NCBI GenBank assembly: GCA_046290225.1
Contig: JBKAGE010000078.1
Coordinates: 288,001 to 352,000, forward strand
Direction of reading: 5' to 3'
Length of the DNA stretch: 64,000 bases
DNA from: Bradymonadia bacterium
GTDB taxonomy: Bacteria; Myxococcota_A; Bradymonadia; UBA7976; UBA1532
Shown piece by piece: positions 1-64,000 of the stretch (its first letter is position 1; each line of letters opens with the position of its first letter). A program made the translations under genes and the position numbers. The notes beneath the pieces are model-generated. The model saw only the letters and a list, made by a program, of their open reading frames with translations, searched no databases and was not told the origin of the DNA.

Positions 1-2342
<2,342 letters not shown>

Positions 2343-2490
2343 GCAGTGATCAGGCCTTTCGAGGTGACCGGGTCATTCTTAGCCGGTTCAGTGCCCAGGG
2401 GCAAAGCAAGGGCAAAGGGTTCTGCGATATGGCGTCCACCCAATGGCCTTTGCTACCTTCCCGAGGCTTTGACCTCTCTCGGAGCTGGAG

Positions 2491-3654
2491 ATGAAGATCA
2501 GTCGATTGTGTGTCCTGGGGGCACTCTCGGTCTCGTTGTGGGCCTGTGATGACGGTGACAGTGGTGGCGGCTCAGCCGGCGCCGGTGGTGATACCGGCGG
2601 CGCGGGTGGTATGGCCGCGGCAGGTGGCATGGGCGGCGCCGGGGCGGAAGGCGGCGCAGGTGGTATGGCCGGCGCAGGCGGCATGGCTGGCGGCGCTGGC
2701 GGCATGGCCGGTGGTGGCGGTGAAGGTGGCGTCGCAGGCGGCTCGGAGCCCAGCATCGACGAGCGCTGCCCCGACGCCCAGATCCGCAGCCACCTGCTGG
2801 TGTTGTTCAACGATCGCGTCGACGCCTACTTTTTCGATCCGGGCACTGGCACCGCGTCATACTTCTGCAAGTTCCTCGATCTCGGGGGCAATGGCATCAC
2901 CACCGCCACGGGCATGGCCCAGGACGCCAACGGTGACTTCTACGTGGTGGCCTCTGGCGAGCAGTTTGGCCGCGTCGTGAAGTTCAGCACCAACGGTGAG
3001 TGGATCGATGAGGTAGATCGCAACGTCAACCTCAACGGTGTCGACGGCATCTGGAACACCTTTGGTGACGACTTCGTGGTCTGGAACGCCGCCAACCAGA
3101 ACCTGTACCGCTTGACCAACGAGGGTCGCTTCGCTGGCACCTGGACCCCACCTGCAGGCCAGAGCGCCCGCGTAACCAACATCACTGATCTCACCTTTGT
3201 GGACGACGACAAGGTGGTGGCCACCTTCTCCGACCGAGAGGCCCGCCTCTTCGCGCCCCCCTTCGCGCCAGAGTTCGTCGAAGAGCAGGTGGGCCTCGCC
3301 CTTGGCGCCGGTGGCTCGGTCATCGGCGTGGAGACCGACGCGGGTACCCAGTTGCTCATGACGGCCCAGGTGGGTGGTCTTGATGGTGGCTATGGTGTGC
3401 TGCTGTTCCGCGCAGTGGCCAGCGGTCGCGCGGCGCCGGAGCTTCAGGAGATCCTCGTAATGCCCTCGGAGATCCTCGACGGTGTGGACATTCAGGCGAC
3501 GGAGTCCGGGTTCCTCGTCCTCGACTCGGCCATCGCCGGCACGCCCAACCTCGCGGTGTTCAACCGCGACGGAGATCGCCTCAACGACATCACCATCGAA
3601 GGTGAGGGCAACCCGCGTCAGTTCGAGGTGCTTCGGGTCTTCCGCGACTTCTGA
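2491..3654 (+). CDS. Lipoprotein with Gly/Ala/Met linker and probable beta-propeller domain
   Basis: Signal peptide with lipobox LWAC, (GGMAG)-like linker, then a beta-rich domain; GGAG RBS directly upstream. Confidence 0.75.
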   Translation: MKISRLCVLGALSVSLWACDDGDSGGGSAGAGGDTGGAGGMAAAGGMGGAGAEGGAGGMAGAGGMAGGAGGMAGGGGEGGVAGGSEPSIDERCPDAQIRSHLLVLFNDRVDAYFFDPGTGTASYFCKFLDLGGNGITTATGMAQDANGDFYVVASGEQFGRVVKFSTNGEWIDEVDRNVNLNGVDGIWNTFGDDFVVWNAANQNLYRLTNEGRFAGTWTPPAGQSARVTNITDLTFVDDDKVVATFSDREARLFAPPFAPEFVEEQVGLALGAGGSVIGVETDAGTQLLMTAQVGGLDGGYGVLLFRAVASGRAAPELQEILVMPSEILDGVDIQATESGFLVLDSAIAGTPNLAVFNRDGDRLNDITIEGEGNPRQFEVLRVFRDF

Positions 3655-3703
3655 GGCTCGAGGCTGAGCCCCCTGTTCGGCCTGCTCCCCCAACCTGCAC
3701 AGG

Positions 3704-4642
3704 TTACTCTGACCGGGCAGCCCTGCGCATGAGCGTCTCGAGGGCTTGCTGAGCGGTAAACTGACCCCCCAACAGCCCGGCGACTGCCTTCAGCATGGGT
3801 GTCTCCACCCCCTGGCGGGCCGCTCTCGCAGCCAGGGCCCTGGCGCCATGGGCCAGCTCGGGATCTACGGCCATGGCCTTTTCTACGTCGCCCTTGGCGA
3901 GGTGCTGCCCCATCATCCAGCCTTCACCTGCACCTTCGAAGATGAGGGTGGTGATGACCCCCAGGCCTGCGAGGCCATAGGCGGTGCCGCTGTGCCCACC
4001 GAGGGCCTTCACCAGGCGCTCGCTCTCGGCGAGGGCCCGTGTGAGGGCCGTGGCCTCGGTGGCCGCACCTGCGCCGAGGGCGCGGGCGATGCTCACGGGG
4101 ATCACCATGATGTGGGCCAGCACATCGGCGAGCTCCACCCCGGTGAGATCGTCGCTGGTGTAGACACGCAGGTGGGGGCGCACCATGGCCCCCTGAATCT
4201 CCCGTGCCCACGAGACGAATGGACTGCCCACCACCAGCGCGCCGGGCTTGTCGGCCTTCAGTGCCTCAGCGTCAGCGGCACCGGCGAGGGCCGCCACCTG
4301 TCGCACACACGTCAGACGGTACACCGCCTCGCTGGCCCGCAGATGAGAGACAGGTGACAGGCCCCGGGCAGTGGTGACGATGCGGTGGTGCCCGGCGAAG
4401 AGTGCAGCGAGACCCTCCAAGGCCCGCTCAGTGTCAGCCATCGACAGGGCCATGACCACCCGCTCCGAGGCGCCCAGCGCCCGCTCGGCGTCGGTGGTGT
4501 GAGTGACCCCCGCGGGCAGCTTCCGCCGTGAAGTCTTCACCCCCAGGAGCAGGACCTGCTGCGCGTTACGCGACAGCACGCGGGCCAACGCCCGGCCCCA
4601 GGGGCCATCTCCGATGATCGTCCAGCTCGGTCCAGTGCTCAT
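3704..4642 (-). CDS. GpsA-like (NAD(P)H glycerol-3-phosphate dehydrogenase) protein with degenerate active site
   Basis: IIGDGPWGRALA, LRVYTSDDLTGVEL and TAYGLAGLG match the family, but the catalytic KN and GDL..SRN motifs are absent. Start placed at ATG 4642, overlapping the plsB stop. Confidence 0.8.
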   Translation of the reverse strand: MSTGPSWTIIGDGPWGRALARVLSRNAQQVLLLGVKTSRRKLPAGVTHTTDAERALGASERVVMALSMADTERALEGLAALFAGHHRIVTTARGLSPVSHLRASEAVYRLTCVRQVAALAGAADAEALKADKPGALVVGSPFVSWAREIQGAMVRPHLRVYTSDDLTGVELADVLAHIMVIPVSIARALGAGAATEATALTRALAESERLVKALGGHSGTAYGLAGLGVITTLIFEGAGEGWMMGQHLAKGDVEKAMAVDPELAHGARALAARAARQGVETPMLKAVAGLLGGQFTAQQALETLMRRAARSE

Positions 4643-6276
4643 CGGACCCCCTCCTCGAAGACGCCTCGGCACAAGGCCTCGTGCCAGTGACTCAAACGGT
4701 TGGCGTAGTAGTGCAGCAGCTTCGGAGCGTTCACCACCAGCAGCTCGCCCTGGCGCTCCACCACAGCACGGGTGTGATACATGCCGAAGGTGCGCACCCC
4801 CTCGTCCACGATGGCTTCGGTGGGCTGGTTCTTGATGAAGGCGTCCACCGTGAGGCGGCCCTCGGCCTCGAGGGCCAGCAACGTGGACTTGAGGCGCTCG
4901 GCGTCGGCGTAGATGTCCGACATCGAGTGGCCATCCCCGCTCGTCGTACGCAGCAGGGCGAACAGATCGAGGCTCGGCGAGGCGCGACGCTCCCGGGTCA
5001 TGAGCAACCAGGCCACACAGTGGCTGGGGAGCACCACCGTCTCTCTCAAGAAGGCCTCACCCACCGCCGTGCCCAGCATGCGGGTGTATTCGCGATCACG
5101 GGCCGGATCGATGACCGGGTGCCCATCGCGGTAGAGGTAGCGTCGGGGATCGATGACCGAGCCGTCGGGGCCCCGGCTTGTGCCGTCGGGGGCCACGGGG
5201 TTGCCGAAGACGTCCAGGGGCACCCCATAGCGGATCACCATGTTGGTGTTGAGGGCCATCACCTTGATGGCGTACTGGGTCACCTTGCTGATCTTCGAGA
5301 ACTCGTCGTCCTCGATGATGTACCGCGCCTGGCCCTTCTCCTTGAGGTGATCCTCGATGAGGGTCTCGGCCTCGAGCACCAGCGGGTAGTTGATGGTGAC
5401 CGGCACGATGTAGATCGGCCGGGCGTCACCTCGGCTCACCCGCGCCTGGAAGGCCGTGAGCGCGGTGCCCATCAGACCCAGCTTCAAGTGTTGCTCCACC
5501 TCATTGGAGCGGCTCCGGGTGCCGCCGGGGAAAAACAGGCTGTGGAAACCGCGCTCCAGCAGGACCTGACTGTAGGTCTTCAAGATCTGCTTGTAGAGCC
5601 CGTGGCGCAGCCGTCGATCAACCCGGTAGGCCCCGAGGTTGCGCATGAAGAACGAGATCAGCGGGTTGGAGAACAGGTTCTTGCCGGCGCCATAGGTCGC
5701 CGGGGGCAGGCCCGCCTCCACCAGGGACCAGCCGAGGACGATGCTGTCGAGGTTGCTCGAGTGAGTGGGCACGATCACCAGCGTGCCCCGCTCCATGAGC
5801 GCCCGAGCCTGCTCGGTGTGCCCCTCGACCCGGATCCGCTCCGAGAGATCGCGCATCGAGGCGAGGCCCGAGATGCGATCTGAGGTGTTGAACAGCATCT
5901 TGAGGCCCACGGGCAGCATGCGCGACGCGAAGCGATACACCCGAGGATCGAAGTTGCCCACGACGTCGGAGACATAGAAGCGCGCGAGATCTTCCAGTTC
6001 CCCCTCGAGGGCCGAGGCGTCCATGCGTCCCAGACGGCGAGCGAGGCTGTTCCACTTCGCCAGTCGATCGGCGCTGGCCCCGGGGGTCTTCTCGAGGCGC
6101 CTGATCTCGTGGAACGCAGCGTCGTTGAGCACCAGCTGATAGCTGCGCGGAGCCTTGAGCCCACCAAAGCTGGCGAGCTCGTGCACCACACGGCGGGTCA
6201 CCTCTCGCTGGATGTCCTCGCGATGCCGGTTGAACTGGAAGATCGGGGCGGCCCGGGTCTGGAAGGCTGTGCTCAC
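4639..6276 (-). CDS. plsB: Glycerol-3-phosphate acyltransferase (PlsB-like)
   Basis: HSSNLD (HX4D), GAGKNLF, LGAYRVDRR and FFPGGTRSR blocks. GTG 6276 overlaps the upstream stop (GTGA). Confidence 0.85.
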   Translation of the reverse strand: MSTAFQTRAAPIFQFNRHREDIQREVTRRVVHELASFGGLKAPRSYQLVLNDAAFHEIRRLEKTPGASADRLAKWNSLARRLGRMDASALEGELEDLARFYVSDVVGNFDPRVYRFASRMLPVGLKMLFNTSDRISGLASMRDLSERIRVEGHTEQARALMERGTLVIVPTHSSNLDSIVLGWSLVEAGLPPATYGAGKNLFSNPLISFFMRNLGAYRVDRRLRHGLYKQILKTYSQVLLERGFHSLFFPGGTRSRSNEVEQHLKLGLMGTALTAFQARVSRGDARPIYIVPVTINYPLVLEAETLIEDHLKEKGQARYIIEDDEFSKISKVTQYAIKVMALNTNMVIRYGVPLDVFGNPVAPDGTSRGPDGSVIDPRRYLYRDGHPVIDPARDREYTRMLGTAVGEAFLRETVVLPSHCVAWLLMTRERRASPSLDLFALLRTTSGDGHSMSDIYADAERLKSTLLALEAEGRLTVDAFIKNQPTEAIVDEGVRTFGMYHTRAVVERQGELLVVNAPKLLHYYANRLSHWHEALCRGVFEEGVR

Positions 6277-7898
6277 TCTGTCACCTCGAAAGCGCGCAGC
6301 ATGTAGGGGTTGCCGTTGATGTAGATGTCGAGACGCCAGTTCCCCGCCACAAAGGCCCGGAAGCTCCGGGTCCAGGCCCACCAGCCGCCCTCGAAGAGCC
6401 GCTGCTGGTATCGGTGGCGGGTGCCGTCGGGCTGGGTCCAGAACCAGGCGATGTCTACCTGAGGTCCCTCGCGGATCATGATCGCCCCAGCAGTCTCTTC
6501 GTCGACGAGGAAGCGCGCCCGCTCTCCCTCGGACCTGCAGTTGAGCAGGGCGTCGAAGTCGTCGGAGAACATCGCGTTGCAGTTCGCGGTCTCGTTGGCC
6601 TCGACGAGGAACAAGCCCTCGACCCAGTCAGGGCGGGGTGTCGCGGACAAAGGCGGGGTCAGATCCACGGGACCCACGAGCTGCTCGTGCACGAGGCGCC
6701 CCACCGACGCGAAGAGCGCGCCGGTGTCCGCCCCGATCTGCCGATCGAGGGTGAGCATCACCAGCACCATGGGCTCGAGGCCTTCTGCGGCGGCTTCGTC
6801 CGTGGGGGGCGTGATGAGAGCCCCCCAGTGACGGCCCGCGTAGAAGCCCGCGTTCCAGCTGGAGACCCACACTGGAGAGGGCAGCTCGTCTCCCCCACCT
6901 CCGCTGCCCAGCGACTGCTCGAGGAGTCCGCGGACGATGGCGTTCGTGGTCGCGTCCACCAGGGTGCCGCGGTAGAGCCGGGTGAGCACCTCACCCCATG
7001 CCCGAGCCGTGGCCAGGGATACGCCCATGTCGTTCATGGCGGCGACAGCGCCGCGGAAGGCAGCGTCGTCGAACTCCGGTGCTTCGGGGAAAGGATCAGG
7101 GGTGATGGCCGTCGCGTCGTCGCCGTGCAGATATCGGCCGAGGTTCACGCAGCTCACCCCCGAGAAACGACCATCGAGGGCCTCGGCGAACAGGCGATCC
7201 CGCTCGCAGGGAGACAGATAGCGACCCAGGCCGGGCACGATGAGGCTCGTGGCCGTCTCTTGCACCACCTCGGCCCCGCCGAGGGCGTCGATGAGCAGCG
7301 CCTCCGCCGAGCGATCCCCCAGGTTCAGGGTGAACCGCGCGAGCTGCTCGAGGGTGAAGGTCTCGCCGACACGGCGATTGCCCAGGAAGCCCGCGGGACT
7401 GCGCTCGAACTCAGCGGTGTACGTCACCTCGGTGCCAGCCTCGATGGTGCCTGCGGTGACCTGACTGGCGTAAGTGAGCACGGCGAAGATGCGGAACAGC
7501 TCTCCCCCGAAGACAGGCTCGTCAGCCCGAGAGGCCACCGCCTCTCCTGTGGCGAGGTTGCGGCCGTAGAAGTAGACCTCGCCGTTGAAGGCATCCACGG
7601 CCTCATTGATCTCTGCAGACGGGGCTTCTGGACCAGTGGGGGCAGCATCCGGCACCTCGGCCATGTCGGGTGGATCAGGCAGCTCGAAATCGGGGCTCGG
7701 CGCAAAGGCGTCGGGCATCATCGCCCCTCCGACACCACCCCCGCCGGCCTCACCCCCCTGAGGGCCACTGTCGGTCTGGCCGATCAGGCCGGGCTCTCCA
7801 GGCTCGCCACACCCGAGGCCGAAGTTCACGGCCCCCAGGAGCAAAGCCCCGAGGGCACACCGATGAATCTGGCGCATCACGTGCTCTCTCCTCGACAT
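6273..7898 (-). CDS. Lipoprotein with degenerate class A beta-lactamase/serine hydrolase fold and C-terminal Ig-like (DUF2914-like) domain
   Basis: Lipobox GLGC; fold-typical segments GEVYFYGRNLATGE, FTLEQLARFTL..GDRSA, LIDALGG and ATARAWGEVLTRLYRG; C-terminus WAWTRS..GNWRLDIYING. Start may be 7877. Confidence 0.65.
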   Translation of the reverse strand: MSRREHVMRQIHRCALGALLLGAVNFGLGCGEPGEPGLIGQTDSGPQGGEAGGGGVGGAMMPDAFAPSPDFELPDPPDMAEVPDAAPTGPEAPSAEINEAVDAFNGEVYFYGRNLATGEAVASRADEPVFGGELFRIFAVLTYASQVTAGTIEAGTEVTYTAEFERSPAGFLGNRRVGETFTLEQLARFTLNLGDRSAEALLIDALGGAEVVQETATSLIVPGLGRYLSPCERDRLFAEALDGRFSGVSCVNLGRYLHGDDATAITPDPFPEAPEFDDAAFRGAVAAMNDMGVSLATARAWGEVLTRLYRGTLVDATTNAIVRGLLEQSLGSGGGGDELPSPVWVSSWNAGFYAGRHWGALITPPTDEAAAEGLEPMVLVMLTLDRQIGADTGALFASVGRLVHEQLVGPVDLTPPLSATPRPDWVEGLFLVEANETANCNAMFSDDFDALLNCRSEGERARFLVDEETAGAIMIREGPQVDIAWFWTQPDGTRHRYQQRLFEGGWWAWTRSFRAFVAGNWRLDIYINGNPYMLRAFEVTE

Positions 7899-7940
7899 CA
7901 GTTCACATGGGCAGCGATGGATCAGTTTCGCCGCATCGTG

Positions 7941-8714
7941 TCACCGGCGGGCCTGCGGGGCAACGATCCGGATGATCTCCTGCACCACCTGCTCAACGGT
8001 CCGGCTCGCAGTGTCTACCGTAAAATGGGCTTCTTGATACAGCGGAGCCCGTGCCGCAAGCAGGGCCTTGAGCTCCGCCATCGCTTGCGGGTGATCCCGC
8101 ATCGGGCGGCGATCACCCTGTTGAATCACTCGATCCCAGTGGTCTTCTGGCCGTGCCTTGAGCCACACCGTCTGCGCTGATCTCTTGAGCTGCCCCCAGA
8201 TGATCTCGTGGGTCACCAGAGAGCCGCCCGTGGCGAGCACGGTGTCTTCCCGCTCTCCGAGCAGCTGGCTCAGGGCTTCATCTTCGAGGCGGCGATAGTA
8301 CGCCTCACCGTGTACAGCGAAGATCTCGGAGAGCGACAACTCGGCGAGGGCCTCGATCCGAGCGTCGAGCTCTACAAACCGGTAGCCCATCTGATCAGCG
8401 AGCGTCCGCCCGACAGAGGACTTCCCTGCTCCTCTGACCCCCATGAGCGCCAGCACCGCCCCTCGAGGTTCTTCAGCCACGACCTCGGCGATGGTCAGGC
8501 CGAGGGCCCGGCACATGGCGTACAGCTTCGCCAGCGACACATTCGCCTGACCCCGCTCGGCAAGGCCGATGTAGCGCTCGCTGAGCCCCGAGGCTTCTGC
8601 AAGGCCCTTCAGGGTCAGGTCGAGGGCTTGTCGTCGGCCTCTGAGGCGACGACCCACCATCGCCTTGAGGGCCTCCACCTCGTATGTGGCTGTGTCGTCC
8701 ATGAGAGGCTCCAC
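7941..8714 (-). CDS. boxR: BoxR/BzdR-family regulator (XRE HTH plus shikimate-kinase-like benzoyl-CoA sensor)
   Basis: HTH (SGLSERYIGLAERGQANVS) fused to LMGVRGAGKSSVG and QGDRRPM; divergent from boxC. Confidence 0.9.
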   Translation of the reverse strand: MEPLMDDTATYEVEALKAMVGRRLRGRRQALDLTLKGLAEASGLSERYIGLAERGQANVSLAKLYAMCRALGLTIAEVVAEEPRGAVLALMGVRGAGKSSVGRTLADQMGYRFVELDARIEALAELSLSEIFAVHGEAYYRRLEDEALSQLLGEREDTVLATGGSLVTHEIIWGQLKRSAQTVWLKARPEDHWDRVIQQGDRRPMRDHPQAMAELKALLAARAPLYQEAHFTVDTASRTVEQVVQEIIRIVAPQARR

Positions 8715-8872
8715 GAAAAAAAGGAACTATATGTCACGCAACTTCCTCACGAGACGCAATATCATTCTTGATGGCCGGCAACGACCCCTTTATTGTGCGT
8801 GTCGAAGTCGAAACATTCTGACGGACCCCCAGCGGCGCAGTTCAGCCGCTGCGCCACCCACCGCGAGGCCTC
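8715..8872. promoter_or_regulatory. Divergent boxR/boxC promoter region
   Basis: AT-richer intergenic gap between divergent genes; exact operator not identified. Confidence 0.45.
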
Positions 8873-10576
<1,704 letters not shown>

Positions 10577-10577
10577 G

Positions 10578-11990
10578 ATGGGCAACATCGACTACCAGAG
10601 CCGGATCCCCAACAACGTAGATCTCGGCAGCGACCGCCGCCTGCAGCGGGCTCTCGAAGCCTGGCAGCCCAACTTCATCGACTGGTGGATGGAGATGGGC
10701 CCTGAAGGCTTCCAACAAGACCAGGTGTACCTGCGCACCGCCATCAGCGTCGATCGTGACGGTTGGGCCCACTTCGACTACGTAAAGATGCCCGAATACC
10801 GCTGGGGCATCTTCGTGAACCCCATCGACACCGAGCGCACCATCCACTTCGGCGATCACATCGGCGCCCCGGTCTGGCAGAAAGTGCCCGGCGAGTACCG
10901 CAACGTGCTCCGCCGCATCATCGTGACCCAGGGCGACACCGAGCCCGCCAGCGTGGAGCAGCAGCGTCTGCTCGGTCAGACCGCCCCTTCTCTCTATGAC
11001 CTGCGCAACCTGTTCCAGGTGAATGTCGAAGAGGGCCGGCACCTCTGGGCCATGGTGTATCTGCTGCACACCTACTTCGGCCGTGATGGTCGAGAAGAGG
11101 CCGATGCGCTGCTCGAGCGCCGAAGCGGCAACGCCGACTCGCCGCGCATCCTCGACGCCTTCAACGCCCCCATCGACGACTGGTTGAGCTTCTTCTGCTT
11201 CACCACCTTCACCGACCGTGACGGCAAATATCAGCTGCGGGCCCTCGCCGAGAGTGGCTTCGACCCCCTCGCCCGCACCTGCCAGTTCATGCTCACCGAA
11301 GAAGCCCACCACATGTTCGTGGGCCAGACGGGCATGGGGCGGATCCTCCAGCGCTCTGCCGAAGCCTCGAAGCTGGGCGACCCCCGCACGCAGGGCGTGA
11401 TCCCCTTGGACATGCTCCAGCGGTACGTGAACTTCTGGTACACGATCTCCCTCGACCTCTTCGGCAGCGAAGACTCGAGCAATGCTGCCCTGTTCTTCGG
11501 CGCGGGCCTCAAGGGTCGCGATCGGGAGGCCACCCTCGAGGAGCACACCGCCCTCGACCAGAGCTACACGTTGACCAAGCTGAAGGGCGGCGCCCTCGTC
11601 GACGAGGACATTCCCCTGCGCCGGGCCATGAACGAGGTCCTCCGCGACGCCTATGTCGCCGACTGCGAGAAGGTGATCAAGAGCTGGAACCGGATCCTCG
11701 ACAAGGTGGGCTGTGACGTACGGATCAGCTTGCCCAACCGCCGGTTCAACCGCCGCCAGGGCATCTACGCCGACTTCGACTTCACCCCCGACGGCAAGCC
11801 TCTCACCCCAGCACAGTGGGCCGCTCAGAAGGACCAGTGGCTGCCCTCGGAAGATGATCAGCTCTACGTGAAGAGCCTGATGACCCGCGCCTACATCCAG
11901 CCCGGTGAGTACGCCCCCTGGATCGCGCCGCCGACCCGCGGCATCAATGGCCAGGGCCTCGACTACGCCTACGTGCAGCCTCACACCTGA
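10578..11990 (+). CDS. boxB: Benzoyl-CoA 2,3-epoxidase di-iron subunit
   Basis: IPNNVDL, TQGDTEPASVEQ, NVEEGRHLWAM and MLTEEAHHMFVG di-iron motifs. Confidence 0.96.
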   Translation: MGNIDYQSRIPNNVDLGSDRRLQRALEAWQPNFIDWWMEMGPEGFQQDQVYLRTAISVDRDGWAHFDYVKMPEYRWGIFVNPIDTERTIHFGDHIGAPVWQKVPGEYRNVLRRIIVTQGDTEPASVEQQRLLGQTAPSLYDLRNLFQVNVEEGRHLWAMVYLLHTYFGRDGREEADALLERRSGNADSPRILDAFNAPIDDWLSFFCFTTFTDRDGKYQLRALAESGFDPLARTCQFMLTEEAHHMFVGQTGMGRILQRSAEASKLGDPRTQGVIPLDMLQRYVNFWYTISLDLFGSEDSSNAALFFGAGLKGRDREATLEEHTALDQSYTLTKLKGGALVDEDIPLRRAMNEVLRDAYVADCEKVIKSWNRILDKVGCDVRISLPNRRFNRRQGIYADFDFTPDGKPLTPAQWAAQKDQWLPSEDDQLYVKSLMTRAYIQPGEYAPWIAPPTRGINGQGLDYAYVQPHT

Positions 11991-12121
11991 GGCTGTCTCA
12001 CCTACACACACCCACAAAAACGCACAACCCATTGATCGTCATCCTGATATGGGCTAGCCTGCTTATATTCTCAGGCACATGTACCTGAAGAGCAGTGCTC
12101 TCAAGGTGGGGTGTCTACTCG

Positions 12122-12234
12122 CTCACTCGGGTGAGTCGAAGGGTGTGTCGGGCTGTCCTCTGACATATTCTCTGTTTCGACTCACCTGAAGTGTGTCTCT
12201 GGTGCCCTGGTGTGTTGTTGAATGACACCCGGGC
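12122..12234 (+). promoter_or_regulatory. Structured leader/possible RNA element upstream of the recombinase-like gene
   Basis: Perfect 11-bp inverted repeat 12130-12140/12176-12186 enclosing a 9-bp stem with G-U pairs; second hairpin at 12204-12234. Confidence 0.45.
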
Positions 12235-12252
12235 CCTGAAGAGGGATGACCG

Positions 12253-13995
12253 GTGGGGACAAAATACCCAGGCCATCTGTTGGATGATCCCTTCGCAGCG
12301 CACGATGCTGCGACTGATCACAGTGGCTTGTCTGATCCGCTTCACACGGATCGGACATGGGATGATCCTGTTGATCCTGGACCCCGCGGTACAGTCCCTG
12401 TGGGCCGTCAGCTCGCACCACGGCCCTCGATTCACCCCCGACACCTGCACCGTAAGGCGACGATTTTCGTCCGCCAGTCCGACATGCCCCGCCTGGCCCA
12501 GGTCGGCCCTCAGCGCCTGATGCAAGAGGTGAAGGGCCTGGGCTTCCAACATGTGGACATCGCCGGTGAAGGTCACCTGGCCTCACGGCACATGGGCCTG
12601 CTCGCAGACATCGCCTCGGGGCGCCTCGGGGCCCTGGTCTCGACCCACAGCGCCGAGATGGGGCCCCCTGACGCGGTCTTGCGCGATCTCCTCAACGCCT
12701 GTGCCATCTCCGGCGCGGTGGTGATCAGCCCGACGGGCATCTACAACCCGAGGCACATGCACGACCGACAGCGTCTCGGCCTCCCGAGCATGCTGTCTCA
12801 CGGCGATCTCAGACACATCAGCAATCAGATCCTGTCGCATATTCGCCAGCCCGCTGCTGCGGGTTTGCGACCCATCCTCCCCGCTGGTCTGCACTGGAAC
12901 AGACACCACCAGGTCGATCTGGATCCTGATCATCAGGTGCGTCAGACCATCAAGGCGGTCTTGGATCGATTCGAACACACTCGAGATGCCTACGATGTGT
13001 TGACCTGGCTGGAGCGTCGGCGAGCTCAGCTCCCCGCCCCGGTCTACACTGAGGGTCAGGCCCGTATGGAGTGGCGCCGACCCAATGCCCAGACGGTGCA
13101 TCAGATCCTCACTGATCCCATGTATGCCGGCGCCTTTGGTCTCGGGCCTCGTTCGGCCTCACCTCATGGGCTCATCGGCAACCCGGATCTGCTCGTGCGC
13201 AATCATCACCCGGGCTACATCCACTGGGATCATTTCGAGCGCAACCAAAAGCTCCTCGGTGAAGAGCGGCCCTACCGCGTCATCGATCTCGTGGCTGATC
13301 AGAGCGCTCAGGGCTTCTCCATGCCCTCCACGCCGACGCCAGCTCAAGCTTCAGGGCTGGTGGATGCCCTGGTAGAAGCCCGACGCTGGGCTGAGGAGAT
13401 CTCTCGTCGCTACGCTCAAGCCTCGTCGAGCAACCGCTTCGTGAAGGCAGAGCTGGAGCGCCAGTGGAACCAGGCTCTGGAGCAGGTGCAGGCGCTCTCG
13501 GCGCGGCTGGCTGCAGAGCAGTCGACGCCCATGCATCAAAACGGCGCCATCACAGCCCCGCTGACGCCCCTGCCGAGCCCGGTGCCTCATCATGGCGGTC
13601 ACATGACACGCTGGCAGCCCCCAGGTGGGCCTCTGATGGCACCGAACGGTGTGCCCAATCACAGCGATCAACGTTACAAGACGTCGAACCCCCTACGGAC
13701 TCTGACGCCGGCGCCCGACATGGACGACTATGACGTGGTGGTGGTGCCGGATTGGGTGGACCCTCAAGCCCTCGCACAGTCGCTGCCTCCATCGACTGCG
13801 AGCCAGCGTCGCCACGAGGAGCACCGCGCTCAACAGCAGGTCGACGCCCTGCTCAACGGTGGAGATGGCCAGCTGCCCCCTGACAGCCTCGCCATCGGTC
13901 TGAACCGCGCCGGCGTCCGCTCAGGGGCTCGAGTCAACTGGACCTCGAACCGGGTACAGCGCGTGCGGCGCTTCAACCGCGAGCGCGACGAGTAG
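12253..13995 (+). CDS. Degenerate large serine recombinase-family protein
   Basis: HPRHLHRKATIFVRQS, DPDHQVRQTI..F, ILTDPMYAGA, HHPGYIHWDHFERNQ, NRFVKAELERQWNQAL and LNRAGVRSG..NWTSNRV are collinear with resolvase plus recombinase domain proteins. Confidence 0.8.
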   Translation: MGTKYPGHLLDDPFAAHDAATDHSGLSDPLHTDRTWDDPVDPGPRGTVPVGRQLAPRPSIHPRHLHRKATIFVRQSDMPRLAQVGPQRLMQEVKGLGFQHVDIAGEGHLASRHMGLLADIASGRLGALVSTHSAEMGPPDAVLRDLLNACAISGAVVISPTGIYNPRHMHDRQRLGLPSMLSHGDLRHISNQILSHIRQPAAAGLRPILPAGLHWNRHHQVDLDPDHQVRQTIKAVLDRFEHTRDAYDVLTWLERRRAQLPAPVYTEGQARMEWRRPNAQTVHQILTDPMYAGAFGLGPRSASPHGLIGNPDLLVRNHHPGYIHWDHFERNQKLLGEERPYRVIDLVADQSAQGFSMPSTPTPAQASGLVDALVEARRWAEEISRRYAQASSSNRFVKAELERQWNQALEQVQALSARLAAEQSTPMHQNGAITAPLTPLPSPVPHHGGHMTRWQPPGGPLMAPNGVPNHSDQRYKTSNPLRTLTPAPDMDDYDVVVVPDWVDPQALAQSLPPSTASQRRHEEHRAQQQVDALLNGGDGQLPPDSLAIGLNRAGVRSGARVNWTSNRVQRVRRFNRERDE

Positions 13996-14001
13996 GCCCT
14001 C

Positions 14002-14035
14002 TTCCACAGAGATGCCCATTCCACAGAGATGTCCA
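14002..14035. repeat. 17-bp tandem duplication
   Basis: TTCCACAGAGATGCCCA followed by TTCCACAGAGATGTCCA. Confidence 0.8.
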
Positions 14036-14187
14036 GTCCTCTGGCTCCACGAGCAGCCCTCTGATACCTTCCGCTACCTCATTTCATGGCTGTCTCGACC
14101 TTCGAGGGTGCGCCCGGGGTCGTCACAGCGAGCGTCTTTTGACCGAATGGGTGGTCCGACCACCCCCTCAGCCTCTGCGAGGTCGCC

Positions 14188-15276
14188 ATGCAAGCGGGCA
14201 TCGTCGGCCTGCCCAACGTGGGCAAGTCCACCATCTTCAACGCGCTCACCGCCGCCGGTGCTGAGAGCGCGAATTATCCCTTCTGCACCATCGAGCCCAA
14301 CGTGGGGGTGGTGCCGGTGCCTGATCCCCGCCTCGATCGCCTGCAGACGGTGATCGCCACCCAAAAGGTGATCCCGGCGAACGTGGAGATCGTCGACATC
14401 GCCGGCCTGGTCCGGGGCGCGAGCAAGGGCGAGGGTCTGGGTAACCAGTTCCTCGGCAACATCCGCAACGTCGACGCGGTGCTCCACGTGGTGCGTTGCT
14501 TCGAGGACGCCGACGTGGTCCATGTGGATGACAGCGTCGATCCCATGCGGGACATCGAGACCATCGAGACGGAGCTGATCCTCTCGGACATGGAGTCGGT
14601 GGATCGCCAGGTAGAGCGCACGGCGAAGAAGGCCCGGGGCGGCGATAAGGACGCCAAGGCCCGCATGGAGGTGCTCGAGGCCGCGCAGAAGCTGCTGCAC
14701 GCCGAGAAGCCCCTGCGCCACGGCGATTGGGACGAGAACCAGCGCAAGGTGCTCCGCGAGGTGGGCCTGCTCACGGCGAAGCCGGTGCTCTTCGTGTGCA
14801 ACGTCGACGAAGATGCCGCTGCTGAGGGCAACGCGCTGTCCGAGAAGGTGGCGGCCTATGCTGCGGAGAACGGCGCGGGCTGTATCCGCCTGAGCGGTCA
14901 GGTGGAGGCCGAGGTCTCGGAGCTGGAGCCCGAGGATCGCGTGGCCTTCTTGTCGGATCTTGGCCTCGAGGAGCCGGGGCTGCACGTGCTGGCCCGCGCC
15001 ACCTACGAGCTGCTGGGCCTGCAGACCTACTTCACCGCTGGGGAGAAGGAGATCCGCGCCTGGACGATCAAGCAGGGCACGATGGCCCCTCAGGCAGCGG
15101 GCGTGATCCACACTGACTTCGAGCGCGGCTTCATCCGGGCCGAGGTCTACACGATCTCCGATCTCGAGGAGACGGGGAGCGAGGCCGGCCTGAAGGCCGC
15201 AGGCAAGCTGCGGGTGGAAGGCAAGGAGTACCTCGTGAAGGACGGCGATGTGATGCACTTCCGGTTTAATGTCTAA
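14188..15276 (+). CDS. ychF: Ribosome-binding ATPase YchF
   Basis: GIVGLPNVGKST, ANYPFCTIEPN, GEGLGNQFL and C-terminal DGDVMHFRFNV. Confidence 0.98.
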   Translation: MQAGIVGLPNVGKSTIFNALTAAGAESANYPFCTIEPNVGVVPVPDPRLDRLQTVIATQKVIPANVEIVDIAGLVRGASKGEGLGNQFLGNIRNVDAVLHVVRCFEDADVVHVDDSVDPMRDIETIETELILSDMESVDRQVERTAKKARGGDKDAKARMEVLEAAQKLLHAEKPLRHGDWDENQRKVLREVGLLTAKPVLFVCNVDEDAAAEGNALSEKVAAYAAENGAGCIRLSGQVEAEVSELEPEDRVAFLSDLGLEEPGLHVLARATYELLGLQTYFTAGEKEIRAWTIKQGTMAPQAAGVIHTDFERGFIRAEVYTISDLEETGSEAGLKAAGKLRVEGKEYLVKDGDVMHFRFNV

Positions 15277-15538
15277 GGGCTGAACCAAGCCTCCAGCCTT
15301 CGGGCACTTGCGACAACGCCGAGCAGCTTGTGCGGGTCAATGCCCGCCACGATCGGCCCTGGACTCGCACAGCCTTCCCAACGACAAACTCGCATGTAGG
15401 GTGCTCCTCCTATTATTCCGGGCAGGTAGGAGGTCATGCGGTCTGGCACAGGAAGTTCAACTTCCGCTTCTCTGAGGCCAACATGCAGCCAGATGCCATC
15501 CGAGCCCTTCACATCTGGCTGGAGCAGGAGTCCGAGCT

Positions 15539-15766
15539 GTGAGCAAGGTCACCATCGAACTGACGGGCGACGAGGCCCTTGTCCTCTTCGAGTGGATCAC
15601 CCGCTTCACCAAGAGGGAGAACGAGGGGTTCGAGGACCAAGCCGAAGAGAGGGTGCTCTGGCAAATTGAAGCCGTACTGGAGAAGGCGCTCGTCGAGCCG
15701 TTCAAGCCCGACTACGACCGGCTGCTGGCGGCGGCCCGAGCAAGGGTGAGGGACGAGTCGAGTTGA
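15539..15766 (+). CDS. Small acidic hypothetical protein
   Basis: IELTGDEALVLFEW..EDQAEERVLW..PF..DY; host-like codon usage and GGAG upstream. Confidence 0.75.
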   Translation: MSKVTIELTGDEALVLFEWITRFTKRENEGFEDQAEERVLWQIEAVLEKALVEPFKPDYDRLLAAARARVRDESS

Positions 15767-16012
15767 CGCAGTCACCAGTGCCTGTGTGAGAGGCGACACC
15801 ACTTCCTTCCAGCAACGGGCCTGCTCCAAGTCAAGCACCTCGGTCTCGGCAGCGGAGCGCTCCCCGAGCCCAGGAACAGCGACCGCCCCCTACCAACTTC
15901 TCCCCTTCGCACAACCGGCCTCCGTATCGCAGCAGGCCATCGACGATCACCTGGTTCTGAAGCAATATGGCGATATCTGCAGCTACACCTTCGAACGGTT
16001 GGGCGAATCATC

Positions 16013-18370
16013 ATGCGAATCACTGGCGTTCTTCTTCTCCTGCTCGCGCTCGCCCCTACCCCTGAGGCACACGCTGACGGGCTGGACCTCGCGCTCAAGC
16101 TCAAGAAGTACTACGGCCGCGGCAAATACATCGCCCAATCAGGCAAGTACCTCACCAACTACAATGACTGCCGTGCACGTGGTGCCACAGAAGAACAGTG
16201 CAGGGCGCTGGCGACCTTCTGCGCGATCCAGGACGCACCCCTCTTCGGCCGATATGCGGGCTTCTTCAAATCGCTGGGGCTCAATCAAGCCTTCAAGCTC
16301 GATTGTGGCAGCCAGGAGTGCTTTCAGTGCTGTTATGTGCCCGGCGAAGGCTGTCACACCTCGTTCATCGGCTTTCCCGTCATCAACTGCAACGCACGCT
16401 ATGGCGAAGGCACCCGCGCAGCCGGGTTGACGCTGATCACCGATCCTGACGCGATGCCGGGAGAAGCCTGCATCTCGATCCCTCAGACCTGCGAGCACAT
16501 CGCAGTGTGCGCCGGCCCGGAAAACTTCGAGACCATTCGAGAGGCCGTAGACGCGGGCGAGGACCACCCAGTCAATGCCCCCAATGCGGCAGAAAATCGC
16601 GGGAAGTTCTTCGCGAGTCAGGTGTATCAGAAGTGGTGTGAGGCGCTTGATCTGTTCGACACCGTTGTCCCCCGTGATCCAACGGTGCCGGGGTTCGACA
16701 CGGTGGTGGACCTGCAGGACTTCGTCACTGGGCGCGGCTGTGTGGGCTGGCGCTCCAGAGTAGGTGACGCCTTCCCCTTCGACTGGTCCGAAGAGTACTT
16801 CGCGATTATGGACGAAGAGGGTGCACTGGTCCCTGCGGCCTCTCACCGAAATGGCCTGTGTCAGTTGGGCGCGTTGCGCATCTTGGAGAGCGTGCCTGCC
16901 CTGGCCGAGCGATTGAGCTTCATCGACTCCACGGTCTGGCCTGACCCGCTCCGAGACGCCTATCTTGCACAGCTGGCCGATCCCGATGCCGCGTTCTCCG
17001 AACACGCCGATCCCATCGTCCGTGACATCCTCGCGTGTAACACGGGGGTCTACGACTACCGCATGCTGGCGGTGCCACTGGCGGACGAGCCCGAGCCAGG
17101 GCGGGTCTTCAACGGCTGCGAGTTGGGAGAAGCACCTCGCATCGATCTGAGCGCAGAGCCGATGGCACCGCGGGCAGTTCAACTCACAGTCGAGATCGAT
17201 GATCCCGAGGTGGGCACCCCTGATGCGGCCCCTGTCCAGCTGACCGTCTTCTGGGGAGATGGCCGAGTTGACCAACTCGAGGCACCCTCTGGCCAGAGGT
17301 CCATCGACACCACCCACACCTATGCCGACCCCGGCCGCTACACGGTCTTTACGCTGGCAGAGAACACTTCGGGCCTCCGTGGCTTTGCTGGGCTGGTGAT
17401 CGAGAGCGGCCCGGGTGAGCCTGGAGAAGCTGAAGGTCCGGTCATCGTCTCCGAAGTGCGTTTGGTGGATGCAATCGCCCGCGCCAACACACTGTCCGGC
17501 AACGCCAGGCGGATGTTCTTTCAAGTCGATGGGCACGACGCAGACACAGGTGAGCATCATCGAATCGGCCTGAGCCCGGACCGTGAGATCGCGTTCAACA
17601 CCGACACCGCAATGGGGACTGTGGTGGGCCACAACACTGGGGCGGCCGCCTTGGACTTCATCACGCTGCGTCCGCAGTGGCGCGACGGCTTCTACACAGG
17701 GTTCCGCAAGGCCTTCATGCACATTGCAGGTCTGGAGATGCACATTTTCGATACAACGACTGGAGACTCGCGCGTCGTCGAGCTGCCGCTCACGCCGGAC
17801 ACTGTACGGGTCTTCGTGCATGACCGGGAGGAGCCGCTCACACCAGAAGAGCTCGTCGTTGACGAAATGGGTCGGCTGGAGCTCTTTCTGCACGATCGCG
17901 ATCGCTTGACCGAGCGCATCGAAATCGACCTGCCTCAAGATCTGCTGATCGCCGGCGCACCGGGCCCGGTTGATGGCCCAGAGGGTGATGGGCAGTGGTA
18001 CGAAGAGCGTCCTGGCCACTTCCTCCCGGTCCTACCCCCCATGGAGATGGGCGATCCGGACATGGGCCTTGAGGGCATGGAAGACGCTGCCATGAGCGAT
18101 GCGGCTGTGAGCGACTCAGGTGTGGGTGCCGCAGATATGGGAGAAGCCGATATGCGCGACGCAGGCATGGAGGTTTTGGACATGCACGTCGCAGCGGACC
18201 AGGGCGATGGCGAGCCCGATGGGCAGCAGCCCGAGGCGGGCATCGGCGGCTCGACGGGCGAGGCGGATGGTGGTGGTGGCAGTTGCAGCACCACATCAGG
18301 CCGGCCCGGCTCCATGATCTGGCTCTTGTTGCTGGCTGCTTCGGTCAGCTGGCGTAGACGCTTCTGTTAA
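16013..18370 (+). CDS. Secreted Cys-rich protein with PKD-like domain and MYXO-CTERM tail
   Basis: Signal peptide (AHA); VFWGDG..THTYADPGRYTV PKD motif; Asp/Met-rich stalk; GGGGSCST..WLLLLAASVSWRRR. Confidence 0.8.
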   Translation: MRITGVLLLLLALAPTPEAHADGLDLALKLKKYYGRGKYIAQSGKYLTNYNDCRARGATEEQCRALATFCAIQDAPLFGRYAGFFKSLGLNQAFKLDCGSQECFQCCYVPGEGCHTSFIGFPVINCNARYGEGTRAAGLTLITDPDAMPGEACISIPQTCEHIAVCAGPENFETIREAVDAGEDHPVNAPNAAENRGKFFASQVYQKWCEALDLFDTVVPRDPTVPGFDTVVDLQDFVTGRGCVGWRSRVGDAFPFDWSEEYFAIMDEEGALVPAASHRNGLCQLGALRILESVPALAERLSFIDSTVWPDPLRDAYLAQLADPDAAFSEHADPIVRDILACNTGVYDYRMLAVPLADEPEPGRVFNGCELGEAPRIDLSAEPMAPRAVQLTVEIDDPEVGTPDAAPVQLTVFWGDGRVDQLEAPSGQRSIDTTHTYADPGRYTVFTLAENTSGLRGFAGLVIESGPGEPGEAEGPVIVSEVRLVDAIARANTLSGNARRMFFQVDGHDADTGEHHRIGLSPDREIAFNTDTAMGTVVGHNTGAAALDFITLRPQWRDGFYTGFRKAFMHIAGLEMHIFDTTTGDSRVVELPLTPDTVRVFVHDREEPLTPEELVVDEMGRLELFLHDRDRLTERIEIDLPQDLLIAGAPGPVDGPEGDGQWYEERPGHFLPVLPPMEMGDPDMGLEGMEDAAMSDAAVSDSGVGAADMGEADMRDAGMEVLDMHVAADQGDGEPDGQQPEAGIGGSTGEADGGGGSCSTTSGRPGSMIWLLLLAASVSWRRRFC

Positions 18371-18401
18371 ACCACACCGCTCATGGTCATGACCCAACCT
18401 C

Positions 18402-19676
18402 TCACACCTGCGCTCGGCGCCTGACATATGTGGCAAAGGCGACAGTGACGCTCAGCCCCAGGGCGGCGAACCCGGCGAGCACCCCGAAGAGGTATTGATG
18501 TCCCAGGGCCCCAGGGTAGGTGTCAGTGCACCAGCCCATCAGCGGCCCCATGAAGATGTCGGGGGTGAAGCCCACCAGCGACACCACACCCGCAGCCGTG
18601 CCGGTCAGTGCCGGCGCGATCCCAGCCTGCTCGAAGATGGCGAAGTAGAGCCCACGCAGGCCATAGATCGCAGCGCTGGTCACGGCGACGGTCATGAACA
18701 GGGTCCACGGCAAGTCGGGCTGCAACCAGCCCAGGGCGACGGACAAATCCCCGACGAGCATCACCGCGAAGGCTGTGAGAATGGCTGGGACAGCCCCGAC
18801 GCGATCACCCAGCCAACCTGCCCCCACGGCGGCGATGGGACGCACCCAGAAGGCCACTGTGCCCACCTCGGCAGCACGTACCTGATCGAAGCCGAAGACA
18901 TCCTGAGCATATAAACCCAGATCGTCGATGGCCTTGTAGCCCGTGTAGGCGGTCACCACGATCAGGCCCTGAAGCCAGACCGCAGGGTTGCGTACCACGA
19001 GCCCGACGTGACTCCACGAAAACCTGCCTTCGTCACGATCGCTGACCTCAGCATCAGGTACGAACACCCAGACCAGAGTCGCCGCCAGCGCGGCAGCCCC
19101 GATGAAGATCCAGATGATGGCTGTCAGAGCACTGGCCTTCTCGGCGGCGCTGGCGGTCTCGTGTGTCCCTGGCAGCAGGCTGGCGAAGGCAGCCACCGAG
19201 GCAGAAGCCAGTACCGCTGCCAGCAGCCCACGCCCGCCATCCAAGATGCCGAAGGCCCGACCCTGTCCGCCGTCCCCTCCCCACTCCCGGGTGGCCCGAA
19301 TCAACGCGGCCCAGAACAGCAGGATCGTGGTGCACCCCCAGATGCCATACAGCACTGTGAGTCCAGCCAGACTCGGCACCTGCACGAAGTACAACCCCCC
19401 GGCAGCGGTGGCCAGCAACGCGGCGGTCATCAGCTTGCGGGCCGAGAAGCGATCTGCCAGTGGTCCGCCCGGTACGTAGGCGATCATCGCCACGATGCCG
19501 TAGAGCGAGAAGGCGGTCCCGAGCTCGAGGTTGGTGATGCCGAACACATCCAGCAACGTGGGCCGGAAGATGCGCGCAATGATAAAAGGCAGACCGAAGA
19601 TGGCCTCCCCTGCGATGATCAAAGCGGCCATCTGGAGCGCGCGACGGGCGCCAGCGGACGATGTGTGTGTGGTCAA
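18402..19676 (-). CDS. MFS transporter
   Basis: About 12 hydrophobic segments; motif A GGPLADRFSARK and GWLGDRVG. Confidence 0.9.
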   Translation of the reverse strand: MTTHTSSAGARRALQMAALIIAGEAIFGLPFIIARIFRPTLLDVFGITNLELGTAFSLYGIVAMIAYVPGGPLADRFSARKLMTAALLATAAGGLYFVQVPSLAGLTVLYGIWGCTTILLFWAALIRATREWGGDGGQGRAFGILDGGRGLLAAVLASASVAAFASLLPGTHETASAAEKASALTAIIWIFIGAAALAATLVWVFVPDAEVSDRDEGRFSWSHVGLVVRNPAVWLQGLIVVTAYTGYKAIDDLGLYAQDVFGFDQVRAAEVGTVAFWVRPIAAVGAGWLGDRVGAVPAILTAFAVMLVGDLSVALGWLQPDLPWTLFMTVAVTSAAIYGLRGLYFAIFEQAGIAPALTGTAAGVVSLVGFTPDIFMGPLMGWCTDTYPGALGHQYLFGVLAGFAALGLSVTVAFATYVRRRAQV

Positions 19677-19711
19677 TGGATCACCGTTGGTGTGTTGGCA
19701 TAGCCTTGGAA

Positions 19712-20335
19712 TTAATGCTTTTCATAGAGGCCACCTACACAGCTCTTCCCACTGCTGGACTGGTGGTGTTTCTTGTAGAGCCCTCCGCAGCAGACCTCAC
19801 CTGTCGGGGACTCATAGTAGGCATCGTATAGCCCACCACAGGCGACCTTGCCGGTATTGGACACGTGGTACGACTTGAACAACCCCCCTGCACACACATT
19901 GCCGGTACTCGACACGTGATACGAGTCGTACTGGCCTCCACACGCCACCTGACCAGTACTTGATACGTGATACGACTTGAACAAGCCCCCTGCGCAGACC
20001 TCTCCCATGCTCGACACGTGGTACCCGTCATATTGACCACCACAGGCGACCTTGCCGGTACTGGACACATGGTAGGACGTGTAGAGCCCCCCTGCGCAGA
20101 CCTCTCCCGTACTCGACACATGATATGAGTCGTAGAGACCGCCGCAGCATACGAGGCCCTCTGAGGTCACGTGGTACGAGGTGAACTTTTTCCCGCAGAT
20201 GGGGATGCCCATGACCACCTGGTATGAGTCTTCGCTGGCCTGAGCCTCAGGCGGAGCAGAGCCATCAGTCCCAATGAAAAGTACAGCGGCCCCCAACAAC
20301 GCCGACACACACCCGAGCACTTTTGCGTTCGCCAT
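19712..20335 (-). CDS. Secreted protein built from nine 17-aa His/Cys/Gly repeats
   Basis: Signal-like MANAKVLGCVSALLGAAVLFIG, then repeats of SYHVSSTGxV(C/A)(A/C)GGxYx. The track ORF 19712..20878 is over-extended; an alternative start is 20371. Confidence 0.85.
   Translation of the reverse strand: MANAKVLGCVSALLGAAVLFIGTDGSAPPEAQASEDSYQVVMGIPICGKKFTSYHVTSEGLVCCGGLYDSYHVSSTGEVCAGGLYTSYHVSSTGKVACGGQYDGYHVSSMGEVCAGGLFKSYHVSSTGQVACGGQYDSYHVSSTGNVCAGGLFKSYHVSNTGKVACGGLYDAYYESPTGEVCCGGLYKKHHQSSSGKSCVGGLYEKH
19721..20179 (-). repeat. 51-bp coding tandem repeat (9 units)
   Basis: Units recur every 51 bp (e.g. GTACTCGACACGTG variants), diverging mainly at synonymous sites. Confidence 0.9.
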
Positions 20336-20363
20336 TCGACTCAGACCTTTCAACACAACACCA

Positions 20364-20897
20364 TCATTCATCAGGGTCAAAGACCTCTGAGGGCTGCAGG
20401 CCCCTGATGAAGGCCTCGAAAGACTCGGCCACGAAGGTGACCTTGAAGTTGAAGTCCTGATCCACGTGTACGACCTGGGGCTCGCCATCAGGACCACACT
20501 CACGATAGTCGAGGGCCAGCATGTCGTGCCCTGCAGATGGGCAGCTCGCGAAGTAGATCCCCAATGGGGGGTAATTCCACTCTTCGATCCAGAAGTGGCT
20601 GCCTGATGAACCTCCCAGCGAGTACATCTCCGTATCCCCGATGGCGAAGATGCCCTCGATGGCGATGTGGTCCTGCGCCCATGATGTCCGGCTCCCAGTC
20701 GCATGACGCCTGCGCTTCGGCATGCCCCCATTCTGACTTCGAGCGAGGGCGACGTATGCAGCAGGCAGACGGTAGCCCAAGAGGCGTTCCAATCTCTGTA
20801 CGGTCTCTTCAGTGGGCGCCGCTTCAGTGTAGTCAGATCGCGTCCAGTCTTCTGGGCTCCAGAAGTCAGCCAGCTCAAAGCCCTCGAATGTCGTCAT
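20364..20897 (-). CDS. SMI1/KNR4 (SUKH) family protein
   Basis: LERLLGYRLPAAYV..QNGG, CPSAGHDMLALDYRECGPDGEPQVVHVDQ and AESFEAFIRGL. Confidence 0.92.
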   Translation of the reverse strand: MTTFEGFELADFWSPEDWTRSDYTEAAPTEETVQRLERLLGYRLPAAYVALARSQNGGMPKRRRHATGSRTSWAQDHIAIEGIFAIGDTEMYSLGGSSGSHFWIEEWNYPPLGIYFASCPSAGHDMLALDYRECGPDGEPQVVHVDQDFNFKVTFVAESFEAFIRGLQPSEVFDPDE

Positions 20898-20989
20898 CCT
20901 TCACCTCATCGCCATGAAAAACTCATTGTGCGTCCATGTTGTATGCCGCCACCTCCAAACTCAACGTCAGCTGAAAAAGCGCCCCCACA

Positions 20990-21017
20990 TTTGCACAATT
21001 GCGCAAACATGCATAAT
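20990..21017 (+). promoter_or_regulatory. Palindromic operator overlapping the promoter of the ArsR-metallothionein operon
   Basis: TTTGCACAA/TTGCGCAAA (20990-21007, one mismatch) over a TTGCAC -35-like hexamer; CATAAT -10 at 21012-21017. Confidence 0.7.
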
Positions 21018-21025
21018 CTACCTCG

Positions 21026-21328
21026 GTGAACAACGAAGCCCTACGAGAACTGGCCGATCTCTTGAAGGCATTGGGTGAGGTCAACAGACTCTCGCTGGTG
21101 TGCAGGCTCTGCGAATGCAGATCGCCCCAAAACGCGATGTGTTTGTGTGACTGCTGCAATGTCGATGCCTCGGGTGTCTCCCGACACCTCAAGGTCCTTA
21201 CTCAGGAGGGCATCCTGAGTGTGGAGAAGCGTGGTCGAGAGAGAAACTACTCACTGAACCGGGCCTATGTGGCTCAACAATTACGCGTGCTCGCGGACAA
21301 GATCGAGCATGATACGGAGGCATCATGA
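21026..21328 (+). CDS. ArsR/SmtB metalloregulator with 7-Cys cluster
   Basis: LKALGEVNRL..SGVSRHLKVL..G..EKRGRERNYSL winged HTH; CRLCEC..CLCDCC. Confidence 0.92.
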   Translation: MNNEALRELADLLKALGEVNRLSLVCRLCECRSPQNAMCLCDCCNVDASGVSRHLKVLTQEGILSVEKRGRERNYSLNRAYVAQQLRVLADKIEHDTEAS

Positions 21329-21420
21329 GCAACGAAAAGTGTAAGTGTGATTGCAAAAAGGCCGACTGCTGCGTCAAGAAGACCTGTGCCTGCTGCAAAG
21401 AAAAGTGCTGTTGTCGCTGA
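21325..21420 (+). CDS. Metallothionein-like mini-protein (31 aa, 11 Cys)
   Basis: MSNEKCKCDCKKADCCVKKTCACCKEKCCCR; GGAGG RBS at 21316-21320; ATGA overlap with the ArsR stop; below the ORF-track length cutoff. Confidence 0.85.
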   Translation: MSNEKCKCDCKKADCCVKKTCACCKEKCCCR

Positions 21421-21510
21421 CAGAGAACCCTGTCCACACATCTCCCCTCACTGTCCCGATCCCTTTCGAAGACGTGCGGGCCCGGCTCAGCTACGAACCC
21501 TACCCTGTAC

Positions 21511-22449
21511 TCAGCTGCCCATCCGCGAGAAGAACTGCTCCATGACGGGCTTGGGCTGACGATCCACAGTGAACAGCCCCCAGTGCTTCTCGGGCTCGTT
21601 CGGATCAGGTGAGCCCTTCCACGGCTCGTCGAAGGCCTCGAAGACATAGATGCGCATGCCGCGGGCCTCACCCCATGCGGTGAGCTCGTCGTAGTACCGC
21701 CGTTGATGATCCACGTTGGCGTTGTGGGGCTCGATGCCCCGGCCATTGCTCCGAGTGGCCCAGCCCGCCTCGGTGATGGCGATCTCCACCCCAGGGTGAC
21801 GCTGCTCGATGCGGGTGATGTCATTGATGGTGACTTCCAGCGCCTCGTCGATGCTCTTGTACTCCCAGACTGGGTAGGTGTGCACCGAGATGAAGTCGAG
21901 CTCCGGCACCAGGGCATCGAGCTTGCCCATCCAGGGCACGTGGTTCTCACAGAAGGTCACCGGCAAGCCCGTGTCGGCCTTTGCTCGCCGCACCAGCTCG
22001 ATCATCCGCTCTACAGGTACGAGATGGCCCGTCCAGTCCACGGTGGCTTCGTTGCCCACAGCGATCGAAGTGATGATGTTCGGGTATCGTTGCACGAACT
22101 CTGCGAGCCGGCCGACCTCGGCGTCGTTGTTGCCGACGTTCACAGTGAGCTGGTCGTCGGTGTACCAGGCTCCCCATGGGCACCCCGGGTTGTTGATCTC
22201 CGCGCTGAGCCAGGCGCCGAGCAATACCTTCAGGTCGAGGCCGAGGCGCTGGATGGCAGAGAGGACGAGCTCTGCGTGAGGGCCAGTGTCGTACAGCCGT
22301 ATGTAGCGCCACCGTCGGGCGAGGATGTGCAAATCCTCTTCGATCTGCTCTGGCGACGGGAAGATGCCTGCGTCGGGGCTCTGGCCATCACGATAGCCGG
22401 AGTAACAGATGCCCTGATGGACAAGACGTTCGGGCAACTCAGCGTTCAA
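21511..22449 (-). CDS. GH17 beta-1,3-glucanase/glucosidase
   Basis: ICYSGYRDGQSP, IAVGNE, ITEAGW, FEAFDEPWK and EKHWGLF. Confidence 0.9.
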   Translation of the reverse strand: MNAELPERLVHQGICYSGYRDGQSPDAGIFPSPEQIEEDLHILARRWRYIRLYDTGPHAELVLSAIQRLGLDLKVLLGAWLSAEINNPGCPWGAWYTDDQLTVNVGNNDAEVGRLAEFVQRYPNIITSIAVGNEATVDWTGHLVPVERMIELVRRAKADTGLPVTFCENHVPWMGKLDALVPELDFISVHTYPVWEYKSIDEALEVTINDITRIEQRHPGVEIAITEAGWATRSNGRGIEPHNANVDHQRRYYDELTAWGEARGMRIYVFEAFDEPWKGSPDPNEPEKHWGLFTVDRQPKPVMEQFFSRMGS

Positions 22450-23356
22450 GTTTCAACCCTCCATCGGCATCCCACAAACCCCAAAACGCACCACAGTCCC
22501 CTTCGGGGCCCACTTTCCAGGCCTCGTCATAGGCCGAGAACCAGAACAACGGCAGCTCCTCGTCATCAGTCCACGCCAGGATGTTGAGCAGATACAACGC
22601 CATGTTGCGCAGCGAGGGCTCAGCGGGGCCATTGGCTTCGCCGGCGGTGGGCCACCCGGTCTCGGCGATGACGACGGGCTTGTCCCCCACTGCAGCTTGT
22701 ACGCGACGCACCATCTCCTGGGCGTAATTGACGGATCGCTCCAGGGGGACCTCCTCCCAGAACGGGTAGCAATTCACAGGGATGAAGTCGCAGGCTGCGG
22801 CGATGGCAGGGTGCGCCACGAAGACAAAGTAGGCATCGACATAGCCCACGGGTACCCCAGGTACGGCAGCGCGGACCTCCTCGATCATCTCGATGAGTCG
22901 GGCTTCTTCCATCTCGCCCCGGAGAATGACCTCGTTGCCCACGGCGATGAGATCAGCGTGCCCTGCCCGGGCCACCTCGATGACTGCCTCGATCTCCTTG
23001 CGGTTGCGGGCCTCGTCTTCTCCGATCCACGCGCCGACGAGGGTCTTGAGCCCATGCTGATGTGCCAGGCGCGCGCCGTGCTCGTTGCCATCGAGGCAGG
23101 AGAAAGTCCGGATCCACTTGGTGTAAGGCGCGATCCGCTCGAGGCGCCCCTGGACCTGCGCCTCGGACAACTGACTCAAAGCTTCTGGGGTCTGCTGGCC
23201 TTCGTAGGCGCTGAAGCTCACGCCATGCAGCCCGATGTCGAGGGCCTTGCGCAGCCGCCGCAGCAGCTCGTCGGTGGACAACTCGGTGAAGCTCAGCTCT
23301 GCGGAGGCCTTGAAACCTGCCAGCAGGTCCTTGCCCTTGATGTGCAGCTCGCCCAT
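22439..23356 (-). CDS. GH17 beta-1,3-glucanase/glucosidase
   Basis: WIRTFS, IAVGNE, NCYPFWE, IAETGWPT and FSAYDEAWK. Confidence 0.9.
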   Translation of the reverse strand: MGELHIKGKDLLAGFKASAELSFTELSTDELLRRLRKALDIGLHGVSFSAYEGQQTPEALSQLSEAQVQGRLERIAPYTKWIRTFSCLDGNEHGARLAHQHGLKTLVGAWIGEDEARNRKEIEAVIEVARAGHADLIAVGNEVILRGEMEEARLIEMIEEVRAAVPGVPVGYVDAYFVFVAHPAIAAACDFIPVNCYPFWEEVPLERSVNYAQEMVRRVQAAVGDKPVVIAETGWPTAGEANGPAEPSLRNMALYLLNILAWTDDEELPLFWFSAYDEAWKVGPEGDCGAFWGLWDADGGLKLER

Positions 23357-23383
23357 TGAAACTCCAAAGGTGGCAGATACCGC

Positions 23384-24847
23384 TCAGTCAGTGCCCAGGG
23401 TGAGGGTGAGCAGCGCGGAGGCAGGGCAACGCACCTGTGGCTCGCGCTCACTCCAGGCAATCGAGACGTTGATGGGATGATCGGTTTCGTTGAACAGATG
23501 GACGATCTGAGTGCCGTCGGGGTTGCGCAACGCCACGGCCCAGAGGCCCTCTGGGAGATCCCCCTCGAGCTCGAGCACCACAGCCCCCGGGCGGGTGTGT
23601 CGACTCACCTGCGCGAGGATGTGGAACAACGGGGTGATGTAGATTTCGCCCTCATCGACGAGGATGGGGGCGAGGCAGAAGTTCTCCACGTGGTTGGGCC
23701 CACCGCGGCGGGTCAGAGCGAGGTTCCAATCGATCCAACCTGAGAGCCAATGTGCCAGCCCGCCGACGATGTCTCGCGCGTACCTGAAGGCGGCGGCATA
23801 CGGAGGGTGATCCACTTCGGGACTCGGGGCCCAGTCCCAGCCCCAGTCCGTGGCCACTTTCTGCCAGTACCAGCTGTCGTCCCGCCACCATGGGGTTGCC
23901 GCACCGGGCCCTTTGTCCTCGCCCTTGATGAAGACGTTGTCGATGCACCCCTCGGTCTGAACGATGGGGTGATCGGGCCACGCGGCGTGCACCGCCTCAA
24001 GCTGATCTGCGTACACCCGAAAGGTGGAGTCGTACCAGTGCACGGCGATGCCCGTGGCGTGAGCATGCGCATCTTGATGGTTCAACACACCATCGGCGTA
24101 GGCCTTCACGCCCGCGCGATTCTGATCGTAGATGAGCACATCGAGTTCGAGATCCCGGGCCTCGAGCGCCCTGCCGAGCGCGGCCACGTATTCGGCCTGC
24201 TCGTTGGCGCTCATCTCCATGGATTCCCAGGAGCCGCCGTTGCCGTGGGGCTCGTTCACCGGGGTGAGGCCCCAGATGCTGACGCCCTCTTGCGCCATGG
24301 CCTCGACATATCGAGCGGTGTATCGGGCGAACGTGTCGTAGTGCTCGGGCAGCAGCTTGCCCCCACGTCGCGCTTGGGGATCGAAGTAGCGCCCGTTGTC
24401 CTTCATCCACGGCGGTGCCGTCCAGGGCGAGGCAATCAACCTGAACTGGGCGCCCTTCACTCGGTGAGCATCGAGCAACAGATCGAGGTGACCGTTCTCG
24501 CGATCGACATCGAGAGAGAAGCTCTCCAGCGAGGCATCCGGCTCGGGCACATAGGTGTAGCTGTGGGTGGAGAAGTCACAGCTGGCGATGTGGGTCCGCG
24601 CCATCGAGAAAGCCGCTTCGTCGGATGCGAATGCCATGGCCAGCACCCGGCTGCGGGTTTCTGGAGACAAGGTGGACAGGGACACGGCGGATGCCTGAGT
24701 CAGCGAGCTGCCGATGCCAATGATGGTCTGACGTTCACGATGCGGGTGAACCCTGAGGATGACTTCAGGTGACTCGTGAGGGATGAGATCGCCGATGGGT
24801 ACGACGCGTTGAGCGTCACCTGCGGCGGAGGTCAACGTTGCACGCAT
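23384..24847 (-). CDS. GH30 glycoside hydrolase (glucosylceramidase-like, probable beta-1,6-glucanase)
   Basis: RTHIASCDFS, ASPWTAPPWMK, PVNEP, HWY, QTEGC and WIDWNL..GGPNHV.NFC. Confidence 0.9.
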   Translation of the reverse strand: MRATLTSAAGDAQRVVPIGDLIPHESPEVILRVHPHRERQTIIGIGSSLTQASAVSLSTLSPETRSRVLAMAFASDEAAFSMARTHIASCDFSTHSYTYVPEPDASLESFSLDVDRENGHLDLLLDAHRVKGAQFRLIASPWTAPPWMKDNGRYFDPQARRGGKLLPEHYDTFARYTARYVEAMAQEGVSIWGLTPVNEPHGNGGSWESMEMSANEQAEYVAALGRALEARDLELDVLIYDQNRAGVKAYADGVLNHQDAHAHATGIAVHWYDSTFRVYADQLEAVHAAWPDHPIVQTEGCIDNVFIKGEDKGPGAATPWWRDDSWYWQKVATDWGWDWAPSPEVDHPPYAAAFRYARDIVGGLAHWLSGWIDWNLALTRRGGPNHVENFCLAPILVDEGEIYITPLFHILAQVSRHTRPGAVVLELEGDLPEGLWAVALRNPDGTQIVHLFNETDHPINVSIAWSEREPQVRCPASALLTLTLGTD

Positions 24848-24911
24848 TGTGTGAGACTAGCACATTTATGGGGGTGGCCAAGCGGACGATGATGCATGGA
24901 TCTTGGTGTTG

Positions 24912-25270
24912 TGGTGGTTTCGGGGGTCGCTCCGCTGGCAAGAGAGTTTCGGGCACGGGCACGGGCACGGGCACGGGCACGAGTTGATACATATCTGGAC
25001 CCGTAGCCCTGCATGGCTCCGCTCGTAGGTTGATGGTGGTGGAGGCGCTGCTCGGCCCCGCGTTCTTCTCAGTGGAGGCTCTGAACTCCATATCCCCAAG
25101 ACCTGAACTTTCAGGCCGTTCTCAAGCGTACCTTCTCAGCTTCAATCGCAACCCTCGCCCTGAATTCAGGATGGGCCACGGGTCCAGATATGTATCAACT
25201 CGTGCCCGTGCCCGTGCCCGTGCCCGTGCCCGAAACTCTCTTGCCAGCGGAGCGACCCCCGAAACCACCA
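24912..25270. repeat. 98-bp inverted-repeat (fold-back) element with (GGGCAC)5 in each arm
   Basis: Arms 24912-25009 and 25173-25270 are reverse complements with one mismatch; 163-bp spacer. Confidence 0.95.
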
Positions 25271-25304
25271 TCACGCATCGAACCCGATCCAGAAGACAAG
25301 GCCA

Positions 25305-26120
25305 TCACCGACCGCTCTTTTCTCGACCACAACGTTGCGCGCTGCGCTGCTTCAGCTCGGCATGATTCGGCAGGTACTTGGCATGCCGCACGATGACCTC
25401 GTGACTCAACTGCTCGAAATGAGCCTCGAAGATCGCGGCAGCGAACTCCGGGTGCTTTCTCGACGCATCAGCGAGCACCCAGCCAATCCCAGTCTGCACG
25501 AAGCGCTCTTCTGACGGCAGCAGACGTTGCACGAGATCAGCGATGACGTCGTGGTGCAGCCCCGACTTCCCTGCCTTCTTGAACGCCAGGATGGCGCAGC
25601 GCCTCTGCCAGACGGTCTCTGACTCTGCCCAGCCCACCAACCGGGGAATGAAGTCGGGCGTCTTCAAGGGCACCTCTTCAAGCACCCGCACGCACAGCCA
25701 GTCATTGGTCGACCAGTCGTGAATGTCTCCGGCGCCGAGAGCATCTTCGACCATCCCGAGCATGGCAGCGATCCTGTCCTCAGCGGTGACGTCAGGATCC
25801 TTTCGCTTGAGCCACTGCTTCAACCACAAGATGGCCGTGAGCTTGTCTTCAGCCATGGGCTGGGCAAGCCAATGTCGAATGTGACGCAGTTGCTCGTCAG
25901 CAGGCAGGCGATCTGCACCGCTCTGAGCGAAGACGCTCTTCAATGCAGTCTTCAGCTGAGGCGTCTTCACCCCCCGGTAGGTGATCACGCCTTTCAGGTA
26001 GCGCGTGAACCACTCTGCAGTCTCGGGCGTCGCAGCGGCCTCCAAGACCGACACGAGGATCGAGTGCAGCGCCTCTTCACCCAATGCATCAGAGTTGACC
26101 ACGCCTGTGGACTCGGTCAC
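25305..26120 (-). CDS. DNA alkylation repair protein (AlkD-like HEAT repeat)
   Basis: RYLKG..YRGVKTP, DWSTNDW, WAESETVWQRR and ERFVQTGIGWVL. GTG 26120 overlaps the transporter stop. Confidence 0.82.
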   Translation of the reverse strand: MTESTGVVNSDALGEEALHSILVSVLEAAATPETAEWFTRYLKGVITYRGVKTPQLKTALKSVFAQSGADRLPADEQLRHIRHWLAQPMAEDKLTAILWLKQWLKRKDPDVTAEDRIAAMLGMVEDALGAGDIHDWSTNDWLCVRVLEEVPLKTPDFIPRLVGWAESETVWQRRCAILAFKKAGKSGLHHDVIADLVQRLLPSEERFVQTGIGWVLADASRKHPEFAAAIFEAHFEQLSHEVIVRHAKYLPNHAELKQRSAQRCGREKSGR

Positions 26121-27574
26121 GTGGTGGCCACCTGGGCGGCATCGGCCGGCGTTGCGCCCTCTTCTGAGGTGTCCAGCTGAGCGCGGATCTCGTTCGCCTT
26201 CTCTTCGGTGAGCTTGTAGCCCCACATCACCCAAATGGCGATGAGGGTGCCGAAGATGGGCACCCCGGAGAAGAAGGCTCGCAGCCCAGTCATCGCCTCC
26301 GCGGTCTGGCTGGCGGCGCCGGGCTCGTAGCCTACGAACGACAAGATCAAACCGCTCATCAGGCCCGCCACAGCGAAGCCGAACTTCACCATCCACCAGT
26401 AGATGGCCCCAAAGATGCCTTCCCGGCGCAATCCGGAGTTCAGCTCGTCGAGATCGATGACATCTGCGGTCATGGACATCATCAGGGTGAACAGACCTCC
26501 GATCCCGAAGGAGAAGAACGGGAGGGCGAAGATGAACATGTACGGCTTGCCGGGGATGAACAGGAACCACAACATGATGTAGCCGATGATGGAGATGCCC
26601 TGGGACAACAAGAACGCTCGGCGCTTACCCAGCCTCTTCGACATCAGCGCCACGATGGGGATCACGACGAAGGTGGTGATCAGCGCGCCCACAGAGCCGA
26701 ACAAGGTGGCCCATACGCCCATCTCCCCAGCATCACCGGCGAACAGGTAGTGCAGGATGATGTAGAAGGAGAAGGCCGCCACAGTGTTGAAGGCGTTGAA
26801 CACGAAGAAGGTGGCCACGCACAAGCGACGGAACGGCACCAACTTGAAGGCCTCGCGAAACCCGCTGAAGATGCTGCCGAGGGACTGGCCGATGTTCTTG
26901 ATCTTGAGGGGCGCGTAGTCAGCGTCTTCGGTGGACTCGCTCTTAAGGAAGATGGCCGGTACGAGGGCACACACAGTGCATGCGAGGCCCACCCAGATCG
27001 CCAGCTCGCGCACTGCCGCATCGGGCGATTCGAACCACGCCTCGTCGTACATAACCACCCAGAACCACGGCGCGATCACCCACGCCCACTGCCCGATCCA
27101 CTGAGCCACAGCCATGATGCTGGTGCGCTCGTGGAAGTCGTTGCTCATCTCGTAGCCCATGGCCACGTACGGCACGCTGAAGATGGTGATGCCCAGGTAG
27201 AAGAAGATGGACCACACCAGGAAGTACACGAAGTTGTATTCCAAGCTGTTGTCACGACTGAGCTGCCACATGAACACGAAGGACAACCCAGTGAAGATGC
27301 CGCCGATGAAGACGTACTGTCTCCGCCGACCCCACTTCGACTTCGTGTTGTCCGAAATGAACCCCATCAACGGATCGGAGAGCGCGTCCAAGACTCGAGG
27401 CAAGAAGGCGAGCACCCCGAGCATCCACCCCGGAAACCCGAGGTTCTCGATGAGCACCACCATGAAGATGCCCAGCACGGCGGGGAACATCTGGTTGGCG
27501 AGCATGCCGACGCCAAAGGCGAGCTTCTGGCCGAAGGGGACCTTCTGAGTGGCCTGAGGAGAGTTCGTACTCAC
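26117..27574 (-). CDS. GPH/MFS sugar:cation symporter
   Basis: DALSDPLMGFISDNTKSKWGRRR, PYVAMGYEMS.DFHERT and ADVIDLDEL..G.RREG. Confidence 0.93.
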   Translation of the reverse strand: MSTNSPQATQKVPFGQKLAFGVGMLANQMFPAVLGIFMVVLIENLGFPGWMLGVLAFLPRVLDALSDPLMGFISDNTKSKWGRRRQYVFIGGIFTGLSFVFMWQLSRDNSLEYNFVYFLVWSIFFYLGITIFSVPYVAMGYEMSNDFHERTSIMAVAQWIGQWAWVIAPWFWVVMYDEAWFESPDAAVRELAIWVGLACTVCALVPAIFLKSESTEDADYAPLKIKNIGQSLGSIFSGFREAFKLVPFRRLCVATFFVFNAFNTVAAFSFYIILHYLFAGDAGEMGVWATLFGSVGALITTFVVIPIVALMSKRLGKRRAFLLSQGISIIGYIMLWFLFIPGKPYMFIFALPFFSFGIGGLFTLMMSMTADVIDLDELNSGLRREGIFGAIYWWMVKFGFAVAGLMSGLILSFVGYEPGAASQTAEAMTGLRAFFSGVPIFGTLIAIWVMWGYKLTEEKANEIRAQLDTSEEGATPADAAQVATT

Positions 27575-27696
27575 GGCTTCACACCTGTAATTTCACTGTG
27601 GTGACACTTTGCAGGCAATCAGTGAGCACTGGCAAGCAGTACGGTCGTATCGCGGTCATATCAGAAAAGTGCCATGAACCAGGTTGCAACGGATGC

Positions 27697-28290
27697 TTAT
27701 GACTGAGGCTGCCCGATGGCTCTCGTGGCCACTCGACAGGCAGCTTTCACCTGAGTGGGTGAAGCCTTGGCACGGACCAGGGCAGCCACCCCAATCAGCG
27801 CCATGGTGAAGTAGGCCGCCAGCTCGTCGAGATCCGCGCCCTCCCCCACCTCACCATCACGCTGTGCGTTCCCCAGCGCATGCCTGAAAGCCGCGTTGAG
27901 CCGCTCGAAGTATGCGTTCACGTGACGCTTGACCCCCTCGTCGAGGGGTCCCCGCTCCACAGCGGCGTTGCACAGCAGACACCCGAGACCGCTCATGGGC
28001 CCCTCGCTCGCTCGGCCATACCCTTCGAAGGCGTTATGGATGGCCTCGGCGCCACCATCGGGGGCCTCGAGCCCCGAGAGCACCCGAGAGAGCTGGTTGC
28101 GATCGTAGTACTCGAGGGCCGCCTCGTAGAGGGCCTGCTTCGAGCCGAACTCGGCGTACATGCTTTTGCGATTTACGCCGAGAGCCTCCACGAGCTCTTC
28201 GGTCTTGGCGGCGTCATATCCCTTCCGATGAAAGACGCCCACTGCCCGCTTCAAGAGGTCTTCGCGGTCGTACTGCTTGGGCCTGCCCAT
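27697..28290 (-). CDS. TetR/AcrR regulator
   Basis: MGRPKQYDRE..SMYAEFGSKQALY; GCLLCN. Confidence 0.92.
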   Translation of the reverse strand: MGRPKQYDREDLLKRAVGVFHRKGYDAAKTEELVEALGVNRKSMYAEFGSKQALYEAALEYYDRNQLSRVLSGLEAPDGGAEAIHNAFEGYGRASEGPMSGLGCLLCNAAVERGPLDEGVKRHVNAYFERLNAAFRHALGNAQRDGEVGEGADLDELAAYFTMALIGVAALVRAKASPTQVKAACRVATRAIGQPQS

Positions 28291-28324
28291 GGGCGCTGCT
28301 CACTTTTTCCAAATTTTTGCTTGC

Positions 28325-28375
28325 CCAAAAGTAACCCCTTAGTTACGAACGCCAAAAGCAACCCATCAGTTACTT
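28325..28375. promoter_or_regulatory. Tandem palindromic TetR operators
   Basis: CCAAAAGTAAC-CCCTTA-GTTAC and CCAAAAGCAAC-CCATCA-GTTAC, 27 bp apart, between divergent genes. Confidence 0.75.
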
Positions 28376-28420
28376 ATTCACGACACCGCCTCAAACGAGG
28401 CCCATCAGGAGGATCACGTC

Positions 28421-28789
28421 ATGGCCAGCACTCACATCACAGTCGTTTACAAGTGGACCGCCAAGCCCGGGCAGCTCGATGCGCTGTCGACGATCTACGC
28501 CGGGGTCACTGAAGCCATGCAGCAAAACGAGCCCGGCGCCACCGACGTGCAGGTGTACCGCTCAGAAGAAGAGAACGTGCTCTACGTCCGCGACGAGTTC
28601 GTCGACGCCGACGCCCTGGCGTTTCACCTGACCCAGACCGCCGCGGCGCACTTCGGCGATCTGCTGGCCATCGCCACGCCGGGTTCGTTCTTGTTCTTTG
28701 GTGACGTGCCCGCGGAGCTACAGGCGGCGACGAAGCAGATGGGGCTGGCTTCGGAGTTCGGCACGCGTCTGGGTGGCTTCACGCGCTGA
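28421..28789 (+). CDS. ABM-like dimeric alpha/beta-barrel protein (putative quinol monooxygenase)
   Basis: KPGQ..NEPGA..F.DADALAFHL; AGGAGG RBS. Confidence 0.75.
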   Translation: MASTHITVVYKWTAKPGQLDALSTIYAGVTEAMQQNEPGATDVQVYRSEEENVLYVRDEFVDADALAFHLTQTAAAHFGDLLAIATPGSFLFFGDVPAELQAATKQMGLASEFGTRLGGFTR

Positions 28790-28816
28790 GGTGAGTTGAT
28801 CAGGTGAGTCTGCTAT

Positions 28817-29332
28817 GTGTTGAGCATGCACCCCGGCGATATTGTCTACGGCATCGTGTTCCATGTAACCATCTACCATGTGTACGTGAGACTCACTCGA
28901 ACGCCTGCTCTCATCGGCACCATCCACAACCAAAACATTGGTTGGAGCCGCGATGACCAGTTCGGTGATCTCGACCAGCGCTTCAGCCCTGGAGACTCTG
29001 TAGAAGCGCGGGTACTCAGTATTAGGCGTAGCGGACTCGAAGTCAGCCTCAGCATCAAGACGCTTACCCAAGACCCGTGGTTGACCTATGCCGATGTCCT
29101 GACCATAGGTCACACGCTCCCTGGCCGGGTTGTGTCGATCACCGATGATGGTCTGTTCGTGGAACTCTTCCCCGGAGTCGAGGGGGTCATCTTCTGCCAA
29201 GAGCTGGGATGGACCTCTCGGGAGAGGTGGACCTCAACTCAGAACATCGGCGATGTACTTTGGGTCGAGCTGATTCATGTGGATCTCGAACATCAGAGGC
29301 TTTCACTACGACCAGTGCCCGACGAGAGCTGA
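28817..29332 (+). CDS. Tandem S1-domain RNA-binding protein
   Basis: PGDSVEARVLSI..VSLSIKTLTQDPW..GRVVSITDDGLFVELFPGVEGVI..QRLSL resembles RpsA internal repeats. Confidence 0.8.
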   Translation: MLSMHPGDIVYGIVFHVTIYHVYVRLTRTPALIGTIHNQNIGWSRDDQFGDLDQRFSPGDSVEARVLSIRRSGLEVSLSIKTLTQDPWLTYADVLTIGHTLPGRVVSITDDGLFVELFPGVEGVIFCQELGWTSRERWTSTQNIGDVLWVELIHVDLEHQRLSLRPVPDES

Positions 29333-29557
29333 TTCCATCAGTGCCCTTGATGCCCGGACCATTACGTTGCTTGTGATCAATGTATCGATCGATGCAGGAC
29401 GAACACCCTTCCCACCTGAGGTGTGTCGATTCTGATTCGAACGCGGCTTTGAACGCCTCAATAGGTGGGCAGGTGATGGCATCTGCTTCAGTGATGTCAT
29501 TGCGCTCAGTGTGCCAGACTCTTGATGAGAGCGGCCTCATGGTGCCCTTGAAAGGCA

Positions 29558-29977
29558 CTACCTGAACTCAAAACGGCCACTCAACACTTTCAATGCTGCA
29601 TCAAAGGCCTCCGCCCGAACCAGCATATAGTCCGTGTCGTAGGTCGACATCGCACAGATGCTGATGCCTGCCTCTGCCAGGGGTACCGCGATGGATGCCA
29701 GCACCCCCGTGAGGCCGAAGTCCAGCGGGCCAACAACCCCCAGACATCGCCAGCTCCTCTCGGCCTTCACTTCGTCAGGTACACTCTGCTCAGGCACTAC
29801 GAGAGACAACTCCTCGTGGGTATATGTCAGCGAAGAGAGCGCGCTCGGTCGGAACCAGCTGGGCACCGAATCGCCTGAGGGCAAACGACAAATCGCGAAC
29901 CGCTCCGAGAGCACCCGTAGAGTCAGGCCTTGGAGCTTGTTCTTTTGAGCACCAGCGATTTGAACTCGTGTCATCAT
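29558..29977 (-). CDS. ACT domain protein
   Basis: EELSLVVP, GPLDFGLTGVLAS..PLAEAGISI..STYDTDY.LV; GGAGG before ATG 29977/29974. Confidence 0.88.
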   Translation of the reverse strand: MMTRVQIAGAQKNKLQGLTLRVLSERFAICRLPSGDSVPSWFRPSALSSLTYTHEELSLVVPEQSVPDEVKAERSWRCLGVVGPLDFGLTGVLASIAVPLAEAGISICAMSTYDTDYMLVRAEAFDAALKVLSGRFEFR

Positions 29978-30134
29978 CTGCCTCCGCGATCCTCTTGGTA
30001 TCGGTGATACCACGCGTGAACATGTCCGTTGATGACCCCAAGTGCCTGGCAGCCATGCATGCGCATTGGTTTGGGCAGTGATACAACGCACTTCTCACCT
30101 GAGATGACCTCTCAAACGCTCTGGAGCCTCTTCA

Positions 30135-30677
30135 ATGCCAGCTCGCCTCTCGGCCCCCTTCACCCTCTTCGCGTTGCTGCTCAGCCTCACCGGGTGCGGC
30201 GGCAGTCAAACCGCGTCCATACCGACGGAGCCTGTGGTGCAATACCTCAAGGGCGAGCTGGTCACGACCTCGCCCGACGGCAAACGCGCGTTTGGTCCTC
30301 CGGTGACCGTACTCGCCATGCGCACCGTCGATCCCGCCTCTGGCACCATCACCGAGCAGACCCGGCATGGTGTGGAGGCGCGCACGACGACGCTGCAGAG
30401 GCAGGGAGAGACCAACACCTTCGAGGCCACCGACAAGGCAGGCTCTTTCAAGGGCACCATCGCCTTCGGCGGGGCAGATTGGGCCATGGGGGCTGCCACC
30501 TATCAGATCTCCATGTCAGATGGGTCTGGCACCATCACTGGTCAGGGCACCTGGGCAGACAAGACCTATGTCACCGAGAAGGTCTTCTCTGATCCAAAGG
30601 GCACACCGAGGGCCAAGATGGTGGAGCGCCTCACCCTCGTTTCGAAGGCCGAGTACGATCAGGCGATGGCCCAATAA
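30135..30677 (+). CDS. Hypothetical lipoprotein
   Basis: Lipobox LTGC; beta-rich mature region. Confidence 0.75.
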   Translation: MPARLSAPFTLFALLLSLTGCGGSQTASIPTEPVVQYLKGELVTTSPDGKRAFGPPVTVLAMRTVDPASGTITEQTRHGVEARTTTLQRQGETNTFEATDKAGSFKGTIAFGGADWAMGAATYQISMSDGSGTITGQGTWADKTYVTEKVFSDPKGTPRAKMVERLTLVSKAEYDQAMAQ

Positions 30678-30681
30678 CATC

Positions 30682-31053
30682 ATGTCCGCACTCGTCCTCG
30701 CGCTACTGCTCTTGTCCGCGCTCATCCACCTGCTCCCCATGGTGGGCGTGCTGGGCCCCGCTCGCCTCCAGCGCCTCTATGGCGTGCCCGTCACCGATCC
30801 TACGCTGGCCCTGTCGATGCGACACCGTGCCATCATGTTCGGCGCCCTCGCGGGGCTGCTCATCGCCGGCGCCGTCGAGCCGCTGTGGCGTATGCCTGCC
30901 GTGGGCGCCACGCTGCTCAGCGATGTGGCCTTTCTCGTGCTCTGGCGCGTGACGCCGGGTGTGCACTCGGCGATGCGGAAGGTGGTCATCGCCGACGTGA
31001 TCTCCATCGTCTGCCTCGGGCTGGTTTTCGCTTTGCACTTCAGTGGCTTCTGA
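30682..31053 (+). CDS. Small four-helix membrane protein
   Basis: LIHLLP..GVLG..L..LYG..MRHRA..FG; start placed at ATG 30682. Confidence 0.75.
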   Translation: MSALVLALLLLSALIHLLPMVGVLGPARLQRLYGVPVTDPTLALSMRHRAIMFGALAGLLIAGAVEPLWRMPAVGATLLSDVAFLVLWRVTPGVHSAMRKVVIADVISIVCLGLVFALHFSGF

Positions 31054-31061
31054 GCCTCCGC

Positions 31062-31089
31062 TTGACAACACGAACGGTCGTACTATTTT
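31062..31089 (+). promoter_or_regulatory. Sigma70 promoter with overlapping TetR operator
   Basis: TTGACA at 31062-31067, TATTTT at 31084-31089, palindrome ACGAACGGTCGT between them. Confidence 0.7.
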
Positions 31090-31121
31090 TAAAGGCGTGA
31101 TCTTCTTCGAGAGGCTTCCTC

Positions 31122-31715
31122 ATGAGCAAAGGCGCCGAGACCCGTGACACCATCCTCGCCCGAGCGATGGATCTGGGCAGCACGGTGGGTCTCGTGGGCC
31201 TCACCATCGGTGAGCTGGCCAAGCAAGTGGGCATGTCGAAGAGCGGACTCTACGCCCACTTCAACTCCAAAGAAGATCTGCAGCGCTCGGTCCTCGAGGC
31301 CGCTGCGGCCCACTTCACCGCCCGGGTGCTCCGCCCTGCCATCCAAGCGCCCCGAGGAGAGCCCCGCGTCCGGGCCCTCTTCGATCGCTGGATGGCGTGG
31401 AGCAGCACCGATCTCAAGGGTGGCTGCCTCTTCATCACCGCCTCCATCGAGTTCGACGATCGAGACACCGTGGTGCGCAGCTATGTGAAGCGCCGCGTGC
31501 AGGAGACTCAGCAGGTCATCGCCCGAGCGGCGGAGATCGCCGTAGAGGAGGGGCACTTCGACGCCCAGCTCGACGTGGGCAGCTTCGCCTTCGAGTTCTG
31601 GGGCATCCTGCTCTCGTTCCACAACTACAGCCGACTGCTCGACGACGCCTCTGCCCGCGAAAAAGCCCTCGGCGCCCTCGAAGCACTCATTCTCCGCGCT
31701 CGCCCTTCGACCTGA
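31122..31715 (+). CDS. TetR/AcrR regulator
   Basis: GLTIGELAKQVGMSKSGLYAHFNSKEDLQ; GGCLF..EFDD. Confidence 0.93.
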   Translation: MSKGAETRDTILARAMDLGSTVGLVGLTIGELAKQVGMSKSGLYAHFNSKEDLQRSVLEAAAAHFTARVLRPAIQAPRGEPRVRALFDRWMAWSSTDLKGGCLFITASIEFDDRDTVVRSYVKRRVQETQQVIARAAEIAVEEGHFDAQLDVGSFAFEFWGILLSFHNYSRLLDDASAREKALGALEALILRARPST

Positions 31716-31760
31716 CACACTGATGCAGATTCACCCTCACCCCACACAGGAGCCCTTGTC

Positions 31761-32621
31761 ATGGCACAAAAAAGCACGAACGTTCGGATGATTCAGCTCG
31801 CAGCAGGCCCCCTCTCCACGGTGGCCCCCAACACCAGCGCGCGGTTGCTGGCCCACCTGTTCACCTCCCCTACCCGACGGCGCCGCCCTAGCCGCGAGCG
31901 GGCGTGGCTCAAAGACGCGACGTCTTTCAAAGTGCTCTTCGATCACCGCCGCCACCTCGTGATCCACCGCTGGGGCAAGGGCCCGGTGATCTTGCTGGTC
32001 CACGGCTGGGCGGGTCGGGGCAGTCAGCTCGGCGCCCTGGTGGAGCCGCTGGTGTCACAAGGCTTCACGGTGGTGGCCTTCGACGCCCCCGCCCATGGCC
32101 GCGCCGACGGCCGAAACACCGCCCTGCCGGAGTTTGCTCAGGCCATCCGACACGTGGCGAGCATCGTGGGGCCTGTTCACGGGCTCGTGGCGCACTCCAT
32201 GGGGGCCGCGGCGACCTCGGTGGCCATCGCTCAGGGGCTCGATGTTGAGCGGCTGGTGTACATCGCTCCGCCGGAGAACCCCGAGCGCTACCTACACTCG
32301 GCAGCGCGCTGGCTGGGCTTCGACGAGCGTGTGGCAACCCTGGCGAAGCTGCGCCTGGAGAGCCGATATGGCCTGCGCTTCGATCAGGCTCGGGGGAGCA
32401 ACCTCACGGGTCAGTTCACAGCGCCGCTGCTGGTGATTCACGATGCTGGTGACGAGGATGTGCCCCATACAGAGGGTGAGCGTCTGGTGGCGAGTTGGCC
32501 CGGTGCCCGGCTGATGACGACGCAGGGTCTGGGGCACCGCCGTATATTACGGGATCCGAAGGTGCTGATGGCGGTGGTGGACGAGATGGTGGAGCCAGAG
32601 GAGGCTCAGGTGGCCTCCTGA
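31761..32621 (+). CDS. Alpha/beta hydrolase
   Basis: LVHGW, FDAPAHG, AHSMG nucleophile, IHD..D and GLGHRRIL. Confidence 0.92.
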   Translation: MAQKSTNVRMIQLAAGPLSTVAPNTSARLLAHLFTSPTRRRRPSRERAWLKDATSFKVLFDHRRHLVIHRWGKGPVILLVHGWAGRGSQLGALVEPLVSQGFTVVAFDAPAHGRADGRNTALPEFAQAIRHVASIVGPVHGLVAHSMGAAATSVAIAQGLDVERLVYIAPPENPERYLHSAARWLGFDERVATLAKLRLESRYGLRFDQARGSNLTGQFTAPLLVIHDAGDEDVPHTEGERLVASWPGARLMTTQGLGHRRILRDPKVLMAVVDEMVEPEEAQVAS

Positions 32622-34303
32622 GGAGGCTGCCATGGGATGCGTTTGCCATTCTTGAAGATCCGCCTTGGAGGATATTGGATGGGGAGACCAAGGCGCACGA
32701 GAGTCCAATAGTGCCTCACGGTGCTACAGATGAGAACCCGTCCCATAGATACATACACGCGTTCTACATATGGCGGCCACGTCTCACGTGGCCGAGTTTC
32801 CAGGACAATGAGCGCAGTGGCTCTGATTCGATCATCTCCGCTCTTCAACCCCATGCGAACAAGCTGCCACCCCATCCCGGGGTGATCTCTCAAGGCTCTC
32901 AGCACAACATTCAGTGGAGAGGCAGGACCAGTGATACCACCGGCCCCCTGCATCAAACGCAATTCTGCAACGCGCAGAGCTGCGCTTAACCTCTCTTCGG
33001 TGTCGGCACACCCGAAATATCGACCCCACCACCCCCCTGAAGCCTGCATGTGTTGATGTATATATGGCCAGGGATCAATCTGATAGAGACCCTTGCCAAG
33101 GTAGAATGCAGCCTCAAAGTCGCCTGTGGGGTTCTCAAGCTGCGCCCTGACCATCGCCTTCCAGCCAGGCCTTTCGAGCAAACATGAAATGCTGGCCTGT
33201 AGGCGCTCTCGTACAGCTTGGGACCAGCCAGCTTGGAACAACCTGCGTCTGGCCACGATTGACTCTCGAGACATGTGGTGGAGGGTTCCCTTGAGGCTGT
33301 GCATGATCCGCAGGGTCTCGAAAGAGGGTTCTGGCCGAACGCTCAAATGATAGAGGATACGCTCATACACGATGGGTCCATGTCGGTAGCTCATGAGCCC
33401 TTCTCCCCTCATGCCTGTCATGTTGAGCCCGACAATGATCTGGGCAGAAGCAGCGAACGCAGCATCTGATATCGACGGCTGTGCCAACACGTTGTGCACC
33501 GCTGCTCCCTCAGCACACGACCTGGGATATGAGTCATACGCCTCGTAGCTGCCCAACCCCTCGAACAAGATCCACCGTTGAATCTCCGGATTGGTTGTCC
33601 AGCGCATATGAGGGACAGCCAAGGGGCTGTGTTTGCCGTGCCTCTTTACCAGAGCCATGAGATGGCTATCAGGTCTCATTTTCTGGGGCCAACGGCCCAG
33701 AACTTTGTAGATCGCGTAAATTCCAGGGACCTCAATGGCCAGGTCGAAGATGGCGAGGTGACGTAGATCTGGGGTCACGCCCATCAAAATGATGGCCCAA
33801 TGGAGGACCACACGGTCGATGGCCTGCTCGGCGAGCCTGAGCGAGAGCCGGCTCAATCTCTCTTTGTGGACAGGTGAGAGCGACCTGAGAGATCGCCAAA
33901 TGGACTCGCACATGAACCATGGGTCTACCTTGCTCATGCACCAGTAGAGCTGTTCGACCTCTCTGACGTCTTTGAGGGCCCGCTTCAACTGCGCGAGCGC
34001 GGCCCCCAGGGCGGCGGGCTCTCGGAATTGTCGATGCCTGTCAAGGTGTCTGTATCGTCTTTCATCTGGCCATGCTCCGTGGCTACGCCCAGACCTTCGA
34101 CGTATGCGCACGCATTCCAACATCGGTACACATCGACCTTCGAACACCAAAGGCCATGACTCCAGATCCCACTCCGGTGAGACCTGCACACTCTCTGATT
34201 GTGACATGCATCGATCGAGCGCTTTGGGCTCGATAATTGGCTGGGAGCTCGTCAGACTCTTCATCTGACTTGAACTCGGGTGGGTGTGGTGAAACGTCAC
34301 CAC
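32606..34303 (-). CDS. Hypothetical alpha-helical protein (start uncertain)
   Basis: Long ORF in a visibly lower-GC stretch; HEAT-like C-terminus (GLKSGDDRIRATALIVLE). Confidence 0.6.
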   Translation of the reverse strand: MVTFHHTHPSSSQMKSLTSSQPIIEPKALDRCMSQSESVQVSPEWDLESWPLVFEGRCVPMLECVRIRRRSGRSHGAWPDERRYRHLDRHRQFREPAALGAALAQLKRALKDVREVEQLYWCMSKVDPWFMCESIWRSLRSLSPVHKERLSRLSLRLAEQAIDRVVLHWAIILMGVTPDLRHLAIFDLAIEVPGIYAIYKVLGRWPQKMRPDSHLMALVKRHGKHSPLAVPHMRWTTNPEIQRWILFEGLGSYEAYDSYPRSCAEGAAVHNVLAQPSISDAAFAASAQIIVGLNMTGMRGEGLMSYRHGPIVYERILYHLSVRPEPSFETLRIMHSLKGTLHHMSRESIVARRRLFQAGWSQAVRERLQASISCLLERPGWKAMVRAQLENPTGDFEAAFYLGKGLYQIDPWPYIHQHMQASGGWWGRYFGCADTEERLSAALRVAELRLMQGAGGITGPASPLNVVLRALRDHPGMGWQLVRMGLKSGDDRIRATALIVLETRPRETWPPYVERVYVSMGRVLICSTVRHYWTLVRLGLPIQYPPRRIFKNGKRIPWQPPQEAT

Positions 34304-34421
34304 GAATCAAACCTACCCGATTGACCAGCCTCGCGCCACCCGATGCCATGTCAATAAAACGTGAGCCCCAGCTTCGACTGCGGTAGACAGCACCTCCACT
34401 GACCCTCCCGAGGACGACCCC

Positions 34422-34979
34422 ATGACCACCGGCCGACTGCGCGTGTACATCGCTTGCTCCCTCGACGGCTTCATCGCCGGCACAGACAGCGATCTCTCCT
34501 GGCTCCCCGGCGCCGATGGTGGCACCGCAGATGCCGACTCTGGCGACGCCATCACCTACGGGCAGTTCATGGGCGATGTCGGCGCCATGCTCATGGGCCG
34601 GCAGACCTACGATGTCGTCTCCGGGTTTGGTGGCCCCTGGCCCTATGGCGACACCCCTGTGCTCGTGGCCACCCACCGAGCCCTCGAAGACGCCCCCGAC
34701 TCAGTACAGGCCGTGAGCGGTGATTTCTCCGACCTCGTGGCTCAGGCGCTCACCCGCGCTGGTGGCAAGGATGTGTACCTCGACGGCGGCGCCCTTGTGC
34801 GACAAGCCCTCGAGCTCGACCTCGTCGATCAGGCCATCGTCACCGTAGTGCCGGTCATCCTCGGTGAGGGCGTACCCCTGTTCGCGGGCCTTCGACAGCG
34901 CAAGGCCATGCAGTTCGACGCCGTGCATCGATATGGCGAGATGGTGCAGTGGGTACTCTCGCGGGCAACAACCGTGTAG
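34422..34979 (+). CDS. Dihydrofolate reductase family (RibD C-terminal) protein
   Basis: YIACSLDGFIA, LMGRQTYD, YLDGG and PVILGEGVPLF. Confidence 0.92.
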   Translation: MTTGRLRVYIACSLDGFIAGTDSDLSWLPGADGGTADADSGDAITYGQFMGDVGAMLMGRQTYDVVSGFGGPWPYGDTPVLVATHRALEDAPDSVQAVSGDFSDLVAQALTRAGGKDVYLDGGALVRQALELDLVDQAIVTVVPVILGEGVPLFAGLRQRKAMQFDAVHRYGEMVQWVLSRATTV

Positions 34980-35068
34980 TATCGCGCGATTTTGATCTGG
35001 GCCCACAGAGTGGAACGCCCTTTTATATTTGAATCCCGCTCCTCGATGGAGCAGCCAGCCATCACCTG

Positions 35069-36751
<1,683 letters not shown>

Positions 36752-36928
36752 GTGCCCATCGTCCTCCCCTGCCTCTCCGAGCTTTTTTCCAAGTCTTCTG
36801 AGACAGATGACTCACCCGAGCGGTCTTGAAAACAGAAGGCTCGGGGGGAGCCCCCCACAACCCACCACACATGATGTCGAGCTTGCCTGGGATGCGGGTC
36901 CGAGGTGCGCTCTGGTGATCGCCAGATC

Positions 36929-37252
36929 ATGCCGGTGGACCACACTGCGCTCAGGGGAGAGATCATGCAGTTTGCTCAGTCGTCACCACAGCCGCTTCAC
37001 AGCTTCGAAGTCATGATGTCTTCGATGCGGGTGGCGCTCGAAGAGATCGGTCTACCCAGAGGCCTCGTGCGCGACCGACATCGATGGGCGTGGTTCGTCG
37101 CCACCGGGGTCGACGCTGAAGATGGCTGGTCCCTCGATGACCTCTATCCACTGGAGGTCCACGCCCTACGGCAATGCCTGCACATGCACTGCGCCGATCG
37201 GAACTGGCCTGTGGTGGAGCTGCTCAAGGAAAGGCTGCGAGCAGTCAGGTGA
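36929..37252 (+). CDS. Hypothetical protein
   Basis: Fills the gap between co-oriented genes; no motif recognised. Confidence 0.4.
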   Translation: MPVDHTALRGEIMQFAQSSPQPLHSFEVMMSSMRVALEEIGLPRGLVRDRHRWAWFVATGVDAEDGWSLDDLYPLEVHALRQCLHMHCADRNWPVVELLKERLRAVR

Positions 37253-37332
37253 CCCCCAGGGCACTCAGGCGCTCGCCATTGCCTGGCCCTCGCCACTTGC
37301 GGTCTGCCTCTGCCCACGGTATCCGTCCACTC

Positions 37333-38004
37333 ATGAGCGGACTCATCTACATCCTGATCGGTGCCGGTGTCGCTGGAGGGGTTGTGGCCTTCCTGATGAC
37401 CCGCAAGCAGAAAGAACAACAGGCTCGGCGAGATGCACGCGACGCAGCGGTGCACAGCGCCGAAGCCACCAACGACATCACCCAGGTGGGCCCTGGGGGC
37501 GTGATCAAACTGCCCCCCTTCGGCGATCAGCTGGGCCCGGTGGAGACCCACGTGGTCACCCGCCATCGTATGGTGGACGACGACGACATGCCCTTCTATG
37601 CCCTGGAGTGTGAGCACGGCGCTCGCACCCTCACGGTGGAGTGGTCCCGAGAGGGCGGTGATCTCTACGTGGTGGCGGGCTACGAAGATGGTCAGCCCAA
37701 GCTACGTGATCTCGGCCTCGAGGAAGACGACCTCGTGCGCATGGACGATCGGGAGAAGGGCAAGTTCGAGTGGGACGGCACCACCTGGCACTATGAGTAC
37801 TCCGGTGAGGTGACCTACTACGCCGACGACGGGACTCAAGGCGAGGTCTATTACGCCTGGGAATTCGAGAGCGACGACGAGAAGCGCTACGTGAGCATCG
37901 AACGCTGGAAGCGCGATCGGGGCTACGGCGTCTACGTCACCCACGCCATCAAGCCGCAGCGCATCGAGGTCTTCGAGGCGGGCGAGATCAAAGGCCAGGC
38001 CTGA
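37333..38004 (+). CDS. Membrane-anchored DUF4178-like protein
   Basis: N-terminal TM helix; FEWDGTTWHY.YSGE..YYAWEFE..YVSIERW. Confidence 0.7.
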   Translation: MSGLIYILIGAGVAGGVVAFLMTRKQKEQQARRDARDAAVHSAEATNDITQVGPGGVIKLPPFGDQLGPVETHVVTRHRMVDDDDMPFYALECEHGARTLTVEWSREGGDLYVVAGYEDGQPKLRDLGLEEDDLVRMDDREKGKFEWDGTTWHYEYSGEVTYYADDGTQGEVYYAWEFESDDEKRYVSIERWKRDRGYGVYVTHAIKPQRIEVFEAGEIKGQA

Positions 38005-38007
38005 GCG

Positions 38008-38634
38008 ATGAAGCTGCCCCACAACAGAGAGCGGGTGGCAGCGTTGCGCACCCCCACCGTCGAGGATCCCTGGCGCATCCTGATGTCGGGCTGCCTCTTT
38101 GGCCTGCCCTGCGGGGTCTATGGCGATGACTATGGGCTCTCAGGTCATCAGCCCACCTGGCTCACAGATCAGCGTGTGTCTCTCATCCCCTTCTGCCCCG
38201 AAGCCTACGAGATGGGCGTACCCCGGGGCATGCCCGATTTGCACGGTGGCGATGGCGAAGCGGTCCTCGATGGCACAGCCCGCATGCTCGACGAGCACGG
38301 CAATGATCTCACTGACCAGATGATTGCAGGCGCCGAGGCCATGGTCGCAGTGGCCAAAGCCCATCAGGTCGACTTCGCGCTGCTCATCGATCGCAGCGGC
38401 GCCTGTGGCAGCCAGGTCATCTCCATCGGATGTCGCTTCGAAGAGCCGGTGGTCTACCAAAAGGGCTCTGGTGTCGCTGCGGCCCTTCTGCTGCGCAATG
38501 GCATCGACGTGGTCAGCCAGAGGGATTTCTACACGCTCGGTCTGCTCGGCGCCCGACTCGACCCGTCTTATGGCCCGGCGCCCGAGGCCAAGGACCACCA
38601 CGAACACCCTTGGGTTCTGGCCAACCTGCCCTGA
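38008..38634 (+). CDS. DUF523 / 2-thiouracil desulfurase (TudS)-like Fe-S protein
   Basis: SGCLFGLPC, FCPE..GVPR, RSGACGS and GSGVAAALL. Confidence 0.85.
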   Translation: MKLPHNRERVAALRTPTVEDPWRILMSGCLFGLPCGVYGDDYGLSGHQPTWLTDQRVSLIPFCPEAYEMGVPRGMPDLHGGDGEAVLDGTARMLDEHGNDLTDQMIAGAEAMVAVAKAHQVDFALLIDRSGACGSQVISIGCRFEEPVVYQKGSGVAAALLLRNGIDVVSQRDFYTLGLLGARLDPSYGPAPEAKDHHEHPWVLANLP

Positions 38635-38642
38635 AGCCTTCG

Positions 38643-38684
38643 CCAGAATCACTGCCCCAGAATCACAGCCCCAGAGTCACTGCC
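38643..38684. repeat. 14-bp tandem repeat x3 between convergent genes
   Basis: CCAGAATCACTGCC / CCAGAATCACAGCC / CCAGAGTCACTGCC. Confidence 0.85.
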
Positions 38685-39519
38685 CCAAACTCATCGGCGG
38701 GCGCTTCCGACCAGAGCTGTGTGACCTGCCTGTAGCGTGACAGCTGTAACTGTCTTTCAGCGCGCACGCTCGCTGACGCCAGCGTTCCGCCTCCAGTGGG
38801 CTCTTCGGGGTGCCAAGCCCTAGATGATGGGCGAGGAAGACCTGACGACAGTAGGCAGCATCGCCTTGCTCACACTGTTGCTGACACCAGGCGAGATCGT
38901 CACCACAGGTCAGCTTGAGCAGCTGATCACACGCTGCCTCTGCATAGCAGTTGCGCACACAGGCCTGAGCTTGAACGTCGAGCAGTGGGGTGCCAGGCAC
39001 TGGCGTGAGCTCTTCGAGAGGCCAATGACACATCCTGTTGGAGAAGCGGCCGTGGTCGTGAGGCTTCACCCGCTCGGGCAGGTAGATCGTAAGGCTACAG
39101 CCCCGAGCCTGGCTGAGCACCTGACATCCATGCCTCAACAGCTCGAGCCCCGAACGTCGCTTCGACTCGGTGGGCTCAGAGGCGTAGATCCGGTCGACAG
39201 CGAGCTCCAGGCAATGTTGTGGGCTCCCCTGCGCGCACGCTGCCTCGCAGGGCCCCTCGTCCATGCAGCTGACGGAGGCCGCCCTGGCTTCTCTGAGCGC
39301 CTCAACCTTTGCCTTGTCGTATTGCCGCTCTGTGTACGCCCTGGCGTTCTCGCACGCCCAGGCCTCACCGTCTCGGCACACCTTGAGGCAATCCAGGATG
39401 GCCTCCGTCGAGGCGAAGGGCTTGTCGTCGTAGGCTTTGCAGGTGAACTCGGCGTCAGGACCCAGAATGCCGCACCCCGAGAAGCTCAGCGTCGCGGCGA
39501 CGAGGGCCCAGGTGCGCAT
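38677..39519 (-). CDS. Cys-rich Sel1-like repeat lipoprotein
   Basis: Lipobox FSGC; ACAQGSPQHC and CEQGDAAYC..GLGTPKS..A..W..RAC. Confidence 0.7.
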   Translation of the reverse strand: MRTWALVAATLSFSGCGILGPDAEFTCKAYDDKPFASTEAILDCLKVCRDGEAWACENARAYTERQYDKAKVEALREARAASVSCMDEGPCEAACAQGSPQHCLELAVDRIYASEPTESKRRSGLELLRHGCQVLSQARGCSLTIYLPERVKPHDHGRFSNRMCHWPLEELTPVPGTPLLDVQAQACVRNCYAEAACDQLLKLTCGDDLAWCQQQCEQGDAAYCRQVFLAHHLGLGTPKSPLEAERWRQRACALKDSYSCHATGRSHSSGRKRPPMSLGQ

Positions 39520-41669
39520 CAGCGCTTGGAGAGGTTGAGGCCGCCGGTGAAGGCGTAGCTCACGAAGTCATCGAAGGCCACCACCAGGATCCCGAAGTTC
39601 TGGTTGCCGGTGACCCGGTGGGGTCCGTCTTCGATGGCGAGATGCAGGAACACCCGCTCGCTGCCAGGGATCGCCTCGGCACCCGCGAGATCGACCGGGG
39701 CGCCATCGAGCTGAATCTGAGCATCGGCGTTGGCGATGATGGTGAGGAAGTCGTTCTCGTAGGTGTCGGGCACCAGGAACGCGTAGTCGTTGCGGTACTG
39801 ACGATCCGGGGGCACCAGGAAGATGGCCGGATCACCTGCAGCTGCGCCGAAGGCCTGGTTCACCCCCGTGCTCTCCTGGCCACTGATGATGCCCATGATC
39901 ATCAGCGGGTTGTTGGCGTTGAGGGCCACGGGAGACCGGGTACCGAACTCACACACCTGGTTCGCTGCCAGGGCAATGGCCCCTTCGGCGTTCACCATGT
40001 CGACGCAGTTGGGCACCTCGGAGAAGCCGGGGTTCCGAGGCGCGAGCTCGGCGAGGGGCACGCTGGGGAAGATGCGCGTGTTGTCTGCCCGGGCGGCGAT
40101 CTTCCAGTAGATCGCCTCTGTGGCGGTGTCGGGGTTCGGAGCCCGGATGACGGGGGGCACCAGCACGAAATTTTGGCCCCAGGTGCTCGTGGGGAACAGC
40201 TGCTCCTCGAGGTGATCGCAGGCGCCCTGAGCTTCGGGGTAGTTGGTGCACTCGTGGCTCGAGAACACCGCCACAGGCTCGGTGGAGGTGATGCGGGCGC
40301 CGCTGAGATCGACGCCGATGGCGGGGCCGAAGCCCATCTGCACCGGCAGACCGCTCAGGAGCGTGGCCACCTCGTTCTCCTGCAGCACAATGGAGGCCTG
40401 GTTGCCCTGGATGTTGATGCGGCCGGTGTTGTCGGGCAGCAGGCTGGCACCAGGGGGCAGCTGTACGGTGACCCCGGTGTTGTCCCGGGTGGCGCCGATC
40501 ACGATGGCGGCGGGGGTACCCTCGGCCAACGGGTTGAGCGGGCTCTGCCACGAGGGCACACCGAGGTAGACATAGTCCACCCCGAGGGCGCTGGTGGGGA
40601 ACAACAGGCTGGCATCGTTGGAGAAGCTGAAGTTGCAGCAGTACGGGTTGAACTGATAGGCCGCCACGGGCTGATCGGTCTGCACACGATAGCCCTGGCT
40701 GCGCACCCCGGAGTTCCGGTTCACGAGGCCATTGCGGGTGAGCAACAGCGTGGCGAGGCCCCCAGGGGGCACCTCGAGGTTGTCAGCCTGGTTGAGGCCC
40801 ATCTGCACCACCTGGCCGCCGGCGTCGCGGACCTCGGTCCGCACCGTGACAGGCTGGTACAGCCCCTGAATGTCGGGGATGTTCGGCGGGGACACCTGGG
40901 CCTGACTCACCAGAGGGGCCAGATTGCCATTGGCGCCGAAGACCGACACCCTCACGGGGTTCACAGTGTCCGGGTTGGTGATGACCACCCCCGTGGGTGA
41001 GTTCGGCGTGGTGCCGCCGGTTTGAGAGAACGCTGCGTTGGGCAGGTCGAGGGCGAGGTAGTCGCAGCCCAGGTAGCTGTTGCTGCCCTCTGCCTCGGCA
41101 CAGCCTCGGCTGCTGCACACGCCGCCTTCGGTGCACACCGTGCCGTCGGTGCAGGTGTCGAGGGGGGTCCAGCCCACACCGGGATCACACTCCGCGGGCT
41201 GATCGAGCCCGAGGCAGATACGCTCCCCCGGCTGGCAGTCGGCGGGATCTGGCACACACTCCCCGCTGATGCACACACGCTCGGCACTACAGGGCTCCAG
41301 CGTCCAGGTGCCGTTGGGCAGACAGACCTCTCTGACGTTGTCGCCCTCGCGGAGGCAACGGCGCTCACCTGGACGACAGTCCCCGGCGATCTCACCGCCA
41401 GCGCCGCCCATGCCACCAGGACCGCCGCCTCCTTGAGCGCCAGCGCCGCCAGCTCCGCCTTCAGCGCCGGCGCCACCCTGGCCACCAGCGCCGCCCACGG
41501 CAGCGTCGGGGTTGCCGATGGGCGGTGGACCACCACCCATGTCGAAGAGCGAACGATTTTCGCCCATGTCGGGGGTCTCCACCGTCCCTGCGGCTTCGTT
41601 CTCGTCTTTGCACCCGACCATCAGGCCAGGCAGTGCGAGCGCCACCCATACTGGCAGCCATCTCTTCAT
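39519..41669 (-). CDS. IgGFc-binding domain lipoprotein with Cys-rich repeats
   Basis: Lipobox MVGC; SYLGCDY, PVAAYQFNP, SNDASLLFP, CDHLEEQLFP..WG and VSYAFTGGLNL. Confidence 0.88.
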   Translation of the reverse strand: MKRWLPVWVALALPGLMVGCKDENEAAGTVETPDMGENRSLFDMGGGPPPIGNPDAAVGGAGGQGGAGAEGGAGGAGAQGGGGPGGMGGAGGEIAGDCRPGERRCLREGDNVREVCLPNGTWTLEPCSAERVCISGECVPDPADCQPGERICLGLDQPAECDPGVGWTPLDTCTDGTVCTEGGVCSSRGCAEAEGSNSYLGCDYLALDLPNAAFSQTGGTTPNSPTGVVITNPDTVNPVRVSVFGANGNLAPLVSQAQVSPPNIPDIQGLYQPVTVRTEVRDAGGQVVQMGLNQADNLEVPPGGLATLLLTRNGLVNRNSGVRSQGYRVQTDQPVAAYQFNPYCCNFSFSNDASLLFPTSALGVDYVYLGVPSWQSPLNPLAEGTPAAIVIGATRDNTGVTVQLPPGASLLPDNTGRINIQGNQASIVLQENEVATLLSGLPVQMGFGPAIGVDLSGARITSTEPVAVFSSHECTNYPEAQGACDHLEEQLFPTSTWGQNFVLVPPVIRAPNPDTATEAIYWKIAARADNTRIFPSVPLAELAPRNPGFSEVPNCVDMVNAEGAIALAANQVCEFGTRSPVALNANNPLMIMGIISGQESTGVNQAFGAAAGDPAIFLVPPDRQYRNDYAFLVPDTYENDFLTIIANADAQIQLDGAPVDLAGAEAIPGSERVFLHLAIEDGPHRVTGNQNFGILVVAFDDFVSYAFTGGLNLSKR

Positions 41670-41879
41670 GGACCGTTCTCCGAGGTGATGTCAGCGCACC
41701 ACAGCAGGCCGTTTCGAGGCTCTGCGCTGCAGCGATTACAGTGCTGATACGCCAGAATTCGGGGGACTGTAGCAGGGGGGGTGTGAGTGGGGAAAGTGCA
41801 GCTGAATGCCCGGGGGGTTCGCGCAGCTGGGAGATCCTGACAGAACAGCGAAGACGCTGTGGCTTCAGGATCTCTTAAA

Positions 41880-42335
41880 TCACAGTTCGAACTCGTTCGG
41901 GGGGATGCCGAGGGTCTTGCACACGTCACGCACCACGGCCTTCTCGTCATCGTCGAAGTCGCCATCGGCGCCACCGATGATGATGCCCACCTGCACCACG
42001 GCACGGGCCTGGTCCGCCTTGCGCTTCAGCTTGCCGATGACCTGCAGGGCCTCGATCTTGCCGAAGTCGAAGTCGGTCTCGAGCTTGTTGCACCAGTGAT
42101 CGAACTTGGTCTTGAGCTCCATCACGTCGAAGACCGAGAGCACGTCGCTGGTGCTGATGAACTTCGCGGTCTTGCTGCGCTCCTCGGGATCGATGCTGCC
42201 GTCGGCGGCGGCGATCAGGGCACACATGGCCATGGAGCCCTCGGCGAAGTCGTTGCTCTTGAACTTGCCGATCTTGGTCTTGAGGCCGTCGCTCATGCCG
42301 CCGGCCTTGGCCTTCAGGTTGTCCCAGAAACCCAT
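41880..42335 (-). CDS. terB: Tellurite resistance TerB family protein
   Basis: MAMCALIAAADGSIDPEE..IIIGGADGDFDDDEKAVVR. Confidence 0.88.
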   Translation of the reverse strand: MGFWDNLKAKAGGMSDGLKTKIGKFKSNDFAEGSMAMCALIAAADGSIDPEERSKTAKFISTSDVLSVFDVMELKTKFDHWCNKLETDFDFGKIEALQVIGKLKRKADQARAVVQVGIIIGGADGDFDDDEKAVVRDVCKTLGIPPNEFEL

Positions 42336-42429
42336 CAGAATCCTCCTGAACCTCTAAAGCTCGCCCCCCCTCGATGGGAGGCTCGTCGGTACCGTAGTGC
42401 AAAGCCCCTCAGGGGGAAAGGTTCTCCCC

Positions 42430-43794
42430 TCATGGTGCGTCCGCCGCGGGCAGGATTACGCTGGCCACAGTCCCCCCCTCATCGTCGACCCGGTCCAAGC
42501 TCAACCGGCCCCCGTGGCGCTCTGCTACCTCGAGGGCGATGGCGAGGCCGAGGCCCTGCCCACGGCGACCCCGGTCTCCCGTGAGGGCCCCACGACTGCC
42601 CCGGTAACGCCGCTCTGCAAGCCTGGGGAGCTCCTCGACGTCGAAGCCAGGGCCATCGTCGAAGACCTGCAGCCAGATCTCGTCTCCCCGCCGAAAGCCC
42701 GCCACGGTCACCGCCTGCTCGCCGAACTTGATGCCGTTGTGCACGAGGTTGCCCAGGGCCTGGGCGAGGGCGACCGGATCAGCCCGCACCGGGAGCGGCC
42801 CCTCTGGGAGAGAGGACTCCACCACCATGTCTTTGTCTCCTGCGATCACCCCGAAACGCAGCGCCACCTGTTCGATCACATCGCCGGCATTGAGTGTGGT
42901 GGCGCGAATGTCGAGGCCCGTGGCTTCGAACTGCAACATCGAGGCGAGGTTCTGGAACATGGCGTCGAGATGCTCGACCTCTGCGCGGAGTGCGTTTCGG
43001 TGTGCCTCGCTGCCTGACTGGTGGCCCAGGCCCAACTTCAGCGTGGCCAGGGGCGTACGGACATCGTGGGCGAGATCTGCGAGCGTCTCGGTAAGGACCT
43101 GATCTCGACGCTGGAGCGTGGACAGTCGATCTCTCGCGGCGGCCGTGGCCTGGTTGAAGGCCTGCCCCAGGTCTCCCAGCTCGTCAGACCCTTCGGGCAG
43201 CAGGCCGGCGAAGTCGGCCTTCACGGTGTCCCGGGCGGCCCTGGCCATTCTCTTGATGCGGCGGGTGAGGGGCAGCCCGATGGCCAGGGAGAGGATGGCG
43301 ATGAGGATCGCATCCACGGCCAGCCGACTCACCAGGAGTCGGGTAAACTTCGGAAACTTCCACAGGTCTTCGTAGGCAGGGAGCACGGCGAAGCGGTGAC
43401 AAGCGCCAGAGCGACTGGTGACATAGATGGCACCGCGGACATGCTTGGGCAGGCCACGGGCCACGAGACCTCTCACCTCCGTCTGAGGCAGGCTGACCGG
43501 CTCAGTGAATGGTCCGCCCTGGTCATACAAATGACCATTGGGGTCGATGGGATAGGCTCTGATGCCTGCTGGCGCCCGCCAACGCGCCGGATCAGCATCA
43601 CAGGCGTCCAGACTCCCCAACTCCTCGAGAGTATCGAAGTAGAGGCGGGCCGCCTCCGCACGGCCCACCCAGAAGGCCTCCCAGCCCCAATAGAGCAAGG
43701 CCACCCCTTGCATCAGCACCGCGAAGAGCACCACGAGGCCGATCTTGGCCACCATGCTCCTGGGCATCTTGAGCTTCAGATCAGGCCTGACCAT
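42430..43794 (-). CDS. HAMP sensor histidine kinase
   Basis: Two TM helices; DELGDL, AHDVRTPL, NLVHNGIKF, DDGPG and GQGLGLAI. Confidence 0.93.
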   Translation of the reverse strand: MVRPDLKLKMPRSMVAKIGLVVLFAVLMQGVALLYWGWEAFWVGRAEAARLYFDTLEELGSLDACDADPARWRAPAGIRAYPIDPNGHLYDQGGPFTEPVSLPQTEVRGLVARGLPKHVRGAIYVTSRSGACHRFAVLPAYEDLWKFPKFTRLLVSRLAVDAILIAILSLAIGLPLTRRIKRMARAARDTVKADFAGLLPEGSDELGDLGQAFNQATAAARDRLSTLQRRDQVLTETLADLAHDVRTPLATLKLGLGHQSGSEAHRNALRAEVEHLDAMFQNLASMLQFEATGLDIRATTLNAGDVIEQVALRFGVIAGDKDMVVESSLPEGPLPVRADPVALAQALGNLVHNGIKFGEQAVTVAGFRRGDEIWLQVFDDGPGFDVEELPRLAERRYRGSRGALTGDRGRRGQGLGLAIALEVAERHGGRLSLDRVDDEGGTVASVILPAADAP

Positions 43795-44479
43795 CGAGCT
43801 GCCCCGTGAACCGGTAGCCCATCCCTCGCAAGGTCGCGATGACCTGGCCATCAGCCCCGAGCTTTCGCCTCAGCCGGGACATGTGCGCCTGGAGCGCCTC
43901 GAAGGCGGAGTCTTCTCCGGGGATGACCGCGTCGATGAGGTGCTCCCGCAGCACTACGCGCCCCGGCCTGCGGACCAGATAGGCCAGGATGCCGAACTCC
44001 GTGGGGGTGAGGTGGGTCTCTCGGCCGTTGACACGGACCGCCTGAGCGCCCATGTCCACTTCCACCGCTCCGAAACGCAGACACTCTGGCGTGGTGGGAC
44101 TCAGCGCCCCTCGGCGCAACACCGCTCTGATCCGGGCGCAGAGTTCTTCGATCCAGAAGGGCTTGGTGAGGTAGTCGTCAGCGCCGAGATCCAGAGCCCT
44201 CACCTTGTCTTGTCCGAGCAGGCGGGCGGTGAGCACGATGACCGGGATCACCGTGGTCTGCCGCAACTGCTTGAGCACGTCGTAGCCCGAGCCGTCGGGC
44301 AACATGAGATCGAGCAGGATCAGATCCGGGTCGTGCACCTTGACGGCTTCGAGGCCCTCGGCAGCGGTGGGGGCCCACTGCGCTGGGTAGCCCGCCTCGG
44401 CGAGACCAGGGAGCATCTGTCTCGCGAGGCGCTCATCGTCTTCGATGAGCACGAGGCGGGCGTGTGTGGTGACTCTCAT
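43781..44479 (-). CDS. OmpR-family response regulator
   Basis: IEDD, LLDLMLPD, GADDYLTKPF, LTPTEF and TLRGMGYRF. Confidence 0.95.
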   Translation of the reverse strand: MRVTTHARLVLIEDDERLARQMLPGLAEAGYPAQWAPTAAEGLEAVKVHDPDLILLDLMLPDGSGYDVLKQLRQTTVIPVIVLTARLLGQDKVRALDLGADDYLTKPFWIEELCARIRAVLRRGALSPTTPECLRFGAVEVDMGAQAVRVNGRETHLTPTEFGILAYLVRRPGRVVLREHLIDAVIPGEDSAFEALQAHMSRLRRKLGADGQVIATLRGMGYRFTGQLDGQA

Positions 44480-44585
44480 GACGTGACTTTCATGACACAA
44501 GTGACCTCAAAGACACGGTGGCTGGGTCTCAGCATGAAGGTGTAGGGTGTGAGCTACAAGGTGAGTCAGGCCCCAGCACAGCCCT

Positions 44586-44607
44586 TCGTCAGATGGTCGT
44601 CAGGTTC
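44586..44607 (+). promoter_or_regulatory. Possible OmpR/PhoB-type direct-repeat site
   Basis: TCGTCAG repeated with 11-bp spacing (44586, 44597) in the divergent promoter region. Confidence 0.4.
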
Positions 44608-44710
44608 GGGGGTTAACTTGACCTTCCCACCTCGTTGACCGTGTCATTCACGGGGTGAGCATCACTGGAGTGGCCCCTGGGCTGGGGGCTCTTGCCGGGA
44701 GATAGACATC

Positions 44711-46312
44711 ATGCGCAACACCGTCCGCGGTGCTCCGAGGCCTCGCCCTCGAAGAGTCCGCTCGTCGATGGTTCGAGGAAGCCTGGCCATCGGGGCTCTT
44801 GTTCTGGGGCTCCCTCTGGTGGGCCACAGTCGCCCTTCTGCCCCAAAGGCATTCTGCGATCTCTACACCGAAGCGCCGAAGTGCCAGACGGGTGGCGTGC
44901 AGTGCGAGGTCTGTCACACGACACCTCCAGCACGGAACCTCTATGGCGACGCCGTAGAGAAATCCATGGCCGACATCGATCTGCCCCGGCCCCTCGGCGA
45001 GCCGGAGTTCCTCATGGCGCTCCCCGAGTCTCTGCGGGCCATCGAGATGGATGACGCTGACGGCGACGGGGTGAGCAACCACGAGGAGATCCTCGCCGGC
45101 TCGTGGCCTGCTGACGCCACGAGCATGCCGGACTATGCCGCGTGTGACGAGACCACCGCCGCCCGGGCCTCTCGCTCGGACAACGGCTGGAACGTCTGCG
45201 ACTTCGATCCAGCCTATGTCTACAAGAAGGTGGCCCTGGACTTCTGTGGCCGCTCCCCGAGCCTCGAGGCTCAAGAGGACTTCGCCGAGCTCGTCGCCGA
45301 GGGTGGTGACTGGGCCTCCGTGCTGCACAGTCAGCTCGACGAGTGCCTCAAGAGCCAGTTCTGGCTGGGCAAGGACGGCGCGCTCTGGGCCCTGGCCAAC
45401 GACAAAATCGGCCCCACCCAGGCGGTGAAGAGTGGCGAAGACGCCGGCGACATCCCTCTGGGCGACTACTACGACGACTACCAGCTCTGGGCCTACACTC
45501 AGAGCGGAGATCGCGACGCCCGGGAGGTACTCACGGCGCAGTACTTCGTCACCCAGGATCGTGAAGATCCCACCGAGTTTTCCACCTTCACCTTCGCCCC
45601 CACCCGGGACTTCGCCCGTCGCGGCTTCGACGGGGTGCAGCTGGTGCACCCGGATCACCGGGCGGGCATGCTGACCACGCGGTGGTTCCTGGTGTCCAAC
45701 ACCATGTTCACCAGTGTGCCCCGCACCTCGGCGGCGGTGGCCTACAAGGCGTTCCTCGGCTACGACATCGCCCGGATGGAGGGCCTGGACAGCGTGCCGG
45801 GCGAGCCGAAGGACTACGACGACAAGGGCGTGCAGCGGGCAGACTGCGCGGTGTGTCACGCCACCCTCGACCCCCTCACCTACCCCTTCGCCTCGTACGA
45901 GGGCCTCGGCGGCGGTGAGGGCGGCGACGCGCTGGTCGACATCGGCGGCGGCGCCGATTTGGTGAACAGCGACGGCACCTTCAACCTGCCCGTGGCCACC
46001 TACAACCCCGATCGGCTCGAGCGGTTCCCCACCATCGATGGCGAGCGTGTGGTCGACACCCCAGAGGCGGGTGTGCTCTTCGGCCAGCCCGTGGCCAATT
46101 TGCAAGAGTGGGCCCAGGTGGCCGCCAACAGCGACGCCTTCGCCCGCACCACGGTGAAAGACTACTGGACCTTGCTCAACGGCATCCCCCCTCAGCCCGC
46201 TCAGGCAGCGGAGTTCGAGGCCCTCTGGCGGGCCTTCCGGGGAGAGCACGCATACCGTGTGGAGCGCATGCTGCACGCCCTCATCATGACGGAGGCCTAC
46301 GGTGTACCGTGA
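44711..46312 (+). CDS. Exported protein with two CxxCH motifs (putative c-type cytochrome, DUF1585/1588-like partner)
   Basis: CEVCH and CAVCH..LDPL; DDADGDGVSNHEE Ca-binding-like motif; RAGMLTT. Start may be 44768. Confidence 0.7.
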   Translation: MRNTVRGAPRPRPRRVRSSMVRGSLAIGALVLGLPLVGHSRPSAPKAFCDLYTEAPKCQTGGVQCEVCHTTPPARNLYGDAVEKSMADIDLPRPLGEPEFLMALPESLRAIEMDDADGDGVSNHEEILAGSWPADATSMPDYAACDETTAARASRSDNGWNVCDFDPAYVYKKVALDFCGRSPSLEAQEDFAELVAEGGDWASVLHSQLDECLKSQFWLGKDGALWALANDKIGPTQAVKSGEDAGDIPLGDYYDDYQLWAYTQSGDRDAREVLTAQYFVTQDREDPTEFSTFTFAPTRDFARRGFDGVQLVHPDHRAGMLTTRWFLVSNTMFTSVPRTSAAVAYKAFLGYDIARMEGLDSVPGEPKDYDDKGVQRADCAVCHATLDPLTYPFASYEGLGGGEGGDALVDIGGGADLVNSDGTFNLPVATYNPDRLERFPTIDGERVVDTPEAGVLFGQPVANLQEWAQVAANSDAFARTTVKDYWTLLNGIPPQPAQAAEFEALWRAFRGEHAYRVERMLHALIMTEAYGVP

Positions 46313-47039
46313 TCGACGTACGAATCGGTGGTCGCTTGTGGTGACCGCAGCAGCGGCCCTGACCTTCTGGGGCTGTGGTGAAGACAGCAAGAGTGCCGAC
46401 ACCGGCGGCGAAGCCGGAGCCGGCGGTAGCGCGGGTGCTGGCGGAGTGGCAGGAGCAGGAGGCGCCGGCGGTACAGGCGGCGAAGCTGGCGCGGGTGGCA
46501 TGGCGCAGGTGGATCCCAACGCCCCCGTGGCAGAAAGCCTCAAGGGTCAGACGCGGTTCAAGGGCGGCAAGCGCCTCGCCAACGATCTCGCCGACAGCCT
46601 CTCGATCCCCCGCGAGGCGCTGTGCAAGGAGCTTGGGCGCTTCGACTGCGTCGATCAGGTGCACACCATTGTGCTCGGTGGCGTGGAGCCCTACCGCATC
46701 GGCATCCGCAACCCGCTCCCCGTGGCGCCGGCCACGGCCCCCATGGCCGCGGATCGGCTCACCCTCACCGCCTGCACCGAGCGGGTGAAGCGAGACAAGG
46801 CCGATCTGGCCAACGGGGTGCTTGCCACCGAGATCCCGGAGACCCCCGACGCCTCATGGCTCGAGGATCGCTCCACGGTGATGGTGGAGAAGCTGCTCCG
46901 CAGGCGCGCCCTGCCGGAGGAGATCACCGCCCTGGTGGATCTGCATGGTGAGCTGGCCGCAGAAGGTGGCTCCACCGAAGACTGGCTGGTCCTCGGCTGC
47001 TTCACCGTGGCCAGCAGCCTCGAATCACTCTTTTACTGA
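46302..47039 (+). CDS. Hypothetical lipoprotein
   Basis: Lipobox FWGC; Gly/Ala linker; overlaps the upstream stop. Confidence 0.75.
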   Translation: MYRDRRTNRWSLVVTAAAALTFWGCGEDSKSADTGGEAGAGGSAGAGGVAGAGGAGGTGGEAGAGGMAQVDPNAPVAESLKGQTRFKGGKRLANDLADSLSIPREALCKELGRFDCVDQVHTIVLGGVEPYRIGIRNPLPVAPATAPMAADRLTLTACTERVKRDKADLANGVLATEIPETPDASWLEDRSTVMVEKLLRRRALPEEITALVDLHGELAAEGGSTEDWLVLGCFTVASSLESLFY

Positions 47040-47054
47040 GATCTGGAGTCCACC

Positions 47055-48626
<1,572 letters not shown>

Positions 48627-48639
48627 TAGCGTCCGGGTC

Positions 48640-50328
48640 ATGAACGAGACCCGGCACCGCCTCACCCGCCGGGGGCTGCTCCAGCGCGCGCTGGTCATGG
48701 CCCCCAGCACCTTGATCCTCCCTTCAGTGCTTCTCAGCGATCCGCGCACCGCCGCAGGGCAGGAGATGCTCCGCCGCGATCGGCTCGCCCTGCTCTACAG
48801 CAACCAGGTCATCTTCGATCGCGCAGGGCAGCCCCTCGTGAGCGTACGGGTGATGGAGCAGCGCGAGCCCATCACCTTTTCGGGTCCTGGCCGCCTCACC
48901 CTGCTGCCTGGTGCTGACTCCGGCTCCCGGGTGAAGTCACCGCCCAAAGCCCGCTGGACCGTACGTGTCGAAGAGGCGGAGGCTGGAGAAGCCCAGCACT
49001 GGGTCGTTGTGGAGCGGTTCCCCGCAGGGCAGATGAGCGCTGCTCTGGGCAGCCGTCAGATCTGGGCTGACAAGGGCCACGAGGTGCGCATCCTCGAATC
49101 CGGGGCGCTGTTGGGCCTCGCCGGGCGCACCCTGGACACCCGGGCCTTCAATGTGGTCATCGACCCGCAGCCCACCGAGGGGGAGGCACAGGCCCTCGCC
49201 GATCGGCTCATGGCCCAGGGACCCGTCGTCGGCGAGGTCATGTCCGAGTCGGCGCCGGGCAAACGCCCCACGGGCTGGATCGTGGCCCGCGAGGCTCGCT
49301 CTGGAGTCGAGATCAGGGCTCGAGATCTGCTGTGGATCACCCCGGAGGCGGGGCGCACCGTCGACCTCAAGGCTGTGCCCACCAAGCGCGGCCCGAAAGA
49401 TCGCAGCTACGAGGGCGATGTCTATTTCGCCGTGGGTCGAGGTGGTCTGCTCTCGGCGGTGAACCTGCTCCGGGCAGAGCGCATGCTCGAGGGGGTGGTG
49501 CCCTCAGAGCTCTACCCCGCCGCCCCTCTCGAAGCGCTCAAAGCCCAGGCCATCGCCGCCCGTGGGCAGCTGCTCGCCAAAGTGGGCACGCGCCATCGTG
49601 CAGATCCATACTTGCTGTGCTCCGAGACCCACTGTCAGGTCTACGGGGGTCACGATCAGCACCACAAGCGCACCACTGAGGCCGTTCAGAGCACCCAGGG
49701 CGAACTGCTCTTCGACAAGACCGGTCTCGTGGACACAGTGTACTGCTCGAGTTCCGGGGGCCACACCGAGGCATTCCACAACATCTGGGGTGGCCAGCCC
49801 AAAGCGGCCCTCATGGGGATCCTCGACGCCCCGGGCACCCACAGTCCCCTCCCCACCGAGGACGTGGCCACGTGGCTCAAGAACCCGCCCAAAGGGGCCT
49901 GGGATGCCGCCACGAAGGCCGGCACCCGCGTCTTTCGCTGGGAGGCCACCCGCACCGGCGAGCAGGTGACCCGGGCGGTGAACGCCCTCGCCAACGTGGG
50001 GCCGGTCATCGACATCAAACCTCTACGCCGCGGCGTGAGTGGCCGGGTGCTCGCCATCGAGTACATCGGCGCCAAGGGCCGCCACATCGTCGAAGGCGAA
50101 TACCCCAACCGACTCGTCCTCGGTCGGCTGCGCAGCGGCATGTGGGTGATGCGTCGAGAGGGCGCCCAGGGCCGTCAGCCCAGTCGCTACGTCTTCAACG
50201 GAGGCGGCTTCGGCCATGGTGTGGGCATGAGCCAGCATGGAGCCATGGGCATGGCCAAACAGGGCAAGACCTACCGGGACATTCTGGCCCACTACTACGT
50301 GGGCAGCCACATCGAGAAGGCCTGGTAA
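48640..50328 (+). CDS. SpoIID/LytB lytic transglycosylase (Tat signal)
   Basis: TRRGLL; GVVPSE..LEALKAQAIAAR, CQVY.G and GGGFGHGVGMSQ.GA. Confidence 0.92.
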   Translation: MNETRHRLTRRGLLQRALVMAPSTLILPSVLLSDPRTAAGQEMLRRDRLALLYSNQVIFDRAGQPLVSVRVMEQREPITFSGPGRLTLLPGADSGSRVKSPPKARWTVRVEEAEAGEAQHWVVVERFPAGQMSAALGSRQIWADKGHEVRILESGALLGLAGRTLDTRAFNVVIDPQPTEGEAQALADRLMAQGPVVGEVMSESAPGKRPTGWIVAREARSGVEIRARDLLWITPEAGRTVDLKAVPTKRGPKDRSYEGDVYFAVGRGGLLSAVNLLRAERMLEGVVPSELYPAAPLEALKAQAIAARGQLLAKVGTRHRADPYLLCSETHCQVYGGHDQHHKRTTEAVQSTQGELLFDKTGLVDTVYCSSSGGHTEAFHNIWGGQPKAALMGILDAPGTHSPLPTEDVATWLKNPPKGAWDAATKAGTRVFRWEATRTGEQVTRAVNALANVGPVIDIKPLRRGVSGRVLAIEYIGAKGRHIVEGEYPNRLVLGRLRSGMWVMRREGAQGRQPSRYVFNGGGFGHGVGMSQHGAMGMAKQGKTYRDILAHYYVGSHIEKAW

Positions 50329-50330
50329 CC

Positions 50331-52553
50331 TCAGCGCTTCCAGGGGGGCGGTCGCCGACGCTTGGCCCCACGCTTCGGCGCTCCTGGCGGCTTCGTTGCT
50401 CGGGACCAGCCCTGACCGATGGCGTACAGCTGATGATCGGCATAGCGCAGCAGCTGCTTGGCCATCTTCTCGTGTTGTGACCAGTCGAAGAGATTCACCC
50501 GCTCGCTCGGATCAGCCTTCAAATCGTACAGCTCGAAGGTGTTGCTGTTGATGCGATAGATGAGCTTCAGATCGCCCAACCGCAACCCCACCTGATGCCC
50601 AGTGTAGTTCTGATCGGGCAGCACCTCGAACCACACAGGTGCCACGGGTGCAGCCTCCCCCGTGAGGATCTCCTCGGCTCGGGTACGGCCGAGGAAGTCC
50701 TGGGGGATCTTCATCCCCATCAAGTCGAGGATCGTCGGCGCCACCTCGATGTGGCCAATGGGGGTGGTGAGGGTACGCTGGGGCACCCCGGGCACCTTCA
50801 TGATCAACGGCACATGCACCATCTCTTCATAGAGCGTGGAGCCGTGGAATCGGTGGCCGTGCTCGAGGAACTCGTCGCCGTGATCTGCGGTGATCACCAG
50901 CAGCGTGTTGTCGTAGAGGCCCCGAGCCTTCAGCTCTTTGATCAGGCGCCCCAGCTCGTCGTCGACGTAGCGACAGATCGCGCGATAGCGGGCCTCGTCC
51001 GAACTGTCCTCTGCGGGGAAGTTCGGCACCTCGAAGTAGGGATCGTGGGGATCGTAGTAGTGAGCCCACAGATAGAACCGATCCGCGGGGTTGCGCACCT
51101 TCTTGGCCTGCCAGCGCTCGAGGTGCTTGAGCACGCCGTCGGTGAGGTGGGTCGACCCCGGGGTGGCGCCGTGGGTGGTGAACTTGCTGGTGTTGTAGTC
51201 GGCGACGTCGATCGCCTGCCGCAGGTTGCGTACGAAGAAGACCGTGACGTTGGCGAAGAGCGCGGTGTGCCAGCCTCCGGCTCGAAGCTCCTCGGTGAGC
51301 AGGCGCTCCTGGTTGATGGGCGTCTGATCGCCGCCCATCTGGATGCGAGATGGCATGTTCGAGGTCATGAGGGCGGCGACGGACCAGTAGGTCGACGCCC
51401 CAGCGCTGTATGCGTCGGTGTAGTGCACCGCCTCGCCCTCGGCGAGGGCCTTCAGGTTGGGCATCTCGGTGTCGATCATGTCGGCCCGGAGCGCGTCGAT
51501 GGTGAGGATCAGCACGTTCCAGTTCTGCCGAGGCCGCACGGGCGCCACCCGCGGCGACTCCAACAACGGATCCTCCGCGAGCACCAGATCTGCCCCAGTG
51601 CAGTTTTGATCGATGCCGTCTCCAGGCACGTCGTACACCCCGGTCCTCACCTTGGGATCCGCGTCATTGCAGTCTCCGCCGGCGAAGGCCTGGGACACCC
51701 CATCACCGTCGCCGTCGTACATCTTGCGCAGGCGACGGGTCATCGGCCCCGTGAGCAACGTGTCTCGCTCTACAGCGAGCGCTCTACCCGGCACATCGCC
51801 GAGGGCCCCCGCGGCCCAGAGCATGCAGGCGATCATGATCAATGGGGTGGTGACGGCCACTGCGAAAGCGGGCTTGCCCACCTCGGGGCGCCAGCGCACC
51901 AGGCCATGGGCGGCGAAGAGCAGGCCGATCCACAACAGGGCCATTCTCGCCGGGCGCATGTCGACGGTGTGCAGCTGCTTGATCAACACAGGGGCCAGGA
52001 AGGCACCGAGCACCACGCATGTGGATACCCAGATCGCCGCCCCCTTGAGGGTGGTGGGGTCCACAGCACGGGGCAGCTTGGGGCTGAGCCAGCGCACCAA
52101 ACGGGTCAACGCCCCGACAATGGGCCCAGCCAGGGCTGCGAGGACACAGACGACCACGGCGGCGGTGAGGCCCGAGGCGAGGCCCTGGTAGAAGTGCCGT
52201 TTGAAAGACTTCACCCACGTCACGGTGAAGACCTGCACCACCATGATGAGCACCGTGAGCGCCAGCACCGCGAAGATGACCCAGGCCACCTTCCGTGCCG
52301 GGCTCGAGGCCGGGCGCCCTGCCCCACCCCAGCGCCACCCGAAGGCGATGCCGCGCCAGGACAGGCTGCTCACGAGGCCCAGGCCCCACAGCGGCAAACC
52401 CAAGATCCCGAGAATGGTGGCGCAGAGGGTCAGGCTGCCCCCGAAGCCGCCCAGCTCGGTGGCGCTGGTCATGAGAGTGCGGATCCACTCCACGAGGACC
52501 AGAGCCAGGGCGGCGAGGGCCGGGGGGAGAGAGATGTGGCTCACAGCGCGCAT
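50331..52553 (-). CDS. Membrane-anchored sulfatase/alkaline-phosphatase superfamily protein with Asp/Cys metal-binding repeat
   Basis: N-terminal TM helices; DGDGDG..GDCND..GDGIDQNC; TIDALRAD, HYYDPHDPY and TADHGDEF. Confidence 0.85.
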   Translation of the reverse strand: MRAVSHISLPPALAALALVLVEWIRTLMTSATELGGFGGSLTLCATILGILGLPLWGLGLVSSLSWRGIAFGWRWGGAGRPASSPARKVAWVIFAVLALTVLIMVVQVFTVTWVKSFKRHFYQGLASGLTAAVVVCVLAALAGPIVGALTRLVRWLSPKLPRAVDPTTLKGAAIWVSTCVVLGAFLAPVLIKQLHTVDMRPARMALLWIGLLFAAHGLVRWRPEVGKPAFAVAVTTPLIMIACMLWAAGALGDVPGRALAVERDTLLTGPMTRRLRKMYDGDGDGVSQAFAGGDCNDADPKVRTGVYDVPGDGIDQNCTGADLVLAEDPLLESPRVAPVRPRQNWNVLILTIDALRADMIDTEMPNLKALAEGEAVHYTDAYSAGASTYWSVAALMTSNMPSRIQMGGDQTPINQERLLTEELRAGGWHTALFANVTVFFVRNLRQAIDVADYNTSKFTTHGATPGSTHLTDGVLKHLERWQAKKVRNPADRFYLWAHYYDPHDPYFEVPNFPAEDSSDEARYRAICRYVDDELGRLIKELKARGLYDNTLLVITADHGDEFLEHGHRFHGSTLYEEMVHVPLIMKVPGVPQRTLTTPIGHIEVAPTILDLMGMKIPQDFLGRTRAEEILTGEAAPVAPVWFEVLPDQNYTGHQVGLRLGDLKLIYRINSNTFELYDLKADPSERVNLFDWSQHEKMAKQLLRYADHQLYAIGQGWSRATKPPGAPKRGAKRRRPPPWKR

Positions 52554-52720
52554 GCACGACTCCGTACCAGGGCAAAAAAGCACGGGACCATATCACGATC
52601 GATACACCTGGGCACGGCTGCGGATCTGCCACCCTCGGGGGGTGTCGTCGCAAACCTTTGCGCTCGGCGCCACGCCCCCTATCATGCGGCCCTCTCTGCC
52701 ACTTTGGAGTCAGCCGCACC

Positions 52721-53701
52721 ATGTCGTCTCCCGATCAGCCCTCTCCCTCAGCGGACAGCACCTCTCGAGAGCGGGGGCCGCGTCAGAGCCAGGCGGTCCT
52801 GGTCACCGGATGCAGCGGCGGCTTCGGGTTCCGCGCCGCCCGCAGCCTCGGCCGCGCCGGGCACCGGGTCATCGCCGGGCTCCGGGCCCCAGAAGGCTCG
52901 AACCGCCCACAGGCCACCGCCCTCACCGGCACCGCAGTCGCCGAGGGCTGGGAAGTCCTGTGCCTGCCCCTCGACGTGGACGACACCGCCTCTGTTGAAG
53001 GCGCAGTCGAAGAAGCCACCCGTTGGGCGGGCCCTCTCGACACGGTGGTGAACACCGCAGCCTACAGCGTGATGGGCCCCTTGGAGGCCTGTACACCGGA
53101 GCAACTGTTGAGCATGCTCAACACCAACGTGGTGGGGGCGCTGAGGTTGTTCCGTGCGGTGCTGCCGCAGATGCGGGGCGCCGGGGCTGGGCGCATCATT
53201 CAGCTCACCAGCGGCCTGGGCCGCGCCGCGGTGCCGTTCATGGGCATCTTTGCCGCAGGGGCCTGGGCTCAGGAGTGCTTCGCCGAGGTCCTCGCCTACG
53301 AGGCTGCGGCCTTTGGCGTCGATGTGGCGATCCTCGAGCCCGCGGGCTACTCCCACGCTGAAGGCTCACCGCCTGATGGCCTCACCGGAGAGCGCCGTGA
53401 GACCCGCCGGGGTGGCCCGCCGCTGAAGATGGTGGGCGACACAGATCGGCTGCCGGCCTATGAGCGACAGCTGGTGTCCTTCGCTGAGCACCTGCGACGC
53501 AACGACACTCCGGAGGGTGATCCCGAAGAGGTCGCCGAGGCGGTGGTCCGCGCCGTCGAGGCCCTGAACGTGCCCCTGCGCACCCCCGTGGGTACGGCGG
53601 CGAAGGCCCTCATCGATCTGCGCTCTGAGAAGCGGGGTGCGGATTACGAGCAGGCCATCACCGAGCTCACGGGGCTCGCCCGCTTCCGTCACCCCGAGTA
53701 G
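52721..53701 (+). CDS. SDR-family protein lacking the YxxxK motif
   Basis: VTGCSGGFG, LDV, VNTA and TNVVG present; FAAGA occupies the YxxxK position. Confidence 0.82.
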   Translation: MSSPDQPSPSADSTSRERGPRQSQAVLVTGCSGGFGFRAARSLGRAGHRVIAGLRAPEGSNRPQATALTGTAVAEGWEVLCLPLDVDDTASVEGAVEEATRWAGPLDTVVNTAAYSVMGPLEACTPEQLLSMLNTNVVGALRLFRAVLPQMRGAGAGRIIQLTSGLGRAAVPFMGIFAAGAWAQECFAEVLAYEAAAFGVDVAILEPAGYSHAEGSPPDGLTGERRETRRGGPPLKMVGDTDRLPAYERQLVSFAEHLRRNDTPEGDPEEVAEAVVRAVEALNVPLRTPVGTAAKALIDLRSEKRGADYEQAITELTGLARFRHPE

Positions 53702-53705
53702 GCCC

Positions 53706-54173
53706 TCAGCCACCCGCCTGGCGGGCGATGTCCACGGCCTTCCGCTGGACCCGCGGGTCGAAGGACGAGAACTCCAACCCCTTCAACTTCTGGATGAACT
53801 GGCGCTTCTTCGGCAGCGGGTTCCCCAGCTCCACATAGGGCTCGATGAGGTCGAGGGCCTCTCGGAGTACCTCGTCTTTGGGGTGCTCGAGCACCCGCAG
53901 CAGAATCTCCATGTCATCGGGCAGGCCGTGCTCTTTGCGCAGGGCGTCGATGGCCTTGATGAGCTTGGGGCCCGACTCCGCGGCCCGCACCGCCCGCAGG
54001 GCCTTGGTCCGGGGATCAGGGCTGGCCTCTCCGTCGAGGCCTGCCTCGGCCATGCGCTCTTTGAGATGCTCGGGCACCACGCCTCGATCGAAGAAGGCAT
54101 CGAGGGAGCGCTTGTAGTCTTTGGTGGCGGTGGTGACGCGGGGCTCGCGGCCACGGCGGCGATCGTTGGACAT
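53706..54173 (-). CDS. Hypothetical protein
   Basis: GAGG RBS before ATG 54173; host-like codon usage. Confidence 0.7.
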   Translation of the reverse strand: MSNDRRRGREPRVTTATKDYKRSLDAFFDRGVVPEHLKERMAEAGLDGEASPDPRTKALRAVRAAESGPKLIKAIDALRKEHGLPDDMEILLRVLEHPKDEVLREALDLIEPYVELGNPLPKKRQFIQKLKGLEFSSFDPRVQRKAVDIARQAGG

Positions 54174-54195
54174 GGTGATTCCTCTATCTCGGTGC

Positions 54196-54873
54196 TCAGC
54201 GAGCAGCTTCCATGCTCGCCTTGTACTCGGCCTTGGCCGCCTGCTCTCGGATGGTGGCGTCCGCGAAGGCCGGCCGGCTCCACAGGCGTTGAGCATACTC
54301 CAGCAGCTCGGAGACCTCGATGGGGAAGCCCGCCTTCATCGCCCAAGCCAGGGTGTGACCCGCCAGCACGTCGGCGAAGGTGAAGCGATCCCCCACCAGA
54401 TACTCTCGGCCCTCAAGGCCACGGGCGAGGACCTTCTCCACCCGGCGGTACTCTTTCTCTGCTGTGGGGATCACCTCGGGCACCCGCAGGGCCTCGGGCA
54501 GGGCGAAGGTGTGCTTGGCCTTCAGCCAGAGCGGCTGCTCCAGCTCGGTGACCACGAAGGTGGACCACTGCAGGTAGAGCCCCTTCTCCGGGCTCCCCGC
54601 CTCGGGCACGAACCCAGACTCGGGGTGTTGCTCGCCGAGGTAGGTCAGGATGGCCGCGGACTCGAAGAGGCTGAGATCGCCATCGGTGAGCGCAGGCACC
54701 TTCCCATTGGGGTTCACCGCCAGGAAGGCCGGCTTTCGGTGGCCACCAGAGTAGAAGTCCACGTGCTCGATGGTGTAGGGCTGGCCCAGCTCTTCCAGGG
54801 CCCACACCACCCGCGACGAGCGGGAAGGGCCAGAGCCATAGACGGTATAGCGGGGGGCCTGCGACGACGACAT
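54196..54873 (-). CDS. Glutathione S-transferase
   Basis: SRVVWALEELG, NPNGKVPAL, LFESAAI and YLVGDRFTFAD. Confidence 0.94.
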   Translation of the reverse strand: MSSSQAPRYTVYGSGPSRSSRVVWALEELGQPYTIEHVDFYSGGHRKPAFLAVNPNGKVPALTDGDLSLFESAAILTYLGEQHPESGFVPEAGSPEKGLYLQWSTFVVTELEQPLWLKAKHTFALPEALRVPEVIPTAEKEYRRVEKVLARGLEGREYLVGDRFTFADVLAGHTLAWAMKAGFPIEVSELLEYAQRLWSRPAFADATIREQAAKAEYKASMEAAR

Positions 54874-55016
54874 GGGTGCTCCTCGTAGGTCGGGATCTCG
54901 GCGGCTCATGATGGAGGCCAGCCCCCACCACATACAACCCTGATGGCATCCTCTGCATCTGCAGGTATCATCAGGCGCTTTTCATGCCTACGTTTTCATC
55001 TCTTTCAGGAGCAGCA

Positions 55017-55844
55017 GTGTTCGCCCACTTCACCGGAACCGAGGAATATATCGCATCGATGGAGCTGCAGGAGGCGGTGAACGTCGCCCTGGCCCTCGAG
55101 CGCCCACTGCTCATCAAGGGCGAGCCCGGTACGGGCAAGACCCTGCTGGCCAAGGCCGTGGCCCAAGGCCTGAAGCGCCCCCTCTTCACCTGGCACGTGA
55201 AGAGCACCAGCAAGGCTCAGGAAGGCCTGTACGTCTACGACGCAGTGCAGCGGCTCCAGGACTCCCGCTTCGGCGACAAAGATGTGAGCGACATCCGCCA
55301 GTACATCCGCTTCGGCGGCCTGGGTCAGGGCTTCCTGTCCGAAGAGCCCTCGGTGGTGCTCATCGACGAGATCGACAAGGCCGATCTCGAGTTCCCCAAC
55401 GATCTGCTCCACGAGCTCGACGCCATGGACTTCACCGTGGTGGAGACCGGTGACGTGCACAAGGCGAAGCACCGCCCGCTGGTCATCATCACCAGCAACA
55501 ACGAGAAGGAGCTCCCCGACGCCTTCCTGCGCCGGTGCATCTTCCACTTCATCGACTTCCCCGAGAAGGATCTGATGGCCCGCATCGTTCAGGTGCACCA
55601 CCCCAAGGTCCGCCAGACCCTCATGGACGAGGCCATCGCCCGCTTCTACTGGCTGCGCGAGCTCCCCGAGCTGCGCAAGCGCCCTTCGACGAGCGAGCTC
55701 ATCGATTGGATCGGAGCGTTGATCCGCGGCGGCATCGATGAGGAGAGCCTCACCGACCGGGTGCCCTACCTGGGTACGCTCATCAAGAAAGAGCAGGACC
55801 TCGAAGCGGTGGCCCGCCGCGAGGGCCGCTGGAAGCGCAAGTGA
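55017..55844 (+). CDS. MoxR/CoxD-type AAA+ ATPase
   Basis: GEPGTGKT, LIDEIDKAD.EFPNDLL and ITSNNEKELPDAFLRRC; GGAG before GTG 55017. Confidence 0.93.
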   Translation: MFAHFTGTEEYIASMELQEAVNVALALERPLLIKGEPGTGKTLLAKAVAQGLKRPLFTWHVKSTSKAQEGLYVYDAVQRLQDSRFGDKDVSDIRQYIRFGGLGQGFLSEEPSVVLIDEIDKADLEFPNDLLHELDAMDFTVVETGDVHKAKHRPLVIITSNNEKELPDAFLRRCIFHFIDFPEKDLMARIVQVHHPKVRQTLMDEAIARFYWLRELPELRKRPSTSELIDWIGALIRGGIDEESLTDRVPYLGTLIKKEQDLEAVARREGRWKRK

Positions 55845-57055
55845 GCCCCCGCAACAACCCCGACCGGCACCGCGTCGACGGGCCTGGCGGGCTGTTCCTG
55901 GGCTTCTTCTATCTGCTCAGGCAGCAGGGCATCCCTGTGGGGCCCAACGAGTGGCTCGCCTTCGTCGAGGCCATGGACAAGGGCCTCGTGGCGGCAGATC
56001 TCAAGCGGTTCTATGCCATCGCCCGGGCCACCCTGGTGAAGCACGAACGCTATTACGACACCTTCGACCAGTGCTTCGCCCACTACTTCGACGGCGCCGA
56101 GGCCCCCGTAGCCCTGGCGAAGGCCATCGACGACTGGCTGTCGAACCCCAAGCCGGTGCCCCATCTCTCCGACGAGATGCTGGCACAGATGCAGCGCCTC
56201 GACTTCGATGAGCTGATGCGGCAGTTCGAGGAGCGCCTCAAGGAACAGACCGAACGCCACGACGGTGGCAACCGCTGGGTGGGCACCGGGGGCACCAGCC
56301 CCTTCGGCAACAATGGCGTGAACCCCATGGGCATCCGCGTCGGCGGGAGCAGCGGCGGTCGTTCCGCGGTCCAGGTGGCAGCCTCGAGGCGCTACTACAA
56401 CTACCGCACCGATCTCGTGCTCGACACACGCCAGATCAGCATGGCGCTTCGGCGTCTACGGCGCCTCGGCCGTGACGGCCAGGCCACGGAGATCGACGTC
56501 GACGGCACCATCGACGTCACCGCCCGCAACGCCGGAGATCTCGAGATCGCGCTGATTCCGCCTCGAGAGAACCGCCTCAAGGTGCTGTTGCTCATGGATG
56601 TGGGCGGATCGATGGACCCGTACTCGCTGCTGGTGAGCCGACTGTTCTCGGCAGCCCACGCGGCGACACATTTCAAAGAGTTCAACGCCTTCTACTTCCA
56701 CAACTGTCCGTACGACGGGGTCTACAAAGATGCCCGGATGAACGAGGGCATGGGCACCCTCGACTTGATGCGCTGGCTGCCCAAAGACACCCGCGTGGTC
56801 TACGTGGGCGACGCCTGCATGCACCCGTACGAGCTCACTGCCCGCTACGGCGCCCTGGACTACGGACAGCAGAACGAGAACACGGGCCTCGAGTGGCTGC
56901 TGCGCCTCGATCGACACTTCGAAAAGTCGATCTGGCTCAACCCCATGTCCCGGCGCTACTGGGCCCACCCCACCATTCGGATGATCGGCGAGGTGTTCCC
57001 CATGTTCGACCTCACCCTCGATGGCCTCGAAGAAGCGGTGAAGACCCTGCAGTGA
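55841..57055 (+). CDS. VWA domain (CoxE-like) partner protein
   Basis: GGNRWVGTGGTSPFG, DVGGSM MIDAS, YFHNC, VGDA and WLNP. Confidence 0.9.
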   Translation: MSPRNNPDRHRVDGPGGLFLGFFYLLRQQGIPVGPNEWLAFVEAMDKGLVAADLKRFYAIARATLVKHERYYDTFDQCFAHYFDGAEAPVALAKAIDDWLSNPKPVPHLSDEMLAQMQRLDFDELMRQFEERLKEQTERHDGGNRWVGTGGTSPFGNNGVNPMGIRVGGSSGGRSAVQVAASRRYYNYRTDLVLDTRQISMALRRLRRLGRDGQATEIDVDGTIDVTARNAGDLEIALIPPRENRLKVLLLMDVGGSMDPYSLLVSRLFSAAHAATHFKEFNAFYFHNCPYDGVYKDARMNEGMGTLDLMRWLPKDTRVVYVGDACMHPYELTARYGALDYGQQNENTGLEWLLRLDRHFEKSIWLNPMSRRYWAHPTIRMIGEVFPMFDLTLDGLEEAVKTLQ

Positions 57056-57067
57056 GCGCCGGGTCGC

Positions 57068-57847
57068 TCACCCCGCCATCCGCCACAGGCCCACACCCAC
57101 CATCAACGCGCACATCACCAGGGCCATGGCCAGCTCTCTCGGGCGGGGTTTCTGCCACAACGCCAGGGCCATTGCGGGTCCGATGAACGGCAACGCGGGG
57201 ATCGGCTTCTCGGTCACGACCAACACGACGAAGCAGATGGTGAACCCAGCGAGGGCACCGCTGATGCCTCGGCGCCAGGAGAGCCCGTTCACCGCCACCG
57301 CCCGGAGCATCACCCCAGTGAAGGCGATGTCCCCCACCCCGATGATGGGGGTGACACCGAGCCCAGGGGTGGGCATGTGTATCAGAGTGGCGATCCAGGT
57401 GAGGCTGGGGCCTGCCTCTACGATCTGATGAGTGGGGCCCTCCGGCGACATCAAGCTCATGACATCTGCGCCGGCGCCCACGAGGGCCAGGGGCCAGATC
57501 CAGGCAGGATCGAGCACCTTCCCGCCGATGGCCACCCCCAGGCTGTGGGCGAGCGACAGCAGCCCCAGGCCCGCGACCCACGCCAGCGCCGCCGAGGGCC
57601 GGCCGTCGATGACCGTGCCGTCGACGCTGTTGATCAACGTGACGGCGATCAGCCCGCACACCACCGAGAGCACCAGGGGCTGCCGCCACGCCCCGGTGAC
57701 GCTCAAGACGGTCCCCACGCTGACGATGGCGCCGGCGGCGGCGGCGAAGGCCAGGGCGCTGCCCCATAAGGTGGGCGTGGTGATCACGGCAGCCATGAGC
57801 CAGAGGCCCCAGAACTTCACTGACCAGAGGCTTATGACCGCGACCAT
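57068..57847 (-). CDS. Presenilin/signal-peptide-peptidase-like GxGD intramembrane protease (start uncertain)
   Basis: Polytopic; AD(VMS), IIGVGD and PIPALP in the canonical order. Confidence 0.65.
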   Translation of the reverse strand: MVAVISLWSVKFWGLWLMAAVITTPTLWGSALAFAAAAGAIVSVGTVLSVTGAWRQPLVLSVVCGLIAVTLINSVDGTVIDGRPSAALAWVAGLGLLSLAHSLGVAIGGKVLDPAWIWPLALVGAGADVMSLMSPEGPTHQIVEAGPSLTWIATLIHMPTPGLGVTPIIGVGDIAFTGVMLRAVAVNGLSWRRGISGALAGFTICFVVLVVTEKPIPALPFIGPAMALALWQKPRPRELAMALVMCALMVGVGLWRMAG

Positions 57848-58004
57848 CGAGGCCCTGGCGTCGTTCAGCGTCGGGCGCGCCACCGTCCTGCCCTCCCGTA
57901 CCCTCTTCAGGGGGTTTTCTCTGCAGAGCATGCAGACTACCGTGCAACTCACCGGGGCCCCAGAACATCAAGACGGGCACGAATCAACTTGCGAGAGCGC
58001 ACTC

Positions 58005-58340
58005 ATGAGCACCATCACCGATCTCACTGACGAGAACTTCGAGTCCGAGCTTGCTGGCGCCGAGCTGGCCATCGTGGACTTCTACGCGGGCTGGTGTGGC
58101 CCGTGTCGCATGTTCGCCCCCAAGTTCAAGCGCCTGGCGAAGAAGTACACCCAGGTCCGGTTCTTCAAGCTCAACGGTGAAGAGGCCCCCAACGCCCGCA
58201 AGACCGTCACCATCGACACCCTGCCCTACTTCGCCGCCTACAAGAACGGCGAGCTGCTCGGGGGCTTCTCCACTCAAAAAGAAGACAAGTTCGTCGAGTT
58301 CTTCGAGGGCCACTTCGGCCCCGCCCCCGAGGAGGCCTGA
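58005..58340 (+). CDS. Thioredoxin
   Basis: VDFYAGWCGPC. Confidence 0.93.
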   Translation: MSTITDLTDENFESELAGAELAIVDFYAGWCGPCRMFAPKFKRLAKKYTQVRFFKLNGEEAPNARKTVTIDTLPYFAAYKNGELLGGFSTQKEDKFVEFFEGHFGPAPEEA

Positions 58341-58588
58341 TGAAGGCTGCTGAGATCAGGCGACTCGCCCAGGCCCATGACCAGGCCGCCCTCGAGGCCG
58401 CCGCCGACGCCCTCGCTGAAGAGCTCCCCTGCCCCATCGAGGTGGCCGGCGAAGACGACGGCGAGCGCCTCACCCACTTGATGCTCGCCAGCAGGCTACG
58501 GGGCATGGTGGATGCGGGCCAGCCCCTCGCTCAGGCCTTCCGCGAGGTCATGCAGGGCGTACGCACCGTGATGACCAACGAGGACTGA
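58340..58588 (+). CDS. Hypothetical protein
   Basis: TGATG coupling to thioredoxin; GGAGG RBS. Confidence 0.75.
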   Translation: MKAAEIRRLAQAHDQAALEAAADALAEELPCPIEVAGEDDGERLTHLMLASRLRGMVDAGQPLAQAFREVMQGVRTVMTNED

Positions 58589-58595
58589 TCCGCCG

Positions 58596-58937
58596 TTGAT
58601 CACTGCCCTGGCCCTCCTGCTTCTGTTCCAACTTGCCGGAGAGGCCGTCAGCACCCTCACCGGGCTGCCCGTGCCCGGCCCCGTCATCGGCATGGCCCTG
58701 CTCACCATCGCCCTGCGCCAAGGGTGGATCAGCGTCGAGCGGTTGAGACCCGCCGCTGCCCCCTTGCTCGAACACATGACCTTCCTCTTCGTGCCCCCTG
58801 GCGTGGGGATCAGCCTCTACTTCGCCGACATCGCCCGCCAGCCCGTGGCCATCCTCACCAGCATGCTCGTGAGCACCGCTTTGGTGATGGCCGTGGTGGG
58901 CCTGCTGCACCAGCGGTTCGGCAAGGTGCGTCCATGA
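58596..58937 (+). CDS. lrgA: CidA/LrgA family holin-like protein
   Basis: FQLAGE..PVPGPVIGM..FLFVPPGVG. Confidence 0.9.
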   Translation: MITALALLLLFQLAGEAVSTLTGLPVPGPVIGMALLTIALRQGWISVERLRPAAAPLLEHMTFLFVPPGVGISLYFADIARQPVAILTSMLVSTALVMAVVGLLHQRFGKVRP

Positions 58938-59626
58938 GCGCCCTCGCTGGCCCTGTCTTTGGCGTCACGCTCACCACAGTGACGTGGTGGATGGCCCTGG
59001 CGCTCCATCGGCGGACCGGCTGGGTGGTGTTCAACCCCGTGCTGGTGGCGGTGGCGCTCATCATCGGTGTGCTCCACATCGCCGGGATCAGCTTCGACGG
59101 CTACATGCAGGGTGGTCGCCTCATCTCCTTTTGGTTGGGGCCCGCGGTGGTGGCGCTGGCGCTGCCGCTCTCCGAGCAGATGGATCGCCTGCGTGGGCAG
59201 CTCGGTGCTCTGGCGCTTTCTGCCCTCGCCGGGGCCGTGGTGGGCATCGTCTCCGCCGTCCTCGTAGCGAAGTCTCTCGACGCCTCGACGCTGGTCACCG
59301 CATCTCTGGCGCCGAAGTCGGCCACCACGCCCATCGCCATGGGGGTCAGCGAGGCCCTCGGTGGGGCCCCGGCGCTCACTGCAGGGCTCGTAGTGCTCAC
59401 GGGCATCCTCGGGGCCGTGCTCGGACCCACATGGCTCACGATATTGCGCGTGGTCGACCCCGCCGCCCGGGGGCTGGCTCTCGGCGCCGGCGCCCATGGG
59501 GTGGGCACGGCCCGAGCCCTTGAAGAAGGCCCGCTCCAAGGGGCTGTGAGTGGCCTGTCCATGGGGCTCACTGGGTTGCTCACGGCATTGCTCACGCCGC
59601 CGCTGATGGCTCTGCTGTCTCCCTGA
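58934..59626 (+). CDS. lrgB: LrgB family protein
   Basis: LGPAVVALALPL, SLAPKSATTPIA and AHGVGTARA; ATGA overlap with lrgA. Confidence 0.92.
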   Translation: MSALAGPVFGVTLTTVTWWMALALHRRTGWVVFNPVLVAVALIIGVLHIAGISFDGYMQGGRLISFWLGPAVVALALPLSEQMDRLRGQLGALALSALAGAVVGIVSAVLVAKSLDASTLVTASLAPKSATTPIAMGVSEALGGAPALTAGLVVLTGILGAVLGPTWLTILRVVDPAARGLALGAGAHGVGTARALEEGPLQGAVSGLSMGLTGLLTALLTPPLMALLSP

Positions 59627-59759
59627 GACACCGCCCGCTCGCCCCTGTGACAGCCGACCATCGACCATGTACTTTCGGGCACTTACACAGCAGCCTCAGT
59701 CACCTCAGGGTGGCACGGCCCCTGCTCTGCTCTCCGGGCGAACCGCTCAGGAGATCATC

Positions 59760-60377
59760 ATGTTCTGTCGCCCCATGACCATCGCCGCTCTCTCTGCAGT
59801 CCTCACCCTGACCTTCTCCAGTTTCGCCGCCGCCAAACGGGTCATGCGATTTGAAGTCGGTGCCGCTGTCGGCGGCAGCATGGATGCAGGCGGCGGCGAT
59901 CCTCAGAGCGTCGAGGGCGGCGGCGTGATCGCGGGCACCCTCGACTTCAGCGACGGTCCGGGGCTCTCCTTCGGCCTCAAGGGCGGCATCGCAGGCGCCG
60001 GCGACACCCAGGATCAGTTCTTCTGGATGGCCACCGACGCTGGCCTGCTCGCTCGATACACCGTGCCCTTGGGGTCGTTGAAGCTCTCAGGCTATCTCGT
60101 CGGTGGTGGCTCGATGTTGCAGCTGGAGCCCGAGTTTGTCCTCACCACCGATCGCATCATCGACGTGGGCTACTACGCTGAAGGCGGCGTAGATTTGATA
60201 CTGCCCATCACGGAGGGCATCTCGATGATGGTGGCCGTGCACCACAGCATCCGCGGTTATGGCGAGGTTGAAGGCTCAGTGACCCCGCTGCTGGCCAGCG
60301 GTGAGGTCTCAGTGACGGTGGAGGACTTCACGGTGCAACACACCATGGCCGTCGCCGGGGTGGCGCTCTCCTGGTGA
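59760..60377 (+). CDS. Outer-membrane beta-barrel protein
   Basis: Signal peptide, alternating beta-strand pattern, C-terminal Trp; AGGAG RBS. Confidence 0.7.
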   Translation: MFCRPMTIAALSAVLTLTFSSFAAAKRVMRFEVGAAVGGSMDAGGGDPQSVEGGGVIAGTLDFSDGPGLSFGLKGGIAGAGDTQDQFFWMATDAGLLARYTVPLGSLKLSGYLVGGGSMLQLEPEFVLTTDRIIDVGYYAEGGVDLILPITEGISMMVAVHHSIRGYGEVEGSVTPLLASGEVSVTVEDFTVQHTMAVAGVALSW

Positions 60378-60381
60378 GGGT

Positions 60382-61941
60382 TCAGATCAAATAGCGCGCG
60401 GCGAGGGCCACCACTGGCGCCGCAGTGGGCCTCCCGTGCTGCCAGTCGCCCCCTTCACAGCCGCTGCCGCCGAGATCGAGGTGGGTGTACGGGATCGGAT
60501 CCGAGGACGCGATGCCGTGGCGATCCACCCCAGAGGCGATGGCCAGGAAGGCCATGGGGAACTGATGCCCCCGAGGGGTGCCCGTGCTCGGGGCGTTGTT
60601 GCACGAGATGACATCGTCGGCGCTGGTTCTCGGCGCCACGAAGTCGAAGTCTTCTCGCCGCAGACGGGAAAGCTCGAAAGGATCCCCCCAGGTCTCGCCT
60701 GTGGCCTGAAGGGCCGTGGCGACACCTTCTGCCCGGGCGGGGCCGTTGTCCATGGCGATGCTGTACGGGCCCATGGCGCGGCCAGCGTGGCCGGTGAGGG
60801 TGGCCACCGTGAAGAGGTGTGGTGCCACGTGGCTCGAAGACTCGGCCCGCAGATGGCTGAGGAGATCTGCCAGCACCAGCCGCCCCTCGGCGTCGGTGTT
60901 CCCGATGCGGACCCTCACCCCGGAGTGACCTCGGATGATCTCGTCGGCGACAAAGGCGTCAGCGCCGATGCTGTTGCGGACCATGCCCAGCTCGGCGATG
61001 ACCTTCACCCCAGCGGGCTTGAGCTCGGAGACCACCTTCATGAAGCCCGCCACGGCGGCAGCCCCACCCTTGTCCCGGCTCATGCCCGCCATGTGGCCAC
61101 CGGTCTTCAGATCAGCACCGCCGGTGTCGTAGGTCACGCCCTTGCCGGCGAGGAGCAGCGTGGTGCTCACAGGGCCCTCTGGTGCGTACTCCAGGCGAAT
61201 CACGCAGGGGCGGTGGCGCTCCACGGGCACCGACGCCCGGGCCACGGCCATGAGCAGCGGGTACTCTTCTCTCAGGCGGCCGACCTCGCGGATGATGGTG
61301 ACCTTCACCGGCCCCCCGGAGAACGTCGAAGCACACAGCTCAGCCACCTTCTCCGGCCGCATACGCTCCGGCTCGGACCCGCCGATGTCCCGGGCGAGGC
61401 GACGGCCTGCTTCGAAAGACTCCACCAGGCTGCAAACAGCAGCAGGATCGCCACCGCTCGCGAGGGCAACCCCCATGCTGGCTACGGGCTCCGACTTGTC
61501 CTCGCCGAGGGCCTCTCGGGCCTCGAGGGGCGCCCACAGCCCCGCGAGGGCGCCCAGGCAGGCAGCCTCCGCAGCCCGCGTGAAGTCTTCATCCTCTGGC
61601 GCCTCACCGATCACGAAGAGAGGTCGACGGGCGCCGGCCTCCCGGGCCCGGGTAATGCCCGCTCTGGCAGCATCGGCGAAGCGGCGGACGTCATCGTAGT
61701 CCCGGTCCAGGTTGCCCGTCGGCGCCACGACCAGCCGGCCACCAGGCAACTTCGCCGAGGGAATCAAGACCACCGCCTGGCCTACGCGGGCGTCGACGGC
61801 AGCAGCGCTGTCGATGAGCGCCTGAACGACTGGCAACGCAGTGAGTGGGGTGCCGGTCTGCACCACCACCACAGCATCGAAGCGGTTGCCCACGAGGGCC
61901 CCAGCGGCGTCCTCCACAGGGAGAAGCTCGGGCATGGCCAT
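60382..61941 (-). CDS. M17 leucyl aminopeptidase
   Basis: GKGVTYDTGG, NTDAEGRL, ATLTG and HLD. Confidence 0.93.
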   Translation of the reverse strand: MAMPELLPVEDAAGALVGNRFDAVVVVQTGTPLTALPVVQALIDSAAAVDARVGQAVVLIPSAKLPGGRLVVAPTGNLDRDYDDVRRFADAARAGITRAREAGARRPLFVIGEAPEDEDFTRAAEAACLGALAGLWAPLEAREALGEDKSEPVASMGVALASGGDPAAVCSLVESFEAGRRLARDIGGSEPERMRPEKVAELCASTFSGGPVKVTIIREVGRLREEYPLLMAVARASVPVERHRPCVIRLEYAPEGPVSTTLLLAGKGVTYDTGGADLKTGGHMAGMSRDKGGAAAVAGFMKVVSELKPAGVKVIAELGMVRNSIGADAFVADEIIRGHSGVRVRIGNTDAEGRLVLADLLSHLRAESSSHVAPHLFTVATLTGHAGRAMGPYSIAMDNGPARAEGVATALQATGETWGDPFELSRLRREDFDFVAPRTSADDVISCNNAPSTGTPRGHQFPMAFLAIASGVDRHGIASSDPIPYTHLDLGGSGCEGGDWQHGRPTAAPVVALAARYLI

Positions 61942-62004
61942 AGATGTGCTCCTAGAGGTGCCCGTATGGGCAGGGTGTTCTCGTCTATGCAGAAAGGAGG
62001 CGGC

Positions 62005-62463
62005 TCAGAGGCCGGCGTCGCGCTCGATGGCGCTGCGGATGTCGGCGCCGATCTCCAGGGCGTCGCCGAGGATGCCGAGGGCCTTCCGCTCCTCGTCGGT
62101 GTACTCGAAGTCCGCAGCGGCGAGGGTGGCCGCCATCTCGTACACCTTCTCGCGCCCCTTGATGGAGGTCACCGCCAGGGCCACGCGCTGGGACACCGTC
62201 TTCAGGCCACCGAGCCAGTCGTCTCCACCGGCGCGCTTCACCGCATCTTCGAGGTAGGCGTCCACCTCGTCATGCTTGCCCTCGGCCCACGGCATCTCGA
62301 GCAGCATGTGCTCGAGCTGCGTCTTCTCCAGGAACGCCACCCGATCGTCGGCGTGCACGATGAAAGCCAGCAGATCGATGATCGACTGACCCTGCTCGAA
62401 CGTCAGCGACTTGAGATCGGCGTTGGTGGAGAGTTCGTCGGCCAGTTGGTTCCAGTCTGCCAT
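62005..62463 (-). CDS. TerB-like protein
   Basis: IVHADDRVAFLE and LAAADFEYTDEERKAL..L..AL. Confidence 0.7.
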   Translation of the reverse strand: MADWNQLADELSTNADLKSLTFEQGQSIIDLLAFIVHADDRVAFLEKTQLEHMLLEMPWAEGKHDEVDAYLEDAVKRAGGDDWLGGLKTVSQRVALAVTSIKGREKVYEMAATLAAADFEYTDEERKALGILGDALEIGADIRSAIERDAGL

Positions 62464-62537
62464 GGGGACTCCGAAGTCAGTGGCGGGTACAGGCGCATGA
62501 GGCGCTCTTCGGGTAATGGCACGCCTCGCAGGCAGGA

Positions 62538-63644
62538 TCAACGATCTGGCGCGGCCTGGGGCTGAGAATGGGGCTGGCTGCCTGAGTGCTCAGTTGTCGA
62601 GGGACTTTTGGGCAGCGGCTTCGCCGGCGGGAGCTTGCCGCCATGGGCCGCTTTGAGCTTCTCCAAGCGCGCTTTGAACCGCTCGCAGGGGTCGATGTCG
62701 TCGAGCCGAGGGGTGAACCACACATAGTCGAAAGGCATCGATGTGGCCTCGTCCGGATCAAGCGCCCCCTCTGTGACCTGGATCAGCCCGATGGAGACCG
62801 ACTTGCCTCCGGCACGGGCCCGCACGTACCAGGGCACACCGCGATCGGTCCGGGCGTGGCCATTGCCGGTGATCAAGATCGCCCCGCCTGCCTCGTGGGC
62901 GTTGATCAGGGCCTCGGCCATGGTGGCGTCTTTGAGGCGCTGGCCCCTGGCCATGGCAGGGATCAGCCCGCCAGAGGCATGACCACAGTGGGCGGCGACG
63001 ATCTCTGCCTCCAGGCTCTTCGCCGCTTCGGACTCCAACGGGCGGTCGAGGGCCAGGGTCTCGGTCACCCCCTCAGGCAGGGTGTCGTAGCCCTGCATCA
63101 TCACTGCCTTCAGCTGGGTCCGGGCGGGGTTGCCCGCGAGCAGTTGCACAGGCTTGGAGCGGCTGAACACAGCAGAGAAGATCGGACGATACAAAGCAAA
63201 ATCGGGCCAGCCGCTCTCCGCCCAGTGCACCTGCTCTGCGAAGGCCTCAGGGGTCAGCTTCGGCGGCAGCCCACCCAGGGTGCCGGCGTCATCCGCGTCG
63301 AGCATTTCGAAGGCCACTGAGGCATGACGACCGCCTTCGAGCAGGGCTTCGACGATCCACCCCTGCAGCCTGTGGTGATCGGGGTGGTCGTGACGTTCAC
63401 CGATGAGCACATAGTCTGCCCCTTCGGCTCGGGCCAGCAGCGTCTCGCGGTCGATGAAGGCGTGGGCGTGGGTGTCCCAGATCCGGTCGGTGAGCGGATG
63501 GTCGAGACCGATCTCCGCCACCCATTGCCCCTCAGTGGCGGGCGGCGTGGGCGCGCCCCCACAGGCCACCAACCCCAAACATATGCCCGCACACCACATC
63601 GGGTGTATGATGGCTCGATGAACGGCCCCGAAGATCTCGTGCAT
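62538..63644 (-). CDS. ChaN family lipoprotein
   Basis: Lipobox LVAC; LIGERHDHPDHH.LQ, FEML, SGWPDF..Y.PIF, HCG and ITGNGH. Confidence 0.88.
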   Translation of the reverse strand: MHEIFGAVHRAIIHPMWCAGICLGLVACGGAPTPPATEGQWVAEIGLDHPLTDRIWDTHAHAFIDRETLLARAEGADYVLIGERHDHPDHHRLQGWIVEALLEGGRHASVAFEMLDADDAGTLGGLPPKLTPEAFAEQVHWAESGWPDFALYRPIFSAVFSRSKPVQLLAGNPARTQLKAVMMQGYDTLPEGVTETLALDRPLESEAAKSLEAEIVAAHCGHASGGLIPAMARGQRLKDATMAEALINAHEAGGAILITGNGHARTDRGVPWYVRARAGGKSVSIGLIQVTEGALDPDEATSMPFDYVWFTPRLDDIDPCERFKARLEKLKAAHGGKLPPAKPLPKSPSTTEHSGSQPHSQPQAAPDR

Positions 63645-63894
63645 GATTCACCCTCCTGTGCCAGACCCGGCCTGATTTTGATGCGCGAGACGGTGGACAC
63701 GTCGCTTGTGTACGCAGCGGCGTCTGCCGATGAAGATTCAGAGTTTTCCAGCCTGGGCACAGGCACTTGGAAGCGCTCAGGGCGATTTTTCTTGATCTCG
63801 CACTCGGGATCTGGTCAAAAACCCCGCTCATTTAAGATTTCAGCGCCTTCGGGCGAGACCCTTATTCAACACGCTCTCAACGGGAATTAGAAAC

Positions 63895-64000
63895 ATGGCC
63901 AAGAAGAGCAAGATCGCCCGCAACAACCAGCGCAAGGTCGTCGTGGCCAAGTACGCGGAGCGCCGCGCCGAGCTCAAGGCGATCATCAAGAACCCCCGCA
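63895..64000 (+). CDS. rpsN: 30S ribosomal protein S14, long-type N-terminus (truncated by right edge)
   Basis: ATG 63895: [35 protein letters not shown]. Confidence 0.9.

Follow-up and report, generated by a model that had tools for sequence, protein, structure and literature searches.

A conserved bacterial cassette pairs an ArsR/SmtB-family regulator with a 31-residue, 11-cysteine peptide that is likely a metallothionein

Introduction

Is a 31-codon open reading frame (ORF) that overlaps the end of an ArsR/SmtB-family repressor gene a gene in its own right, and what would a peptide with 11 cysteines do for its host? The question is raised by the 64,000-nucleotide stretch of bacterial DNA analysed here (the window), in which an earlier note, made from the sequence alone, had pointed to such an ORF and suggested that it represents a metallothionein family missed by annotation. 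Few bacterial metallothionein types have been characterised (PMC7387436 and PMC13578184, in part), and a marine family independent of SmtA, if true, would alter the picture of which organisms store or detoxify zinc and cadmium at sea. A natural metal cluster of 30 residues would also be a simple system in which to study metal selectivity, and a small tag for capturing or sensing metals. The family is open to direct testing, as the peptide can be synthesised, the predicted operator is defined, and carriers are available in culture (Alteromonas sp. 5E99-2, Ningiella sp. W23 and cf. Phormidesmis LEGE 11477). Our reading, to which we assign a probability of roughly 0.6, is that the regulator and the peptide form a conserved cassette in which the peptide likely acts as a metal-inducible zinc/cadmium metallothionein.

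A short gene under selection for cysteine

The ORF encodes 31 residues, including 11 Cys and 8 Lys and neither His nor aromatic residues, with the cysteines spaced C-x-C-x-C-x4-CC-x4-C-x-CC-x3-CCC. This composition, the CxCxC, CC, CxCC and CCC motifs, the GGAGG ribosome-binding site and the ATGA overlap with the arsR stop had been described in the earlier note and are all borne out, with GGAGG placed 4 nt 5′ of the peptide ATG and the overlapped stop belonging to a 100-aa ORF (Table 1). With a Cys fraction of 0.35, the ORF ranks at the top of the 75,204 ORFs of 20-80 aa in the whole genome, and its Cys pattern occurs in 0 of 100 shuffles of the window. In 49 of 51 loci the peptide gene starts at position -4, counted from the arsR stop, and in the other two at +8. 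Across 46 distinct peptide cores all 11 Cys are invariant, and the mismatch rates against the window gene at codon positions 1, 2 and 3 are 0.17, 0.21 and 0.55; among 495 Cys codons, 188 show synonymous changes and none a change to another residue.

Table 1. Features of the cassette, with positions counted from the first nucleotide of the window.
Feature	Position	Strand	Remarks
Operator palindrome TTTGCACAATTGCGCAAA	20990-21007	.	Core TTGC-N8-GCAA at 20991-21006; overlaps the -35 element; predicted ArsR-dimer site
Predicted sigma-70 promoter	20991-21019	+	-35 TTGCAC at 20991-20996, 17-nt spacer, -10 TAATCT at 21014-21019; ends 6 nt before the GTG start; read from sequence
ArsR/SmtB-family winged-helix repressor gene (arsR), 100 aa	21026-21328	+	Cys29, 31, 39, 41, 43 and 44 conserved; lacks the alpha5 His site
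Shine-Dalgarno (SD) sequence GGAGG of the peptide gene	21316-21320	+	Within the final arsR codons; GGAG/GAGG-type in nearly all relatives
Peptide gene, 31 aa	21325-21420	+	Start overlaps the arsR stop (ATGA, 21325-21328); predicted single-domain metallothionein

After identical peptides were collapsed, 137 distinct sequences remained, drawn from a repressor-first and a peptide-first set that overlap. The family spans 29-38 aa (median 31) with about 35% Cys, and His and aromatic residues occur in 7 and 2 of the 137 peptides, respectively. The lysine-richness remarked on in the earlier note holds for the window peptide and fails as a family trait, with the net charge of the 137 peptides running from -7 to +6. 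An AlphaFold2 (AF2) model of the window peptide (pLDDT 78, pTM 0.34) contains a single 4-residue helix.

Public protein collections scarcely record these peptides. None of nine checked was found in a collection of 15 billion proteins, and a profile search of 5.8 billion proteins returned 13 member clusters, all lacking both a Pfam family and a name and with no named member in the ten examined, in agreement with the claim that annotation misses the peptide. The first of these results is also what one would expect were the ORF not translated at all. That explanation is barely credible in view of the codon-level selection, the conserved SD sequence and start, frames that stay open in 104 of 105 loci, stand-alone copies with an SD sequence of their own, and the gene calls contained in the 13 protein clusters. 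On sequence evidence, we regard it as confirmed that the 31-codon ORF is a real gene under selection on all 11 Cys.

The repressor and its putative sensor site

The 100-aa ORF scores above the NCBIfam cut-off for ArsR/SmtB proteins (NF033788, 59 bits versus 55) and slightly below that of Pfam HTH_5 (20.1 versus 22), and its AF2 model (pLDDT 88) adopts the ArsR fold; the winged-helix order alpha1-alpha2-alpha3-alpha4-beta1-beta2-alpha5 together with the family HMM places it in the ArsR/SmtB family. Cassette repressors from different phyla are 57-80% identical to that of the window and group together as a single clade in a quick tree (SH-aLRT 98), in which the window repressor clusters with Myxococcota-labelled homologues. 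Cys29, Cys39, Cys41 and Cys44 are present in all 73 aligned repressors, Cys43 in 72 and Cys31 in 70.

These cysteines were compared with the alpha5, alpha3N and As(III) types of sensing-site motif compiled for ArsR proteins (PMC11672702, in part). The alpha5 zinc-sensor motif DxHx10Hx2(H/E) is absent, with no conserved His past His54 in the 73 repressors; for the alpha3N type, no N-terminal Cys occurs among the common residues of the first 25 alignment columns; and there is no conserved C-terminal CC of the CCx5C kind. The As(III) motifs C-(V/A)-C and CCx5C are absent as written, and C-L-C-x-C-C is present instead. The closest solved structure in a pairwise search is CadC, a Cd/Pb/Zn sensor (E 1e-7), whose LCVCD aligns with the repressor's MCLCD by means of two compensating gaps. 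A gap-free profile alignment instead matches Asn36-Ala37-Met38 with the CVC of a CadC-type protein, so that CLC falls three residues later. Because the register of CLC is ambiguous between the two alignments, the sensor site is a novel one or else a displaced version of the alpha3 site, and an assignment of MCLCDCC as a canonical arsenite site was dropped given this disagreement. As aligned, the six-Cys site appears to match none of the motifs in the sections of PMC11672702 covered here, and the repressor would represent an ArsR sensing site outside that set. By itself the site leaves the metal unnamed, and Cu(I), As(III) or oxidants are possible with all-Cys sites. A distant ArsR group (P0131-P0155 and L006), at about 40-45% identity, retains the CC before alpha4; in L006 (1400-1780) the same operator core occurs, and a membrane protein gene comes next instead of the peptide.

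Operator, promoter and transcription

The near-perfect palindrome that the earlier note placed over the promoter is present and conserved in relatives. Of 123 promoters, 122 contain its core if one mismatch is allowed, compared with 2-11 in shuffles, and 110 contain it exactly, compared with 0-1 in shuffles. In Myxococcota-type promoters, including that of the window, TTGC-N8-GCAA overlaps the -35 element, and in most others it fills the spacer. A promoter search returned a site near-identical to the one in Table 1 (TTTGCA/16/CATAAT), the sole sigma-70-like site in 20400-22000, which is not significant alone since 0.5 such sites are expected by chance in this interval. An SD-like 4-mer precedes arsR in 0 of 72 loci, versus 65 of 72 for the peptide gene, which leads to the prediction of a leaderless, weakly translated arsR. 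Four studies contributed RNA contigs that map to the cassette of a relative (L058), one of 537 nt covering both genes; these contigs lend weak support to transcription, as the runs were selected with this stretch and contigs give neither strand nor level. The flanks of L058 have no such contigs, which we do not read as a sign of where transcripts end. No Rfam family was found in 19500-23000, and the sole terminator-like site near the cassette lies within arsR. A loose operator scan of the genome gave 14 strand matches and no clear second member of a regulon.

Distribution of the cassette

The link between the two genes was followed from either side. A repressor-first set comprised 54 metagenome loci: 48 close homologues whose 3′ end is complete, 4 loci truncated at a contig end and 2 distant homologues. 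Behind close ArsR homologues, where the earlier note would have a Cys-rich small ORF conserved, one was found in 51 of 51 loci (the 48 metagenome loci, the window and two genomes of the same family); the two distant repressors (33-39% identity) lack the peptide. A peptide-first scan of 185,579 GTDB species representatives with the exact Cys-spacing pattern yielded 105 loci, a lower bound because an exact pattern is blind to spacing variants; one of these frames carries an in-frame stop. By their records the loci fall in 7 phyla (Pseudomonadota, Cyanobacteria, Planctomycetota, Myxococcota, Nitrospinota, Bdellovibrionota and Hydrogenedentota). A phylum scan gave 7 matches, 2 of which look like chance. 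Immediately 5′ of the peptide gene, 95 of the 105 loci have an ArsR of the same subfamily and 7 do not; the other 3 have too little upstream DNA. The named carrier lineages are ones that we take to be marine. Many carrier records give no habitat, and the 20 rows of the RNA search are marine, seawater or aquatic. Overall, the peptide gene occurs in roughly one hundred bacterial species, most of them marine, and also in phages from the sea.

Carriers are scattered within groups: they make up 3 of 31 genomes in the window's own order, 2 of 301 in a sample of the Alteromonas family, 16 of 151 in one cyanobacterial order and 7 of 251 in the Methylophilaceae, all seven being genomes of 1.1-1.3 Mb. 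In the quick repressor tree the phyla are interleaved, with Hydrogenovibrio among cyanobacteria and Planctomycetota in three places. Cassette GC follows host GC (r 0.90, 68 loci); the window cassette has about 54% GC versus 64% for its genome. Patchy carriage, interleaved phyla and matching GC fit either old horizontal spread or patchy loss. No close plasmid copy was found, the best reaching 42%, and general integration at tRNA or tmRNA genes was rejected as an RNA gene occurs in just 5 of 60 loci.

The peptide may also be lost. Among the 16 repressors of the cyanobacterial order, 13 are followed by a full peptide, one by a truncated one and one by none, and one is cut off. The peptide is truncated to 8 Cys in L331, and in L334 a cobalamin riboswitch, encoded on the opposite strand, stands in place of the peptide gene; Rfam searches of 32 loci gave this one kind of hit only, a single cobalamin riboswitch beside an ArsR that has lost its peptide. 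In L208, which also has no repressor, the peptide gene bears an in-frame stop. One ArsR without a peptide and two broken copies imply that the peptide is dispensable. A 132-aa in-frame fusion of repressor and peptide (P0126) occurs on one 747-nt contig and is either natural read-through or a sequencing error; a protein search for the fusion region gave no candidate.

Copies without a repressor

Copies of the streamlined Methylophilaceae type (L201, L254, L287, L291 and L301) have no repressor. Three of them sit after a tmRNA-like sequence, and four share an upstream element centred on TTGAC, which may be a promoter or the site of another regulator. Five T4-like marine phage contigs (L346, around 1500-1590, and L347, L348, L350 and L353) carry a stand-alone 10-Cys variant with its own SD sequence, in three cases directly downstream of a NifU/IscU auxiliary gene. 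On a myovirus-like contig (L352), an 11-Cys variant lies among tail genes, between those for the tail tube and the baseplate. These phage copies were found only by relaxed 8-Cys patterns, and in one such search 4 of 10 matches were chance. Of the other viral searches, the tightened 11-Cys pattern gave 0 loci and tblastn-confirmed searches with peptide and repressor alignments gave none; a scan with the bare Cys pattern was discarded, since all 80 translated of its at least 121 matches were antisense reads of simple repeats.

Genomic neighbourhood

The cassette of the window is flanked by genes that are not metal genes, encoding an SMI1/KNR4 protein and, on the opposite strand, GH17 glucanases. 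A run of glycan-use genes converges on the cassette (21511-27574, minus strand), with two GH17 genes, a glycoside-hydrolase-like ORF and a sugar-transporter-like ORF. At 19712-20320 (minus strand), a predicted secreted protein contains about ten 15-residue repeats with Cys, His and Tyr and has no convincing family match. Two copies of a repeat element with a hexamer run, which reads PVPVPV or RARARA, lie at 24900-25290, and a similar element is found upstream of the genome's only P-type ATPase. In this 8.6-Mb genome (99% complete) there is no match to SmtA (PF02069; the Synechococcus control was positive), to a CDF exporter, though 14 of 14 control genomes have one, or to Acr3. Besides the one P-type ATPase, two CzcA/CusA-type pumps score above the cut-off.

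In relatives, the commonest neighbour cluster after the repressor is a COG0523 GTPase, one of which is ZigA above the cut-off. Other recurring neighbours are a Pyr_redox_3 flavoprotein, ZnuA/AztC, DUF1826, a ZnuD-like receptor, HisI and HupE/UreJ. COG0523 and HupE proteins can serve cobalt or nickel. At least one of COG0523/ZigA, ZnuA/AztC, DUF1826 or the ZnuD-like receptor lies within 5 kb at 18 of 80 long-flank loci, compared with 0.6% of random 10-kb windows of this genome, an enrichment to be read with the caveats that these very neighbourhoods supplied the queries, that a single genome gave the background and that related loci are not independent. These zinc-gene neighbours span five phyla in differing order and orientation, with COG0523 alone in 12 of the 80 loci. 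Adding HisI, HupE and Pyr_redox_3 queries raises the loci with a match to 26 of 80, leaving 54 with none, the window among them. Queries for arsC match 1 of the 80 genome loci, in one lineage only, and a P-type ATPase query matches neither the 80 nor the metagenome loci. Annotation of 23 of the 45 recurring clusters listed revealed no mer, cad, czc, copper or ars gene, acr3 and arsM included.

A FeoB-like gene neighbours the cassette at 6 of 80 loci, all within one cyanobacterial group. The cyanobacterial Zur box that we used also resembles Fur boxes. Boxes matching its consensus (PMC9337993, in part) occur at 9 of 10 long-flank cyanobacterial loci; a gammaproteobacterial Zur box was not enriched (2 loci versus 0-2 in shuffles). 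Three further arrangements were seen at particular loci. Beside cyanobacterial cassettes (L216, L221, L223, L226, L260 and L261), an unannotated gene of about 115 aa and a FeoB-like gene each stand behind a Fur/Zur-type box. In three gammaproteobacterial loci (L220, L243 and L275), a conserved, co-oriented TonB-dependent receptor gene begins about 470 nt past the peptide start, and in one Myxococcota lineage (L273, L029 and L032) the opposite strand carries arsC and an aquaporin-like gene 0.8-2 kb downstream.

Proposed function and alternatives

We propose that a metal-free repressor dimer would sit on TTGC-N8-GCAA and block its own leaderless promoter. Rising cytosolic Zn(II) or Cd(II) would bind the conserved cysteines of alpha2/alpha3 and cause the repressor to leave the DNA, and the resulting bicistronic mRNA would yield little repressor, which has no SD sequence, and much peptide, which has a strong one. 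The peptide may enclose some four M(II) ions in a single cluster with thiolate ligands only (M4Cys11), a number suggested by analogy with the 11/12-Cys domains that bind four M(II) ions and arose repeatedly in marine animals (PMC8476144, in part). In a cell geared to take up zinc with high affinity, the peptide would soak up pulses of zinc or stray cadmium, and it could store zinc for later; in marine cyanobacteria, sequestration is favoured over efflux (PMC3323870 and PMC9337993, in part). The choice of zinc and cadmium is favoured by the zinc-gene neighbours, the cyanobacterial Zur-type boxes, CadC as the best structure match, and a window genome that lacks SmtA and a CDF exporter. Counting against it are the 54 loci without a zinc-query neighbour and the non-metal neighbours of the window itself, a repressor with neither the alpha5 His site of proven zinc sensors nor the N-terminal Cys of alpha3N, the FeoB-like neighbours and Fur-like boxes, and the two CzcA/CusA-type pumps in the genome.

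All-Cys ligand sets suit Cu(I). A Cu(I)-sensing repressor could govern a copper(I)/silver(I) thionein with a Cu-thiolate cluster, like MymT or BxmR-BmtA, and the Cys-site ArsR over a metallothionein in Oscillatoria answers Cu/Ag as well as Zn/Cd (PMC11672702, in part). Such a role is unlikely when no P-type ATPase accompanies any genome or metagenome locus and when the annotated recurring neighbours include no copper gene, those that recur being zinc-limitation genes. An arsenite/antimonite sponge, with an As(III)-sensing repressor and a peptide holding about three As(III), would replace efflux in phosphate-poor water. As(III)-sensing ArsRs do use three Cys at independently evolved places (PMC11672702, in part), one lineage has its arsC and aquaporin-like gene downstream, and Acr3 has no match in the window genome; the solitary arsC locus, the lack of ars genes among the annotated clusters, the absence of the As(III) motifs in their written form and a fixed 11-Cys spacing that would suit a folded cluster better than loose tri-thiol sites make it improbable.

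We give a low probability to a redox or Fe-S module, in which the repressor would sense peroxide or persulfide via the vicinal Cys43-Cys44 and the peptide would be a thiol buffer or a carrier of Fe or Fe-S. RexT, which detects H2O2 through vicinal alpha3 Cys (PMC11672702, in part), offers a precedent, and the NifU/IscU gene upstream of three phage copies and the FeoB-like gene and Fur-like boxes around cyanobacterial copies point the same way. Yet RexT is a distant match to the repressor (E 0.04), the FeoB-like link is confined to its one cyanobacterial group, and no thioredoxin, peroxidase or sulfur-detoxification gene appears among the annotated recurring clusters. Nor does a broad scavenger of soft metals (Hg, Pb, Cd, Co, Ni) unconnected with zinc economy, its zinc neighbours reflecting shared metal islands, seem other than very unlikely: the 54 of 80 loci without a zinc-query neighbour, the patchy distribution (2/301, 16/151 and 7/251 genomes) and the cobalamin riboswitch adjoining an ArsR that lost its peptide are consistent with it, but the annotated clusters hold no mer, cad or czc gene and the riboswitch is the only one in 32 loci. 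Building on the zinc/cadmium metallothionein reading, a wider proposal can be put forward tentatively, at a little short of even odds. It holds that the peptide is a His-free, single-cluster zinc bank and a third unrelated bacterial metallothionein family, convergent with the animal 11-Cys domain, that moves among at least seven marine phyla with a new six-Cys ArsR sensor, goes regulator-free in streamlined Methylophilaceae, serves T4-like marine phages as an auxiliary metal-handling gene, and would form an overlooked part of ocean zinc and cadmium cycling.

Comparison with known systems

Metallothioneins are nearly devoid of aromatic residues and have little regular secondary structure, and both hold for the family here, with aromatics in 2 of 137 peptides and one 4-residue helix in the AF2 model. 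Its 29-38 residues, 11 invariant Cys and CxCxC, CC, CxCC and CCC motifs also agree with the metallothionein definition of PMC8476144 (in part). No described family matches in Pfam, NCBIfam, PHROG or PDB sequence searches, in line with the earlier note's suggestion of a possibly new family. For Pfam, HMM searches with 100 members gave no metallothionein match, short Cys-rich queries having low power, and PF02069 (SmtA/BmtA) matched 0 of the 100 members and nothing in five carrier genomes; the only family matched was LSR (36 of 100 members, best E 6e-4), which we read as Cys bias. Fold searches with the peptide returned none, a 31-residue apo model saying little, and the highest-scoring named cluster in the Atlas (0.77), a metallothionein of PF02067, is a lead only, all Atlas matches being at or below 0.80. 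The literature covered, with subscription reviews and small-protein catalogues outside the search, held no description of this family, and none of five Cys motifs occurs in the text of the four supplements of DeepMetagenome (PMC11705764, in part).

The resemblance to eukaryotic metallothioneins drawn in the earlier note stands for composition and not for homology, as no Pfam metallothionein, PDB sequence or fold match was found. Like the vertebrate alpha domain and the tunicate 12-Cys Cd-thioneins, the peptide has about 30 residues, 11-12 Cys and CxC, CC and CCC motifs, and such domains bind four Zn/Cd (PMC8476144, in part); the likeness to animal 11/12-Cys domains is likely convergent. In its layout the cassette is closest in kind to SmtB-SmtA of Synechococcus elongatus and BxmR-BmtA of Oscillatoria brevis, where an ArsR/SmtB repressor and a small Cys-rich gene share one operator-promoter, with metal de-repression predicted here. 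The differences lie in both partners. SmtA-type proteins have about 60 aa and about 16% Cys (PMC13578184, in part), roughly twice the length and half the Cys content of the cassette peptides; a Pseudomonas SmtA relative uses a Cys9His cluster, whereas His is rare here, and smtB is divergent, whereas the cassette genes are co-oriented and coupled (PMC7387436, in part). Unlike SmtB and BxmR, the cassette repressor lacks the alpha5 and alpha3N sites. It resembles CadC/AztR (alpha3N) and As(III) ArsR proteins in having putative Cys ligands in or near helix alpha3, and differs from CadC/AztR in lacking the N-terminal Cys and in having the extra Cys29/31 and Cys43/44.

The Zur-activated BmtA of marine Synechococcus WH8102 likewise ties a metallothionein to the regulation of zinc uptake, with zinc banking proposed (PMC9337993, in part); that BmtA belongs to another protein family and is activated by Zur, whereas repression by a dedicated ArsR is predicted here. 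MymT of Mycobacterium and the Pseudomonas metallothioneins are, like the cassette peptide, small and long-overlooked bacterial proteins, the former a copper protein and the latter His-rich and with no metal regulator (PMC7387436, in part). Set beside these systems, the cassette peptide appears to represent a genuine and so far undescribed family, and the system to which it belongs is of a familiar kind.
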